Assembly (NCBI GenBank): GCA_040954595.2
Contig: CM082592.2
Coordinates: 7,613,677-7,677,676 of the forward strand
Origin: Balanoglossus misakiensis
Taxonomy: Eukaryota; Animalia; Hemichordata
Reading direction: 5' to 3'
DNA length: 64,000 nt
The notes under the pieces are model-generated. The model saw nothing but the letters and a program-made list of their open reading frames with translations, did no database searches and had not been told where the DNA came from. Positions 1 to 64,000 of this stretch are shown here, piece by piece. The number at the start of each line of letters is the position of its first letter. Positions within the stretch are counted from its first letter, which is position 1. The position numbers and the translations under genes were made by a program.

Positions 1-1150
1 GAAAATGTTTGTTTGCAGCTGTGGAATTCATCTTTGCTTCCTTCACAAGTAAAAATGCTTCCTGTTAGATTTTGCTTTAAACTGTTTTTTTGGGGGCTCT
101 CTGTGGTTTAAAATTGGAGAATGTTGGGGATTGGTATGAGCAAGTAATCTGTGAGGGATGGATTGGCAATGTCCCAAATCAGGAATCAAAAAACTCTGTC
201 ACTTAATAATTGTTTCTGTTGTTTATTGTTGTTTTGACAAACATATTTGGACAAAGTTGATGTCCACACACCATTTATACAGGATGTTAGAAAACTGAAT
301 TTATAAAAAAAGTATTTGAATATAAAAAAAAATACAAAACCTTGTTCTGTTCAGTATCTTCACAACGAATAGTCAGATATCAAGTTGTTTATAACATGAG
401 TTGTTTTTTTCCCCGTGGTGTGGGATGATATTGATATTCTCAGCGTTTTGAAGGTCACTGTTCAACAGTCATGTTTTCCTTGTTGTTTTTCAAAATAACT
501 CCACATTGGTTTGGTTGTGGACGAAGAAAGGAAAATGTGAAGGTTTTCCAAAGGAAGAAGTCTATGGCATGTGACAAACCTAGTGTTTTCTCAGCATGGA
601 GTAAGCCATGTTACGTTTTCATAATTGTTTGTTCTCTTTTTTAAAGTGGTTCGTATCGTTCCCATTCACTGGATTGACAACTGCTTGGCGTCATTTTCAC
701 CGATGCAGTGCTACTTCATATAACTGTTAATTGTCATAAGAACCACTATAACCGGCTGTTGAACTTGTTAGTTTTTGCAATAATAGTTGAAACCACTTAA
801 AAAAACTGGAAACACCATATCTAACTACAAAACAATCAGCCACTTAACTAATTTCTTATCACATTGTTACATTTGTTATCCAAACTTCATTGCAATAAAT
901 GTTTATTGTAAAATATTATTTGATTTTGGGGGTTTGGAGTTGACCAGGTTTTGTATGAAATCATGTGTAAATAGTGAGATGACCTACTTTTTTATTGTTT
1001 TTTTCCTTGTTAAAGAATTTTCTCTTTTTGCAGAATTGTAAAATTTGTAAGTGTGTTTACTGTTACAAGATACTTGTAATGATTGAGAAAAGTAAACCCA
1101 GATCAATCTTTGTTGCATGGTTTCAATAAATATAAGTGGGTTTGGTTTCT
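1..1150 (+). other. Probable 3' UTR of an upstream gene lying outside the window
   Basis: T/G-rich non-coding sequence with AATAAA at 1125-1130 followed by a GT/T-rich downstream element; no credible ORF. Confidence 0.5.
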
Positions 1151-1985
1151 TTTTGAATTGAAAAATATGTGTCCCTTCTGTTTGTAAGGGAATGATTGAG
1201 AATACATGTATACGGAATGCTGTTAAATATTACAACTGTTGAGGGCGCAATCTCGATGTACATGTACTACGCACATGCATCGCGGCAGTCGGGTTTCACT
1301 TACTGCGATTGACAATATTGTAGAGGAATGTGTGCGATTTTTTTTTCTTACCCAAAAATTAATGCAGTTTTAGCGTTTTATAGAACTGTTCCCTCGGGAT
1401 TCGTACGTTTGGATTGCTTTTCTGGGATTCGGGTGATCCCACAATGCAACGGGCAGGCAGTGCGTCTTTCGCGGTCGCTTCAAAAACTACGAAGACGAAA
1501 GAACATAGGCGCTCGTCTTCACACGCTGAGTACAGGAGTTTGCTTTGGAAAATTGCTAGCAGGATGAAGACTGTGGTTGCAGCCTGGCTGAACTTGGACG
1601 ACGAAGGGCTCTACATCACCAAAATTACCGTAATCACTGTGAGTACAAAAATTGTATTCGACTACTGCAAGCACGTTGTTGTATCCCCCCCCCCCCCCGA
1701 TCGCCCAGGAAGGATAAAATTCTTGTTCCTCGCCATTATTTGGCAAAGGAAAAATAGGCGCTTTTACATAGATGTGATAAAGATGTGATTTTTACAGAAA
1801 TCTTACGGCCTAAAAAGCGATAACATCTTGCAAGCGATTTTACGTCAACTTGCGTTATTTACCGTTGGGGGCGTCTTCCTCTTGTGCTTTTAAACGTACC
1901 ATAATAGGGCTATTAATTAATAAATAGGGCTATTAATATTGCCAGACATCTGCTGGTCAGTTTGTAAATGATACTTTTGAAATCT

Positions 1986-1991
1986 TTTATT
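1986..1991 (-). terminator. Candidate polyadenylation signal for BCKDK (implies a 3' UTR of about 2 kb)
   Basis: TTTATT on + (AATAAA on -) at the end of an A-rich (+ strand) UTR-like tract. Confidence 0.5.
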
Positions 1992-4005
1992 TTAATTTTT
2001 GAAATATCAAACGTTGTCTAGCTCAAGTTACTCAACAACAGTTGCATTACCACTGCTGACAAAAATCAGCCATGCCACAGAACAGACCACAACTGACAAA
2101 AGATATGCATTCAAACCAAAGCCTTGCAGTTCTTTAATGTCAATAGATATACAATTTTTTTTCCATTCAAATAGAGAAAATCACATGATTTACTCAAATC
2201 GTGCCTTAAACTTTGAAAAGACACCTAATGAAAATCCGAACAAGTTTAAGGCAACTAAAAAAAATAAATTGTTTTTGTATGTTTTTTCAATTTTTAAGAA
2301 GAAACATTACGTTAATGCTTGAAGTCTGAAAAAACCTGTAATAGTATTCACACTACCATCACATATATATTGACTGCCCAGTGTTGTATTTTGCAACGTG
2401 CACCAAAATATATGTGGTAAGGTAAATCATACATATCTTAATTTTCAAACATTTTAAACTGAACTAGAAAGTTTTTAGCTGAATTTCAGGTGATATTCTG
2501 AATCTATGATTTTTAGGAAGGAACACCTGAGCAGAATAAGCTACCAACAAAAAAGATTAAGTTGATATTAACTCAATCGTACTACTACATACAGTAGTCT
2601 ATTAATGTTATTATTAGGCAACAATGATAAATGAGTTTAATGTTCATTAAAAGGCAAAGAGAATTTGTACTCCACAAAAAAGCTAGACAATCAACTGTTC
2701 TTCAAGCACAAACTCCTCTGTAATATTGCAGTTACGACAGTTACATACTATTTTCACAACTGACAAAACAACCAATACGTGAAAGTTCCAGTCAAGAACA
2801 ACTACTGGTCAAAACTTTTTCACATCGACTATTTCCACAGATACTAAAGACCACAACAATATCATTTTCTCTCTCAAAGATTGATTCAAAAGGTTACTAG
2901 AGATCCAAACGTTGCTTTGTAAAATTCAACATATGCAGATCAATTTGATCATTTAGTAACAACGAAAATGAATCATGAAAATAATATCAGAAATCTTGGA
3001 TCTATGGAATACATAGTTCTGACTCCCAAATCCCTGATTCAGTACAGCCAACTCAGATTGGTTAATTTTTGCAACAAAAGTAACACCCTTCTAGAACTGA
3101 TCAACACACAGTCCCTTTCCTGTATGGGAACAGGTGTGCTACTTCAACAAAATATTCACACGTATTTCTCTCAAAATTGCCCTCACAATATCTAGCTACT
3201 ATCTTGATCAGAAACATATTTCATAAAATAATGTACAAATAAAAGCAATTAAACCATCACTTTTTTATAGCGGGATACACAATGTTTATCTCGTAAGTGA
3301 TTGCTAACAAATTAAAATTTAAAAATGAAATGCCCAGAAATCATAGTTGATCTAGTTTTTGAAATGGCTTTATACATAAAATATATGGAACATTTATATA
3401 TGATAACACAGAATGGAAGAAAGTAAGTAAAACGAGTTTTTCATGATATAATCAGGTACTGAACTAAAGCGCCATGACTAACAGATGATTTTCAAAAGCC
3501 ATTTTTAATACTGGCATAGAACATGTACAAACCTTCACATTGCTGGTTCCATTTTCAAACATCTAAACCAGCATTGACAGATAATCACAACAGATCATCA
3601 CAAGTCTAACTAACTTTAATTCTAATCTGCCTGACAGAAAAAAACCCACAACCACAACATATCCATGTGCGTCAAATTCTGTCTTGGTGACAACACCAAA
3701 ACATTGTTACTGGAACTCTACATCATAGCTACATATGACTGCATCCAAAAACACAGCGGAACTGAAAGTCTCTCTTCCACTGTGTCTATTTTCATATGCC
3801 GTACCAGTCTTTTCATCCTCATTTGTCCATTAATGTTATACATTTAATGTCAAGGTTCCCTCACACGACTAAGTGGCATCTGAGAGATGCACCACGCTAT
3901 CCCTCCCTCCCTCCATTCCAATGGAAGAGGCAGCTTCACCAAATACGCTGCCTGGACTCTACCAAAAGTGTCAGGAACGACAGGGGGGATCAGGGACTTC
4001 ACACT

Positions 4006-7000
4006 CTAGATGCGGAAACTCTCCTGTTTCCCATCGATGTGTCTCAGGCGCAGATAGACGTCGGTTCCAATACCCTGCATACTCTTCAGTGTGAGGGCGC
4101 CACCGAGGTACTCTGCATATGCTCGGGAAGTCGGCAAACCAAACCCAAAGCTGGAAGTAAAAAAAATCAAAACATATAATTACACCATCTGTGTCAGGGC
4201 TCAAGTATTGTATTCTAGGCAAGACTCCATAGTGAAATGTTACAAACACGGAACACGGCAGAACCAGTACAGACATCCCCGGCCCGGAACAAACCCTGAA
4301 CTTCAACTCTAACACACTCACCCATGCATTGGTCCACCGCCTGGCCCTTGCTGATCGGAGTTCATCATCTCACCAAGCAGACCACGTGTGACGCGGTGAT
4401 CATCCAAACTACCAGAAGTGGTGAAATGGTAGTGAAACGCTCTCCCGACATTCTGGTGAGGGATTCCGTTACCACGGTCTGAAATCCTGCGAAGTTAAAC
4501 AAACTCGTTACTTTCTCAGAAATCTCACGAGGCAGCGGGTCTTGTAGTTCCGTTAGGTTCATCACTAGAGATTATTCTAACGTTACCAAAATTAACACAA
4601 TATTTCAAGTATGAATCTGCCTGAGTACATGTATTAGGACATCACATCCTGGAGTATCATTTATCTTGACCTGACATCATTCATAATATCCTTAACTCCC
4701 TCTGGCATTGATCACAGTAATTCAGACTTGCTCACCTGATGATGAAATCAGTATCATTATTAGCAATAGTGATGCTGACATCCGGAACATTCCCAGGATT
4801 ATCCAGGTTATTTTCCATGGTTGCTCTGAAAAATGGAGAGAAAGTCTGACTTTGTCAAAACCATCACAATAATCAAATTAACAACCCTGACAAGACAAAG
4901 TCTCTTTTCCTGTACAACACCATTGAAATGGTGGCCTATTCCACTCATGCATGGGGGTGGCAGAGTTAAACACCACAGCTTACCTCATACTGTTCTTGAT
5001 GATTTCTGGCAATATGTAGTCCAGTGGAACCTGAATGTATGGAAACGTCGCATTCGTGTGACCCTTCAGTTTGACTCCGGGAGCGAACCCATACTTATGC
5101 TCGCACAATCTCCTGCAGATTGAAAAGAGGTTACAATCTTGGTTACATGCCAAGATGGAGGAAAATACTTGTACTGCCTTGTACTAATCAGTCACAAGTT
5201 ATGCAGACATACTGTAGCATTCATAAATAGGCCATGAGATAAACCAATTGCCATCAAAGATATTTGGCAAGATGTGGGATTAAAATGGATCGTTATAATG
5301 ACTTACCGTCCAAAGTCCACCCAGTTGTCAATCACTTTCCTCAACTGCATCTGAGTGTTGATGATTCCGATGTAGTTGGGCTGTAAAAAACGGTCACAGT
5401 TGAAGTCACAGTTCACACACAAAGTTGAAGCAACAGTTGTGTTTTAACTACAGACATTCTGATCATTATGAATTGACCTGAACAAAGTTTATCACTAAAT
5501 GTACATTGATTCATACGCCGTATCTACTCCATGTTGTTATATCTTCAGTGTTGCAATCTTCTTCAACAATTATCAAACATAAATAACCCTTCCTCCCCCT
5601 TTTAAGTAAAATGGAACAACCCTGCAGTGGGGTTGCCTCCAAAGGAGAAAACAAACAGGGGTGAAAGGGTTATTTTTCGCTGGATTCACCTGAAATACAA
5701 GACTCTGAAGATTTCTAGGTTTGTTACTTAGACAAAACCCATGGTGCATGCAATCTCACTAAAATCACTCGCCATGAAATTATAGTATATTCTATATGCA
5801 TACACATATATCTTCACCATTGCAAGTTTTGTACTTTTTGTGGAGTGTACTTGAGATTCACTGAACTGCCCTTTTAAACTGAATCTGTCCGCGACAAACC
5901 TAGAAGCCTTCACAGAATGTGTTGAATATGTCGCTCTGGAGCCTGGGCCCGCACAAATCACACACCGAGTCCAATCCTCGTCCATCTGGTCACCACGCAC
6001 ACCAACTACACTGCAAGCCCAGACCGCCAGAGCCTGTGTCAAGATGGTGTGTTTGGGGGGAGAAAAAATGACAGCACAAAACTCTGCAAACAAACAGCAT
6101 CAAAATGAGACAAGAAAGAAGCAGCGGGATTTTAATGTGGAGGTCTGAAGATGTTTCTCGCAACTCGTCCCAGCAGTGTGTGCAGGTGTATGCAGTGTGT
6201 GCGCTGTGAGTGCAAGAGGAAAGAGAGAGAAAAAAATCTTTGTCCCAAAATTCCACCATGTACTATACAACGTTGGCTACTTTATCGCGGTCGCCTTTTG
6301 TGTCGGAGGGATATTTTTTTACAACCCACCTCACCTGTTAAATTCATGTCTGTGAAAGCAAGCAGAAAAGGAAGAAGGGTCGTCAGTTTTGTAAGGACTG
6401 CAGTTTTGTGCTTGGTGGATAACTTACCTGTTTTTTTTAATCATTTTTTACTTTTAGTTGAGAGATGTTGTCAAACCAGCTAGATCAAACTCCCATGTAT
6501 ACTATGAATTGTTTTCCCTCATGTCAACTTTGGCTAGGCTTTTGACATGAACACTATCCCTTTATCAGTAATCAGCAAACTTATAAACCTAGTTCAGTCA
6601 GAGGAAATACCTTCTTTTCTGCATCAGGTTTTAGCAAATAACACTCGCATACTGAAACAGATCCCTCCAAGTTTGTCTAGCCTGGCTCTCATCAATATCT
6701 CTCACTTACAGTGACGGAAATTGCAGAGAGAAAGAGTCTGTGAAAAGGCAGATTTGATAGTTGGAAAGACATGGAAACACAAAGCATGCATGAATGTAAT
6801 CACGCTGAGATGAATCCAGATATAAGTTGAGAAGCTTCCTACCCTATCCAGGTGTAATCCCAGATGGTGCTCTGCTAACATTCTGATGCCCAGCCTGGAC
6901 GTTAGAGTGTTATCCAGAAATTTGCGTACCATCTCTTCATCCTGTGGAGATAATGACAAATATAATTTACTTTTTAAAAAGAAAAACTCGATTTGCCATA

Positions 7001-10000
7001 TCCAGTACATGTATTTGGGAGTGCAAGGAGTCCACATGTCATCTGCGACCATCATCTTCAAGACAGTTGGATGAGATACAGCGCCCTCTATTGACAAAGC
7101 TCTGCTAATTATGGTGCATCATGGGAAATCCCTGTCATGCACCTTACCTTGATGTGCCTACGGCTTTCTTTGAAGCCCTCAGCCAGCATAGTCACTACAT
7201 CTTTGTGGTCGTCCAGAAGGCTCTTCACCAAAGTACTGTACTTCTGCTCCGTCTCAAAATCATTGACCTGGAAACCGAGCCAAAACATGCATTTTTTAAT
7301 CACATTTTTCCCCTTTCATAGGATATCATTCACTTTTACTCTCTCTCTCTCTCTCTCTGGCTGTCATTACAAAATAAAAGCTGTATATCTTACAATTGCA
7401 GCAACAAAACAAAGAAAGATAACAAGGCTCAGCTTTGTTGTTGTTTTTATTTGGCAAATCACTTGACTTACGGATTGGAATTCGGACAGCAGGTGAAAGG
7501 CTCTGATGTAAAGTTCATGGACTTGCAGTATGGTCGGGTTGCAACCAACGATAAACGGCAGACCGCGGAAAGCTGCGATGCGATGCGCCACACGCACAGG
7601 CAACTCCTTGTGCAGGAACTGGGCACTTCTCTACAAGGAAAAAACAAAACATGAAGTGCCTTTAAAACCCAGACCTACACAGGGATGACCCGAAAATGTT
7701 CTGTCTAATGTGACCCACTCATCAAAGGGTGGGGTCAGTCCGAGTCCAAAGGACTGGGTGCACTGAAAACCCCATGCCTTCTTCTGTAAAAGTCAGATTT
7801 ACAAACGAACAATACTACATTTACAATTGATGGATCTACATTGTGTCCTGAATAGGCACTAATCGGACTTGTAACCTTCAAACTTTGAATAACCAATTTA
7901 AATAGCTTCTTTTTAAATAGGCGGGGGCCGGACAAAGTACAGGGTGCGCTGAGTCCCAGTTTCCACAACAGTTTTTACTAAAACTCTTTGTAAATACCAC
8001 TTCACATTTGTATTCTATATGAAATCTCTTTTGCATGGAATGAGATCCTATACAGGCACATAATGTAAAAAGATATTATTTGCCAAGCACCATGCCGCAA
8101 GATCACAGAATGTTGATTCAAATGGAATGTACTGGGGTGAATCACCTTTCACCTTTGACTTTGTTTTGCACAGTAGGCAGATGACACATTTGAAAGAGGA
8201 CTGGTAGTAGTAGGGTTTCCCAGTAAATGCCGGCGGGGGGTTTCCCTATCATTTTACCAGAGTTTCCCTCCCCACCTCTCAAAACTCAGGCCAGGAGTTA
8301 TAATTTTGACTTGCAAATGTGACTTTTCAAATGTGGGCAGCACAGTGCGGAAATCGTTCAGCAAAGATAAGTGACGTGGAAATCAGGTCCAGGGACATCT
8401 GAGGACAGAAATACCCAGAGCCTTTATGCTAAAGATGTACCATGTTCCAAAGAGAGTCAAACAGTGGTCAAGGTTGTAAAAAAGTCATGGCCGGGTGAAA
8501 AACACGTCATTGTACTAACAAATCATTCCACTCTGTTCAACTCTGCAAAATGCCACCACCTTCAGGAGGCCCTGTAGCACAGTATGTATGGCACATTAAT
8601 ATAACCATAGGATCATCTCCATAAAAAAGGAGCAATTTTTCACTGAGACAGTTGATAGCAATCAATTTCAACAGCTTTCTCAAACCAACAAATCCCCACT
8701 ATGTCTAGTGACTGAAACAATTCTTGTAACAAACTAGCATTCAAATTCAAGAAATAAGTGTTGAATACCCAGGGGTACACTTTGCTATCACAATTTTACC
8801 AAAGACAAACCGGTTACGTAAACACACACTGGATATCAATGCATCAGTTGACTAATTTACATATAACTGTACTGAGCTGTGTGTTTTCTCTATTGACACA
8901 ATGTTAGGGCCAAGTCACTTGTACATGTGTTCATACCATGTGTATACCACCATGCTTATACAACACTCCATCTCAAGGCCCAATGCTCTGATGTAGTCCC
9001 ACCCCCCTTTGTTTCTGCTCTCCATTTCACATTGTCCAGTTTACTTTTTCACAATCGAGTGGGTTTACTAATACATTTAATTCTTGTTGGTTTACGTTTA
9101 TTGTGTGTTTACTAATCTCCTGGTATGTAGTAAGTACATTGACCACATTTGTTTCAACACTGACCAATTCTACCATTTTTATTCCATTTTCTTTGTTGTG
9201 TATCAAGTTTGCTATTTTGCTAAACTCTAGCTATAATAATAACCAAGAGTTTGATGACATAAAAACAAATTTGAGCGTATATGTTATTCTGCTTCACAAA
9301 CTTTACACTACCCAATAAATCAGTCTTTAATCTGCCTGGAAGCTCCTCCATGTGTGTCCTATCGGCTTACCCAATCTTATCAAGTCGTCTTCTTTGAAGA
9401 GTTTGCCATGCAAACAGAAATCATGCCACCTCTCCACTTTGTTGGAGGAAGTGCCGAGCACAAATAAACCTATAAAACTTGCGAGTGTAGAAAACTCGAG
9501 TGCAATGACCTGCCCTAGTTTCACACAATACATGAGCGCGTTCACGTACTCCACGCCCTGTACACGTAATACGGCTGTTAGAATTCATGCTGTCCCAATT
9601 CCTATGTGGTGATGCAACTCGTGCACATGTGAAAGACGTCAGATGTTGACTTGCATCCCAGTGCACTATGACAATATGAGAGGACAAAACGCCAAATATT
9701 GATACAGGATTATCACCATATGACTAGTCTAGTATCCTGCGGTATTTTGTTCGATTTGCTTCCAAAACTAACTTTTGGAAGCAAAGATATTAGACTACCA
9801 TATGATTGAGCTATAAGTAGACCAACATGGGGTGATGTTTGCAGGGCTTGTTGTTTGTACGTCATCGTCCTTGAGTTGGGAATATTTTTGCAGCCCCTAT
9901 TAATTTCAAAACAACACAGGGTGCAATACACAGTGACCCAGATGACAATCATTTGAGTATACACATTCATATGCGCCTTTAGTTTACAAGCAAATATGCA

Positions 10001-12841
10001 AACAAACTGTTCTCCGTCGAGGCCAACACTGGAACTAAAAATGCATGTGTGCACATGTATTGTAATAAGTCTAAATGTTTATTTTTAGAAAATATCACTA
10101 GATGACATACCAAACATTTCACCAAAAAACGTCCACAACATGTCCATGCAGAAATTCCATCTGCATACGAATCATTTATCACAAAGAATTCACTTACCAG
10201 TATATGATTGCCATCTGGTGATTTCCCAGAATAAAGTAATGTCGTCGGTGATATACGAACTAAAGGCTGAAATTGGAAAGAAACACGAAAATTAGTATGA
10301 AAAATATTTGTAATTTGTATAATCCACCCTTTCACCACCATGGTTTGGTCCAAATCTATCGTCTTCTATGATAACATTGGACCTTTATAGTAGGGGTGAA
10401 GGGGTTAATGCAGAACCTAAAAAAAGTGTTCATGTTTGCATTGTTTTATTCTTTTCAGGAATAAGAAAGACACCAATGACCAAATGTCAATATCAGATGT
10501 CAATGCACTTTAAAACTCCTGGTTACAACACAAAGCACCAGCTATGTTGATGAACACATAATGTAAGTCGAATTCTATTGGTTACTATCATAAGGCCACA
10601 GTCACTTGATTTGCATACAATAATGAATTGAAAGTGAAAACATCCTAAAAGAGCAAGCATTAACATAAGTGTATGACACCTGGCTAGGATGTAATACGCC
10701 ATCTTCTAGCAATAATGCTGAATCACAAATTATCAACTATTCAAGTATAAACTATTTTATATTAATGATGATAATGTTCAATCGGCAATTCCACAAAATG
10801 AAATCCTTGTACAAATATTGAATTTCAATATCCATCATATACTCTAACAGCCTTTTCATTATTTCTCTGAAACATGTCTAATTGATGAACGATACAACAG
10901 CGCTTAACTGAAAATGATTTTGATAAAAAAAGTCAATAACACTGTAGGCAAAGTAGTGCTATCCTGAATAGATTATTTCACAGAACTCTATATTGCTTTC
11001 AATGGCCTATTTTGAGCATACAGCTGGAACAGACATAAAACCATAAAATAAATCTTTACTTTTCCAATGTGTATTTTATGTTGAATTATACAAAGGTATT
11101 TTTATATAACATATGGATTTCACAGGGTTGCGTGACTAAATGTTGTTCTTTGCATTAGAGTAGGAAGATCATAGCAAGAACTACAATTTACTGGGGGGGG
11201 GGGGGGGTCTGCAAAGAGGAACGAATTAGATATTATAATGAACACTCCAGTCAAGGGCCCTTGAACCCCTCTGAACACCTGAGAGTGCCAGTGATATGTG
11301 CATTGACACGTACATCTCTACGCTACACATGCTACATCCTGGTGTACTGGTTCATAGCCATGACCACCACCAAAGAATAACACAGGTTTATACTAAGTCA
11401 CACTCACAGTCAAAACTAAAAATAGAGCCGTCACACTCATCATTTCCTTGACTTTTCAGAATATAACAAATTTGTTTATTTACAAGGTGCCAATAGATTA
11501 CAATCGGTGAACAGCCCCAGTTCTGGGCCCAGGATCTGCAAACAATGGTGCATATTAGATGAGCTTGCCAATCAACATAAAGCAAAGCATGACGGGAATG
11601 CCAGCTGATTCGGCTAGATGTCACTGGAACACCCATGCAGGTCTCATATGTTATGCTGTTATCTTCCCTCGCATCCCTGCTGTACTTTTTTCGGCCTGTT
11701 TTGCAGGGGTCAAGTTTTCGCCCTACCTTTTCAAATCGCCATATCTTAAAATGTCAACAGGCATACGTGCTTATTGACAGATCAAATACAAATTCAAACC
11801 GACATATTTTTTTTTCTTTTATCAGTATATGAACCTGGCTACAATTTCTTTTGCCATTCATTTTTTTTCCATGACTACTGGCCTGAAACTCAACATTTTT
11901 TCCGATATAATGCCTGGATCACACTGCTGCATATTTTAGTGGCAAGGTCTGTAAAACAATTTGCATAATTAAAACCTGTTTAGGGTTTATACTATTAGTA
12001 AGATTATTACTAAACAGTAAACACCAAATATGTTAATGATGGCTTGCAGCCATGAAATCTCTCAACAGTCGGTGAACCACTTTTCCAAAACAATCGAAGG
12101 GAATTTTTACGCCCTTTGATCTTCTGTATCCGTGGCGTTATGTACTTCGTTCGGCCTTGAATCACACGTGCCGTCGCCTATCATGCTGCCCCCCCCCCCC
12201 CCCCGACCCGGCCTCAAACTACCGTTGGAAAACAATCATGTAAAGGCGATCTTCGGTTACTGGAATGACAAAGCCAATTTTTGAACTAACATACGCTGAA
12301 TCATCCTTGATGTTGAGCCGCGCCGCGACGTGGCCACAGCCTAGCAACAAGAGATGATGTAATCATGCCTCGTTCACTCTCACCATCCCATCGCCATCAG
12401 CGAAATGCACTTGAATAAGATCGTGTACATGTACGTTTCATTACTCAATACTCAACTGACTGGGTAAGTGTTAATCGCCAGGCATGGACATAAAATAAAT
12501 TGGGGAGGGTGCATATTCCTCTTTTGTATCATCATTATGTCTCAGCGCAAGCGCAATAAACCATAACAGACAACGGAAATTCGAGACTCTTGTTTTCATG
12601 CATAGCCTATGTGTACGTGTGTTGTTGTGCAGTCATTGCTTACCTTTTCGGACGCTACGTCGATTGCACTCTGATTGTAGAATGACGTGACAGACCTTGA
12701 TCTTTCCCTTGCTTCTGCTTTTTCCAGAGTCGTGAATGTCCTGCAAGCAGTGATTATTGTCGCCGGCCCAGTTTCGGCGGTCAGATTTTGAAGTAGGAAA
12801 CGTTGAGACAGAACGAAGCTACTGGCTTTCCTGTGCCACAT
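4006..12841 (-). CDS. BCKDK: Branched-chain alpha-ketoacid dehydrogenase kinase, mitochondrial (10 coding exons, about 415 aa)
   Basis: Exons 12644-12841, 10198-10266, 7472-7630, 7148-7267, 6843-6941, 5307-5380, 4984-5112, 4736-4825, 4322-4486 and 4006-4150 have GT-AG ends and consistent phases (1248 nt). Motifs: [32 protein letters not shown]-box [10 protein letters not shown]1 ISDRGNGI, G2 [18 protein letters not shown]. Confidence 0.96.
6335..6349 (-). other. Candidate 15-nt poison microexon in BCKDK intron 5
   Basis: Minus strand reads ctgac-gacccttcttccttttctgcttgctttcacag|ACATGAATTTAACAG|gtgagg: branch point, long pyrimidine tract, strong donor. In phase 0 it reads ACA-TGA. Confidence 0.55.
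10325..10408. mobile_element. Short MITE-like repeat with ACCCTTTCACC...GGTGAAGGGGT termini (piggyBac-like CCC/TTAA ends)
   Basis: Imperfect terminal inverted repeats. Related fragments (cccttTcaccaccatggtt...ccaa) recur at about 5584-5672, 25494-25565, 36541-36575 and 42318-42352. Confidence 0.5.
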
Positions 12842-13089
12842 TGTGCTTTTTTACGAGCGAAATAAATTAACAGATAAAAGTCGAAAGTAAATTTAAAAAC
12901 ACAAACTAGCTTTTCTTATGGTTCATATCAGTCTTTCTCAGTAAAGTCTGTCTCCGGGCGTTGAATCTCGCCCCTGCTTCTCCCATCCTACGCTGTGCGT
13001 GTCTCTCCGATGCAGCTTTCCTACCAGAATAACTGATGAAACAAACAACGAGGTCGATGCGTGAACACCGCGACCTTTGACTTCTGGAA

Positions 13090-13170
13090 TTGGCCAATGG
13101 CATCATGGGATGTGACGTCACACGATATGCGTGTGTGCATCGCACCATGATCGCACGCGCTGATTGGTGA
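13090..13170. promoter_or_regulatory. BCKDK proximal promoter elements (CCAAT boxes flanking a palindromic CRE)
   Basis: GGCCAAT at about 13092, GTGACGTCAC at 13112-13121 and GATTGG at about 13162, roughly 250-330 bp upstream of the ATG in a CpG-rich patch. Confidence 0.5.
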
Positions 13171-15235
13171 GACACACTTCATGCACTTGGTAGGGTACGG
13201 GCTGGGTGTGGTAGTGGTTGTTGTTGTTGTTGATTGAGTGAGCTGTATCACCGTGGTCTGTTCGCGATTCACTGACATTGTACAGTTTTCGTTGTCTTTT
13301 ACAGATGTTCATATCTTTGTGTGTATCAGCAGGTAAAATATACAAATATCACAGACGAAATAGACCTACGTATATGAAATAGTGACAGACCTAAAAGCTC
13401 GAAACAAAACTAACTTTAAAGTTTAACTTTCAATGCTAACGCTTTAAAATGATTTACTTTTTTTTGTTTCTGACTATACTGTTTTATACGTTAAAACAGT
13501 TGCTCTGCAATTGTTCTACGTGGTTTTCCTTCGTTTTAATATTTGTTCTTCTCACTTTTTTATATCTCGCTTTTGCGGCATTTGTGTAAAAGTATATTTT
13601 ACAATGTAGTAAGAATTTTTTAGTTTTTTTGCAACTCGTAACTTTTTAAACATAGAACACGTTTGCGCGCCTTACTGACTGTGGTGTTATTTGCTTTACA
13701 TACTGCAGGCTTGCGATTTTCAGTCATTTTGCTGTAGGGGGCCTTTGACTACATGAACTTTTTTTCGGCAAAACGTACCCAGCCGCCAAAGCAAACAAAC
13801 GCACGCGGACGTGACATGCAGTGCAGACACTGGCCAGTAGTCATTCTACAGTTGGTCATGAAAACAACGCGTGTTGAGGAGAAGTGTTGGACAGATAACA
13901 TATCGCTGTAGGCTGGGAAACAGATAACAGAGTGTTTTGTTTTTGCCCCCAACACCACCCCACAACTTAACCTATCTGAAATCGCACGTGAAAAGGCTTT
14001 TAAATAGCAGAAGGGGGTCGGGTGCCGTGTTCATCGAACACCGGCAAATCTTTGACAATCATTCAAAAGGTAAACACAACGTTTATTATTAGACGTCCAG
14101 GGGCTAGTTGCAATCAACATGATGTATATTTCACATTTCGCGGCATAACAAAACAGTCCCGGTGGAAGATGCGGCTCCATTTTCTTTTCGAGCGTGTCTA
14201 GGTGTTCTTATGACCATGGTTGCGCACATTTTCGCGTGGTCATCTAGTGAAAAACCACGTACATGCGAGAAGTCAAGATCCTAAGACAATTATTCACATC
14301 TACTAGAAAAATCTATGTATAAATTGTATCGTTGTGTACAAATTACGCGTATTTATGGCAGATAATCCCAATAAACAATTTGATCTTTGAGCAGAAGCAT
14401 CGTTTTTTTTAAACTGTTTGACAGCTGTACTTTGGACACACGGCCGGGTAGGCTAACATGGTCCAGTTTTAGAGAAATGTATAACGCATTGATAGCAGTA
14501 CGTTTTCTGATCATGGAATTTCCATTTATGCATGCAATTTGCACATATTTATGATTTGCTTGTGTTTGGTTCCGTTTATGCGGAATTCCAAATCTGACCA
14601 AAACTAAACTGTTCCCAAGAAAACTTAACTTCTGCGTTAAAATAGTGATAATAGGCCTACACCTCCCGTTTGGTACATTAACATCAGATTACGCCAAAGT
14701 GACAAATAAAGCGCCAAACCCAGTACTCGGAATCAACCCTACAAATATCGCATTTGCCAAAAAGCAAACATTTATCACCTTTTCGATGATATCATTTTAA
14801 TTTATAGTACAATACATTGAGCGATTGAAAATAACGATACGTATCTCCGAGTCCCTCAACCTGATTTCTCCACAGTCCAGAAAAAAACTAAGTTTATGTG
14901 AGGCAATAAAACATATCTAACCCCCTTTAAACTCCTTATATTTCATACTAGTAATTTTCGTGGAATCTTTGAACAAATTTAACAGTTTAACACACTTTAA
15001 TCACGACACTCGCCCGGCCTTTTATGGGAATTTTCCATCGTTCGCACTTGCTACAGGGTCCGAGGTGAACACCCTAGCACGTATTGTGTGACTGGTCGTT
15101 TTGCACGTACACAATTCCGACAGTGCTTCTACCTCCAAGCATAGACAGTAGAGCTAGAGGAGGGGGGGGGGGGGGGGGGGCGGAGAGAAAACGAAATTGA
15201 TGACGGATTCGTGTTTTCTTAAAATGAAATGTAGC

Positions 15236-15270
<35 letters not shown>
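15236..15270. repeat. (GAT)n microsatellite
   Basis: About 11 perfect GAT units; a 20-nt G run lies just upstream at 15161-15180. Confidence 0.95.
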
Positions 15271-15271
<1 letters not shown>

Positions 15272-15462
15272 ATAACTATAAATATGTCAAAATGACGTCA
15301 TAGGGATTCGTCAGCATGACTAGAGCAATGAAATTAGAAACCTACGAACAAACTTGTCTGGGCAAGAAGTTTTACCTTTGACCTTTCTCTGTTAAGAAAC
15401 AGACACACACACAACAACTACACCTACAGTACACGTACACATTCTCTGACAGATTGCGAGTT

Positions 15463-18400
15463 ATGTCGTCGCAGGGTGAAGCGTGGGCCCAGATCGTATC
15501 CACGACAGATTTTGATTCAGACGCAATTCAAATAGCCAAGGATGAATTTGTGATTGGGCGGGCACAAGGTGTGTTTCGCGACAGAGCACGCACATAATAA
15601 CAGCAGGCACTCTAGCTGCAATGATTGTAGCGGGTGCTGCTATGAACACAACACTCAACCTAGCAGCACCCGCTACAATCGTTGCAGCTACAGGCACTCG
15701 CTTGAGCTTTGATTTGAAGCGTATATGGCCCTGGGTCAGGTGACGCACAGGCTAGGTTAGGCAACTGGTTAAATCATGAAGTCAGAAAGGTTCCATGGGT
15801 TGATAGAGACAGAGTGGTTTGTGTATAAGAGTGGTCAATGGTTTGTGATGCAACACAGCGTAAAACATTGAGCCAAACGCCTGCACTTGACCAACAAAAG
15901 GGGGTGTTGATAAGCTAAAACAAGAATTCAAACTGTGGTTGATGCACGAAAATAAAAAGTTTTAAATGGAGCTTAATACATAAATGATCATGCCACCATA
16001 AATTCTGCAAGTTTGGTAGGCCCAGTGTACAGTATATGAACATAAAACATCCTAAGTTCTGGAAAAGGAAAATGCAAACAGACCATTATTGTTGCTGCAG
16101 GCAACTGGCCTTAATCACTACTATTTTGAATCAAGAAAAATTCTATATTGATCCCTTAATTGTCTTCTTGATGCTAACACAGTGGCTTTTGTTCTTTTTG
16201 TCTATATTCTAGCTTGTGACTTGTCTCTCAGTGGTAACAAGTTAGTATCAGGAAGACACTGTAAAATCATACGAGATCCTGAAACGAAACAAGTATGGCT
16301 GGAAGATGGCAGGTCAGTGGACGCAAAGTTATTTTTGCTTCATTTTAGAAGCTCTCCAGTTGTTTGTTAAAAATAGTTCAATATAATATACTTGATCATA
16401 CTTGGTTCACAGTTGTCTGTTTTGTCTGATTTCAGCACAAATGGGACATATGTCAACATGAAGATAAAAGTGTCGAAGGGCCAGGTAAAACCAATTACAC
16501 TAAAAATGATTAAATTCGTTGCAATATTTCTGATTATTTTAGTGACTGTGTTACTTTTTTTTCATGAGGTATGCAGAGATTATAAAGTAATATCTTCTTT
16601 TATTCCTGCAGAGATTAAAAATAAATCATGGTGATGAAATCCATGTTGTTTTGTTCAAAGACCAAGAAGAAAAAAGTAAGTTTCTGTGGAAATAATACTC
16701 ATCAGGAATGTTGGGCAATGATGCTATTATGCTAGCAATATGCAAAAAAAAAGCGCTGGCTCATTATATATACCAGCATTTTGCCATGGATTACTGTGTT
16801 TGTACTGTATGTAGTGTCAAAAGAAATTGAGACTCATGGTGGGAACTATAAAACACACACATTCCTTCATTCCAGATGTGGCATATCTGTTCCAAGATCT
16901 GGCGGTGCTGGAAAGAGAATCACTGGAAGAAACGGTGGAATACAGCGGCGATGACCGGAGTTCAGGTCGGTCAAACACACATTGTCATTTTATCAAAACT
17001 GGGAAGTTAAATGTTAGATTCTCTCAATCTTGTAGCTAGTTATTGACATGTACACCCTGTTACAGCTGAGCTATAGACAACAGGCTTCTTTAACACTGGG
17101 CATTCAATGTCTTGTTGAAATTTTTATTTGATCTAGATGACCCAACACAGGAGTATGAAATCATGGAAGATGTGGAAGACATTGTTACAGTGAAGAGACC
17201 TCTAGCGCAGGTAGGCTTTGGAACTCCACACCCAATTCCCTTTCAAGCAGATAAAACTATATGCAAATAGTACTACATAATACATATATTTATTTGACCC
17301 AAAACCACACCCCTGAAGACCGCTGCAGAACAAACTGTTCATTTAATTACATGCCCTGGGTGTGTGAAATTCTGGCATTTACAGGGAGCATCTGTCACAG
17401 GTTTTCAGTTTTATCTGTCTGTCGTCTTGTCCATTAATTTCATTTGACGTCTATAGGACGATGACCACAGCAGTGGGCCGGCCACTAAGAAAACAAAACA
17501 AGATACTGCAGAGGAATCAGCGGCGGATGTTGCTGCCATGGAGACGAAGGATTCAGAAGTGTTGAACGCACCAGCTGAAAGTACTAGTGAAGAGGAAAAA
17601 GTGAAAGAAACAAAGTCAGACGAAGAAAAAGGTGTGTATTCTTCCAAATATGAGGCCCACTTGATGAAAAATCAATCGTCCAAAATCAGATGTAGAAATG
17701 CACCCATCTCAGGAGTTTTCCCTGATTTTTCAAATGTGGGATGTCTCCTTCTGCAGCCGTCCCTGGCCAGGAAAAGGAATGGGATCTGGAGAAGGAAAGC
17801 GCAGCTGCCGAACGGAAAGCAAGAGAGATAGAAGCTGAGTGGAAGGAGGGTCAGGAATCGGAAGGACATGCCGGTGTCTGCAAGAAAAGCGGGGATGGAA
17901 TTTCCGGAGATTATGGAAAGGATATTGAGAGGGATGAGATGGAAGAAGCATTGCTCTGTGGGATATGTCAAGATATGCTACATGACTGTATCAGGTGAAC
18001 TTCATTCAGGAAATTTATTTGGTAAAACACAGTGTATCAGAGAAATGTGGCACTGCATGTTATCGGCATAGTTTTCATCTTCATAAAACCCAGTTTGAAA
18101 TCACATTTTTCGTGTGAAGACATGTTTCCCCTATCAAAGCCAGTATGAAACAATTTGACCCAAACTGGCATTTAAAATGTAACGACTTAAATCTTCCATC
18201 TGTTGGGACAAGCTTCCTGTTTTCAAAAAACAGCCAGCAAGTCTCTGAATTATATTTATCCGATTTCACTTACTATTTCCAGAATTTTTAATGCAATGCC
18301 AGCAGAATTTCCTCCCCTAAAATATCCCCACCTTGATTAAAATTCTTTTTGATTGAGAAAATTCATTCTTCTGGTATAAATTTCAAAATTTAGCTTATAC

Positions 18401-21400
18401 TTTTTTTTTGCTGGGTATTTTACAGTTTACAGCCATGCATGCATTCATTCTGTTCTTCCTGCTACTCCCCATGGATGGAAAAATCAAATGAGTGTCCGTC
18501 GGTAAGTTGAAGTGGCTGCATACCTCTTTAATGTGACAAAGGCAAATGAGAAAATGAAACTGAATTCATACTGAAACTATAAGATGTCTGTTCATGAAGT
18601 TTCATTTCCATAAAGCACTTAATTTCATTGAGTGAACTTTTGTTTTCTTACAGTGCCGTAACCAAGTGATGAGGCTCAGTCGTAACCACATCGTCAATAA
18701 CTTGGTCGAAGCGTATCTGAAAGAACATCCTGGTAAGGGACGTCCTTCACCTCTTCTGAGTTTCTGAAATTGTGCATCTCATTATCAGCACCTTGATTTT
18801 GTCATCATAGACACCCAATAAAAAGTATTTTGTACAGGCTTTTCTTCATGAAGAATTTGAGTCCAAATAATTAAGCTAAGCTGCTGTGGAAAGCACAACA
18901 ATGAGAGGCGTCGTGTGTGAGTATAATATTGACGTCACCTTTTTCTTGTCTGTCAGAAAAAAGAAGAAGTGAAGAGGAAATCAGAGAACTGAACGCCAAA
19001 AATAAAATCACTGATGACATGGTGAGTTTGAAGATACAGTCATCACACATGTTTGTCTTATTAACTGCCTGGACTACTTTAATGGCCAGCACTGCATTTA
19101 CAGAATGTAAATTTAGAACTATGGCAACTAATTTTTCTAATTTAGAAAGGTTGACTACAAATACTGACTGTCTGTGAGAAATAAATTCTTTAACAAGTAC
19201 TGGTATTTCCAGAAGGGTACTATTAATTCACATGCTTGGGGATGTTTTCAGGTTCAACCAAGACTGCGACGGCGGAATTTAGATGATTATGATGATGGTG
19301 ATTATGGTGATGATGATGATGATGACGATGATGAAGATGATGATGATGATCAAGTTGAATTGTGGGTAGCTATTTTCAAGTTGATGGAAGTGCTTTCAAA
19401 AGCCTCGAATGAATCCATTTTGGGTATTTTGGTGTTTTTGCATTGGTACCAGAGACATTTCTACTGATCTGCAAGTCCAGGTGTTATATAACCAAGTCTT
19501 TATATCAAGAAACACTGAATCAAAGTATATTTCATTCATCTCTTTCATACAATCGCAGGCCTGCAACCGGTTTTGGTGCCAGGATTATTGAAGCTGTAGG
19601 AGGATTGTTTGGTTTGGGTGTTGCAAGGTAAATTTCTGCAGTTGTTGTGCTGATGCAGTATTTGGTGTCTTTTCAGTATTAATGTATTCAATATCCATTT
19701 TCGTGTTGCATGGAGTTTATCGTGAAACTGTGTGTTTTGCTCACGGCCAGACCCCCACCAACGATCTGTAGGCAGTGCCCTGGGAATGTCGCTGAAACTA
19801 CAGCAACCGCTGCAGCAACTGCGACGGCTGCAACGGAATCTGCAGCATCAAGATCTGATGATGCGGGTCCAACTGGAGCCAATGCAAGTACCAGCACTGC
19901 AGCAAGCCCCGGCAGAGCTGCAGCGCCCGACCAGAAGCCGTCCACATCCACGGACGCAGCAGAACGCGATGCTGAGCCTTCAACGTCGACTGGGCTGACC
20001 GGAACTGGTCCACCACCATCCGCAACAAACACAAGGACCACTCCAGACGGCGAAATTGTCAAGATGCCCGACCCGCCCGACTACACCTGCGGTCAAGGCG
20101 AAGTCCACCTGATGTGTTTGTGCTGCAAGCAGGCCATGCCAGACAGGAGAACGGCAGCCGTTACAGACCCAGACATCCCTCCACAACAGTGTAAGTGCCA
20201 CGTAAAATTAGGAGGCTCAGGATACACACACACTTCCATTGTAATTGTGGCTAAGTCTGCATAAGTGACTGCATGTGTACCTTGAAGGGAAGTCTACATT
20301 CTCCAATTTTCAACATTTTACCACCAGACACTGTTGGCAAATCTGACATCATAGTACTGAAATATTTTAAATTTCTTAAAATGATATCAATTTCACAGTC
20401 AATTGTGGGATTTCAATTTTTTCTCTTCTGTTTTTTTTTTTATGCCAGGTGATATTTGTTACAGAGGGTACTGTCACATGTACTGGGGCTGCAAGAGAGT
20501 TGACTGTTATGGCTGTTTGAATCATTTCCGTGGTAAAGATCGGTCTTCGTGCCCCATCTCCACTATTTTTTTTGATGATCTGTTTATCAGCATTTCCCAC
20601 TGTAGCCTGTTGAAACATGAATCCAATATCTGTTGTTATTTTTAAACCAGCATGTACAGTCATCACTATCTTTTCTCTTTCAGACATGAATTTCGGGAAA
20701 AAATCACTAACCAGTGTCATTAACGATAACCCGTATGAATCGGAAATTTTTCGGGTAAGTGTGAATCAGGTCTTTTTTTAGTGGTGTTGTTTAGATGCTG
20801 TTTAGTGAAAGTTGCTGTGTACTGTAAAACTTCTATTAGAAGTGACAGCATAAATTTTAGAGATATACTGTTCTTGAAAAATGAAGGTTATCTATGGCTG
20901 TGTAATGAAAATTTAACTAGGTTCCCCCAAAAAAACAAACTGTTATCTTTATCTTACTCTTTTTAAACAGAATTACATGGAAGACAAGAATTTGTCAGTA
21001 AAGGATGTTTTACGGGAGTGTCTAGTTAGGCTCGACAGAGGTGAATATGTCAGCACAGGTAAGGAATCCCTAAATTGGTAGGGCTGCTCCAACACGTACC
21101 TAGAGTAATTTTGAGTCATGTTCACTTGATTGTTTGTGTGTGTGCATTCCTGTGTGTATGTGTGAGTGTGTGTTTGTGTGCCTGTGAACTTTCATTACCT
21201 CAAGTTCTGTTGGATTTAAATTGTTCTTGATAGTGATTTTTTACTTGTGGGCAATATTTCTTTTCCAGATGCGCACAATTTCAGAGGTAGAAAAGGGTCA
21301 GATGTGAGGATATGCTATCCGTGCGGGCTGCGGAATTTCAAAGAGCTGGCGTATCAGTTCAGGAGAGATATCCCTAGGAGTGAACTTCCAGGTGATTTGA

Positions 21401-22064
21401 GAGAGAAGGCAGTTTTTTGTCTGACATTTGCAAGTGCATGTATATGATTTTGAACACATCCGCAAGGGACTACATGTATGTATATGTAATTGGTTTAGGT
21501 AAAGTCACGGACCCTGGTAGAGTAAATTATCTTAGTTTGAAGACTTAAAATTTGTAAATATAAATTCCTGAGGACAGTGTTATACCACCACAAACAGTCA
21601 ACCACAGTTTGTGCCGAATTTACTTCTCAAAGAACGAGTTGCTCACTGCGCCCTCTATTGATGAGACGAGGCTTGAAATGTGAATGACTATGACTATGAC
21701 AAGGTGGATGGAATGTTCTCTCGTTCACAGCTGCTGTAACTTCCAGGCCAGATTGTTACTGGGGAAAGAACTGCAGGACACAGAGAAGCAGGCCACACCA
21801 TGCAGGGTAAGTGAATGATCATTGGTTGGGGGCATTGTGCACATGATCTGCATGTGACTTCCAGCCACCAATCAACATCTTTGAAACTGTGAAACTGAGA
21901 AAGAGGCAGTTTGATTGGCTATGTTTTCAATGGCTGTTTCAGGCGCACTCAGTAGCTACTGTACAGAGGAAGAGATGTTTTAATTCAATCGAACAAATGT
22001 CTAAGTGTGCTTTTTTCTTTTGTTCACCAGACGTTTCAACCATATTTGTGATCAAACCCGATAG
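15463..22064 (+). CDS. CHFR: E3 ubiquitin ligase CHFR (FHA, RING, Cys-rich and PBZ domains), multi-exon
   Basis: First exons 15463-15568, 16213-16312 and 16436-16484 give an FHA domain (EFVIGRAQACDLSLSGNKLVSGRHC...STNGTYVN). RING: CGICQDMLHDCISLQPCMHSFCSSC...CPSCR. Cys-rich: HLMCLCCKQAMPDRR, CHMYWGC. PBZ: RPDCYWGKNCRTQ..HHAGRFNHICDQTR*, stop at 22062-22064. Confidence 0.95.
15604..15699. mobile_element. 78-bp MITE with 30-bp TIRs and a 9-bp target-site duplication (Mutator-like), in the CHFR intron following the ATG exon
   Basis: Arms 15613-15642 and 15661-15690 are 29/30 reverse-complementary; CAGGCACTC is directly repeated at 15604-15612 and 15691-15699. Confidence 0.8.
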
Positions 22065-22571
22065 TGAAGAAGGAGGGGACACTAAAGGGGTCAGTTGTGT
22101 TGTTCGTATGTGAAGCTAGCGATACCCACAGGTGGACATACAAGATATACATGTATATGACCAATATGCAAAAATATTCACACACACACACACACACACA
22201 CACAAAATCTGTAGTAAATAACTTGTATCTAAAGTTTATACAGTAAAACCCTTTTTATTTTCAAATACATGTACAACAACAATATACAACTTTTTGAGAG
22301 AAACTTCCTGAACTTGCACTATCCTTTGCTGTAATTTCTGAATTCTCCTTTATTAATGGAGTAACATCACTGAGGAAGCGTCTTTAGAAACATTTACATT
22401 TGAAATTACGATAAAATGAAAAGGTATGATGACATAGCGACTCTTAATGTCTTTTAAGCTAATTTTATTTGCGTATCATCTTTGTAATGCATAAAAATTA
22501 CCCTGTGCGAATTCTTGACAATTGTATCAAGCATTTAAAATTTTATTCCTCGATAGGTGAAAATCTGTGAT

Positions 22572-24384
22572 TCAAAATTTGTGTTCGGAGCCTCGAAAAG
22601 ATGGCATCAACATCTCCTTGATTTTGTCTTCGATGTTCACGTAGTACCTCATTCTTGTGAGCAGCTCTTTGGCTTTGTGGTAGTCACCTGCAAAGAGAAA
22701 CAGATAAGTTTTTTGCAATGGTTATGTGTACACAGATATACACACATAAACATACACATCCATGTACTAAATATAGAAATTTAACCCCACAGAACATCTA
22801 CGGTATGGTAATCTTCAACCATGTCTTCAGAAACTTAAAATGCTTACAATCCAGACCTACACCTTTACTATGGTGGACAGAAGCCTTACCATTTGAAAAT
22901 GCATTGGACAATTCCTTCTGAAGTTTCTCTAACCTCTCTAGAAGATATAAATAATATTAAAGAAATCGTTACTACTTGCAAAGATTCAAATAGAATTCAA
23001 GAAAAATTATCTCATTTGTAATCAATCCTTCAGATAAGTTATGCCTTCTTACCCATATTTTCTTGATTTATCCTATTGAGTTTATCTGCAGAGTCTGCTT
23101 CTGCGACCTCTTCGTTGAGTTCCATGATTTCTAACAGGAACTCCATCTCAACGGCACTGTCCTCTTCTTCTATGGACATACCTTTTAGTTTTAGCTGTGA
23201 AGCAAAGATACATTTTCTGTTACAGCAGTTGATCACATAATGACTCCCAAAATTAGCTGTAGGTGTACTTCGAACTGAGATAATTCTGGACAACTGATAC
23301 ATTGCTGCGATTTTGTTTGCAATTATGGTGTGTTTACTGTCTATTGTCCAACTGAACAGGTGTTAAGTTGGCGTGTTGCTTCAAAGCCATAAATGTGGGT
23401 TGAAGATGGTACGGTGAATGCGCCCGAATGACAATATTTGTAAGCGCAGAAAAGATGCTCAGAACCTGAAAGCTATATTTTCTCACCAGATATAGTCCTC
23501 TTGATAGTGGTTTCAGTAGCGTATTGTAGGCTTTGTTGATAACTGACGACTGCTGCAGTGAATAATGCTGTTCCCTCTGTTCAAATCAGAAAAGGTTACA
23601 TGTTAGTACCTCCGCTGCATAATAAGACTTCGGCATGGATCATGTCTTTTTTATTCGGTGAAGAATCGTTTATCATTCTTGCTGAGCAGATACAGATGTC
23701 ATCCTTACCTCTCTCCTTATGGTAAATTTATCTGGATGCAATTGCCTCTGTAAATCTCTGTATTTCTGTGTTAATTCTCCAATGTTTATATCAAAAGACT
23801 GCTCACTGAAGACAAGAAATAAAGACAAGAGAAATTATTCAGTACAGTTTCCAGTTATATGTCACTGAACTCAAAACTGTATTTAGTTCCATCTCACTCA
23901 GGCAAACCAAAACGGACAGGGACCTACATGATATGACCCCCCCCCCCCCCCCCCCCCCCGAACAAGATACATGTTGATTGTTGGAGCGCCACCACCCTTA
24001 CCATTCCATCCTCTCGAAGTGAGTAGAGTCGTCTTCTGGTGGCAGAATCGAATCACACTGATCACAAAAGTACACAGCTTTGTGATCGTCTGCAGCGACG
24101 GTTGACCGGCAGCTCCAGCATATTCGTGACAACGAGCAATAATTCTGAAACGAACGTAGAGCGGCTGACGATGGTTCCACAGTGAGAAGTTTCTTGACCA
24201 TGAATGTTCTTAGACTCGTCGTAGATGTTCTGTCACATCTAAGAATGTCCCAATCTACAGTTATCGACGAGAAATGTCGTTTAGATGTGTTACATTGTTG
24301 CCCAAGAGGTAGATGCGCTGAATTCCTTAGAACAGACGATAAATACTGACAAGATTTCCGAACTTGTCGTATGGGCGCAGCCAT
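22572..24384 (-). CDS. HSCB: Iron-sulfur cluster co-chaperone HscB (Hsc20), mitochondrial
   Basis: Exon 1 (24002-24384) encodes a presequence plus a CWSC...CDQC zinc site. Exon 23709-23805 carries the J-domain LQRQLHPDKF, followed by SSVINKAYNTLLKPLSRGLYL and EFLLEIMELNE. Last exon 22572-22687 contains RMRYYVNI. Confidence 0.95.
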
Positions 24385-27300
24385 CTTGAAATTTGTTATT
24401 TAACATCCACAATGCATCGGGTTGAACGTCATTTCCGCCGCGGCAAAATCGATAAATTTGGCGTCTGCTACACTGAAATGAGCTACAGCTCGACTAGACT
24501 GGCACGGTGGTGTGAAAGGTTCCCAAAGAGTATGGTCCAGCACCGGACGAACTTGGGGAGTGAGTAGCAATTTCAACATAATCTTGCTCTAGCCCTAAAA
24601 CGTGGAAACAGGTCGTACCATGTCTTGTCCCGTCTTTGCAATTTGAACCACGCCCCCAAATGTTGTAGTGCGTGGCAGACTTGACTTGAGATAAAGTCTA
24701 CTAATTTGCAGGGGAAAAAAGTTTGTCAGTCACACAATGGTTCATTGAAACATAATGAATCTATGAATGATATTTCTTATCAAGCAAGTTGACTCAAAAA
24801 ATTTCCAAACCAGAGTGCATGGATGACATTGCATTTGCAGCAACGAACAAGCAGTCAGCTGTTGTTGACATGGTAACACAAGTGACTGTTAAAGATGATA
24901 TAATGCCCTTTCTACTTTTGTAATTGAAGAAGAAATTCTCCTCATGTGTACCTGCGTTCTAAATCTAAGTTGGTGCAGCAATATCTAAACAGAAAAGAAA
25001 TCGCTTTAGGTGATCACTGTACTGATCAACAAAAACCTGCCATTATCCATATACAATGTATTGCCATAGCCAACACTGCCACAGTTAATTGACAACCATG
25101 CAATTCTGATTTCATGTATCAAGATACATTTCCTCCTGGCCTTATGGTTTGATGTTTCTTCCAGCTAGCTTTTGACATGAATTGAAGGCTTTCTCTATAG
25201 ATGTTTTGTTACTGCGTAAAAGAAAGATATTGATTGAGCGTATCAGTCTCGATCGTGGCAAAGTGGGAGCTCCATCATTCTGACGTCAGTTTTAGATTCA
25301 GATTCAAAGAACAGTTTAGTGATGAAAGGTAAACAGGAAAAGAGGAAGTTGTTTTCCCGGCAGGATTCCATAAGAAATTGCTTTTAAGTTTTATCACTTG
25401 CTGTCTTAAAAGAAAATGCCACTAGTTGCTACCATGGGTACCGCAATTTGTGAAAAGAGTGTGGATATAAGCATTCGTAATGGAAATATATTTTAACCCT
25501 TTCACCACAATGGTTCAGCCCAATCCCACTGTTATCATCAGCAAAGGTGGACCTCTGTACAGGGAAATACTGAAACTGTATGAAAAATAAAAATAAAAAT
25601 GATGAATTTGGGATGAAATGAAAGTGGAATAAAATATCATGTTTATGAAGACTGACTGCAGCTACTTTTATCAGCAGAAATTGCTAAACTGTAATTTTCA
25701 TGAATTTATAAGTCATAAATTTGTGAAGAGTTAAATTTTTTTTACAGTTTTGTATCTACTCAGTTACTTCTTTTCATACTACTTAGCGAAAAAGGCCATC
25801 GTAGAATCATTGTCAGCTAGTAAGCTGTCAGACAGGGTACATCGATCAATTGCATTTTACTCTTGAATGGAAGAGTAATCAAATGCCATGGTAACTACCC
25901 TCGGAGCTTTTAAGAGAATGACCCTGTAGGGTTTTCAGTCATTTGTATAAAAAAATGTATAACCGTGAAGCATTAAGATCCTGACTGGGGAGTTACTTGC
26001 AGCAAAAGATTTATTGTTGCTATTATATTTAACTTCTAGTGATGGCATATGAAAAATTGCACAGGTCGTGAAAATATAACAAATTATTAACTGCAGGCAT
26101 AAACCTGTTTCTGTATAAATTTATATCGCATGTTGGCTGCAAGTAAGCCGGTGAACTTTATCAAGACACAATTTAGAGGAAGGAATAATTTGATGAGTGA
26201 AAGTCTGATGTTCCTTGTATCAGTAGATTTTGCCACATACCTAAGAATTGTCGGTGCACACACAGGAGAAAGACCCAAGTTGTACAGTTTGTTAAACAAA
26301 CACATTTATTTGTGTGGCCAGGCAATTGATTTAGCGAGCTGTATCGGTGATACACACAGCAGCTCAAACGTGCAAGCTGGAGTGGATCCCCAAGGATTAC
26401 ACATGATTTGATTTTATGATGATAAGTAAAACCATCTAACCTTGACAATTCAACCTCCACAAAATACGATAGCGTTCCCAGATCCCATTGGATTATCACA
26501 TGTTGTATCTTGCCATCGCAGGTTTGATCCAATTCACAGGAAACAGATACAATAAGGTCACAAATTGAAGCGGTGGTCTGATAGGGTAACTTAAGTACCG
26601 GTAATTGATTTTCTGGTCTGTGCAGTGTCTTCTTGTAGCAAGTTTAGAAATCGGGGACGAATGATGCAATATTTGTAGTGAGAAATTGATGACTGAGGTC
26701 CTGCTGATGATTTAGGGGTGATTATCAATTAAAAAGTATCGGTTGGTCACCATTTAATTTGGGGAAACCCTAATAATATCAAAACTCATAGCTTGTAGTC
26801 TTTTGCCGGCTACTGGCTCTTACTAATGTACACCCTGAATGAAAGATGCCATGATGAAAAGCAAAACGTCAACAAGTCATCTGACATGCAGGCTGGCCGT
26901 TAGGGAGGACCTGACACACACAATTTATAATTCTGCTCTTCATCTTCCTCACGTCCCCTTGAGATTAACCGATGTATCTGGGAACATCAAACGTGATTAA
27001 TTTGATCAGAGTCTTGACACATGGCTAACTGTGTGATCCTTGAAAATGCTTCACGTGATAGCTTGAGAGGAAACTCAGTATTTTTGTATCTTTTTAAGGA
27101 CACACACACACTCCTTGGAGACAGATTTTTCAGAAAAATGATACTTCTCCAAACCTTTCAAGTCCTAATTATTATTCATAACTTTATAAGAGAATAATCT
27201 GAAGTTTTCTTGAGCAAAATATGAGAAAATGTTTAGATGCCTGAACGTGTACAGAGTAGTGTTAATGAATGGAAATTTCTATGCTGATTCCGATCAAGTC

Positions 27301-28849
27301 TTCCTTGTTCCACTGTCTGTTTGCATGGTTATTAGTTTGCTGCAGAGGAGAGCTGTGAACATTTATCTTGTTCAGCTGTAAACTTGACAATTATGCAGGC
27401 ACTGACTGATCCAGAAAGATACCCCTGTGGCCAATAAGGCATCTTATCAAGCAAATTGTCCATTATGTCAAACATCTGAGATAAATATGCCCTAAGACAA
27501 ACCTCTCTCTACTCTCAACACAGACATATTGGCACTGCCTTATCAGTGATAAAGATGGCAAATATTCTGGTTATAAGAATGATGCAGTCGGATTTCTGCG
27601 TACGTGAGATACCTCTATGATTTATGATGTCCTCACAGCAGTTGTTCTTCGCAAGAATATTTATTAATATAGAAATTTCCAATGTAGGCCAAAGGGCCAG
27701 TTCATTTTAATATGGAAAGGCGTCGTAATTGTCATACTTAGTGCATAGATAAAAAGTGAGACTTTTTTCTGAATAAATGAAATAAGCAGAACAAACAGTT
27801 TTTGAAAAGAAGTACGGTAAACCAGCCAAAAAATATTAAAAGTGAGCAACTTTAACTTTGTCCCTTTAAAGGCCCATGTAACTTGATGTTCTATAGAAAT
27901 AAACAGAACTTTGAAGACGTGCAAGTCTCTTTACAATTACAGCGCAAAGTCTCATATAGTCAACAAATTGGCTGTTGTTGTTTTGCTGTCCAGATAATTT
28001 GCCAGATGAGTGTAATCAATCTCTCTATGCCGTGAGTGTGGTCACTCAATGCTCTCTTTCTCCGTAAAGTATCGACTGGGCTGTACATTAACTGTCATGA
28101 TGTCACAGGCAGCGAGGGCTATCAGCACGTAGCCTTTCAAGAACAGTGCGTTCATGTTGGGGTCGTGACCTTTCACCTGAATCATTGTTGTCACCTGTGA
28201 ATGTCTCTGAAGTTTGGTGTGTTTTCTAGAACGTCTTGGTGTTGTTGCAGTGGCCATGGTCTATTATTAAAACACTGATATTAAAGGTATATTTTATTGT
28301 ACCCATACTAATTAATCCACTTGTAAACACGACTTTGTTTCTCTGTAATATAAGAGAGCTTTATATATGTATAATAGTATTATTTAGCAAAAAAAGTGAA
28401 GGTAAATCCTTAGTGAAAATAAAATATTTCACATTATTTGGATGTGTTCGTGAAAGTGGAAATTGTTGAAATCAACTGATGCAATGCACGTGGCTTTAAA
28501 GACCTTTACTTGAAATCACTTCCACTCTTTCGGGGAAATGAAAATTTGAGATCACAAAGAAGCTAGCCGATTGGGAGAGTTATGATTTCCAGTGTGAGTC
28601 ATGCGACTTTTAACTCCACCCCTATTCAACACTGCTGGGGGGATAGGCAATTGTTATGTAAATATAACATTGTTATACAAATTTTTGTATTAACATAGCC
28701 TACTTACAGGCCTGTTGACCAGGTTGTGCTTGACAGTTATATTTACATTTGTATTCATATGCAAATGTGGGTCATATGGGGGAGGAACATCGCACCAGTT
28801 CTTGCCAGTGCACATAGTGATTTACATCAAGCAGTGTTCGGACACTATT

Positions 28850-29022
28850 ACACCAAGCACGTCATTGACAGAAGTACACAGTTCGCAGAACGGACGACAA
28901 CTTGATGTTGTATGTGGAATACGCTTCAAGAAACAAGCAAGAACCCGTTGGAAGTGAAGAGAGATTTGTTCTTCGTTATTTGAGAGAAGTCAGACAAGTC
29001 CGGCACAATCACCGATTATTGA
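28850..29022 (+). other. Candidate non-coding 5' exon of the GPCR (start approximate)
   Basis: Donor GA|GTGAGT at 29023, upstream CCAAT/AP-1/TATA-like motifs at about 28570-28670, and an unexplained strong acceptor (tctgttctacctctctttgcag) ending at 33300 ahead of the GPCR ATG. Confidence 0.4.
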
Positions 29023-32000
29023 GTGAGTATATCATTTATTGTCATTCAGTTAGTATTGTCATACCTGTCTCAAGAAGTCAACTATGTTTTATCAGGGAGA
29101 GTCTCAAGTCTGATATTTGTTAATTGCTAGATTAGGTTTGTTACTTGGTTCGTATATTTATCTGTTAATTGTAAAAATATTTACCTGTTAATTGTCAACA
29201 TTTGTGAAACATTACTTGTGCCAATAACTCGGGCCATATAAATATATGTCTATGTTTACATCTCACCAAAGTCAATAGACAAATGGTTAAGTGGTAAAGG
29301 ACACTAAATTTAACTGCCTTTGCAGTTCACTCTATATCCACATGTAGAATAACATAAACAGTGTCTTGTATCAAATATAATTAATGGTAAAAGGGCAGCG
29401 AGAGAGAGACTTTGTCCTTTTAATCAAAGTTTTTCAATTTTTTTTTTCTGAAGATGAAGCTGATAACAACTTGCTCCGGCAAATGGATGATATTTGATTT
29501 TATCATTCCCATTAACTCCTTCATTATATGGATATGGTCATGGCTTGCATCATTAAAAGGGTTATCGGAGCGAAACTAAATACCTTCTAGGGTGTCCTGC
29601 TTATTGACATGGAAATCGGTGTCACTGCATCAATGGCACACGAGTCGACCTTTTTTATGAAATGGTCAGCAGCGTTTTATAAGGTTGTTGCACCTTCTTT
29701 AGTTTTCAGAGACAGTTATTTGGTACGAGCTCTGTTCACATTTTTGTCACAAGGTTTTTTTAAAATCAAGCACACTATAGTGGTTGTTGTTAGATGAGTC
29801 TCAATGTTTGTTTCTTGTTCTACGTACTTCTTGTACTCCCCAATGTTGACATTTGCAGTATTCAACATATCGTGTACAGTTATGTTCTAAATACTTGAAT
29901 ACTTGGCATGTTTTAGCAGAAAGATAAGTTTTTCCAAGCTTTATCTGTGACTACTTCTGCCGGATCCAAAAGAATTTTGTTGTTTTACGCAGAATGAGTT
30001 GGAAACACAGAAGTCAGACAAAACAAAACACAGGTGCACGATTGTTTGTTTTTGGTGGCGAAGTGTTGTTTACAGTGACTGAGTCTAGCACCATTTGATG
30101 ATGTGACGTATTGCAATAAATCTCCCTAAATGTCTTTCTGTTCTGGCGTAGGTCAGCTGGTCACTTCTGACCACAAACTTTTAGCCCCAGGCGAAATAAT
30201 CTTGATAAACCAAAAGACTTGTGCCCTCAAAAGAAGTCATGTTTTTAGTGTTTGTTCTTTTAGATTTTAGAGCCACAGAAATGTGATTTATGTTGCAGTG
30301 TTAAACCATATGTTGTCAACAGCCATTGATTGCAGAACGAACTCAGACAAATTGATATGGTGGTATTGATGGCGGAGATGGTGTTTGGGTTGGGACACTG
30401 TTCAGCTAAAGCTTATGTCAATCTTTCAAATGTCATCCTTTTACCGTTAAAAGCCTTTTGGTGTTTATTTGAAATATAAATATACCAAGAATATAAAAGA
30501 AATGTTAATAGATAGAGAGAAATTCAAGAAAGAAGAGTGTAATTTGAAAGGAAAAAACCATAAGCAAGGCATGGGTCAATACTTTTAGGAGAACTCTGAT
30601 TTCTGAGAAACAGTTCTGCGTGAAAATCAGCCTCTTGGCAGGGTGTATAAATATAACCTCAACAGGACTGGGGCTTTAGTCGAGCATTGACCCTCACTGA
30701 GAGAAATACAGCAGTTGTTTTCACAAGTTTTTTCGCGTCACAGTCCCACGACCCTGCTTTAACACCTGTTGAGCAATTAAAAAACAACAACAAGACAGAT
30801 GGACAATAAATAGCAACAAAATTTGAAGACTGGAATTTCTTTTCAGTCCAGTAGTGTTATCGGCAATGTTATGTCAATGCACGACTGAACTCCGCCTTTT
30901 GTCACCAGGGAATGTACTGTGTAGTTAATATGTTTTATACGACAAGACTATGCCCATATACTGTACAATTTATAGCATGTTTGAGAATGCAGAACAGTTC
31001 ATGGTCTGAATCAAATCCCATGTCTCGGCAGTAAACAAGGAAATGTGCAAACATTCGATAAATATTTATCGGGTTGTTAAAATGGCATGAATTGAGGTTT
31101 GCTTATTTTATCAATTAAGTGGATGTGACCATATCAAGAAACTGGAGTAGATACAGAAAACAGAAATACTGAAAACATGGCGAAAAGTTACAGCTAATGG
31201 TCAGGATGGTATTTCTGCTGATAATTTGCCGCAAGCAGTATGCATTAATCTTCCAAGTAACTACTTCTGAGAATGTTCCAGGAAGTTTTTTTTACAGCCA
31301 TAAGTGATTTTGTAGGATATTTGCCATGCTGGCAGGAACTGCAGAAAATGAGGAAAGCATCAAGTTGCATCACTTGGGGAGTCCGCATCAATGCTGAGTA
31401 TTACATGTTTGTTTGACAATCAATGGATAATTGCCCAATCACAGGAAATTGGTGATTCAGCCATTAATGGCTTTTCCCCCAGTTTAATGTTGCAAAACCC
31501 TAAGTTTCCACAAAATAGTTGACTTCCATAGGGCCATTTAGTAATTCTCCTAAAATTTATTTCTAAAATATCCTTTCTGGATTTCCTTTAACCAATATGA
31601 AGATATTCATCCATTTTGTTACCATCTTCAACAGTCAGAGATCTGCAGAAACGTGTTGAAAATGGAATTTAAGGCTTTTGGAGCAAGTGTAAATTTTCTA
31701 CAAAAGATCTAAATACATGTATCACATCTCAATGCCATAGCGTGGTTAACTCTTCCTGTATTTTGTGCTTTCATGGAAAGTTCACATGAAAAGAGGATAG
31801 GAAGATGTCGAGAAGATTGAGTTGATGCAGATTAACCCAATGTGGTTAATCTCAATGAGGCCACTAGGAAGAATTTTTACGTTACCCTAATACCCAGTAT
31901 ACAATTAGTTAATTACATTGCCTGACAGCTTGTTCTTGAGCTTCCACACCCTTTAGTAGAATCTTAAATTGATACTCGTACATAAAACATAATTACTGAA

Positions 32001-33462
32001 ACTTCAGCGTCTGATGTTCACTTTATCACCTTGACAGCACCGAGGAGTGTCCATGTGACATACATGTAAAACCACCACAGAGGCTTAATTGATAGTGAGA
32101 GGAGGAAAGAGAAATATCAGCATGCTGTTCAAGATTTTGGATTTTCATACAAAGACGCTTATCGAGCGATCCAGAGTGTAGAGAGAATGTAGCCCAGTAC
32201 TTTGATGTGTGAAATGAATACAAACTAGTCGCTACTCAAACTTTAATGCTGGCTTCAGATGACTCACCATAAGATACTGATCCTCTTTGGGTGATATTCC
32301 TCGTTTATTGAATTCTCCCTGAATAACGATGAAATGCCTGCCTATCAACTACATGTAGGCCCTCTTAATGCTCTCCATTAGATCATAGATACTCAAGTGT
32401 CTTATGACTTGGCTGACCCAGAGCTTTGTATTGGTGCACTTAGTCTGCAACAGAACCTAGCCTTCACATTTTTTTCGCTTTTGCGCATGCACTCACACTT
32501 TGCTGGTATGTTGTGTGTATTATAGACTAGAAGCCAGCACTGTAGAGAAGCTTAGCGTTTATATACTGCAGACACTGATCAGTGACATCTTGCACAGAAA
32601 TCATACTGTCCTAGAAACCCATATGATGGCCATATTTAGTTTCATGGCCCGACCTCCGCAGTGAATTCCCTAATGCATTGATGGCCATGCAAACAATATC
32701 AAATTTAGCCTTTGTGGTTTTGGATTCAAAGAAACTAGACGAAAGATCATTTTAGCAGCAGGAAAACATTCCTGTATTCGGCCACAAACTAAGTGGGATA
32801 ATTGTGGGTAATTGCAATGCCCTTTTCCCGATGTTAACCTATCTAAACTGATGTGATAATTTGATGGTTAGTTTCTGAGAACTCCCCATGATATGACGTC
32901 ACCAACAGACCCTGAACAGCATCCTCCTGAGAGAAATTTCAAGAGGCATACTGTATGTTTAGTTATGCACAGCTAACCTTTTTTCCTGTTTAATCTCCCA
33001 TGGCCAAATGAACAGTTCTGAGCACTATTTTAGACCTTATTAATTTAATTTCTGCCTATGACCATGCAAATATTCCACATGTATGTAGGGCTGTGTTCAA
33101 TGCTCAAGCCAAAATTAGGGACTATGATCGAAACTACATTTCGCGTGTAGTTTTAAAGTTTATAGATTTTGGTCAGTTTTGGGTATTACAGTAGTCATTG
33201 TCATATATTGCCGCTTCTTTGGAAAAGATTGTGGCTTTTAATATAAATGGGGCAATGTTGGATTGTCAATAATAACTTTCTGTTCTACCTCTCTTTGCAG
33301 AATTCGGAAAATACAGCATCTGATGCAGTTTCAGTCAGGAAGAAATATCCTGTTCTCGCACCAGAATTGACTTGCTTAAACCCGAGCGACAGGATATTAT
33401 TCACTTGTACAGTGATATGAATCAGTAATCAGCTCCTATTTTGAAAAAAATCCTGTTGAACA

Positions 33463-35100
33463 ATGCTGAATGTAACCATGAGTTATGAAGACTTGGTGGA
33501 TGGTCCCGGGCCGCCATACTGGGCACTTCATTCCAAAATCGTTCTCACTCTGACCCTAGTTTTGATAATCATCGCCAGCTTGGTTGGCAACGGGATGGTG
33601 ATTTTAGTCGTGCTGTTGAACAAGAGGATGAAGACGAGAACTAATGTGTTCATTATGAGCCTGGCCATCGCAGATATCGGCCTCACTGGAATCTGCATGC
33701 CTTTCTCGTTGATCACCGTCGTCATGGGAGACTGGATCTTCAGCGACACCCTGTGCTACTTTGACGCGTTTGCCAACGCTTTTTTCTTCATTGCGTCTCT
33801 GCAGAGTCTGATGTACATCGCAATTTTCAAATTCTTCTGCATCATGCATCCGTTGAGGCGCATCATAACGCGGAGGAGGGTGATCCTGATGACCGTCGTC
33901 ATATGGATTGCGGCGTTGTTCTGCGCCAGCGGGCCGCTCTTCGGGTGGACCGAGAACGAATACAAACCGGCCGCCACCCAGTGCGGTCCTGCCTACCCGC
34001 AGACAATCAAGCAGAAGTCACACGCGATCAGCATTGCAATGATCGGCTACGTGATTCCGCTGGCGACCATGGCAATCTGCTACAGCAGGATGTTCTACGC
34101 CATCCACCTGCACTCCAAGCGACTGCAGCAGAACACGAGCATGACGCCCCTGGCGATCTCCAACACGCAGAAACGGACAACGATGACCATGTTCATCATC
34201 ATGGCAGCTTTCCTGCTGTGCTGGACACCCTATTTCATCTACGCCATCTGGGCCATATCGCAAGACTACCACGGCATCCCGCTGTGGTTTAACTCATTTG
34301 CATACTGGTGCGGGTATGCAAATTCTGCCGTGAATCCCATTGTTTACGCCTGGAGGTACGATTCCTACAAAGTGGCTTTCAAAAGACTTTTGCTGTGCCA
34401 GAATGGTGCACCTCTCTTATCAAGTAAGTCTTTGCTCACGTGGTAGAGAAAATAATTTATTTAAAAAAAAAATTTTTAGCTTACGAGAAATAGAAATTTT
34501 ATATAACCACAGAATTGATAGTTAAATAGGCATTTTGTGATTTTAATTTGCAATTCCAAGGTTTTTCATTGTGATTAAATTTGTTTTAATCTTTGGCTTG
34601 CAGGCAGCACTCCAATGACGGGCTCACCCGTTTCTTCAAGAAAGTCCAGTTTAGCCATGACGCCGCAACTGGTTGCCAAGTTCAATAAGGTCACCACCGC
34701 GGCCACTATGGAAAGCATGCCACTGGGCAGCCCAATCGTCAACATCAAGAAAATCCAGCCACCGCCGTTGCCAGATCTTCCGTCCTCCAACGGAATTCAC
34801 ACCCATTTGGGAAATTGCGGAGCAGGGAATAAGACGGACCGCACCCAGCACCTGGACAGGGATTGGAGCAAAAGCGAGGCGGATTTCGACGGCGTGTTCG
34901 TCAACGCCAGTGATGGATTGATGGGCGGGAAGACCAGTCGGAGGAAGAGCATCGTCAAATTCATCAGGACCCGCTTCAAGAGCACACCGGTGGGAGACGA
35001 GCTGAAGGATGAGTCCGAGGATGAGGACGAAGTGCTGAAGATCGGGTCTTGTCCAACTAGTTTAGAATACACAACAGCCAATGATGGACAGAGCTGCTGA
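33463..35100 (+). CDS. Orphan rhodopsin-family (class A) GPCR, 2 coding exons, about 485 aa
   Basis: Exons 33463-34423 and 34604-35100 join in phase 1. Seven hydrophobic segments with GN (TM1), LAIAD (TM2), TM3 Cys, W4.50, CWTPY (TM6), NPIVY (TM7) and a long Ser/Thr-rich tail. Confidence 0.93.
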
Positions 35101-35925
35101 TTGATAAACGGACCACTGAGACATATTTGTGTGACTTGCGACGTTTCACAGCAACTTGTAATAACCACAGGAGCGCGTCAAATGCCATTGCTAATTCATC
35201 AGCCGTGAATGAGATGTAGTTGCCAACATTCCCACTTCCCCCCTCATGCATAAACTTGATCAGCAAGTTATGAGACAAAAAAATACATCTACCACAAAGA
35301 TCAGACGATGGTATTTATTAGGCCATTAACAAAATCTATAAAGCGTTACAATTTTACTTTTTAATAACTCACAATTACACTCCAGTACATCACACATTTA
35401 ATCAGTTTCAATGTCATCTTTATAAGTAAGGATATTGCAAACTACAAGATTAACTTGCTATACATTGTTATTATAATCCTGAGATCCAGGTTTAATCATT
35501 CAAGACCTTGTCAAAATTTTCTGTCTCCATCATGGAAATAAAAATATTTGCAACTGAACATGCTGTAAATTTTTTCTGGTCACATAATATTGCAAGGAAC
35601 CAGGTTAGTGACTGGAAAAAAGATTTTCAAAAATGGCAGCCCCAAGCAGGAAGGATATAGGAAGGAAATTTTCCATTGACCTTAATTGTACTTTCGCATA
35701 TCATTTCTCATGAGCCTAATTTACTGGCCTCCAGCCATTTTCTGCACTTTCTGTGAAAATGTCTGCTGTAAGGAATTGTGCGCTTTTAGTTTCTCTGCAA
35801 ATATACACTGTACTCTTGATTCATGTGAAGAGACACAGATAAGGTATTTTTTCTCTTTGTCTGTGATAGTATCATGGTGGTGATAGGATTAAATCAATCC
35901 AAACCCTACAGGGGGGTTTCCAAAT

Positions 35926-36398
35926 TCACTGCACCAACTGGCCTCCCAGAGCTCGGAGAAGGAGCGAATAAACGGCAAATGTGACTGCATTGACTGGGAA
36001 TCCACGGATGCAGTTGATTCCCAATCCGGTCCAGAACACCCGGAATCCACCCGACTTGTAACTGTCGGCAAAGCAGTGCAGCACGCCGCGATACATCTGA
36101 CCCCTCACACCGTCGGCCTGCAGCCGGTTTTTGACGACGTCAAGCGGATTGATTGCGGCCCAAGAGGAGGTACCCGCTACCCCTCCCGCTAGCAACAGCA
36201 CCCAGGTGCTCGGGTGACGCCTTCCTTCGGGAGTCAATCGAGCGCACAGAACTCCGTAGGTCAGGAAGTATATTCCCGATGCCAGTACATCCCGGAATGC
36301 CATGACTGGGAGACCCCGGTAGCAGCCCTTTATTCCCTCAGCTCTGAAGATGCTGGTAATACAATGGATTGGCCCGCTGTAATTTGTGAACGCCTGCC
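35926..36398 (-). CDS. Alternative terminal exon C of the SLC25 carrier (isoform 296 aa)
   Basis: Acceptor ttccttacatttcag|GG in phase 1, open 473 nt to TGA; close paralogue of exon A. AATAAA on - at 35314-35319. Confidence 0.85.
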
Positions 36399-37128
36399 CT
36401 GAAATGTAAGGAAATTTCAAATTCTAGATCAGGTGTATGACAGTATGGAGAGGACATTTCAAGACCTTGTGCAGATCTTGAAGTTCTACAAGGAAACAAA
36501 GAATCATATTTATTGAATCGGGAGATTGAATGTCAGTGTAGCCCTTCCACCACCATGGTTCGGTCCCAATCCATTGTGCACAGCAAATAGGGACTGATGT
36601 TATTGTAAGATGGATGAATAACAAGGACACGGAATTGTATTGCAATGGAATATTTATTCATATTTTAATATGAAATCTGTCCATCACAGACTGGAAATTC
36701 TTGGATTAGTGATAGACCCAATTGAAAATTCAACACTACTCTCTCTCTGGGAATTGGTATGTCTTTTGTAAATTCTGAGAACACTTGAAAAATTCACAAA
36801 TTAGTTACACACCACTATAAAGTCGGCCATAGCATTTGTCTCAATTTAAAAAATACTGACTTTAAGTACTGTAGATTGCATTCTGGTGCACCCACACCTG
36901 TGATTATTCATTAACATTCAGTGTGTCGAAGACTGAGCTATGCTCCTTTCTTTTGAAGACATTTTGCATATAATATAGTGAGTGATTGGGCTGTATGGTT
37001 TGACCATGAATAAGCCTTAGGCATTGTTACTGCAGCTTCAAAAGTTAATGCCATAGGCTTCAATGATTTGTTTGGACTAGCTACCATGCAAATGAAAATA
37101 AGTAAAAGGCGAAAAATGATACAACTCC

Positions 37129-37625
37129 TCATTTGGCAGCTGCCCTGCTGTGTTCCCCGAACGCGCGTAAAGTGAGTGAGTACACAGTGAAGGTGATGGC
37201 ACTGACTGGGAAGTCGCCCAGAGAATTGATGGAGAGGCCGGTGCAGAACGCTCGGACGCCCCCGGTCCTGTAAGTGTCCACGACACAGTGCCACAAGTTG
37301 CGGTATTTGTGTTCGTGTACTCCGTCGGCTTGCATTTTGCTTTTGATGACGTCGACGGGCGTGATCGACCCCCAGGCGAAAATCCCCGCCGTCCCTCCGG
37401 CGACAAAGAGGGCCCAGGGGCTAGGCTGGCTGTGTCCCGACAGAGTGAGTTCCCGGCACAGCAGTTCGTAGAGCAGGAAGTATATGCCGCATGCGGGAAC
37501 ATCCCGGGCGGCCGTGGACAGCATTCCCCGGAAGAGGCCGCGTGGTCCCTCATTCTGGATCACTTTGTTGACACAGTGGATCGGCCCTCTGTAATTCGGG
37601 AAGTGTCCTATTGAAGAAGTCTGAC
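37129..37625 (-). CDS. Alternative terminal exon B of the SLC25 carrier (isoform 304 aa)
   Basis: Acceptor ttggtttcag|GT in phase 1, open 497 nt to TGA; encodes H4-H6 (RDVP, TPVDVIKSKMQ, INSLGDFPVSA). AATAAA on - at 36653-36658. Confidence 0.85.
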
Positions 37626-37830
37626 CTGAAACCAACAAGGGCAAATGATAAGTAGTAAATGCCTGCTTGTTTGTTTGTGCCTGTACTGATGGTCAAACTT
37701 TTGCAAAAAGACATTGTACACAGATTCATCCTAAACGTCAATCTGTGCCTACAAGCGCAATATATAACACAACAACCACTACTTCATGGTGTATTGCATG
37801 AAGCAATACTCTGCATTTATAATATAATAT

Positions 37831-37963
37831 CAAAGTGTAGGATATAGAATATAGTCGACCGCAGTTCCTGTCTTCTGAATGTTCTTATTATCACGTTTTT
37901 TTTAACAAGGAACATTCAGAAGATGGGAACTGCGGTCGAGCATATTTTATATTCTACACTTTG
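37831..37963. repeat. Long inverted repeat / fold-back (arms of about 57 bp)
   Basis: caaagtgtaggatatagaatatagtcgaccgcagttcctgtcttctgaatgttc is matched by the reverse complement of gaacattcagaagatgggaactgcggtcgagcatattttatattctacactttg, with few mismatches. Confidence 0.9.
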
Positions 37964-39086
37964 TCATGCGTTGTATGTGCTCCCATCTTCAACTGAAGCA
38001 GCTACTGTGTGCAGTGACTGTTGGACTGAATTTCCTCTTTATAATATTATGAGCTGAATAGCTCACTCCTCCATACAACTAGTATGACTTGGCAATGTCA
38101 TGATCATGTTGGATGCTGTGTCTTTCATTGCAACATTCTGTTTTCTGGCTTTACCATAGAGGGGGCACTGCTAGAGATGTTAAACAAAGGGTTTCATGAC
38201 AGAATCCTGTTCATTAGACCACTAGTGAGTTTGTGTGTGTAATGGGACCGTGATCCTTCCAGACAAAGTCAAAACTTTGACAGATATATTATAATAAACA
38301 ATTTTATTTCACAACACTAATCAACAAACTTTACATGAATATTAGTAGGTAAAGGTTGTCTTGGCTAAGATCGGATTGATCAGGGAACAGTTTGGAACCC
38401 TTTAAAAACAATTACATAAACTGCCTAAAATCTGTTCAAAATATCCTTCACAAAACATAAGAATTCTGCACATCTTTATAAAAGATGATGGATAATCACT
38501 AAAACTTTTTAAGACTGAGTTAAGGTGCTTTTGACACAATATTAATTAGACATTGTTACCAATGTATTATACATATCATTAGCCGTTAATTTCAAAAAAT
38601 GATAAATTTACGCTATTAAACCATTACTACTCTCATAATGAGCCAGCAGACAATCTTTGACATTTTCTTGATCTTACAAAGAATCACTTGTTTGTGCGTC
38701 ACATTATTTGAAGTCCGAACAGTCTGCCAGTCTTACTGGCATGTCCATTTGGTTGATAATGTTTAATGAATTTTGATTCTATATAAAAATAAAAGTCGCA
38801 TATTTCTTTAGTACGTTGCAGACTTAAATTTCTTAAGGTTATTTATAGTGCCTTTTTAATAATATTGCACAAGTCAAAGGTGTTAGAGGCACATAGATTC
38901 AATTGTTGAGTTACATTGGTAATAATGTAAGATCCTTTCAGTTTTAGATTTGAAATTATGTTGCTGATATGTAATATTAGTGTGCTGGAGGAGAAATTAC
39001 TAGTAATACAGTTAACTTTTCATATGGCCACTCCCCCTTGCTGTGGGACAGAGGCTTCATTCTGGACTATTCAACCCTGCAGTGTT

Positions 39087-41597
39087 TTACTGCGAAGCAA
39101 CCTGTCCGCCCAGGGCCCGGAGAAGTAGTGAGTAGACGGCAAACGTGACCGCATTCACCGGAAACCCCCGGATACAGTTGATGGACACGCCCGTCCAAAA
39201 CACGCGTAGTCCGCCCGTCCGGTAGCTGTCCGCGAAACAGTGCAGCACTCCGCGGTACCTCGCGCTGGCCACGCCGTCGGCCTGCAGTCGGCTCTTGACG
39301 ACGTCCAGGGGGTTGATGACGACCCAGGAGGCCGACCCGGCCAACCCTCCGGCCAGAAGCAACGCCAGAGTACCCGGGTGGCTCTTGCCTTCCGGCGTGA
39401 AATGCCGGCACAGCACCTCGTAGCCCAGGAAGTAGATGCCAAACGCCGGCGTGTCTCGGAATACCATCACAGGCAGACCCCTGTAGCAGCCGCGGATTCC
39501 TTCGGCTTTGAAGATGCTTGCGATGCAGTGAACTGGCCCGCTGTATCTTGGTGTAACTTCGCCGAGGGGAGACGCACCTGAAACAAAATTGTGTACAACA
39601 GACTAGCACTCCAGATTATCTACAGCCACTGGACACCAACTGAGATGAAATCACACGTCAAACAAAGGACCTAGACAGTATTAAAACTGAGGCATAGTGC
39701 AAGAACAAAATTACCTTATGTGGATTAGGCTGTGGAAATCACAAGTAACCGGTTGTGAATTCCAACAAAACTGCCGGGGTTACCGTAATCTTCACCCGGA
39801 GATGGTGCCCCATTGATATTCGTGTGCTGATCTCTTAAGGATGTACGTGCACTACAAGTGCATGGAATTTGTCTCTTCCCATAGGGACTTTTTTTCACAG
39901 GGAGTCAGTGTGGAGTAATCTTTGAAAGGCTGGGGTGTGGTGTGGTGTGGTGTACAAGTGCCATATGAAATACTGGCAATGTATTGTACAAAATAACATC
40001 GCATTGCACTTATGCAGAGTGCCGCGCACTGCAATGGTTGATGTGTGGTAAAGCATGATCATAGAGATCTTTACATCTTTACATGTATATGTTTGTACAG
40101 CTATCTTAACATCACTTTACGTGGTACCAACTTGAAATGAGAACCCTCTTATAAAATGTAACCCCCCCCCTCCCCATTTCCCTCTGTAGAGGTCCTAATT
40201 TACCATATCAAACAAGGAAATACATCTAGGAGATATAAACATGCATATCAGCATTCCTGAACAAGTTCTAGCGCACAAAGATTATAGTCTTAGCAACAAG
40301 TCTTCCTGAAGTTATTGTACATAGTGCCAAAAGATTGAACACTGGTCCAGCATCAGCATCCAGGCATGCAATACGCACACAGGGATAAATTTCTCTGAAG
40401 GTTTGTTTGGGAAAGCAACCAGGTTGTGAAATACACACACGCAATACAACACACGTTCATTTACCTCTGCCGTGAGTCTGCATCTGCAGGCGAATCTTGA
40501 CCAGCTCCACAGGACATGCAATGCTGAGCTGAACGAAACCAGCTACAGACCCGGCAATGAAGATGTCCGTCTTGGTGGCGGGTTTGTTGGCTGCCTCGTG
40601 CCGCCACGCTGAAAGTCTGTGGAGGGTGTTGCCATAGACACCGAAAATGACCGCATTCTGGACACAAATTGTGGCCAGGGGGAAACCCATTCCTTTGTAA
40701 AAGCCAAAAATCTGCAAGTGTGCGGAGAAAATGGTGTGAACAGTAAGAAAACATGTAATTATTGTGCTATTGGAATACCACAACATGTAATAACATTTCT
40801 GACTATTTACGGTAGGAATGACATGACATTGGTTGTTATGTAGAGAAGTACTTACCGATTCATGACGTATTGTTTTATAAATGCAGTCGAAAATGCCCTT
40901 ATATTGCACTGTGCCAAGGCTCTGTGCTTGCAGTCTGACCTGCAAGGAAAGCGACATTTTTAAATGTACAGGGGTGCATGCAGCTAAGTTGACGGAAATG
41001 GTTTCACATTTGGCCACTCCTCGCAACAAAGGAGTAAAGTGAAATGGTCATGTACTGATGGGCTCACATCTGTACATGACCATTGTGTCATATTATCATA
41101 AAACCCACCTTAATTGTATCCAGTGGATGCCCTACTATGATACCAGCTCCTCCTGCAAATGGAGAAAGAAATGGCATTGAATGGAATTTAATATTATGAT
41201 GAAAATATCAATATTATTTTCGGGGCAATTTTCCCATTTTTAGTCAAAAACTCGCTTTTTCAGTTGCGTTTGCTTTGCTTTATAATTTCTTAACAATTTG
41301 GCTTGGCTTGCAACTTGTATGCGTGCATCAATAATCCTACCCTACCCCCCCCCCCCCCCCATAAAGCAAATGGTTCTCCCCTTCCCAGAATGCAACTGAC
41401 GGGACAGGCTGGAAAATGGGTCCCTCTTCACGTACACGTATCCCTGACTGTCCAGATCATTGTTATCTGGACTTTAGCGAAACCTCCCCGGGTTTAGGCC
41501 GTCGGGATAACAGGCTGCAAATCAGGAAAAGAGATGAGCTCTCTTTTTACTTACCGCCCACAAGCCCTGCGATGAAATCTGCCCACAAAAACACCAT
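39087..41597 (-). CDS. SLC25A45: Mitochondrial carrier, SLC25A45/A48/A29 group, isoform A (shared exons 1-4 plus terminal exon A, 302 aa)
   Basis: Shared exons 41555-41597, 41109-41152, 40856-40939 and 40465-40711 (DFIAG, GHPLDTIKVRLQ, GFYKGMGFPL, CPVELVKIRLQ; ends phase 1), then exon A 39087-39577 (RD, NPLDVVKSRLQ, INCIRGFPVNAVTF). Exact orthologue within the A45/A48/A29 group is uncertain. Confidence 0.85.
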
Positions 41598-41777
41598 TTT
41601 CTCCGGGATTCGTTACCTCGTCTGGGCCAAATGCATAGCGTGTACAACACACAACGGGCAGTGTATGGTTCGATCGCGATCGCGTTGTTCCACGACGCCA
41701 CATCAACTCTGTGATCATGCAGTCGACATTGACGGGCTACGGGCCGGTGTCTGGACAGGTGTTGCACTCACCTTTGC

Positions 41778-41882
41778 CCTTATATATCTACCTAAAATTC
41801 ATTAATAAATGACGACGTGACACAACACACATGTGTTAGCGCGCCGCCAGTGGTGGGAAAGACAGCAAAAGCTGTCACGTGA
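41778..41882 (-). promoter_or_regulatory. SLC25 gene core promoter (TATA box and E-box)
   Basis: TATATAAG on - at about 41779-41786; GTCACGTGA E-box at about 41874-41882; about 190-280 bp upstream of the ATG. Confidence 0.5.
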
Positions 41883-42678
41883 TTTCCTTTAAAAGAATGT
41901 CGAGGGCCTACAAACAACTTTTTTGCAATTTGGTCACATTTTCGTTTAACAATGTTATTCTGATCATCATGGACGAAAAGTTATGGTTCAGTTGTAGTTG
42001 CTGTTGTCAATAAGTGTCCATGTATGTTCCTATATTGGATTTGGTTTGCGAATTGCAAGAAATCCTACTGTTTGCACACATACAGACAAACACAGAAACA
42101 CATTTAATGTTCAGTAACCATTTTATTTCTGCCTTTTATTAAAAGTCCAATCACTTATATAACCCACATGTCAAGATTTCCATGATATTTAGTGTATCTC
42201 AATGAATTGACCACACATGTTCAATAGATCTACTCCGGGGAAAAAACGAAAGCAACCTACTGCATTATGTGATACTGAGAAATATACAATGTTCTTTTAA
42301 GTACAAATGTGCCCTTCTAACCCATTAACCACAATGGTTTGGGCCAAACCCAAGCAATATGTCCCAACGTGTGTGTGATTCAGAAAATAACCCCAAACAA
42401 CGCAGCGAAAGGATGCATCTGTTTAAGATAAACAATGAATGAAACATGCTGGTATATCGCATGCACCTTAAAACGCTCTCATTTGCCAGGAATTGTGTGA
42501 TCATGGCAGACGTAATCAAAATGATTTTTAAATTTACAATATCTAAGCCTCTGAGATATAATCTCCTGGTTGATTATTTTCGCCAACACTGAAGGCATAT
42601 CTAAGTTTCATTTTTACTTATAAAAGTCATAATTCCAAATTTGGGATTTGACATTTCTACAAATACATGTATAAAGCT

Positions 42679-44607
42679 TCACTGTCCCATGGCTGACAGA
42701 CTCTTGTCCATAAATTTCCTTTTCACAAAGCACATCCACCACTGAAAAAGAAGAAGTATACAGCGTAATTAATTAATGGTTATTTCCTGCAGAAGCTCAA
42801 AACTTTTATGCTCTATAAACTTTCAGTAGTATAAAAAACATTGTAAACTCTACCTTGGAAGGTTTGTCTGTAGTTTTGTCAAAGACCTTGTCGCACATTC
42901 TAAGTCCTGTCTCTTGACGTATCTGCTGTAGATAGTTTCTCATTGCATCTGAAAGAAAGAAAACTGACATTTATCCATTTGTTTTGTCCAAATCATCAGA
43001 TTCAAGGACTCTGTAGAATTTGTGATGCCCATGTGGTTCAAGCTTGCAATGATGTCTAGGGCTTAATGACTGGGGAGCAAGGCAGGAAAACAGGCAGGTA
43101 TGGTACATACTATAGATATATTCAGTTTTTATAGCATTAACAATCATTACAGCCAGTCTACTATCTACATCACACTGGCCAGACAGACAGTCTGATGGTT
43201 AACTACATTGATGTTCCCAGAATATTGAACAATTGAACAAAGATGTGAACACAGTCTGCAAGATTACATTACCTTGTTCTGCTCTGCCGTTGGGTGTAAC
43301 ATAAACCGCATTTAATGGAAATCCAGGTTCTCCGGGAATATCCCACTTGTTTATGGCCAGAGTGTGCATTTCCTTTTCGCCCGCATTCTTTGACTGACAC
43401 TGTAAAAAATCCACATTTTGTCATTTCACCATTTACACTGTAAAGTATTCAAAGCAAATGTGGGAAGTTTGACGCTATACTTGACATGTCTATATCAAGA
43501 AGGTAATGGAGAATGCTGTTATATGGAATACAAACCCTCTGTAACTTTTTCAAACATTCCGTGATGTAAAGAGTGATGTAGATGAGAGTTCTATCGGCGT
43601 GAGTCTGCAAACAGAAACAAGGGAGATTTTAAAAATACATAACAATGTACACTGTATAATGGTTTATCATGTCTCACACAGAATAATTACGTCCAACAAA
43701 GTCTTTCCTGTACACATGTAATTGCCAATGAACAATATCTTCCAAATAATTAACAACCAACACTTACCTTCACTTCATAATTTTTAAAGAAGACATTGGC
43801 CTTGAAATAATGAATGGCTTCATCGATGATGTCAGACTCAGTGGCTGTAAAAAGTAGTAGTTCTGATTTATATATTAGCTCAAAAACCTGCAAAAATTTC
43901 ATGATTTCCACAACCAACAAAACACAGTACTTTTGATCAGAAATCGTGAACACTATATGTCTATTTGAAGCCCGCACTCTGAATATGAACCCACCTTTAG
44001 GTGCTGGTCCTCTAAACTGAGTTCTCAGTGGTAAAAGCGCCATATTACCCAAACTCTGGGGCGCATCGAAAGATGAATGATATGCCTACAAAATAAATCA
44101 GTACAGGTATGTCAGGTGAAATGCACATTATAAGTTTCACATAAAACAAGTGACAATAGTCAACATCATTCTGCATTTGCCAAATTATAATATTTGTAAT
44201 TAGTGAGTGGTGTATGTCACCATGTCTTGAACTTTGTAGTCACTCCCCCTTCCCCTGACCCAGCTGCCCCACCCACCATCCAAGTAGCTTTGCAATTCCG
44301 ATCTATGAAAGGGCACCTTTACAAAAAGCACCAAACCCCTGGGGAACGAATGATATGTTGGTGCACCGCACAGAACCTTTCCCCTGCCATTAGACATGCA
44401 CTGTGAACGGACATCACATCATATTCTCTAACTCGGAAGTTGAATGTACATTTGGAGGTTTCATCAATGCAGGAAGTTAGTCAGAAATAACCTGTCATAG
44501 GCGATCTGGTCTATCGATATTGTTCTTGCCATAAAATACAGTAAAGGGTAACTTAATGCACTCATCAGTCACGAAAAATTGTACGTCAAACGATAATTTA
44601 CCGGCAT
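42679..44607 (-). CDS. ARPC3: Actin-related protein 2/3 complex subunit 3 (p21-Arc)
   Basis: MP| micro coding exon 44602-44607, then AYHSSF...[88 protein letters not shown]; stop at 42679-42681. Confidence 0.97.
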
Positions 44608-45237
44608 TTTTCTTGTTATATTGAGGTACCAGTGAGCTGTAGAAACAGGAAGTTACTTTCTGAATCGAAGCGACTCGCCTAGTCACGTGATTTTAGCCCT
44701 CTAAGACACTCTTTTTTCCTTAAAAGGTTACAAGCGCTTGGGTCATTATTTTGTTTTAATTGCGTTACTATTCATGCTCTTTGATGTGTTTTTGTTTTAA
44801 AATTACATTATAAGTAATGAATGTAAAACTATGCATTTTATCCTCCGATATACCTGACCTCTAACTACGTAGTTATATTTTGAGTATCTTGGAGGGTCTT
44901 TATGACTCCAACATGGCCGCCTCCTGTACAAGTTGAGCCTTCGTTGTGTGATGTTCTGTTTCAAGGGACTATAGGGCACGTGAAAAGTCTTTCCGAACAG
45001 GTAATCTTCGGTAACTAGCAAATTCTGATTCTGCACCGTTCGTGGCAAGTTACTGGACACCGTACTCGACGTCCGCAGCGCGCTCGAGCGTCCGCGACAA
45101 CTTGGCCAATGCAGTGGCTGCGCTGCGCCATACACAACACGCATACACACGTACCACAGCCGTGTAAGCAACGCACAGCTCCCACGCGACCGTGTACTGT
45201 ACTGTAAACTGAGGAGTGTGCAAATCCATCAGGTACC

Positions 45238-45306
45238 ATGCCAAGATACGCGCAACTTGTAATGGGCCCAGCAGGCAGTGGCAAGGTATGTAAAATCAAG
45301 TATTTG

Positions 45307-45359
<53 letters not shown>

Positions 45360-47106
45360 TAGTAACATGTCACCGAGGACACCATATTGCCACATTATGA
45401 GTGCGGGCACACTGTATGTTTACTTATTTGGTTTGTGTCCATTTATCTCTAGTCCACCTACTGCTCTACAATACTGCAGCACTGTCAGGCAATACACAGA
45501 ACAGTTCATGTTGTTAACCTGGACCCGGCAGCTGAATATTTCAACTATCCAGCTCTAGCAGGTTTGTTCATGTTCTTGAATTGATGGGTTAGAGAGGGAG
45601 AGAGATTTCTCAACGAACTGGCTTTGAATGACCCAGATAACCACTTCCGACACATTGTTATTCGCAGATATCCGGGATTTGATACAGCTGGATGATGTGA
45701 TGGAAGATGACAGTTTGAAATTTGGCCCCAATGGTGGCCTGGTCTTCAGCATGGAGTAAGTCAATATTTGTACAACAGATTTGAATTTTGCAGACAATTT
45801 TAGACAACGGGATGGTTTTCCACCTGCTCTTACAAACGTAGTTTGACATTTTGAACCCAGATACCGCAAACCCTGAACAGGGTATAAAGGGGTGCACCTT
45901 ATATCACTAGACTTTGACTGACTATGCTGTGTGTCTGTTGATTTCTAACACAGGTATTTTGCACAGAACTTGGACTGGCTTGAGGAACAATTGGGTGAAA
46001 TGGAAGATGATTACATTATATTTGATTGTCCAGGTCAGTAAGAGTGCTCCCACAAAAACTGACTGATCTAAGGCTGTGATGAGAATTTTGGTTTTAAATA
46101 AATAGTTTTCTGTGGTAAAGTTGGACCTCCACAGAGGGAAATTGAGATGATGTCAAAAGATATCAACTTTGTCTCTTTCACGTATGACATACAATGTAGC
46201 AATTCTCATAGCTGTCCTACAGTAGATATTCTATAGCCTTTCGTTTACCTTGTGTGAAGCTAGCTGAAATAATATCATTGTGTTTCTCCCCACAGGTCAA
46301 ATAGAGCTCTACACTCATTTACCGGTGATGCGACAACTGGTCGATCAGCTGCAACAGTGGGATTTCAGAGTCTGCGGTGTCTTCCTGGTTGATTCACAGT
46401 TTCTGGTGGAAACGCCCAAATTCTTTTCAGGTAGGCAGCAAGAGTTGTGCATGTGCAAAAAAAGGTGGACAGAACTTCATGCCTGAAGAGATTTCAGATC
46501 CTGTGTAAATTGTTCTAAATCCTCCTCAGAATGCACAACTTTCCGGATGAAAGTACAAAAAATGATTGTACGTTTTTTTGCCCCAATACAGGAATTCTGA
46601 CAGCACTCTCCACAATGGTAAATTTGGAAATCCCCCACGTCAATGTGATGACCAAGATGGATTTGTTGAGTGGCAGCGTCAAGAAGGAAATTGAGGAGCG
46701 GTACCTCGATCCCGACCCGGAACAGCTGCTGGCCGAATCTGACCACCTCTCAAAGAAGTACAAGAAGCTCAACAAAGCCTTGGCCACCTTGGTGAGTTCT
46801 CGCTCCTGTACCGAAAGTTGGGCTGTGATTTGAACACTTCCACTACTATGAGACTTGTGCACTGAAAATTGCTCACAAACCCAACTTCACTGAATAGTCA
46901 TTCTGTCTTCTCGTCTCTTCCAGATATCAGACTACAGTCTTGTCAAATTTTTCCCGTTCGACAGAACTGACGAGGACTCGATAAACTGTGTGCTGTGTAA
47001 CATAGACAATGCGATACAGTACGGGGAAGATTTGGAACCCAAGGAGCCTCGTGACCTAGAGAATGAGGAGGATGAGGGAGGAGATGATGCCGGATTTTTT
47101 GAATAA
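45238..47106 (+). CDS. GPN3: GPN-loop GTPase 3
   Basis: [16 protein letters not shown]|[20 protein letters not shown] (GPN loop), [41 protein letters not shown]; stop at 47104-47106. Confidence 0.97.
45307..45359. repeat. (GAT)n microsatellite in GPN3 intron 1
   Basis: About 17 perfect units; this is the source of the spurious poly-His ORF. Confidence 0.95.
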
Positions 47107-49020
47107 ATATTTTTTCTTCGTTTAGAAAGGAAGTACAGCTTTCTCAGTGAAAGCTGTTTGAGTTTTAAGACAGCGTTACGGGTATGATGTAATGTCAAGG
47201 TCACTGCCACCCTGACATGATTGCAGTTTGAAGAATGGAATCAGCAAGCGTAATCCATTCACAGCTGTCATCCTGCAGTAGTCTTTGTCCCCACAGAGGG
47301 TGTATATGTGCTACAATAGCTCTGGCTTGGAAAGAATTGAATGTCAATTCTCAGAGAAGTGGCCACTGGTGGCACTGTTCATCTACCTGAGTAAACCAGT
47401 AGTGGGGCAACAGGTTGCAAGACCCGAAAGTGCTTGGATTCAACATCATGGAGGCTGAGGAGTATTGAAGAACTGTTGGTGAACACAGCTACTCAAGTTG
47501 GTTGTTTAGAAGATCATGCATCCAATCACAAGACTACTTGTTTCATCAGAAGCCTACTTAGTCTAACATAGCATGATGTCGACCCGAGGACTAAAGTTTT
47601 GCTTTATATTGTCAGGTTTATAGGATTTATAGGATCTCTTTTATCGTATACGATAAACAATATTTTAATCATGTCTCTGTCGTGCGCATTTACTGCCATG
47701 CATAGCGCTACATCAACATTTCTTTGGCTGTCATATCATAAATAATTTGTGGAAAATTCCTTGGGAGAACACAATCCAACATCCGCAAGGCAGACTTCAG
47801 TGTTTGCTCACACTCGCATTTTGCTTCATACAAATCATGCCATTACAATCCACTTGCATTTTGTGGGATTGGAACCCAGACCACCTGCACCAATACACGT
47901 AGCAAGCAAGCAAGTCCGCGCACAACCCATATCCTCAAAAGAGGATGTATCAATGGCCCAGAGGAGTCTTCAGTGAATAAATCCCTTCAGAAATATACTA
48001 CCGGTAGTGAACACAAGAGACAATCACTCGCAAGGATCACTGAATGAGATTTTATTGCAAATATTTATTATCCAATATCTATTTATGCAACAAGTTTTAT
48101 TAGGAAAGGAAACCGAAACTGGACAAATAATGTAATCATACCTCATCTTTCCTGAAACCAGGAAAAAAAAAATAACTACATACATGGGAACCGTGTTTTC
48201 ATCAAGTTTTTCTCTTTTGTCAATATGACTGCTAAACAAATACATGTGTTTTTTTATATTTCCCATAACTTTAAAAACTGTTCGTACATCTAATTACATC
48301 ACGTATTCAAAATACGAAGCTCTTGTCAATGACTCTGTACTGGTGGGTCTGGCCACCTGCACAGCAAGAAATACACTTAAGTTTTACTCTTCTCGTATCT
48401 CACACTAAAAAGAGAAAACCTATTCAAGGAGACTACATCACACTCAGCCTTTTTTTATTCATTTTTTTTTAATTCTGGAAAAAATAAGGCCATAATATGC
48501 AAACCTCCCTTGAGGCGAGCAGTATGAACAAGAAAGGTCCATTTTTTTTCAGTTTTAGATTTTTTAAAGAAACGGTAAACCTGTTGTGAAGAAATTTGGT
48601 GTGAGGATTTAAAAGTATCTTTTCAACACTGATGTCTTTATAAGCTACTTTGGAGAACAGTCACGACTACAGTCAGTCATGCTAGTATTAAAATCTCAGA
48701 AGACTTCTAGAGAAAACGTGAGGGTGTAGTACATATCTGCTCCAAAATTAACAAAGCTGAGATGTTTAAATTAATAGCATGGTTTCAACAGTGGATAAAG
48801 CTCATGAATTAAAATACAATTTCTTTGCTGTTTCAGTTCCCAAAACAGACCATACAAGTCGACTCAAGACCAATCCTTAAAAAAATGTGTGTATGCAAAA
48901 GAGGAAAGGGGGAAAACATGAAAGTCCAAAAATTTGATCTTTTGCGAGAGTACCGAGTTGACCGCTACACAATTGGTACATATACATTTGTACTCCCAAT
49001 GACATGACAATCGCGTAATC

Positions 49021-49052
<32 letters not shown>

Positions 49053-49938
49053 ATTTCATATTGTCTGGCAAACTTTGAACATAACAAACTTGATGATGGG
49101 GAAACTGATAGTGTTTTTTTATTGAGTTTAAAAGCTTTCATCAACTACAGATTCTGCTTTACCACTTGAGAATACAGTTATCTAAACAAATTGCTTCAGA
49201 ATATTTTTTTTACCAGACTCATCCAAATGAATTATCCGTGACAAAAAAAGACATACTAAACTAATTTTTACACTGTAAATGTGACAACTTGACAATTTCT
49301 GTAGAAAGATGCCTGCCTGTTTCACACAAGTCGGGAAGACAAGGCATCTTTTAGCCCACGGGAGATAATCGGTGTACAGACATAAATTCTCCACAAAATC
49401 ATGTCCACTGAAGGTACTTGTGAGAGAGAGAAAAAAGATTGACATCTGAAATTTTTTTGTGGAGGAATCAAAAGATTTCCACAACTCTACACTAAAGATG
49501 TATGCACAATTTCGACCGAAGAAAAACAATTTACTCTATCTGCTAACTCACTCAGGACTGCCATTGCAAAATAAGGGCAGTAAAAGACCCAACACTTTGA
49601 TAAAAACTGCTATGAAACAACTCTATCAAAAACCAGCAAACTGGCTGTGAGTAAACTAGCTATGGATGAGAACGATCGAGTCTTTGGATGAACTGTGTGT
49701 GTGTGTGTGTGTACCGTCAATTTACAATGAAAGTTAAATAAATGGAAGAACATGAGGCAAGATGGAAAAAAAGGGGGGCGAAAAATGGACAAACCACTAC
49801 TCCACCTAACTACACTGAGAAAGTTGTCACCTAAACACTAACACTGATTTATCAACCCTTTCTATAATCCAAAGTTGAAATAATAATTTTTGCATGTACT
49901 TAAGAGACCCTAATATGGACTCAGTCCCCGGGGGCATC

Positions 49939-52923
49939 TTAACTACTGTTCTGACTGTCCTTCCGCTCGCGTGAAGGCTCTACACTTCGTTCATCTCGTG
50001 GTTTCCCTGTTCCAAATATACTGGCAGATTGGGAGCTTTGTACACGCTGGTTGATAGGATCTGGTACTGTACGGGGCGCCAGTTTAAGTCTGGGTCTGGC
50101 CGCTGCTTCCTCTGCAAAGAAACCAAAACAGAGTTGTGACAATCTTCACCATTTCCACATTTTCTGCACCACAGTCTTTTCCCAACAATGTTTTTACACT
50201 ACAAGATTTTCCTGTAATCAGCCTTGGATTAGAAATATTTTAAACACTGAAACTGAGAATACTCCTTTAATTGAAGTAGTCAAGGTTACTGTATATTTTC
50301 AATGCTATGGAATCATTATATACATACCTGGAGTTGGTTCTCTGAGATCGTCTTCAGCTCTCGGTGCAGTCCGCCTATCTCGATAATAACCACCGGCACC
50401 GCCACCGGCACCGCCACCGGGCGCTCCCCGACTTCCTCCTCCTCCCACTCCCTCTGCTGCTCCCCCTGGTCCCCCACGTCGGCCACCTCCCCTGTAATCA
50501 CCCCTGTAATCCCCACCACTGCCTTGCCTGGTGTCGCCTGGGCCATCTCTGTTACTGTAACCTGAGGGGGGAAAGGAATCAGTTTTACTGTGAAACCGGT
50601 GTGTGATGGGCATGAAGCCAATTTTAATGAGTGCGAATAATTAATAAGCATTAATATTAATGAGTAGCAAGCACTCAAGTCAAGATGGCTGGAACCCTGA
50701 CTGTGCCTTAGAAAATCATAAAGCATAGCCAGCACCCAACAAGCTTAGGCGGCCAACTGCCTTCTACACTAACAGTGAACTCTGACAGTAACAATCTTCA
50801 CTCACCCCGATAGCCTCCGTCTTGGTAACCTCCTCTTCCTCTGCCGCCACCTCCTCCACCTCCGGCTCCACGGTAACCTGGATTTGAAATTTTTAGAAGT
50901 GAAACTTTAAATCTGATTCATTCAATTATGCCATCTAAACATTAAGAACATTTCTGGTTCAGAGTTGACTTCTATCTAGTTATGGTTGGTCAGCTGATAT
51001 GCTTATTTCTCGAATGAAAGCAAGATAATGTGAAAAACAGGAAAAAGACGATAAATGGACTGTGTGTTACATACCGCCACCGCCACCACCTCGAGGTCCT
51101 CCCCGGAATCCTCCTGGTTTATCACTACGACGTGCTTCAGCAACATCAACTCGTAATGGCCGGTCCTCGTACTCCTGAAAGACCAAACCGAAGAAATCAC
51201 GCATCAAATCAATGCTGTGGTACATATACTCACTGGCAGTCCAAATACTAGCCAGAAGCCACACCCAGGTGGTGTGTGGGGTTTCTGTGTCTTGTATTTG
51301 AAACAGAAAGCGTCCACAAATGCCTTGTGCAATGACTGATCTATACTTACAGCACCATTGTAAGTCAGGGCATCTTTAAGGGATTCAAGATCCTCAAACT
51401 CAACGTAGCAAAATCCTGCATGGATGAAAAATTTAAAGATTAATTCTGCATACAATCTGAGACATGATTAGGTTTAGGCATTACTTAGCTGACAAAACAA
51501 TTACCTTCTCTACTTTTACCAAATCAATAATATCTAACAATTGTCTTGAAATATATTAGATAGACAATCCAAACTCACCTTTGAATTTATCTGTTTCTTT
51601 GTCTCTTACAAGTCGAACATTTTTAACCTGCAAATAAAAGTTGCACATAAGCAGTTGTTTTTTTCCTGCTGGAATCATATTTAAAGTCTGAGAAACAAAT
51701 ATGCATGTAGTAAAAAAGGTAGCCAAATATCTGAATCTATCTGCTTGGAGGACTATTATCAAGTGAGCATACTTACTCTTAACTGACTGAATATATGGTC
51801 CAAGTCACCCTGTACACAGTTACTTGGAAGGTTTCCTACAAATGCTGTGAAAGGTGGTTCTGTTGGGAGTGGTTTGGGCTGTCTTCCACCCCCACCCCCA
51901 CCACCGCCGCCTCCGTAACCTCGTTTACGATCATCATAGTCATTACGTCTACGAGAGAAGAGTTTGACAAACTAATTACATTTATGTATTCAATTCCTAC
52001 ACACAACGCCACCGTGCAGAAATAGTAACTGGGTACACCCTGCTGACATCACAGTTCATTTGGACATGTTCCCTTCAGTATTTCCACAGTTATTGTGGCT
52101 GCCCCTTGTGACTGTTGTGTTTTGTTCTTTTATTTTCTGTGAAGTTACAATCGCGTGAATTGAGCCTAATGATGTTGGTGGGATACCCTAGCCATAGGGC
52201 TAGAAGGGCTAGCTCCATGCTCTAGCGTTTAAACCCATATGGACATTCATCATAGAGGTAATACAGTAGAAACTCCACTGCCCCTCCGGGCTCCATGGAT
52301 CCACCAAAGACTAACACTATTAAGATTTTTCACAGTGATAGAAAGACAATGAATCTATACACGGGAAAATAATGACACAAAACGACACTCGTTTTTTTCC
52401 GCCATCTGTGTATGTCAGGGGTCACTGACATTGACAATCGCGCGTGCTGCTATGTAACTAACTGCATACATTAAAATTGGGGAGGCCATCGTGCGCAGGA
52501 AACGTGCTCCCGGCCAGCTGGTCAAAATTATACTGCAGTTTGAAACCGGCTGCCGCCAATTCCAACATACACCTCGATCCGATGGCCGATTTATTGTTAG
52601 GGAAGGAGAAAACTCGTTCACGGCAAAATGGCCGTGAGTATTCAATGAAAGTGGGAGTTTGAGTGGCCATTACGACTACGAGTGGCTCGCATTCTCTGAC
52701 TCACTTCAATGTGTCAATGAAGGCAAACCCACGCTCCGAGATATTGCACTTGTTTATCCGGCGCAGTTCCGCATCAAACGATCTGATTTTAGCCTTGATC
52801 GATGGATTGCTTATCCACGACTCTGTCTGGAAGACAAATGAGAAATACTGACCCGTATTGACCGCCTCCGCCGTATGATCCGTACCGCGGAGCGTCGTCT
52901 TGGTATGAGCCATGGTCCGACAT
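49939..52923 (-). CDS. EIF4H: Eukaryotic translation initiation factor 4H
   Basis: Exon 1 52853-52923, exon 2 51776-51948 ([20 protein letters not shown]), [33 protein letters not shown]-rich middle, and C-terminal [11 protein letters not shown]...[11 protein letters not shown]; stop at 49939-49941. Confidence 0.95.
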
Positions 52924-54022
52924 CTTGGATGCAGCCCATAATAGGCAACGTTTGCTGGTTCGTTGTTTCTTTTTCTCAATTTGACCACCCAAGGAAGGTC
53001 AAAATGTTCACCATTTTATTTCCATAAAGACACAAAAGACGAAAAGATCAAATCTAAGAATCCCTTCTAAGAATAGGTATTATTACCCAAGCCATGTATG
53101 ACTAAATGATATCGTTTCCTGAGTCATTCATAAAACGTATAAAGTGTTTTTCACATTATATTTCTGCATTATTTGCGGGAGGAAGATATACTTAGGGGTC
53201 CCGAATTTGTCATTTTTGCTTGGCAACGGAGTCAGACTTACATTTCGAATCTCGGTGTCTGTAGGGCGGTGCTTGTGAAGATTGCGTGATTTAGATATTG
53301 CTTTTACAAAAAAAGACAAGATAGTGGCCGAGTGAAAAGAAAACCCATTTTATTATCAGCTGAGATAAAAGGATACGGTGTACACCCGCTATAACCTATT
53401 TATTATTTAAAATGTACTGCGATTGTATGCGCCAACAAGCTCCTGGAATAAACCGGAATATCAGACCTAAATCGACATTTTTTAAATTTCAATGAGGTGC
53501 TTTGTAGTTGTAATGAAGTTTGAATTACGAAAAATATTGCTCTAAAATGGAGAAGTTGGTTAAAATTTGGCTTTTTTGTTTGAAATCATGTTAAAAGTTT
53601 CTGAAAGTAAGTCAAGTAGTTCATGAATGTAACGTGATTTTATAGGCCGTACTTTTGGTTGCAATGAACATAGGCCTATTTCCGATCAAAAAGATAAATA
53701 AGCCACAATTTATCCTGTCTAACTTTTCAAACAGAACTAGAGAGAACCGTAATTTTGCCGATTTTGTGACATTAACAACTCAGAAACTTTTAAAAATGTA
53801 AAACGTCCTTACAATAACGCCCATGCCCAGGGATGTGGATTAATCTGAACCCGAATCCATCGCTAGTGTCAATCGCCACATCGCATGCACTGACGCGCTG
53901 GGGCATGATCGCACGCCATCCAGTCGATTCAAACTGTGGTACATATTACATTTTATGTAGACACTGAAAGTCAAAAACCACTGACGTCGTCGTAGAGGTT
54001 ACTCTGAAGGAACGCGGCAGCC

Positions 54023-56558
54023 ATGTTTCAACAAGCTGGGTACCAAGGTGACAGGATTGTGATGGACGAATATAACAGTGATTTGCACTTGTGTGCAGCG
54101 CCTGACGGTGTGACAGGCTGGGATCTGCACGACAAAGGATTCCAGTATATGTGGGCCGGAGGTCGCGCTACACACGGAGTACGACAAGGCAGGGTAAGTG
54201 TATCTGGGACGTCCAATGAATGATAATCAGATATTGATACATATAGTCAATCGAGACGTTGCTTAAGTTACATAGTATATAGTGATTTAGATACAGGCCA
54301 ATCAAATTGGTAAATTACATCAGTTCTTTTAATTTGATCAATGAAATGCAAAATATTGCCTAGACTACAAAACTTGACATTTATTAGCTTTTCACTTGCA
54401 GGTATGCTTTGAGTGTACTGTGATTGAGTATCAAAATGTGGATATGCCAGAAACAGAGAAAGTCCCCCACGTACTGCGAGTTGGATGGTCTACACACAAC
54501 ACCGGCTTTGACCTGGGAGAAACCAGTCTGTCATATGGGTTTGGTGGGACGGGTAAAATCTCGTCGAACAACAAATTCATGGACTATGGCCAGCCGTTCG
54601 GAGTTGGGGACACCATCACCTGCTACTTAGACCTGGACGCACGTCCAGCTGCCATCTTTTATGCAAAGAATGGACAGTACTTGGGAGTGGCGTTCAAACC
54701 GGGCTCGGAAATAAGTGGACAGACTTTGTATCCTCACGTGAACCTCAAGAACGTTCGGTTTGAGATAAACTTTGGGGATAGACCCCCGAGGTTTCAAATC
54801 ACGCAGGGATTTCAAATGCTGCAGTGGTTGCCGCCAAACGCTCTTATCCAGGCTCCGTGCGAGTCAAATCGGAAAGAGGATCACGAAATTTTGATGATGA
54901 TCGGCTTGCCCGGAAGTGGGAAGACTACTTGGGCCGAGCAGTACACCAAGCAGCATCCCGATAAGAAATACTATATCTTGGGAACAAATGCTATCATAGA
55001 CAAAATGAAAGTGATGGGCCTTAAAAGGCAGAAGAACTACCATGGTCGGTGGGACCAGCTCATAAAACAGTCCACAGACTGCCTGAACCAAACGTTCAAA
55101 CTTGCCGAGAGAAAAGTGAGAAATTACATCTTGGATCAGACCAATGTGTACTTCACTGCGAGAAGACGGAAAATGAACAATTTCAGGGGGTTCAAGCGAA
55201 TCGCGATCGTCCTTGTCAACACTAAAGAAGAACTTGACAGGAGAATTGAAAAGAGGACAAGAGAGGAAGGCAAAGTTGTCCCAGAGTCGGCTGTGAAGGA
55301 AATGATGGCAAATTTCTCCCTCCCGGAAGTCGGAGACTGCTTTGATGAAGTTCGATATGTTGAGGAAGATGAGCAAAAGTCCAAGGAGCTTGTCGACATG
55401 TACAAGAAAGAAGGACTTGAGTTCAAGAACCAGGAGAAGAAAAGATCTGCCGAAGGAGAAAACGAGCCTCCAAGTAAAAGATTTAGCTCAGGAGGTCCGC
55501 GAGGTCCGCCAGGGGGGTTTATGCCACAAAGAGGTGGGCCGGATGGATTTCCCCCCAGAGGTGGCCCAGATGGATTCCCTCCCAGAGGTGGCCCAGATAG
55601 ATTTTCTCCCAGAGGGCCGCCACCAATGGGAGCAAGGGGTCCACCAGGAGGTTACCCGGGAAGAAGTACAGAATTAGACTTTCAGCGAGATCGTGATTAC
55701 CAGCGGGGTCCACCTGGGAATGGTTATCAACGGGGTCCATCACCGGGGAGCGATTACAAACAGGGGCCAATGGGGAGCGATTACCAGCGGGGTGCACCTG
55801 GGGGCGACTATAAACAGGGTCCAATGGGGAGCAGTTACCAGCGGGGTCCACCAGGAGGTGGCTACGGCAGGGGGGATGCACCGCCCCCACGAGACAATTA
55901 CGGACAAGCGTATGGCGACTTCAAGCGGATTAAGGAGGAACCGTCGCAGCCAGGGTATGGCCAAGGGTGGGACAGTCAGTCTCAGCAGGGAGGGTACGGC
56001 GGGTATGCCTCACAGATGTCGTCATCCGCATATCAAGGTGGTCCTGGTGCTGGTGGTGGCAGCATGCAGCAGCAGACAGGCACTTACGGAGCATCGTCAT
56101 ACGGCAGAGATTCATCCAGCAGAAGTTACGAAGGCCAAGGCTACGGCGCCACCATCAAAACAGAACCTGGTCAAGGTCAGTACGGTGCCACTGCTGGAGG
56201 AACAGCCGGCGCTTGCTCACAACCGTACGGGGCATCGTCCGGAGGCTACAGCCAAGGCAGGCAACAATCAGGATACGGGTCGTACTCCCAACCAAGCCAA
56301 GGGTACGGCAGTCAAGCGAGCCAGGGCTACCAGCAAGGCCAGCAGGGCTATTCTTCTGGCCAGTCGCAGGGTTACGCCAGCCAGCCAAGTCAGGGATATC
56401 CCAGCCAGCCAAGCCAAGGCTACTCCAGCCAGCCAGCCCAGGGCTACCCTAGTCAACCCCAAGGGTACTCCAGCCAGCAAGGGCAAGGTTATTCCGGCCA
56501 GAGTGGGTATGGAAGTGCTGGGTACGGAGGTGGATATCAACAAGGCCCTAAGTATTGA
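54023..56558 (+). CDS. HNRNPUL1: hnRNP U / hnRNP UL1-like protein (SPRY, P-loop AAA/PNK-like, RGG and SYGQ low-complexity tail), 2 coding exons, about 775 aa
   Basis: Exons 54023-54193 and 54402-56558 join in phase 0. SPRY: FQYMWAGGRATHGV, LRVGWS, SYGFGGTG. Walker A GLPGSGKT, NYILDQTNVY, VPESAVKEM. No SAP domain seen. Which paralogue it is remains uncertain. Confidence 0.88.
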
Positions 56559-58963
56559 GTCAAGAGACTAGACATCCAGCCTAGACAGCTGTGTATTCCG
56601 CTCACAAATATAGACTGTCATTCAGTAAAGACAACCCTCTTGAAGTGATTACTTCACTGTCAAATAAAATTCTCATCCTGGTACCTGCAACCTTTTAGTT
56701 TTGTTACTTGATGACTTTAAAAATCAGTTTTAAATTTAGATATCAAACCACAAGAGTACATTTTTTAGGTGTTTATATTGCAGGCGGCCAGGGGGGAAAT
56801 GCAAATCCTTCCAAACTGTTCTACATTGCCGAACAAATACAGTTCAGTGTTCCAACAGAGGTTTCAGTGTTTATGCGGATATTTTAGATTTGAACAGAAG
56901 TGTTTGGTTTCTGTAAATCATGTTGTTGGTTACACCAACCCATTGCTGTTCAGTTCAGAAGTTGATGAAGTGTTAAATTCGTAAATAATTTACCACCATA
57001 TTTCATTGGCTTTCCTTTATTTCCATATTACTTATTTTTATATTTAAAAAAATTGGGATGAAAATTGCCTACTATATATGGGCATGCGTTAACCAGTTGT
57101 TTGGAAAGGCAATTATTTATCCTGTAAACTGTATCTACAAATATATGTAGTTAGTTCTTGGTCACTAAGGCTTTGAAGACTTTTCAGACTTTGAATGACA
57201 GTTTTCATGTTATATGTGTTATTGTTAAAACTATACGGTAACTCGTAGTCATTTCAACAATTGCTAGATAGTATATCTCAGCACAAATTTGTCAAATATG
57301 ATTGTTAAAGACAGACAAGGAAAATCAAGCCACCTTGAAGCTAATGAAGCATGATTTTCTCGTTAATAGACTATTATATTCTGCTGTTGTGAGATCTTGC
57401 AAGACTTTGTTATTGCCGTTGAAGCTAGACTAGATGCGGAGTTTAACAGAAATTCTAACTTTTGTGCCGTTCAACACAATAGGCTATGTGTTTTTAGTCC
57501 TGTGTCACATGAGGTTATCCTCCCATATAAACTGCCTAGATCTCACAGGGTCCCGTTGAGTTCAGGAAATGGTCTAACCGTCTTGCACCGACTCCTGCAA
57601 TGTGCTGGTGTACAAAAGCATGTTATAGTGTACAAAAAGACGTATGTGAAAGTGTTCTTAGGAAAATGTTGCTTATTGGCTGTGTTTGAAATACCCTGTA
57701 GGATTTTGTATGTTTTTATTTTTGTTAGGCGAGAATTCCAATACATATCAGTTGGTGATAACTTTCGTAGTTAGAACAACAGGCCAGTGGAGTTCCTTAT
57801 ATACCCATTTCATTCAACTTTGAACTGCCATACGTATACATATACATGTACTTGTATCACTATACGATACAATAAAATATTTGTTTTTCACCAGAACTCA
57901 TGGCTGAGAGTGAGTTGTATTCTACAAGTTAGACAACACATTATTTTTCTCAAAAAGTTAAAATTTTATTGCATAGGCATTTTTATCAGCATAAGCATGA
58001 ACAGGTACACAAGTTGAAAACCTTATTCCCCAAATATAAATGTAAATTGTAAACAACAGAAACAATTGTAACATGATGTAATCCCTCCCCATGATGAGTA
58101 AAGTTCTCCTAAATGCCTTGTGTGTCATCTTTCTAAATGTTGAAATATTACAAAATCTAACATGGATAATAATTTGATGCAATGAAAACTTTAGCTGTGT
58201 GTATACTTGTAAATGTTTCAACTTTATTTAAACTTTTAAAGTAACTTACTAAATAGGTAGAAAGGGTAAAGAACAAGAGGAAAGATGAGGTTGAGAATAC
58301 TCTATAGAAGTTGTATATACATTAGTGAGTTCGTACACTCAGTCATTCACAATGCCAGGACATTCAAGGATTTTTTCCAGAAGCACCTTTGGGAGAAAAC
58401 GTCATGAGATGTAATGTTGAGTTAGAGGCAGTTTGTCTGACTTTCTTTATTGCATAGTCATCCTCCATGTCCAGTCAAAATGTTCCGAGTTGTGGACCTT
58501 GCGTAACCCCACCCCCTGCTTCACAGTTAATTGTTGGTTTCATAGTAGACATGTGTGGTTTAAACACATTACAGGACTACTAGTAGTAGTATGTCTTCAA
58601 TGATTAATAAACAAAACTCTATAACACTAGAAAAATGAAATTATATTACAAAAAGAAAGAGTGTGATAATAACAAATAAAAACTCGAAACAATATGTATT
58701 TCTGTATGCACCTATAAAGTATAATCATTCAGATCTAAATTATTCCCTTTTAAAATTGATCTAGCAAACTATATGTATAAATAAATCTACTATATTAAAA
58801 CATATGCAAATGATTACTGTTAAATCTTAAATTTAAACTCTGCATGATATAAGCCCTTTGCTGCCACTTCTCAAAAACTAGATTTCAGCGTAATCTGTCA
58901 GACCACAAACGACGATGTCTGACGTGTAATGTACGTGCGTTGGCCCGGGTCAAAGGTCAAAGG

Positions 58964-61056
58964 TCATAGAGAGATCGGGGAAGAGGATGGAGTGCGAGCT
59001 CTTCTGAACTTTCTCTTCAGTGCCTTGGTCATCAGTGGTGTCAGTCCGGTTCCATGTTCTTCTAGGTCAGTTGGTCTTATAGGCGTCCCTCCCGGACTCC
59101 TGGCTATGTCCACTTTCTTGAGACGGTTCTGGAATGCCTGCACCTCCTTTGGGATCCTAGAAAAAAAAATTGAGGAGGAATTTGGTTGAGATTACATTTG
59201 GTGCAATGTTCAAGTACTGTGTCAATGTACCATATCCACATAGCATTGTAATATCAGTATAATGGTGGTTGCCACAGAAATAGACACGTTTACATAAACT
59301 GAACATTGTAATTTCAGGTTAACTTACCCTTTCCACAGTTTTTCCAGCTCAGAAGTCCTGTTACTGTTGATATCTGGGTCTGGTTTATCTGATTCTGACC
59401 TTGATCTCTTCAGTTGAACTTTCTGGAGGTCATTTAGTAGCACCACGGGTTGATTGCGAGGGGGTGGGGTTACCTAAGAGAGAGAGAGAGAGATAATAAC
59501 AGTGCCCTCTTGTCTAGATGTCAAGGTGAAAGCTGACTTGTTTGCAGTAAATATGGGAATAGCACACGTTACCTGTTTGGTATCATCTCTCACATCTTGC
59601 ACCGGTTTCAATTTGACTTTCTTTAAATCTTGAAGTGTAATTACGGGATTACTGGACTTTTCAGCGAGAACTTTGGTTTTCTGAAATCCGAATAACAAAA
59701 AGGTAGAGTCACTATAATGCACTGTGATAGTGGAAAACATAACAGATTGCCACCAAATTTCATTCTTGCGAGCAAGTTACACATTCAGTCTCAAAGATCC
59801 ACAACATACCTCGCTCTTTTTCTTCTTCAGGAAGCCAAGATCCACTGGTTTAAACAGACTTCCAGGGGGCGGGGGAGGTGGAGGTGGGGGAGGTACGGCA
59901 ACAGGTGGGGGAGATGGCACATTTGCTTTGGGAGGCTGGAGTTCTCCAAGTGACACTGGTGGATTGGAGCCAAAAATGAAACTGGTGTTGACGGCAACGT
60001 CTGTGTTGCATCTCGATTTGTGTGCAGGTAAATTATCATCTCCGTCGAAACTTTTCTTTGAATCTCTGTGCAAGCAACAACGTTGGCACGAAGGGTGTTT
60101 GTAGTTCTCCTGCAGGATGACAAAAAAATGGAAAAGAAGCTAGGAGCAATTCATATATGATAAAGTCACCCTTGCATCTCAGTGAGTAATAGAATTTCAA
60201 ACCCCCAAGGACTTCAGATAAGACTTTTCACACTCACCAGGGATATTGTGTCTCACACAAGCTCCGCGGCTCATGTGAGATACAAACTCCCTGACGTGTG
60301 ATATAGTGATGATTTACCTTCTCTTTCTTGAGTTTCTTTAACTCGTTTTCTAAATCTTCGAGTCTGGTCAGAGTTGTCTGTAAATCTCTCTTGATTACTC
60401 TGGAGGGAAACACCAGATCTTTGGCCTTTTCAAAACCCTGAACAGTGGTAAAATATAATATATGAAATGTTAGGCGAATTTGGAAATGGTGAGATTGCCT
60501 AAATCCGCTTTCTGAAGTTGAAAGTTCAGCAATGGCACAAATGTCAAGTGAGCTACAGCATAGAACTTTACATCACATTCAGTTCTAGCAGACTTTGACT
60601 CTTGAATCTAGCCAGTCGGAGCATAATTACCTCAAACAGACTGTGGATACACCAGGTGCAAACTTTCGACACCAGGGGCAATTCCAACTGTGGCAAGTGA
60701 AACCAGCCGGTCGGGTCTGGTCCGAAGGCATCAACTTCAAGTTCAACAGCCATTTTCTGTGGCGAGTGCTTTCTGCTGCGTTTCTCGTCACGCCTGTGAT
60801 CATACAAGGTAAAAAAATCAGGAAAATGTTATGTTGGTCAGGCGTTTTCTCTGCATGTCCTTGAAAGATTACAGCACAGACTGTCTATGGTTACAGTGAT
60901 GGGAGTTTTAATAGCATTTTCTTACTTTGGTGTTTGTGGGAGAGTCAGCTGGTATCTACTATTGGCATTGCAGGATTTCCATCCCGATGCTTGTCTGACT
61001 CGTCTTCTCTTCCTTGCAGAGTAGTGTCTATTCCACTGGCCGTTTATCCGACTCAT
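58964..61056 (-). CDS. PRR11: Proline-rich protein 11
   Basis: Basic N-terminus (exon 60926-61056), poly-Pro exon, ITLQDLKKVKLK repeat, and C-terminal LKKVDIARSPGGTP...GTGLTPLMTKALKRKF closely matching vertebrate PRR11; stop at 58964-58966. Probable non-coding exon ending at 61476. Confidence 0.9.
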
Positions 61057-61534
61057 TTACAGACGTTACTGGACAAATGCCTCGACCACAATAGACACAA
61101 GTGCAAGACTGGCAAATGTCCAATGGTCTTATTTAAAATTAAAAGGGTGTGGTTCTGTAGGTCATCTCATCAGTAACGTACTGGTGCAACTCGCTGGAAA
61201 TAAATTAATTGCGAAAATGAAAATGTTTTTAAAGGGAAAATATAATCAAAACCTCAATTTAGGAAATACATGTACATATTTACCCCCCCCCCCCCCCGAA
61301 TTCCGAAACTGATGATCGTGATCAATGACAAACTGGCACTGTACTTCACGCAGTTTCAAGGTTATGAATGAACATCTCGGTTATACCCGTTCTATGGTTC
61401 AACTTGGCGATCGCGTAAACATACAGTTGTACCCAAAAAGTATCGACATGAAAGTTCAAAATAATCACAATTTACCTTGATTGTGCCAGAATCTGGCAGT
61501 CTTGAAGGTGTAAACACTTACGACTCACTACACA

Positions 61535-61705
61535 ACTCAGTTCGAATGAAACCGCTCTTAAGCTTTTCGGCCAATAAAAAAGCCTGTTTTACAATCAATG
61601 CAACCAATCATAAACACGGTAACACATGCACTTGTTGCGGGGACTTGGGCTAATTATAGCAATGTATTTTCAGTATAGAATTCAGCTTCACTGGTATTCG
61701 AATAA
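61535..61705. promoter_or_regulatory. PRR11/SKA2 bidirectional cell-cycle promoter
   Basis: Two CCAAT boxes at 61571-61575 and 61604-61608 (33 bp apart); CHR-type TTCGAA at 61541-61546 and 61697-61702. Confidence 0.6.
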
Positions 61706-61933
61706 AATATATAAAAGCACAAAAATAAACATTTTGATAATTTTTATATCATGAGTTTAACTTATATAGTTTATTTCTACATGTTAGTTGTCAAAATGAT
61801 AATTTTAAGTCAGTTATTTAATTCGCACTCATATCTCAGCAAAGGTGAACGACAGTTTGCAAATACATTATCATATACAGAGACAGAGATTAGCACTCAG
61901 GATCGACAACTGAGCTCGAGAATTGCATTAAAA

Positions 61934-63822
61934 ATGGAGGAAATGGGCCACACCGTCGACAAACTGGAGGCTCTGGTAATTAAGACACATTTTATATACA
62001 TTGACACCTTTTTGTTGTTGTCGGGGTCACTGTCACGACAAATTAGCGCCAGTGGAAGCTTCATCTCTGAGTAACGCAATCGATCGTAACAACATGCACA
62101 TTTGTACTTCCGCATTGGCGGCAACCGGCGGCAGTTACCTCTTGCCGCCTTGTGTGGATCCGTAGGCCCTACCGCTACCTCGTATCTCGACTGTTTTGAC
62201 CATTCCGCAACACAAACACTCGAAGGAGGGGTAGGGTTACAGCAACCTATCTCGCCCACTAGACTGACATTGCTAGAGAATAGATACTGAGAATCTTGCT
62301 TGAATCACCCTACACAATTCAGTTTCAGAAGGCAGAGTCTGATCTGAACTATGTCTCCAGGAAGTTGGATTCTGAATTTTCCGAGATGTCGGAAGAATCA
62401 AATCAGGTATGAAAGTTTTCAAAAGTAGGGCCTTGTACTTATCAGTCTGAAATGGAAAACTGGAAAAAATGATTATAGCCACGCATAGATTTGCTGTATG
62501 AAAACACTGTCATGCTCTCAACCGGAGGAAGGTGTGGCCATAGACCCTAGGGAAAGGGTCTATGGTGTGGCATATATCAGTATTCACTCATTGTAGACAA
62601 CAGCAAACACCTCATTCTCGATTTCTCACTTCTGACAACACACAGGCCAATCCGAAAGACTTAGTGGAGAGACTGCAGAGTGTCAAGAAGGAACACGCGA
62701 AAATAGTGGCGGAGACCGAGGAAATCAAGAAGGCTCAGCGGGAAGCAGCAGACTTCTTCAAGTCGCAGCTTCAGTTGGCGTGTCAGACTTTACAGAAGAT
62801 TCACGATCAAGCAGGAACAGAGGTGAAAAATAGGATAGAATGAGATGCTACATATTTTTAATCTGAAAATTTCTTGTGCGGGCTTCTGCCAATTTTCTTG
62901 TTTAACATTAGGTGTGAAAGGCGTTGGTTCTTTTGCTGCTGCTTGGTTTTAGTTATTTGACAGAAAGGTCATTTTATGTTTATTTATATTTTTGATCGCT
63001 GTAGGCACCTGAGAAGACTGAAGAGGAGCTGCTTGCAGAGTCTATGCTTGGGTTGGATGTGACACAAGACGTTGGAGAACCATCATCAGACACATCCCAC
63101 AGCAGTGTGGAGAGGAAGCATCCCAGGGAAGAGGCAACAAATGTATGTGTTTGGAGACTAGATTTTCATCTATCTGTTTCTTGTTGGGATTCACATGAAT
63201 GATACAAGGCAGTCCATACCAGTAATCATACTCAAATCAGGCACAACTTGCTCACAAAAAAATAATCCAATGAGTGAACTTTATCAGAAGGTTTCTTTCC
63301 ATTCACAGGAAGGGGCTTGTGCTTTTCCGAATGAAAATAGCCCTCCTTCACCAGAAGGTGAGTCTTGTTCTCAGTCAATCTTGAATCATCACGAGATGGT
63401 CACCCTAATGTCAATTCTCTAGACCCTCAAAGCTAAGACACAAAACTTCAATTGTCTTTAATCTTTCTGATAGTGTCAGAGGCCAGTTCATCAGACAGAA
63501 GATGCCAAGGTGAATATGTTGAAGTCAGCCAAGACGAGTTCATGTCAGTGTCATCTCTCGTCAGAGGCAGAGTCAAGCTAGAGGATGTAAATAGGGTAAG
63601 CCAATGCATAGCTGTAAGACTTTTCTTCCTATAAATTCTCTGGCCTCCATTCTTTAGCAAGCATTTGTATGTACAGTGTGCCTGACTTTGTGTTGTCTTT
63701 CAGGTCTATCAGAAACTGTATGAACACTTTCATACAGAGAAAAACAAAACACCCCTCACAAGACAAGATATGAGTAATATGAATCTGAGAATTACTGGTG
63801 CCACTGGAGAAGCAAAATTAAA
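61934..63822 (+). CDS. SKA2: Spindle and kinetochore-associated protein 2, long form with C-terminal SKA1-like domain (3' end unresolved or beyond the window)
   Basis: MEEMGHTVDKLEAL|FQKAESDLNYVSRKL..|ANPKDLVERL matches the SKA2 N-terminus. Later exons give VSQDEFMSVSSLVRGRVKLEDVNR|VYQKL...ITGATGEAKLK. Confidence 0.88.
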
Positions 63823-64000
63823 GGTAGCCTGTGTTATCATGATGTTTTTTTACAAACATTTCAAATAAATTGTTGTGTCAGGTGTTATTACTTAGTTATA
63901 AAATGTCTGAGTCTAAGGTCCGTATAATTTGCTTCTGTCACTCAGGCTTACGTGTGATGAAGACTTTACTCAAGGAATTTACTGACACTTTTTGTTTCCT

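Follow-up and report, generated by a model that had tools for sequence, protein, structure and literature searches.

A mitochondrial carrier gene of the SLC25A45/47/48 type was found on the minus strand in the acorn worm Balanoglossus misakiensis. It probably produces three six-helix carriers by alternative splicing and polyadenylation, with one shared half followed by one of three last exons (A, B, and C), and a different bound substrate is predicted for the carrier ending in B. Transporters with different cargoes are the likely products of the gene. The layout of a constant H1-H3 half and alternative H4-H6 last exons, which had been proposed in a preliminary description, is backed by the gene models X1 to X4 of Ptychodera flava and by purifying selection.

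Gene organization

The features identified in the window (the whole 64 kb stretch of DNA that was analysed) are listed in Table 1. The four shared exons encode H1-H3, sum to 418 nt, and end in phase 1, with GT/AG ends throughout; the three last exons are paralogous, and each has an acceptor with a pyrimidine tract ending in TTTCAG, an open frame with one terminal stop, and a downstream AATAAA. All of this agreed with the preliminary description, whose AATAAA positions were recovered and whose isoform lengths were reproduced from the open frames. A tblastn search of the window with the three isoforms matched only the seven exons (remaining matches had E of at least 0.17); the 64 kb has no other carrier 5' exon, in line with the preliminary description, which had found none between A, B, and C. 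Homologous last exons in one phase, each with its own stop and AATAAA and all with common 5' exons, constitute a tandem duplicated alternative last exon arrangement.

Table 1. Features of the carrier gene and their positions in the window.
Feature	Position	Strand	Remarks
TATA-like element TATATAA, putative single promoter	41780..41786	-	sequence reading only
Shared coding exon 1 (ATG, start of H1), 43 nt	41555..41597	-	matches P. flava N-terminus
Shared exon 2 (H1 signature motif), 44 nt	41109..41152	-	
Shared exon 3 (matrix helix h12), 84 nt	40856..40939	-	
Shared exon 4 (H2 with contact point I, H3), 247 nt, common phase-1 donor at end	40465..40711	-	
Last exon A (h34, H4-H6), 302-aa isoform	39087..39577	-	R-D at contact point II, Arg at III
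AATAAA, putative poly(A) signal of A	38303..38308	-	sequence
Last exon B (H4-H6), 304-aa isoform	37129..37625	-	R-D at II; Gly-Asp replaces Arg-Gly at III
AATAAA, putative poly(A) signal of B	36653..36658	-	sequence
Last exon C (H4-H6), 296-aa isoform	35926..36398	-	contact points as in A; Pro183 to Leu in H4
AATAAA, putative poly(A) signal of C	35314..35319	-	sequence

Exon 4 scored 44 bits and A, B, and C each scored 120-127 bits on PF00153 (cutoff 22.3), and the shared exons as well as A, B, and C have the PX[DE]XX[KR] signature, the SLC25 motif of H1, H3, and H5. DNA identity among the last exons was 64-73% and their spacers were unrelated, so the copies are neither haplotypes nor chance resemblances. 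Stand-alone half-carriers made from B or C were rejected, as the frame ahead of each acceptor has no Met. So was a hidden fourth last exon, as the second halves of P. flava X1-X4 matched only A, B, and C, apart from weak internal-repeat matches in the shared exons. Two additional AATAAA motifs were found, one at 36514 and one at 36334, which falls within exon C. The AATAAA motifs of the ARPC3 gene are located at 42140 and 42127, and the TATATAA element is about 340 nt downstream of both.

Comparison with Ptychodera flava

The P. flava orthologue is represented by RefSeq isoforms X1-X4 (XP_070572161-165), automatic models in which a 138-residue first half is identical in all four and is followed by four different second halves, with the break at the same point as in the window gene. 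The RefSeq pipeline behind these models is described as drawing on RNA, protein alignments, and ab initio signals (PMC12605758). The second halves are B-type in X1 and X2 and A-type in X3 and X4; there are thus four variable halves, as known from automatic models, versus three here, and X2 has no counterpart within the window. The first halves of the two genes are 90% identical, exon A is 69-70% identical to X3/X4, and exon B is 69% identical to X1.

In a tree of second halves (20 rows), exon B formed a clade with X1 and X2 (support 100/99), whereas a clade of A, B, and C was rejected (p-AU 3e-11), as was one of X1-X4 (8e-37). Since B groups with X1/X2, the A/B split predates the two species. 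The acorn-worm proteins formed their own clade in this tree versus the vertebrate SLC25A45/47/48 rows. Human SLC25A45, SLC25A48, and SLC25A47 were the closest named family in searches, with R-D at contact point II common to all, and the trees did not pair the window gene with SLC25A45 alone. The six-helix carrier fold was modelled for P. flava X1 (B-type): its predicted structure is a complete carrier with pLDDT 89 and the join in a loop, and its best structural matches were UCP1 and AAC (E 1e-10). A protein search for half-length hemichordate transcript fragments gave one P. flava model and no others within the best 120 of 162 matches. A second copy of the gene is present in P. flava, and in the portion of the P. 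flava genome paper drawn on here the sole slc25 mention is of slc25a21 (PMC11175523).

Selection and evolutionary rates

The per-exon dN/dS estimate suggested in the preliminary description was obtained by the NG86 method; being pairwise averages over a long history, the values were 0.10 for A-C (bootstrap 0.05-0.18), 0.30 for A-B (0.16-0.49), and 0.32 for B-C (0.17-0.47). The range of 0.10-0.32 indicates purifying selection. Values of dS exceeded 1 among the three exons, and GC3 was 0.64-0.76 versus a spacer GC of 0.35-0.42. An assembly artefact or haplotype duplication was ruled out by these dS values, by the unrelated spacers, and by the same design in an independent species. B has changed faster than A, with 27 vs 11 changes unique to each (p 0.014), and dN 0.30 and dS 0.46 fell to the B branch when the distances were roughly split three ways; C showed no significant excess rate relative to A in any of five relative-rate tests (p 0.24-1.0).

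Contact points and binding-site residues

In the preliminary description, contact points II and III were both taken to be swapped between isoforms. This was not borne out for contact point II, where each of the three exons and all four P. flava isoforms have R-D, and it fails at contact point III for A versus C, which both have Arg; only the B-type exons are altered. In B, Arg is replaced by Gly and the next residue is Asp, and the same Gly-Asp pair occurs in X1, while X2 has Ala at the position of the Asp. Arg occupies contact point III in 240 of the 244 fetched homologues, Gly being confined to X1 and X2, with two gaps. The SLC25A45/47/48 group, a cationic amino-acid cluster, is characterized by R[DE] at contact point II (PMC10027655), which all three exons have as R-D, and by Arg at contact point III, which is present in A and C and is Gly in B. 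The latter column corresponds to human SLC25A45 R268; A and C resemble human SLC25A45/47/48 there, whereas B has no equivalent. Ten positions set the three B-type rows apart, being common to them and found in none of the 11 other hemichordate rows. In the constant half, I66, N70, Q113, and K124 of human SLC25A45 are kept, whereas four pocket residues (V69, L73, L117, and F120) differ. Human SLC25A45 carries trimethyllysine/dimethylarginine, and SLC25A48 carries choline.

Proposed mechanism

The exon 4 donor (40465) would be spliced to one of the three last exons, with the transcript ending at the poly(A) signal of the chosen exon. On this model, A and C yield canonical carriers and B yields one whose binding site is recharged, with the side-chain pocket in H1-H3 predicted to be constant across isoforms. 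Because every contact point is kept in both, A and C are likely to transport substrates of one cationic amino-acid-like class, with differences in kinetics or 3' UTR control. Simulations of human SLC25A45 placed the substrate carboxylate on R268 and assigned the trimethyl group to residues of H1-H3 (preprint PMC12724661). The carrier ending in B would lack this H6 Arg, and its new Asp would occupy the counterpart in H6 of the site that the R-D Asp fills in H4, which together would shift the charge by two units; judging from pseudo-symmetry and not coordinates, this Asp may face the cavity. B most likely carries a related molecule that is more cationic or carboxylate-free. As a more tentative proposal, the choice of splice and poly(A) site might switch the gene from making an amino-acid-type carrier (A, C) to making one for carboxylate-free or more cationic substrates (B), with half of the binding site exchanged, an arrangement kept across ptychoderid-like acorn worms; if so, it would be a natural half-swap test of the contact-point model.

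Alternative explanations

A reading in which all three isoforms are made but B, poor or inactive in transport, is kept for another role (diverting transcripts, binding only, or a substrate-free leak) is unlikely. Weak or absent activity of B is conceivable because loss of R268 inactivates the human carrier: R268A is reported to have abolished SLC25A45-dependent function (PMC12594208), and contact points in SLC25 proteins are described as serving also as hinges (PMC12410006). In addition, B-type rows have K in place of R236 (Arg in 241 of 244 fetched proteins), and X2 lacks the H5 Trp that is present in 241 of the 242 other rows having a residue there. However, B and X1 are about 70% identical and keep the matrix signature motif, the R-D, and the Gly-Asp pair; the glutamate carriers GC1/GC2 are reported to function without a contact point III Arg (PMC6769469); and a transcript sink has no need of a conserved protein. 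A single substrate for all isoforms, B included, with only rate, tissue, or 3' UTR control differing, is improbable, and yet for A versus C this reading is preferred. All exons have the same contact point II, the entire H1-H3 pocket is common, and human tandem-exon swaps are described as mostly conservative changes (PMC9741552), but B reverses charge at an otherwise near-invariant site, a change that the two species both retain.

An exon that is neutral for 0.05 substitutions per site is still open about 45% of the time; since frames survive such short neutral periods and dN/dS is a pairwise average, B or C could have been lost recently. Use of A only, with B and C recently silenced or belonging to separate genes with 5' exons elsewhere that RefSeq merged in P. 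flava, would also fit the Leu of exon C at position 183 (Pro in 237 of 244 fetched proteins), the AATAAA inside its coding sequence, the second P. flava copy, and the five whole-gene copies in Glandiceps. This is nevertheless very improbable, as the 64 kb window holds no other 5' exon, the acceptors, stops, and AATAAA of B and C are intact, C is not significantly faster than A in 5/5 tests, and the first half is letter-identical in the four P. flava isoforms, whereas separate copies differ.

Relation to known systems

In the preliminary description, no earlier account of the design in an SLC25 gene was known. No report of the gene, or of C-terminal-half swapping in an SLC25, was found in the literature searched, but tandem 3' cassettes in general are well known. 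In humans, the phosphate carrier SLC25A3 (A/B) and SLC25A24 likewise have isoforms from duplicated homologous exons; they are the only two SLC25 rows in 236 events, neither being C-terminal (PMC8373072). In SLC25A3 the swapped part is internal and about 41 residues long, and in SLC25A24 it is a regulatory segment at the N-terminus, versus about 160 residues with two contact points here. Seventy-seven human C-terminal tandem-exon swaps are known. The Drosophila genes sesB and Ant2 are not known to have a coding half in common. They are tandem SLC25 duplicates with one promoter and mRNAs formed by alternative splicing, and are described as two duplicated genes (PMC7504413).

Drosophila PGRP-LC, CG42235, and Pip are reported to have constant 5' exons and tandem 3' cassettes with splicing coupled to polyadenylation (PMC6191721); those cassettes are described as multi-exon and controlled by docking/selector RNA pairing, whereas the acorn-worm cassettes are single exons. 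The best candidate for a docking site shared by A, B, and C in this one genome (-22.1 kcal/mol) was equalled by 6 of 30 shuffles. A 17-nt match between the acceptor tract of A and its AATAAA (-15.2 kcal/mol) was rejected, being weaker than the eight best partners of A among 1268 windows (-19.7 to -18.4 kcal/mol).

How SLC25 carriers acquire new substrates is an open question, and gain through segment recombination was proposed in 2026, including for the SLC25A45/47/48 ancestor (PMC13385207). The gene provides natural chimeras with one constant half, so the share of H4-H6 in specificity is directly assayable, and B would be a natural, conserved example of a carrier that lacks the near-invariant Arg at contact point III. 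In Glandiceps talaboti, of another acorn-worm family, the same carrier is expanded to five proteins, which are whole-gene copies with differing first halves and Arg at contact point III in 5/5. Two acorn-worm lineages appear to have taken two expansion routes, by last-exon duplication here and in P. flava and by whole-gene duplication in Glandiceps.

Structure and genomic context of the carrier gene

The SLC25A45/47/48-type carrier gene consists of four shared coding exons (helices H1-H3), which sum to 418 nt and end in phase 1, followed by three tandem paralogous last exons, A, B and C, each encoding H4-H6, and this three-last-exon SLC25 architecture is a real feature. The exons were joined from their coordinates, and the open frames obtained bore out the positions and lengths in the preliminary description, as well as its account of the signals at each last exon: a pyrimidine tract ending TTTCAG precedes each, each has a separate stop, and an AATAAA lies 470-780 nt beyond each. 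PF00153 scored 120-127 bits for every last exon. No further carrier exons were found by tblastn in the whole 64-kb window, in agreement with the earlier statement that none with carrier 5' coding sequence was found between A, B and C.

Features of the carrier gene and its surroundings
Feature	Position	Strand	Remark
Shared coding exon 1	41597-41555	minus	
Shared coding exon 2	41152-41109	minus	
Shared coding exon 3	40939-40856	minus	
Shared coding exon 4	40711-40465	minus	
Last exon A	39577-39087	minus	open frame, 302 aa joined to shared exons
Last exon B	37625-37129	minus	open frame, 304 aa joined to shared exons
Last exon C	36398-35926	minus	open frame, 296 aa joined to shared exons
Extra AATAAA	36329-36334	minus	within exon C coding sequence
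Extra AATAAA	36509-36514	minus	shortly upstream of exon C acceptor
Rhodopsin-family GPCR	33460-35540	plus	PF00001; second exon ends at 35100
First AATAAA of GPCR	35537	plus	
ARPC3	42680-44085	minus	
726-aa single frame	54378-56558	plus	SPRY and AAA_33 domains; RGG/Gln-rich tail; presumably hnRNP U-like
BCKDH/PDH-kinase-type exon	6702-7118	minus	
zf-CRD exon	19683-20264	plus	score under cutoff
15-nt perfect inverted repeat	41591-41605 with 40723-40737		start-codon region and exon 4 acceptor tract
17-nt complement	39579-39595 with 38295-38311		acceptor tract of A and AATAAA of A
B acceptor pairing	37626-37655 with about 39055-39026		proximal 3' UTR of A
133-nt hairpin	37831-37963		54-nt arms, ~200 nt upstream of B acceptor

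The carrier gene is neighboured upstream by ARPC3 and downstream by a convergent GPCR gene, whose first plus-strand AATAAA is so placed that its putative 3' UTR overlaps that of exon C by ~240 nt antisense. The two extra AATAAA motifs at exon C are possible additional ends for B transcripts.

Relatives and precedents

One protein search gave 16 matches, and two others gave the best 120 of 624 and of 162; among the matches listed the closest were SLC25A45-like proteins of acorn worms, which makes an enteropneust near Ptychodera flava the most likely source of the DNA. The Ptychodera flava proteins XP_070572161-165, named isoforms X1-X4, are 90% identical to the first half in the window and share an identical 138-residue prefix, which stops at the end of exon 4 in the window and is followed by four different second halves; the names, consecutive accessions and identical prefix point to products of one gene. 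Exon B is 69% identical to X1, 60% to X2 and ~50% to A-type rows, and A is 69-70% identical to X3/X4. P. flava has a second gene copy (XP_070572167-170; P0018, P0134 and P0135 among the fetched proteins) whose second half is A-type and whose H3 signature motif carries a Glu-to-Gly change; this copy may be decaying. Among the matches listed, Saccoglossus had one protein and Glandiceps five with differing first halves, including whole-gene copies (P0022-P0024) altered around H4, with Pro at the position matching residue 176 of the A isoform; one of them has R-E as its contact point II.

Last exons duplicated in tandem form an already known class, and PMC8373072 counts 77 C-terminal events among 236 in human. 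The SLC25 rows in its supplement are SLC25A24 and SLC25A3 only, which differ from the present gene in that the exchange is N-terminal in the former and internal (about 41 aa) in the latter; SLC25A3 is the sole SLC25 entry in the supplement of the companion paper. Drosophila sesB and Ant2 have a promoter common to both (PMC7504413). In the papers searched, most of them open access, no SLC25 was described whose C-terminal halves can be exchanged, and none referred to this gene. The half-exchange design is already present in automatic RefSeq models, apparently without comment; the evidence mix behind such models is described in PMC12605758.

Exon ancestry and selective constraint

In a tree built from 20 second-half rows, B, X1 and X2 formed a clade with support 100/99, and constraining A+B+C (p-AU 3e-11) or X1-X4 (p-AU 8e-37) as clades was rejected, so that the A/B split predates the split of the two species. 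The grouping of A with C (89/93) was not starred, and X3 and X4 grouped with the second P. flava gene (95/91); these groupings suggest that A-type copies arose by separate later duplications or by conversion.

The dN/dS comparison proposed in the preliminary description gave NG86 values of 0.10 (A-C), 0.30 (A-B) and 0.32 (B-C); all upper bootstrap limits were under 0.5, and dS, at 1.2-1.5, was close to saturation. A neutral exon stayed stop-free in ~1% of runs at 0.5 substitutions/site and in ~45% at 0.05, so the loss of an exon is possible only if recent. Relative-rate tests showed no significant excess for C over A (5/5), and B was faster than A in 3/3 (p 0.014-0.041). Divergence has been slower in the constant half, at 89% identity, than in the variable halves (70% for B-X1 and 74% for A-X3, the orthology of the latter pair being unsure); among 389 non-hemichordate pairs, not independent, with first halves 85-95% identical, none had a second half at or below 72% (minimum 75%).

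Contact points and predicted fold

Human numbering was carried over via a 264-aa human SLC25A45 isoform, and 13/13 checked positions were as expected. Contact point I is Thr, within the shared half, and R-D stands at II in all three window exons as well as in X1-X4. At contact point III, A, C, X3 and X4 have Arg, as do 240/244 fetched proteins, which are largely vertebrate and not independent of one another; B, X1 and X2 have Gly there, followed directly by Asp in B and X1 only. Of the previously proposed exchange of II and III, only the change of III in B is therefore real. Reviews (PMC12410006 and PMC6769469) assign substrate class to point II and fine choice to point I, and describe point III as nearly always positive. 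In the docking and simulations of a preprint (PMC12724661), the carboxylate of trimethyllysine lies at Q113, R173, D174 and R268, and the trimethyl group at H1-H3 residues.

AlphaFold, given P. flava X1 (B-type) and a 93-row alignment, predicted a complete carrier (pLDDT 89) with UCP1 and the ADP/ATP carrier as closest structural matches; the join falls in a loop, predicted with low confidence, that links H3 to the matrix helix after it.

Proposed mechanism and substrates

Alongside the observed anatomy, exon age, constraint and residue changes and the like design in P. flava gene models, it is proposed that the common donor would be spliced to the acceptor of A, B or C and the transcript cleaved at the poly(A) signal of the chosen exon, in the manner of 3' cassette arrays already described (PMC6191721, PMC8373072). 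Use of B or C would require skipping of both the acceptor and the poly(A) signal of A. Use of at least two of the last exons is considered very probable.

Isoforms A and C would carry an ancestral cationic amino-acid-like substrate; B would keep the side-chain pocket, with a negative in place of a positive charge at the end where the carboxylate would sit, and its likely cargo is a related molecule that is more cationic or has no carboxylate. GC1/GC2 are carriers functional without the Arg at III (PMC6769469). Against a new substrate for B, R268A, a change at the position of III, abolished human SLC25A45-dependent function (PMC12594208), X2 lacks the Asp, the orientation of the Asp in B is argued from pseudo-symmetry alone, and four positions of the constant pocket are unlike those of human SLC25A45. 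Alternative last exons combined with a different predicted substrate for B are judged moderately probable.

RNA pairing at the splice sites

Docking/selector pairing was not found beyond chance, 6/30 shuffles being equally good. The 17-nt complement could conceal exon A, but its pairing is no stronger than that of chance partners. The start-codon region is the best partner of the exon 4 acceptor (-25.9 vs -19.7 kcal/mol for the next site), and the B acceptor pairs best with the 3' UTR of A (-25.8 kcal/mol; next site -23.3). The hairpin upstream of B is probably a small mobile element.

Follow-up and report, generated by a model that had tools for sequence, protein, structure and literature searches.

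An acorn-worm gene for a likely mitochondrial carrier with three predicted alternative last exons, one of which replaces the arginine of contact point III

Results

Organization of the carrier gene

The window analysed here is a 64,000-nt stretch of Balanoglossus misakiensis contig CM082592.2, and all positions given below refer to this window. Its minus strand contains a mitochondrial carrier gene consisting of four shared 5′ exons, which encode helices 1-3 (H1 to H3), and three duplicated last exons, herein designated A, B and C, each of which encodes helices 4-6 (H4 to H6). The shared exons are located at 41555..41597 (exon 1, with the ATG start codon, the start of H1, a GT donor and an N-terminus matching that of Ptychodera flava), 41109..41152 (exon 2, with the H1 signature HPLDTIK), 40856..40939 (exon 3, matrix loop 1) and 40465..40711 (exon 4, with H2 including contact point I, and the H3 signature PVELVK). 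Exons 2 and 3 are bounded by AG/GT and are in frame, and exon 4 ends with a phase-1 donor common to all three last exons. The last exons, A (39087..39577), B (37129..37625) and C (35926..36398), all on the minus strand, each start at a phase-1 AG acceptor, that of exon B being accompanied by a pyrimidine tract, and each include an open frame with its own stop codon. The Mito_carr domain (PF00153; cut-off 22.3 bits) was detected in all three, with scores of 127, 124.9 and 119.7 bits, respectively. A downstream AATAAA or ATTAAA signal is present for each exon, and for exon B two AATAAA signals follow the stop codon at 36658 and 36514 (minus strand). The predicted proteins of isoforms A, B and C are 302, 304 and 296 residues in length.

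A tblastn search within the window detected one N-terminal half and three C-terminal halves, with no fourth, and the possibility that exon B belongs to a separate gene was thus ruled out, there being no second 5′ half in the window. With a stop codon in each, exons A, B and C are predicted to serve as alternative terminal exons and not as internal cassettes. The set of homologous 3′ exons in the same phase, each with its own stop codon and poly(A) signal, behind a single 5′ half is the arrangement of tandem-duplicated alternative last exons. The choice of the last exon, by alternative splicing or polyadenylation, would join the common helices 1-3 to differing helices 4-6. Among the matches listed, the closest proteins were SLC25A45-like proteins of acorn worms. 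The shared half is identical at 124/138 positions with P. flava and at 93/137 with one Glandiceps protein. The gene product is likely a mitochondrial transporter of the SLC25A45/47/48-like type, as judged from its sequence.

Several other features were recognized in the window. A gene for a rhodopsin-family GPCR (7tm_1, E 8.8e-53) lies on the plus strand at 33460-34446 and 34579-35100, the latter being a probable second exon, in a tail-to-tail arrangement with the carrier gene and about 800 nt from the stop codon of exon C. Also on the plus strand, a 726-codon open stretch (54378-56558) includes SPRY and AAA_33 domains, which we take to be the architecture of hnRNP U-like proteins, and a 193-codon stretch (19683-20264) gave a weak hit to zf-CRD that falls short of the curated cut-off. 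Inside the carrier gene, the intron between exons A and B carries an inverted repeat (37831-37963; 54-nt arms, 89% complementary, separated by 25 nt) about 200 nt ahead of the exon B acceptor, which could be a small mobile element or could influence the choice of exon, while intron 2 carries a short hairpin (41043-41084; 18-nt arms, 94% complementary).

Contact-point-III change in exon B

The H6 segment of exon B (minus strand 37230-37189) reads INSLGDFPVSAITF, whereas the same segment of exons A (from 39182) and C (from 36018) reads INCIRGFPVNAVTF. At the protein level, INCIRGFPVNA of A and C corresponds to INSLGDFPVSA in B. The replacement of Arg-Gly by Gly-Asp, as described in the original prediction, was thus found at the sequence level, with Gly276 (codon GGC, 37218-37216) and Asp277 (codon GAC, 37215-37213) together occupying 37213..37218 on the minus strand. 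The replaced Arg was correctly assigned to contact point III, since it aligns with R268 of human SLC25A45 and R257 of human SLC25A29. A third change in the motif, unremarked earlier, converts Asn at position +5 from contact point III to Ser281 (codon AGT, 37203-37201 of the minus strand; 37201..37203), and Ser is likewise found at this position in SLC25A48. A sequencing error or frame slip in exon B was ruled out because the frame is open over 164 codons and the identical INSLGDFPVSA is present in isoform X1 of P. flava.

The remainder of the substrate site is retained in isoform B. Arg180-Asp181 of contact point II (37501..37506) and Trp224 on H5 (37372..37374) are both encoded on the minus strand as in A and C, the H5 signature PVDVIK is intact from 37359, and the Px[DE]xx[KR] signatures on H1, H3 and H5 are all preserved (P24-D26-K29, P124-E126-K129 and P229-D231-K234), in agreement with the earlier claim that exon B keeps the H4 pair and the carrier signature. 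Of the marks of the amino-acid/carnitine class (SLC25A20/29/45/47/48), isoform B thus carries R[DE] at contact point II and the H5 Trp, and lacks the contact-point-III Arg. Isoforms A and C, like each of the 20 further R-type proteins tabulated, have a formal site charge of +1, as compared with −1 for B and P. flava X1 and 0 for P. flava X2; the proposed charge switch holds, the site having lost two units of positive charge. Asp277 occupies the H6 position symmetric to Asp181 on H4 and Ile72 on H2.

Exon C has differences of its own from exon A. Leu replaces a conserved Pro two residues past the H4 Asp, and Gly replaces the Glu of the H4 cytoplasmic motif. From these replacements, exon C may differ functionally from exon A.

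Rarity of the change among relatives

An exhaustive HMMER search supplied the first set of relatives, its top 150 representatives. Of these, 127 were aligned over both H4 and H6, and contact point II was R[DE] in 115. Among these 115, the contact-point-III Arg was present in 112 and an acidic residue beside contact point III in none. The three exceptions were P. flava X2 and two unrelated carriers, a Codosiga protein with Gln-Ala and an unnamed protein with Thr-Ser in place of the H6 Arg and its neighbour. In a second set of 120 proteins listed, Arg was present in 101/103, the two exceptions being P. flava X1 and X2. Because the Arg is this constant among the relatives listed in both sets, the change in exon B is not a matter of chance variation. 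The H5 Trp was present in 113/115 and 102/103 relatives of the respective sets.

Just two species were found to have the G-D motif, B. misakiensis (in the window) and P. flava. Using the B-type half of P. flava as query, no further G-D protein was found (5 matches among 291 candidates), and of the 165 pattern matches in a metagenome scan a single one proved to be a relative, with R-A as in ordinary carriers. The proteins retrieved from Saccoglossus (n=1) and Glandiceps (n=5) as the best matches listed all keep R-G.

Isoforms of P. flava and phylogeny of helices 4-6

In P. flava, four RefSeq-predicted isoforms, X1 to X4, have the same N-terminal half and are inferred to differ by the last exon. 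Conservation of G-D in a related species, on which the original prediction depended, was observed, as X1 contains the same motif as exon B, while X3 and X4 have R-G. The X1 protein is thus already in RefSeq as an unremarked isoform. The X2 isoform represents a second B-type half, with G-A at contact point III and with the H5 Trp, the +5 Asn and a conserved Phe also lost; its site is neutral, and purifying selection is still visible. Since X2 has lost the Arg and has Ala at the next position, loss of the Arg does not need the Asp.

A tree of H4-H6 was constructed from 66 rows (one of the 67 chosen was dropped, its H4 being unaligned) after removal of the three trait columns, 151 of 161 columns being kept. 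Even with the trait columns removed, exon B and X1 are sisters (100/80), and X2 joins this pair (100/99) on a long B-type stem of 0.32 changes per column inside the hemichordate clade. From this topology, the Arg would therefore have been lost once, on the B stem, and the Asp would either be a later gain or have disappeared from X2. The 14 hemichordate rows together make up a single clade (97/93), which lies outside the vertebrate SLC25A45/47/48 clade (100/94), the joining node lacking resolution. Because of this position, the hemichordate gene is not a one-to-one orthologue of SLC25A45.

The R-type halves show a separate pattern. Exons A and C group together (89/71) though B lies between them, and X3 groups with X4; independent duplications or gene conversion, possibly following duplication of an R-type/B-type pair, may account for these groupings. 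In Glandiceps there are no fewer than five separate paralogues, each with an N-terminal half of its own and four of them on a contig of equal length, and a second gene of P. flava has an H3 signature without the acid. As judged from these sequences, the family appears to have gained whole genes in one lineage and last exons in the other.

Constraint on exon B and predicted fold

Exon B is about as conserved between the two species as exons A and C, the identity being 116/162 for B and X1, 112/160 for A and X4, and 106/156 for C and X4. For a finer comparison, 174 non-hemichordate relatives (284 before removal of near-copies) gave 26 columns with at least 85% conservation; the rows had been chosen to have Arg, so that the Arg column is invariant by construction. 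B and X1 each keep 24 of the 26 columns, the only departures being the contact-point-III Arg and the +5 Asn, and X2 keeps 22. B and X1 differ at 44 positions, not one of which is a conserved column (7.7 expected), and the same pattern was seen for the 41 differences between A and X4 (0/41). For this reason exon B is not decaying, and the pattern supports purifying selection on it. The dN/dS ratio, rough because dS exceeds 1, was 0.36 and 0.38 for B against A and C, and 0.13 for A against C. The GC3 content of exon B is 0.71, as compared with a GC content of 0.35-0.36 in the flanking introns. At 17 positions the two B orthologues share a residue that none of the 11 R-G hemichordate rows has, and several of these positions are predicted to lie in the cavity.

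Single-sequence structure prediction gave a pLDDT of only 31.7, and an alignment-based model was used instead. The AlphaFold model of P. flava X1, built on 122 sequences, has a pLDDT of 90.5 with an unbroken H6, and its best fold matches are UCP1 and the ADP/ATP carrier at TM 0.6-0.73, as expected for the predicted six-helix SLC25 fold. The model shows compatibility of the predicted fold with SLC25, which is no proof of transport. A search for a solved structure of this subfamily gave 8 distant matches only.

Given the open frame, the intact acceptor, the identical motif in P. flava and the pattern of purifying selection, exon B can scarcely be a dead pseudo-exon or the product of an error in the sequence.

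Discussion

Substrate site of isoform B

For carriers of this class, the Arg of contact point III has been studied in SLC25A29 and SLC25A45. In simulations, the substrate carboxylate is bound by R257 of SLC25A29, which also forms a stack with the H5 Trp and a pair with the H1 Asp (PMC8598871). In a preprint on SLC25A45, docking put the carboxylate of trimethyllysine on R173/D174, and the simulation then moved it to R268 (10.64898/2025.12.16.694762). The R268A substitution in SLC25A45 abolished the carrier-dependent, trimethyllysine-dependent synthesis of deoxycarnitine in cells (PMC12594208). On the basis of these simulations and of this loss of output, it is unlikely, by analogy, that isoform B binds the SLC25A45 ligand in the same way. 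The H4 Arg-Asp pair has been assigned to the carboxylate and the amine of amino-acid substrates (PMC6769469).

The reading that we favour, and to which we give an even chance, is that exon B encodes a working carrier that binds a more cationic substrate than A and C, of the amine or guanidinium type. That a carrier can function in the absence of this Arg is shown by the glutamate carriers GC1 and GC2 (PMC6769469). In isoform B, Gly276 would vacate the room in which the Arg side chain meets the H5 Trp and the H1 Asp, and Asp277 would hold an ammonium or guanidinium group that the substrate supplies. Asp277 likely faces the cavity, because it is symmetric to positions on H2 and H4 that line the cavity in published models, L69 and E161 in the model of SLC25A29 (PMC8598871) and I66 and D174 in the simulations of SLC25A45 (10.64898/2025.12.16.694762). 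Since the H4 Arg-Asp is intact and no extra aromatic residues are present, the most likely substrates of B would be basic amino acids, methylated or not (Lys, Orn or Arg), or the amines formed from them by decarboxylation (agmatine, putrescine or cadaverine), rather than choline. Binding of a basic amino acid through three contacts and binding of agmatine or a diamine across Asp181 and Asp277 are equally compatible with the site. From general chemistry, we infer that a trimethylammonium group would be a poorer match than a guanidinium or primary amine for an acid that has no aromatic cage. Splicing may plausibly alter the class of substrate carried. The narrower proposal, that B is a dedicated carrier of diamines, polyamines or agmatine with symmetric H4 and H6 aspartates, so that the choice of last exon would switch between an amino-acid carrier and an amine carrier, is tentative, and we regard it as somewhat improbable.

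Some points count against the favoured reading. SLC25A48 carries choline with a +1 site, and the site charge is thus no simple guide to the charge of the substrate. P. flava X2, the sister half, shows that the Arg can go with no Asp appearing beside it. The R268A substitution is a loss of function in SLC25A45, and contact point III is described in reviews as nearly always positive and doubling as a hinge, without conferring specificity (PMC7611774, PMC12410006).

Alternative readings

Asp277 may instead be a proton-binding site, isoform B moving the substrate class of A and C in symport with H+. Acidic residues are described in the site of proton-coupled carriers (PMC7611774), and the glutamate carriers GC1 and GC2 (SLC25A22/18) are described as working carriers that, like B, lack the contact-point-III Arg (PMC6769469); these, however, belong to another subfamily, transport an anionic substrate, and are likened to B by description, outside the alignment. 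Trimethyllysine, dimethylarginine and choline, being net cations, would enter the energised matrix without a proton, and we consider proton coupling unlikely.

The retention of helices 1-3, of the H4 Arg-Asp and of the H5 Trp would allow B to carry the same methylated basic amino acids as A and C, with another affinity or rate and with the carboxylate at Arg180 alone, much as the initial docking placed it in SLC25A45 (10.64898/2025.12.16.694762). The effect of R268A on SLC25A45 (PMC12594208) argues against such binding, as do the 17 positions specific to the B orthologues, and a shared substrate is in our view quite unlikely. The same mutant result, together with the losses in X2 (22/26 columns), could point to a folded, non-transporting isoform, either regulatory or a splicing sink that lowers the output of A and C. 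In isoform B, however, none of the gate and signature residues examined is lost, and a mid-membrane Gly-to-Asp change kept in two species is unlike relaxed constraint, so that we judge this role, too, quite unlikely.

The original prediction further proposed that B may carry a purely cationic substrate lacking a carboxylate, for example one of choline type, and the step from loss of the Arg to a choline-type substrate was not supported. The family handles trimethylammonium groups, choline weakly stabilises SLC25A45, and Ser at +5 is shared by B with 27/27 SLC25A48 sequences. The R-G pair is, however, retained in the same 27/27 aligned sequences (of 41 named, 14 were unaligned over both helices), and Ser at +5 is also present in one R-G paralogue of Glandiceps. 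Two cavity positions, position 12 of H2 and position 13 of H4, are Tyr in 6/6 SLC25A48 sequences tabulated, in contrast to Gln75 and Cys185 of B; one cavity Tyr, Y72, is mentioned in the preprint (10.64898/2025.12.16.694762). In addition, B retains Arg180-Asp181, which is able to bind a carboxylate. A clade of B with SLC25A48, and with it descent of B from SLC25A48, was rejected (p-AU 0.012) in a quick tree of 39 rows, run after the H4-H6 tree had been seen. The likeness of Ser281 to SLC25A48 is likely convergent, and a carrier of choline or another quaternary amine working like SLC25A48 appears very unlikely.

Comparison with known carriers

As the nearest named relative among the matches listed, SLC25A45, the carrier of trimethyllysine and dimethylarginine, shares with A and C the R-D, the H5 Trp and the +1 site, whereas B lacks the equivalent of R268. 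The choline carrier SLC25A48 shares with B the Ser at +5, the R-D and the H5 Trp, but it keeps the Arg, has two extra cavity tyrosines and is not the sister of B. In published descriptions, SLC25A29, ORC1/2 and CAC have the common architecture of R[DE], Trp and Arg, and all keep the H6 Arg, unlike B. ORC1 is described as having an extra acidic residue on H2 (Glu77), in contrast to that of isoform B on H6 (PMC8598871, PMC6769469).

In the phosphate carrier SLC25A3, the alternative exons are short and internal, and the substrate is unchanged. Alternative splicing of this carrier is known (PMC13385207), and 3′ coding exons that arose by duplication and are selected through alternative poly(A) usage, including tandem-duplicated C-terminal exons, are described as a known class (PMC8373072). 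The gene described here would belong to the same class; here half the carrier, with two of the three contact points, would be swapped. In a literature search, made mostly outside subscription journals and on main texts, no paper was found that deals with this hemichordate gene or with a carrier whose H4-H6 can be exchanged. Passages of a hemichordate genome paper mention slc25a21 only (PMC11175523).

Biological implications

Selection has kept a carrier in which the charge of contact point III is removed and a neighbouring acid is present, with the frame otherwise intact, beside siblings with which it shares half of its sequence. Isoforms A, B and C are thus a natural, internally controlled test of the role of the Arg, as substrate contact or hinge, and of cation uptake by carriers. 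To our knowledge, no gene has been assigned to mitochondrial polyamine uptake. Such uptake has been described from isolated mitochondria (review, PMC7020012), and if isoform B moves diamines or polyamines, the finding would bear on it. If the reading of B as an amine carrier is true, the H6 motif would provide a sequence signature for polyamine uptake of the SLC25 type, and two or three changes in H6 would be enough to reverse the substrate class.
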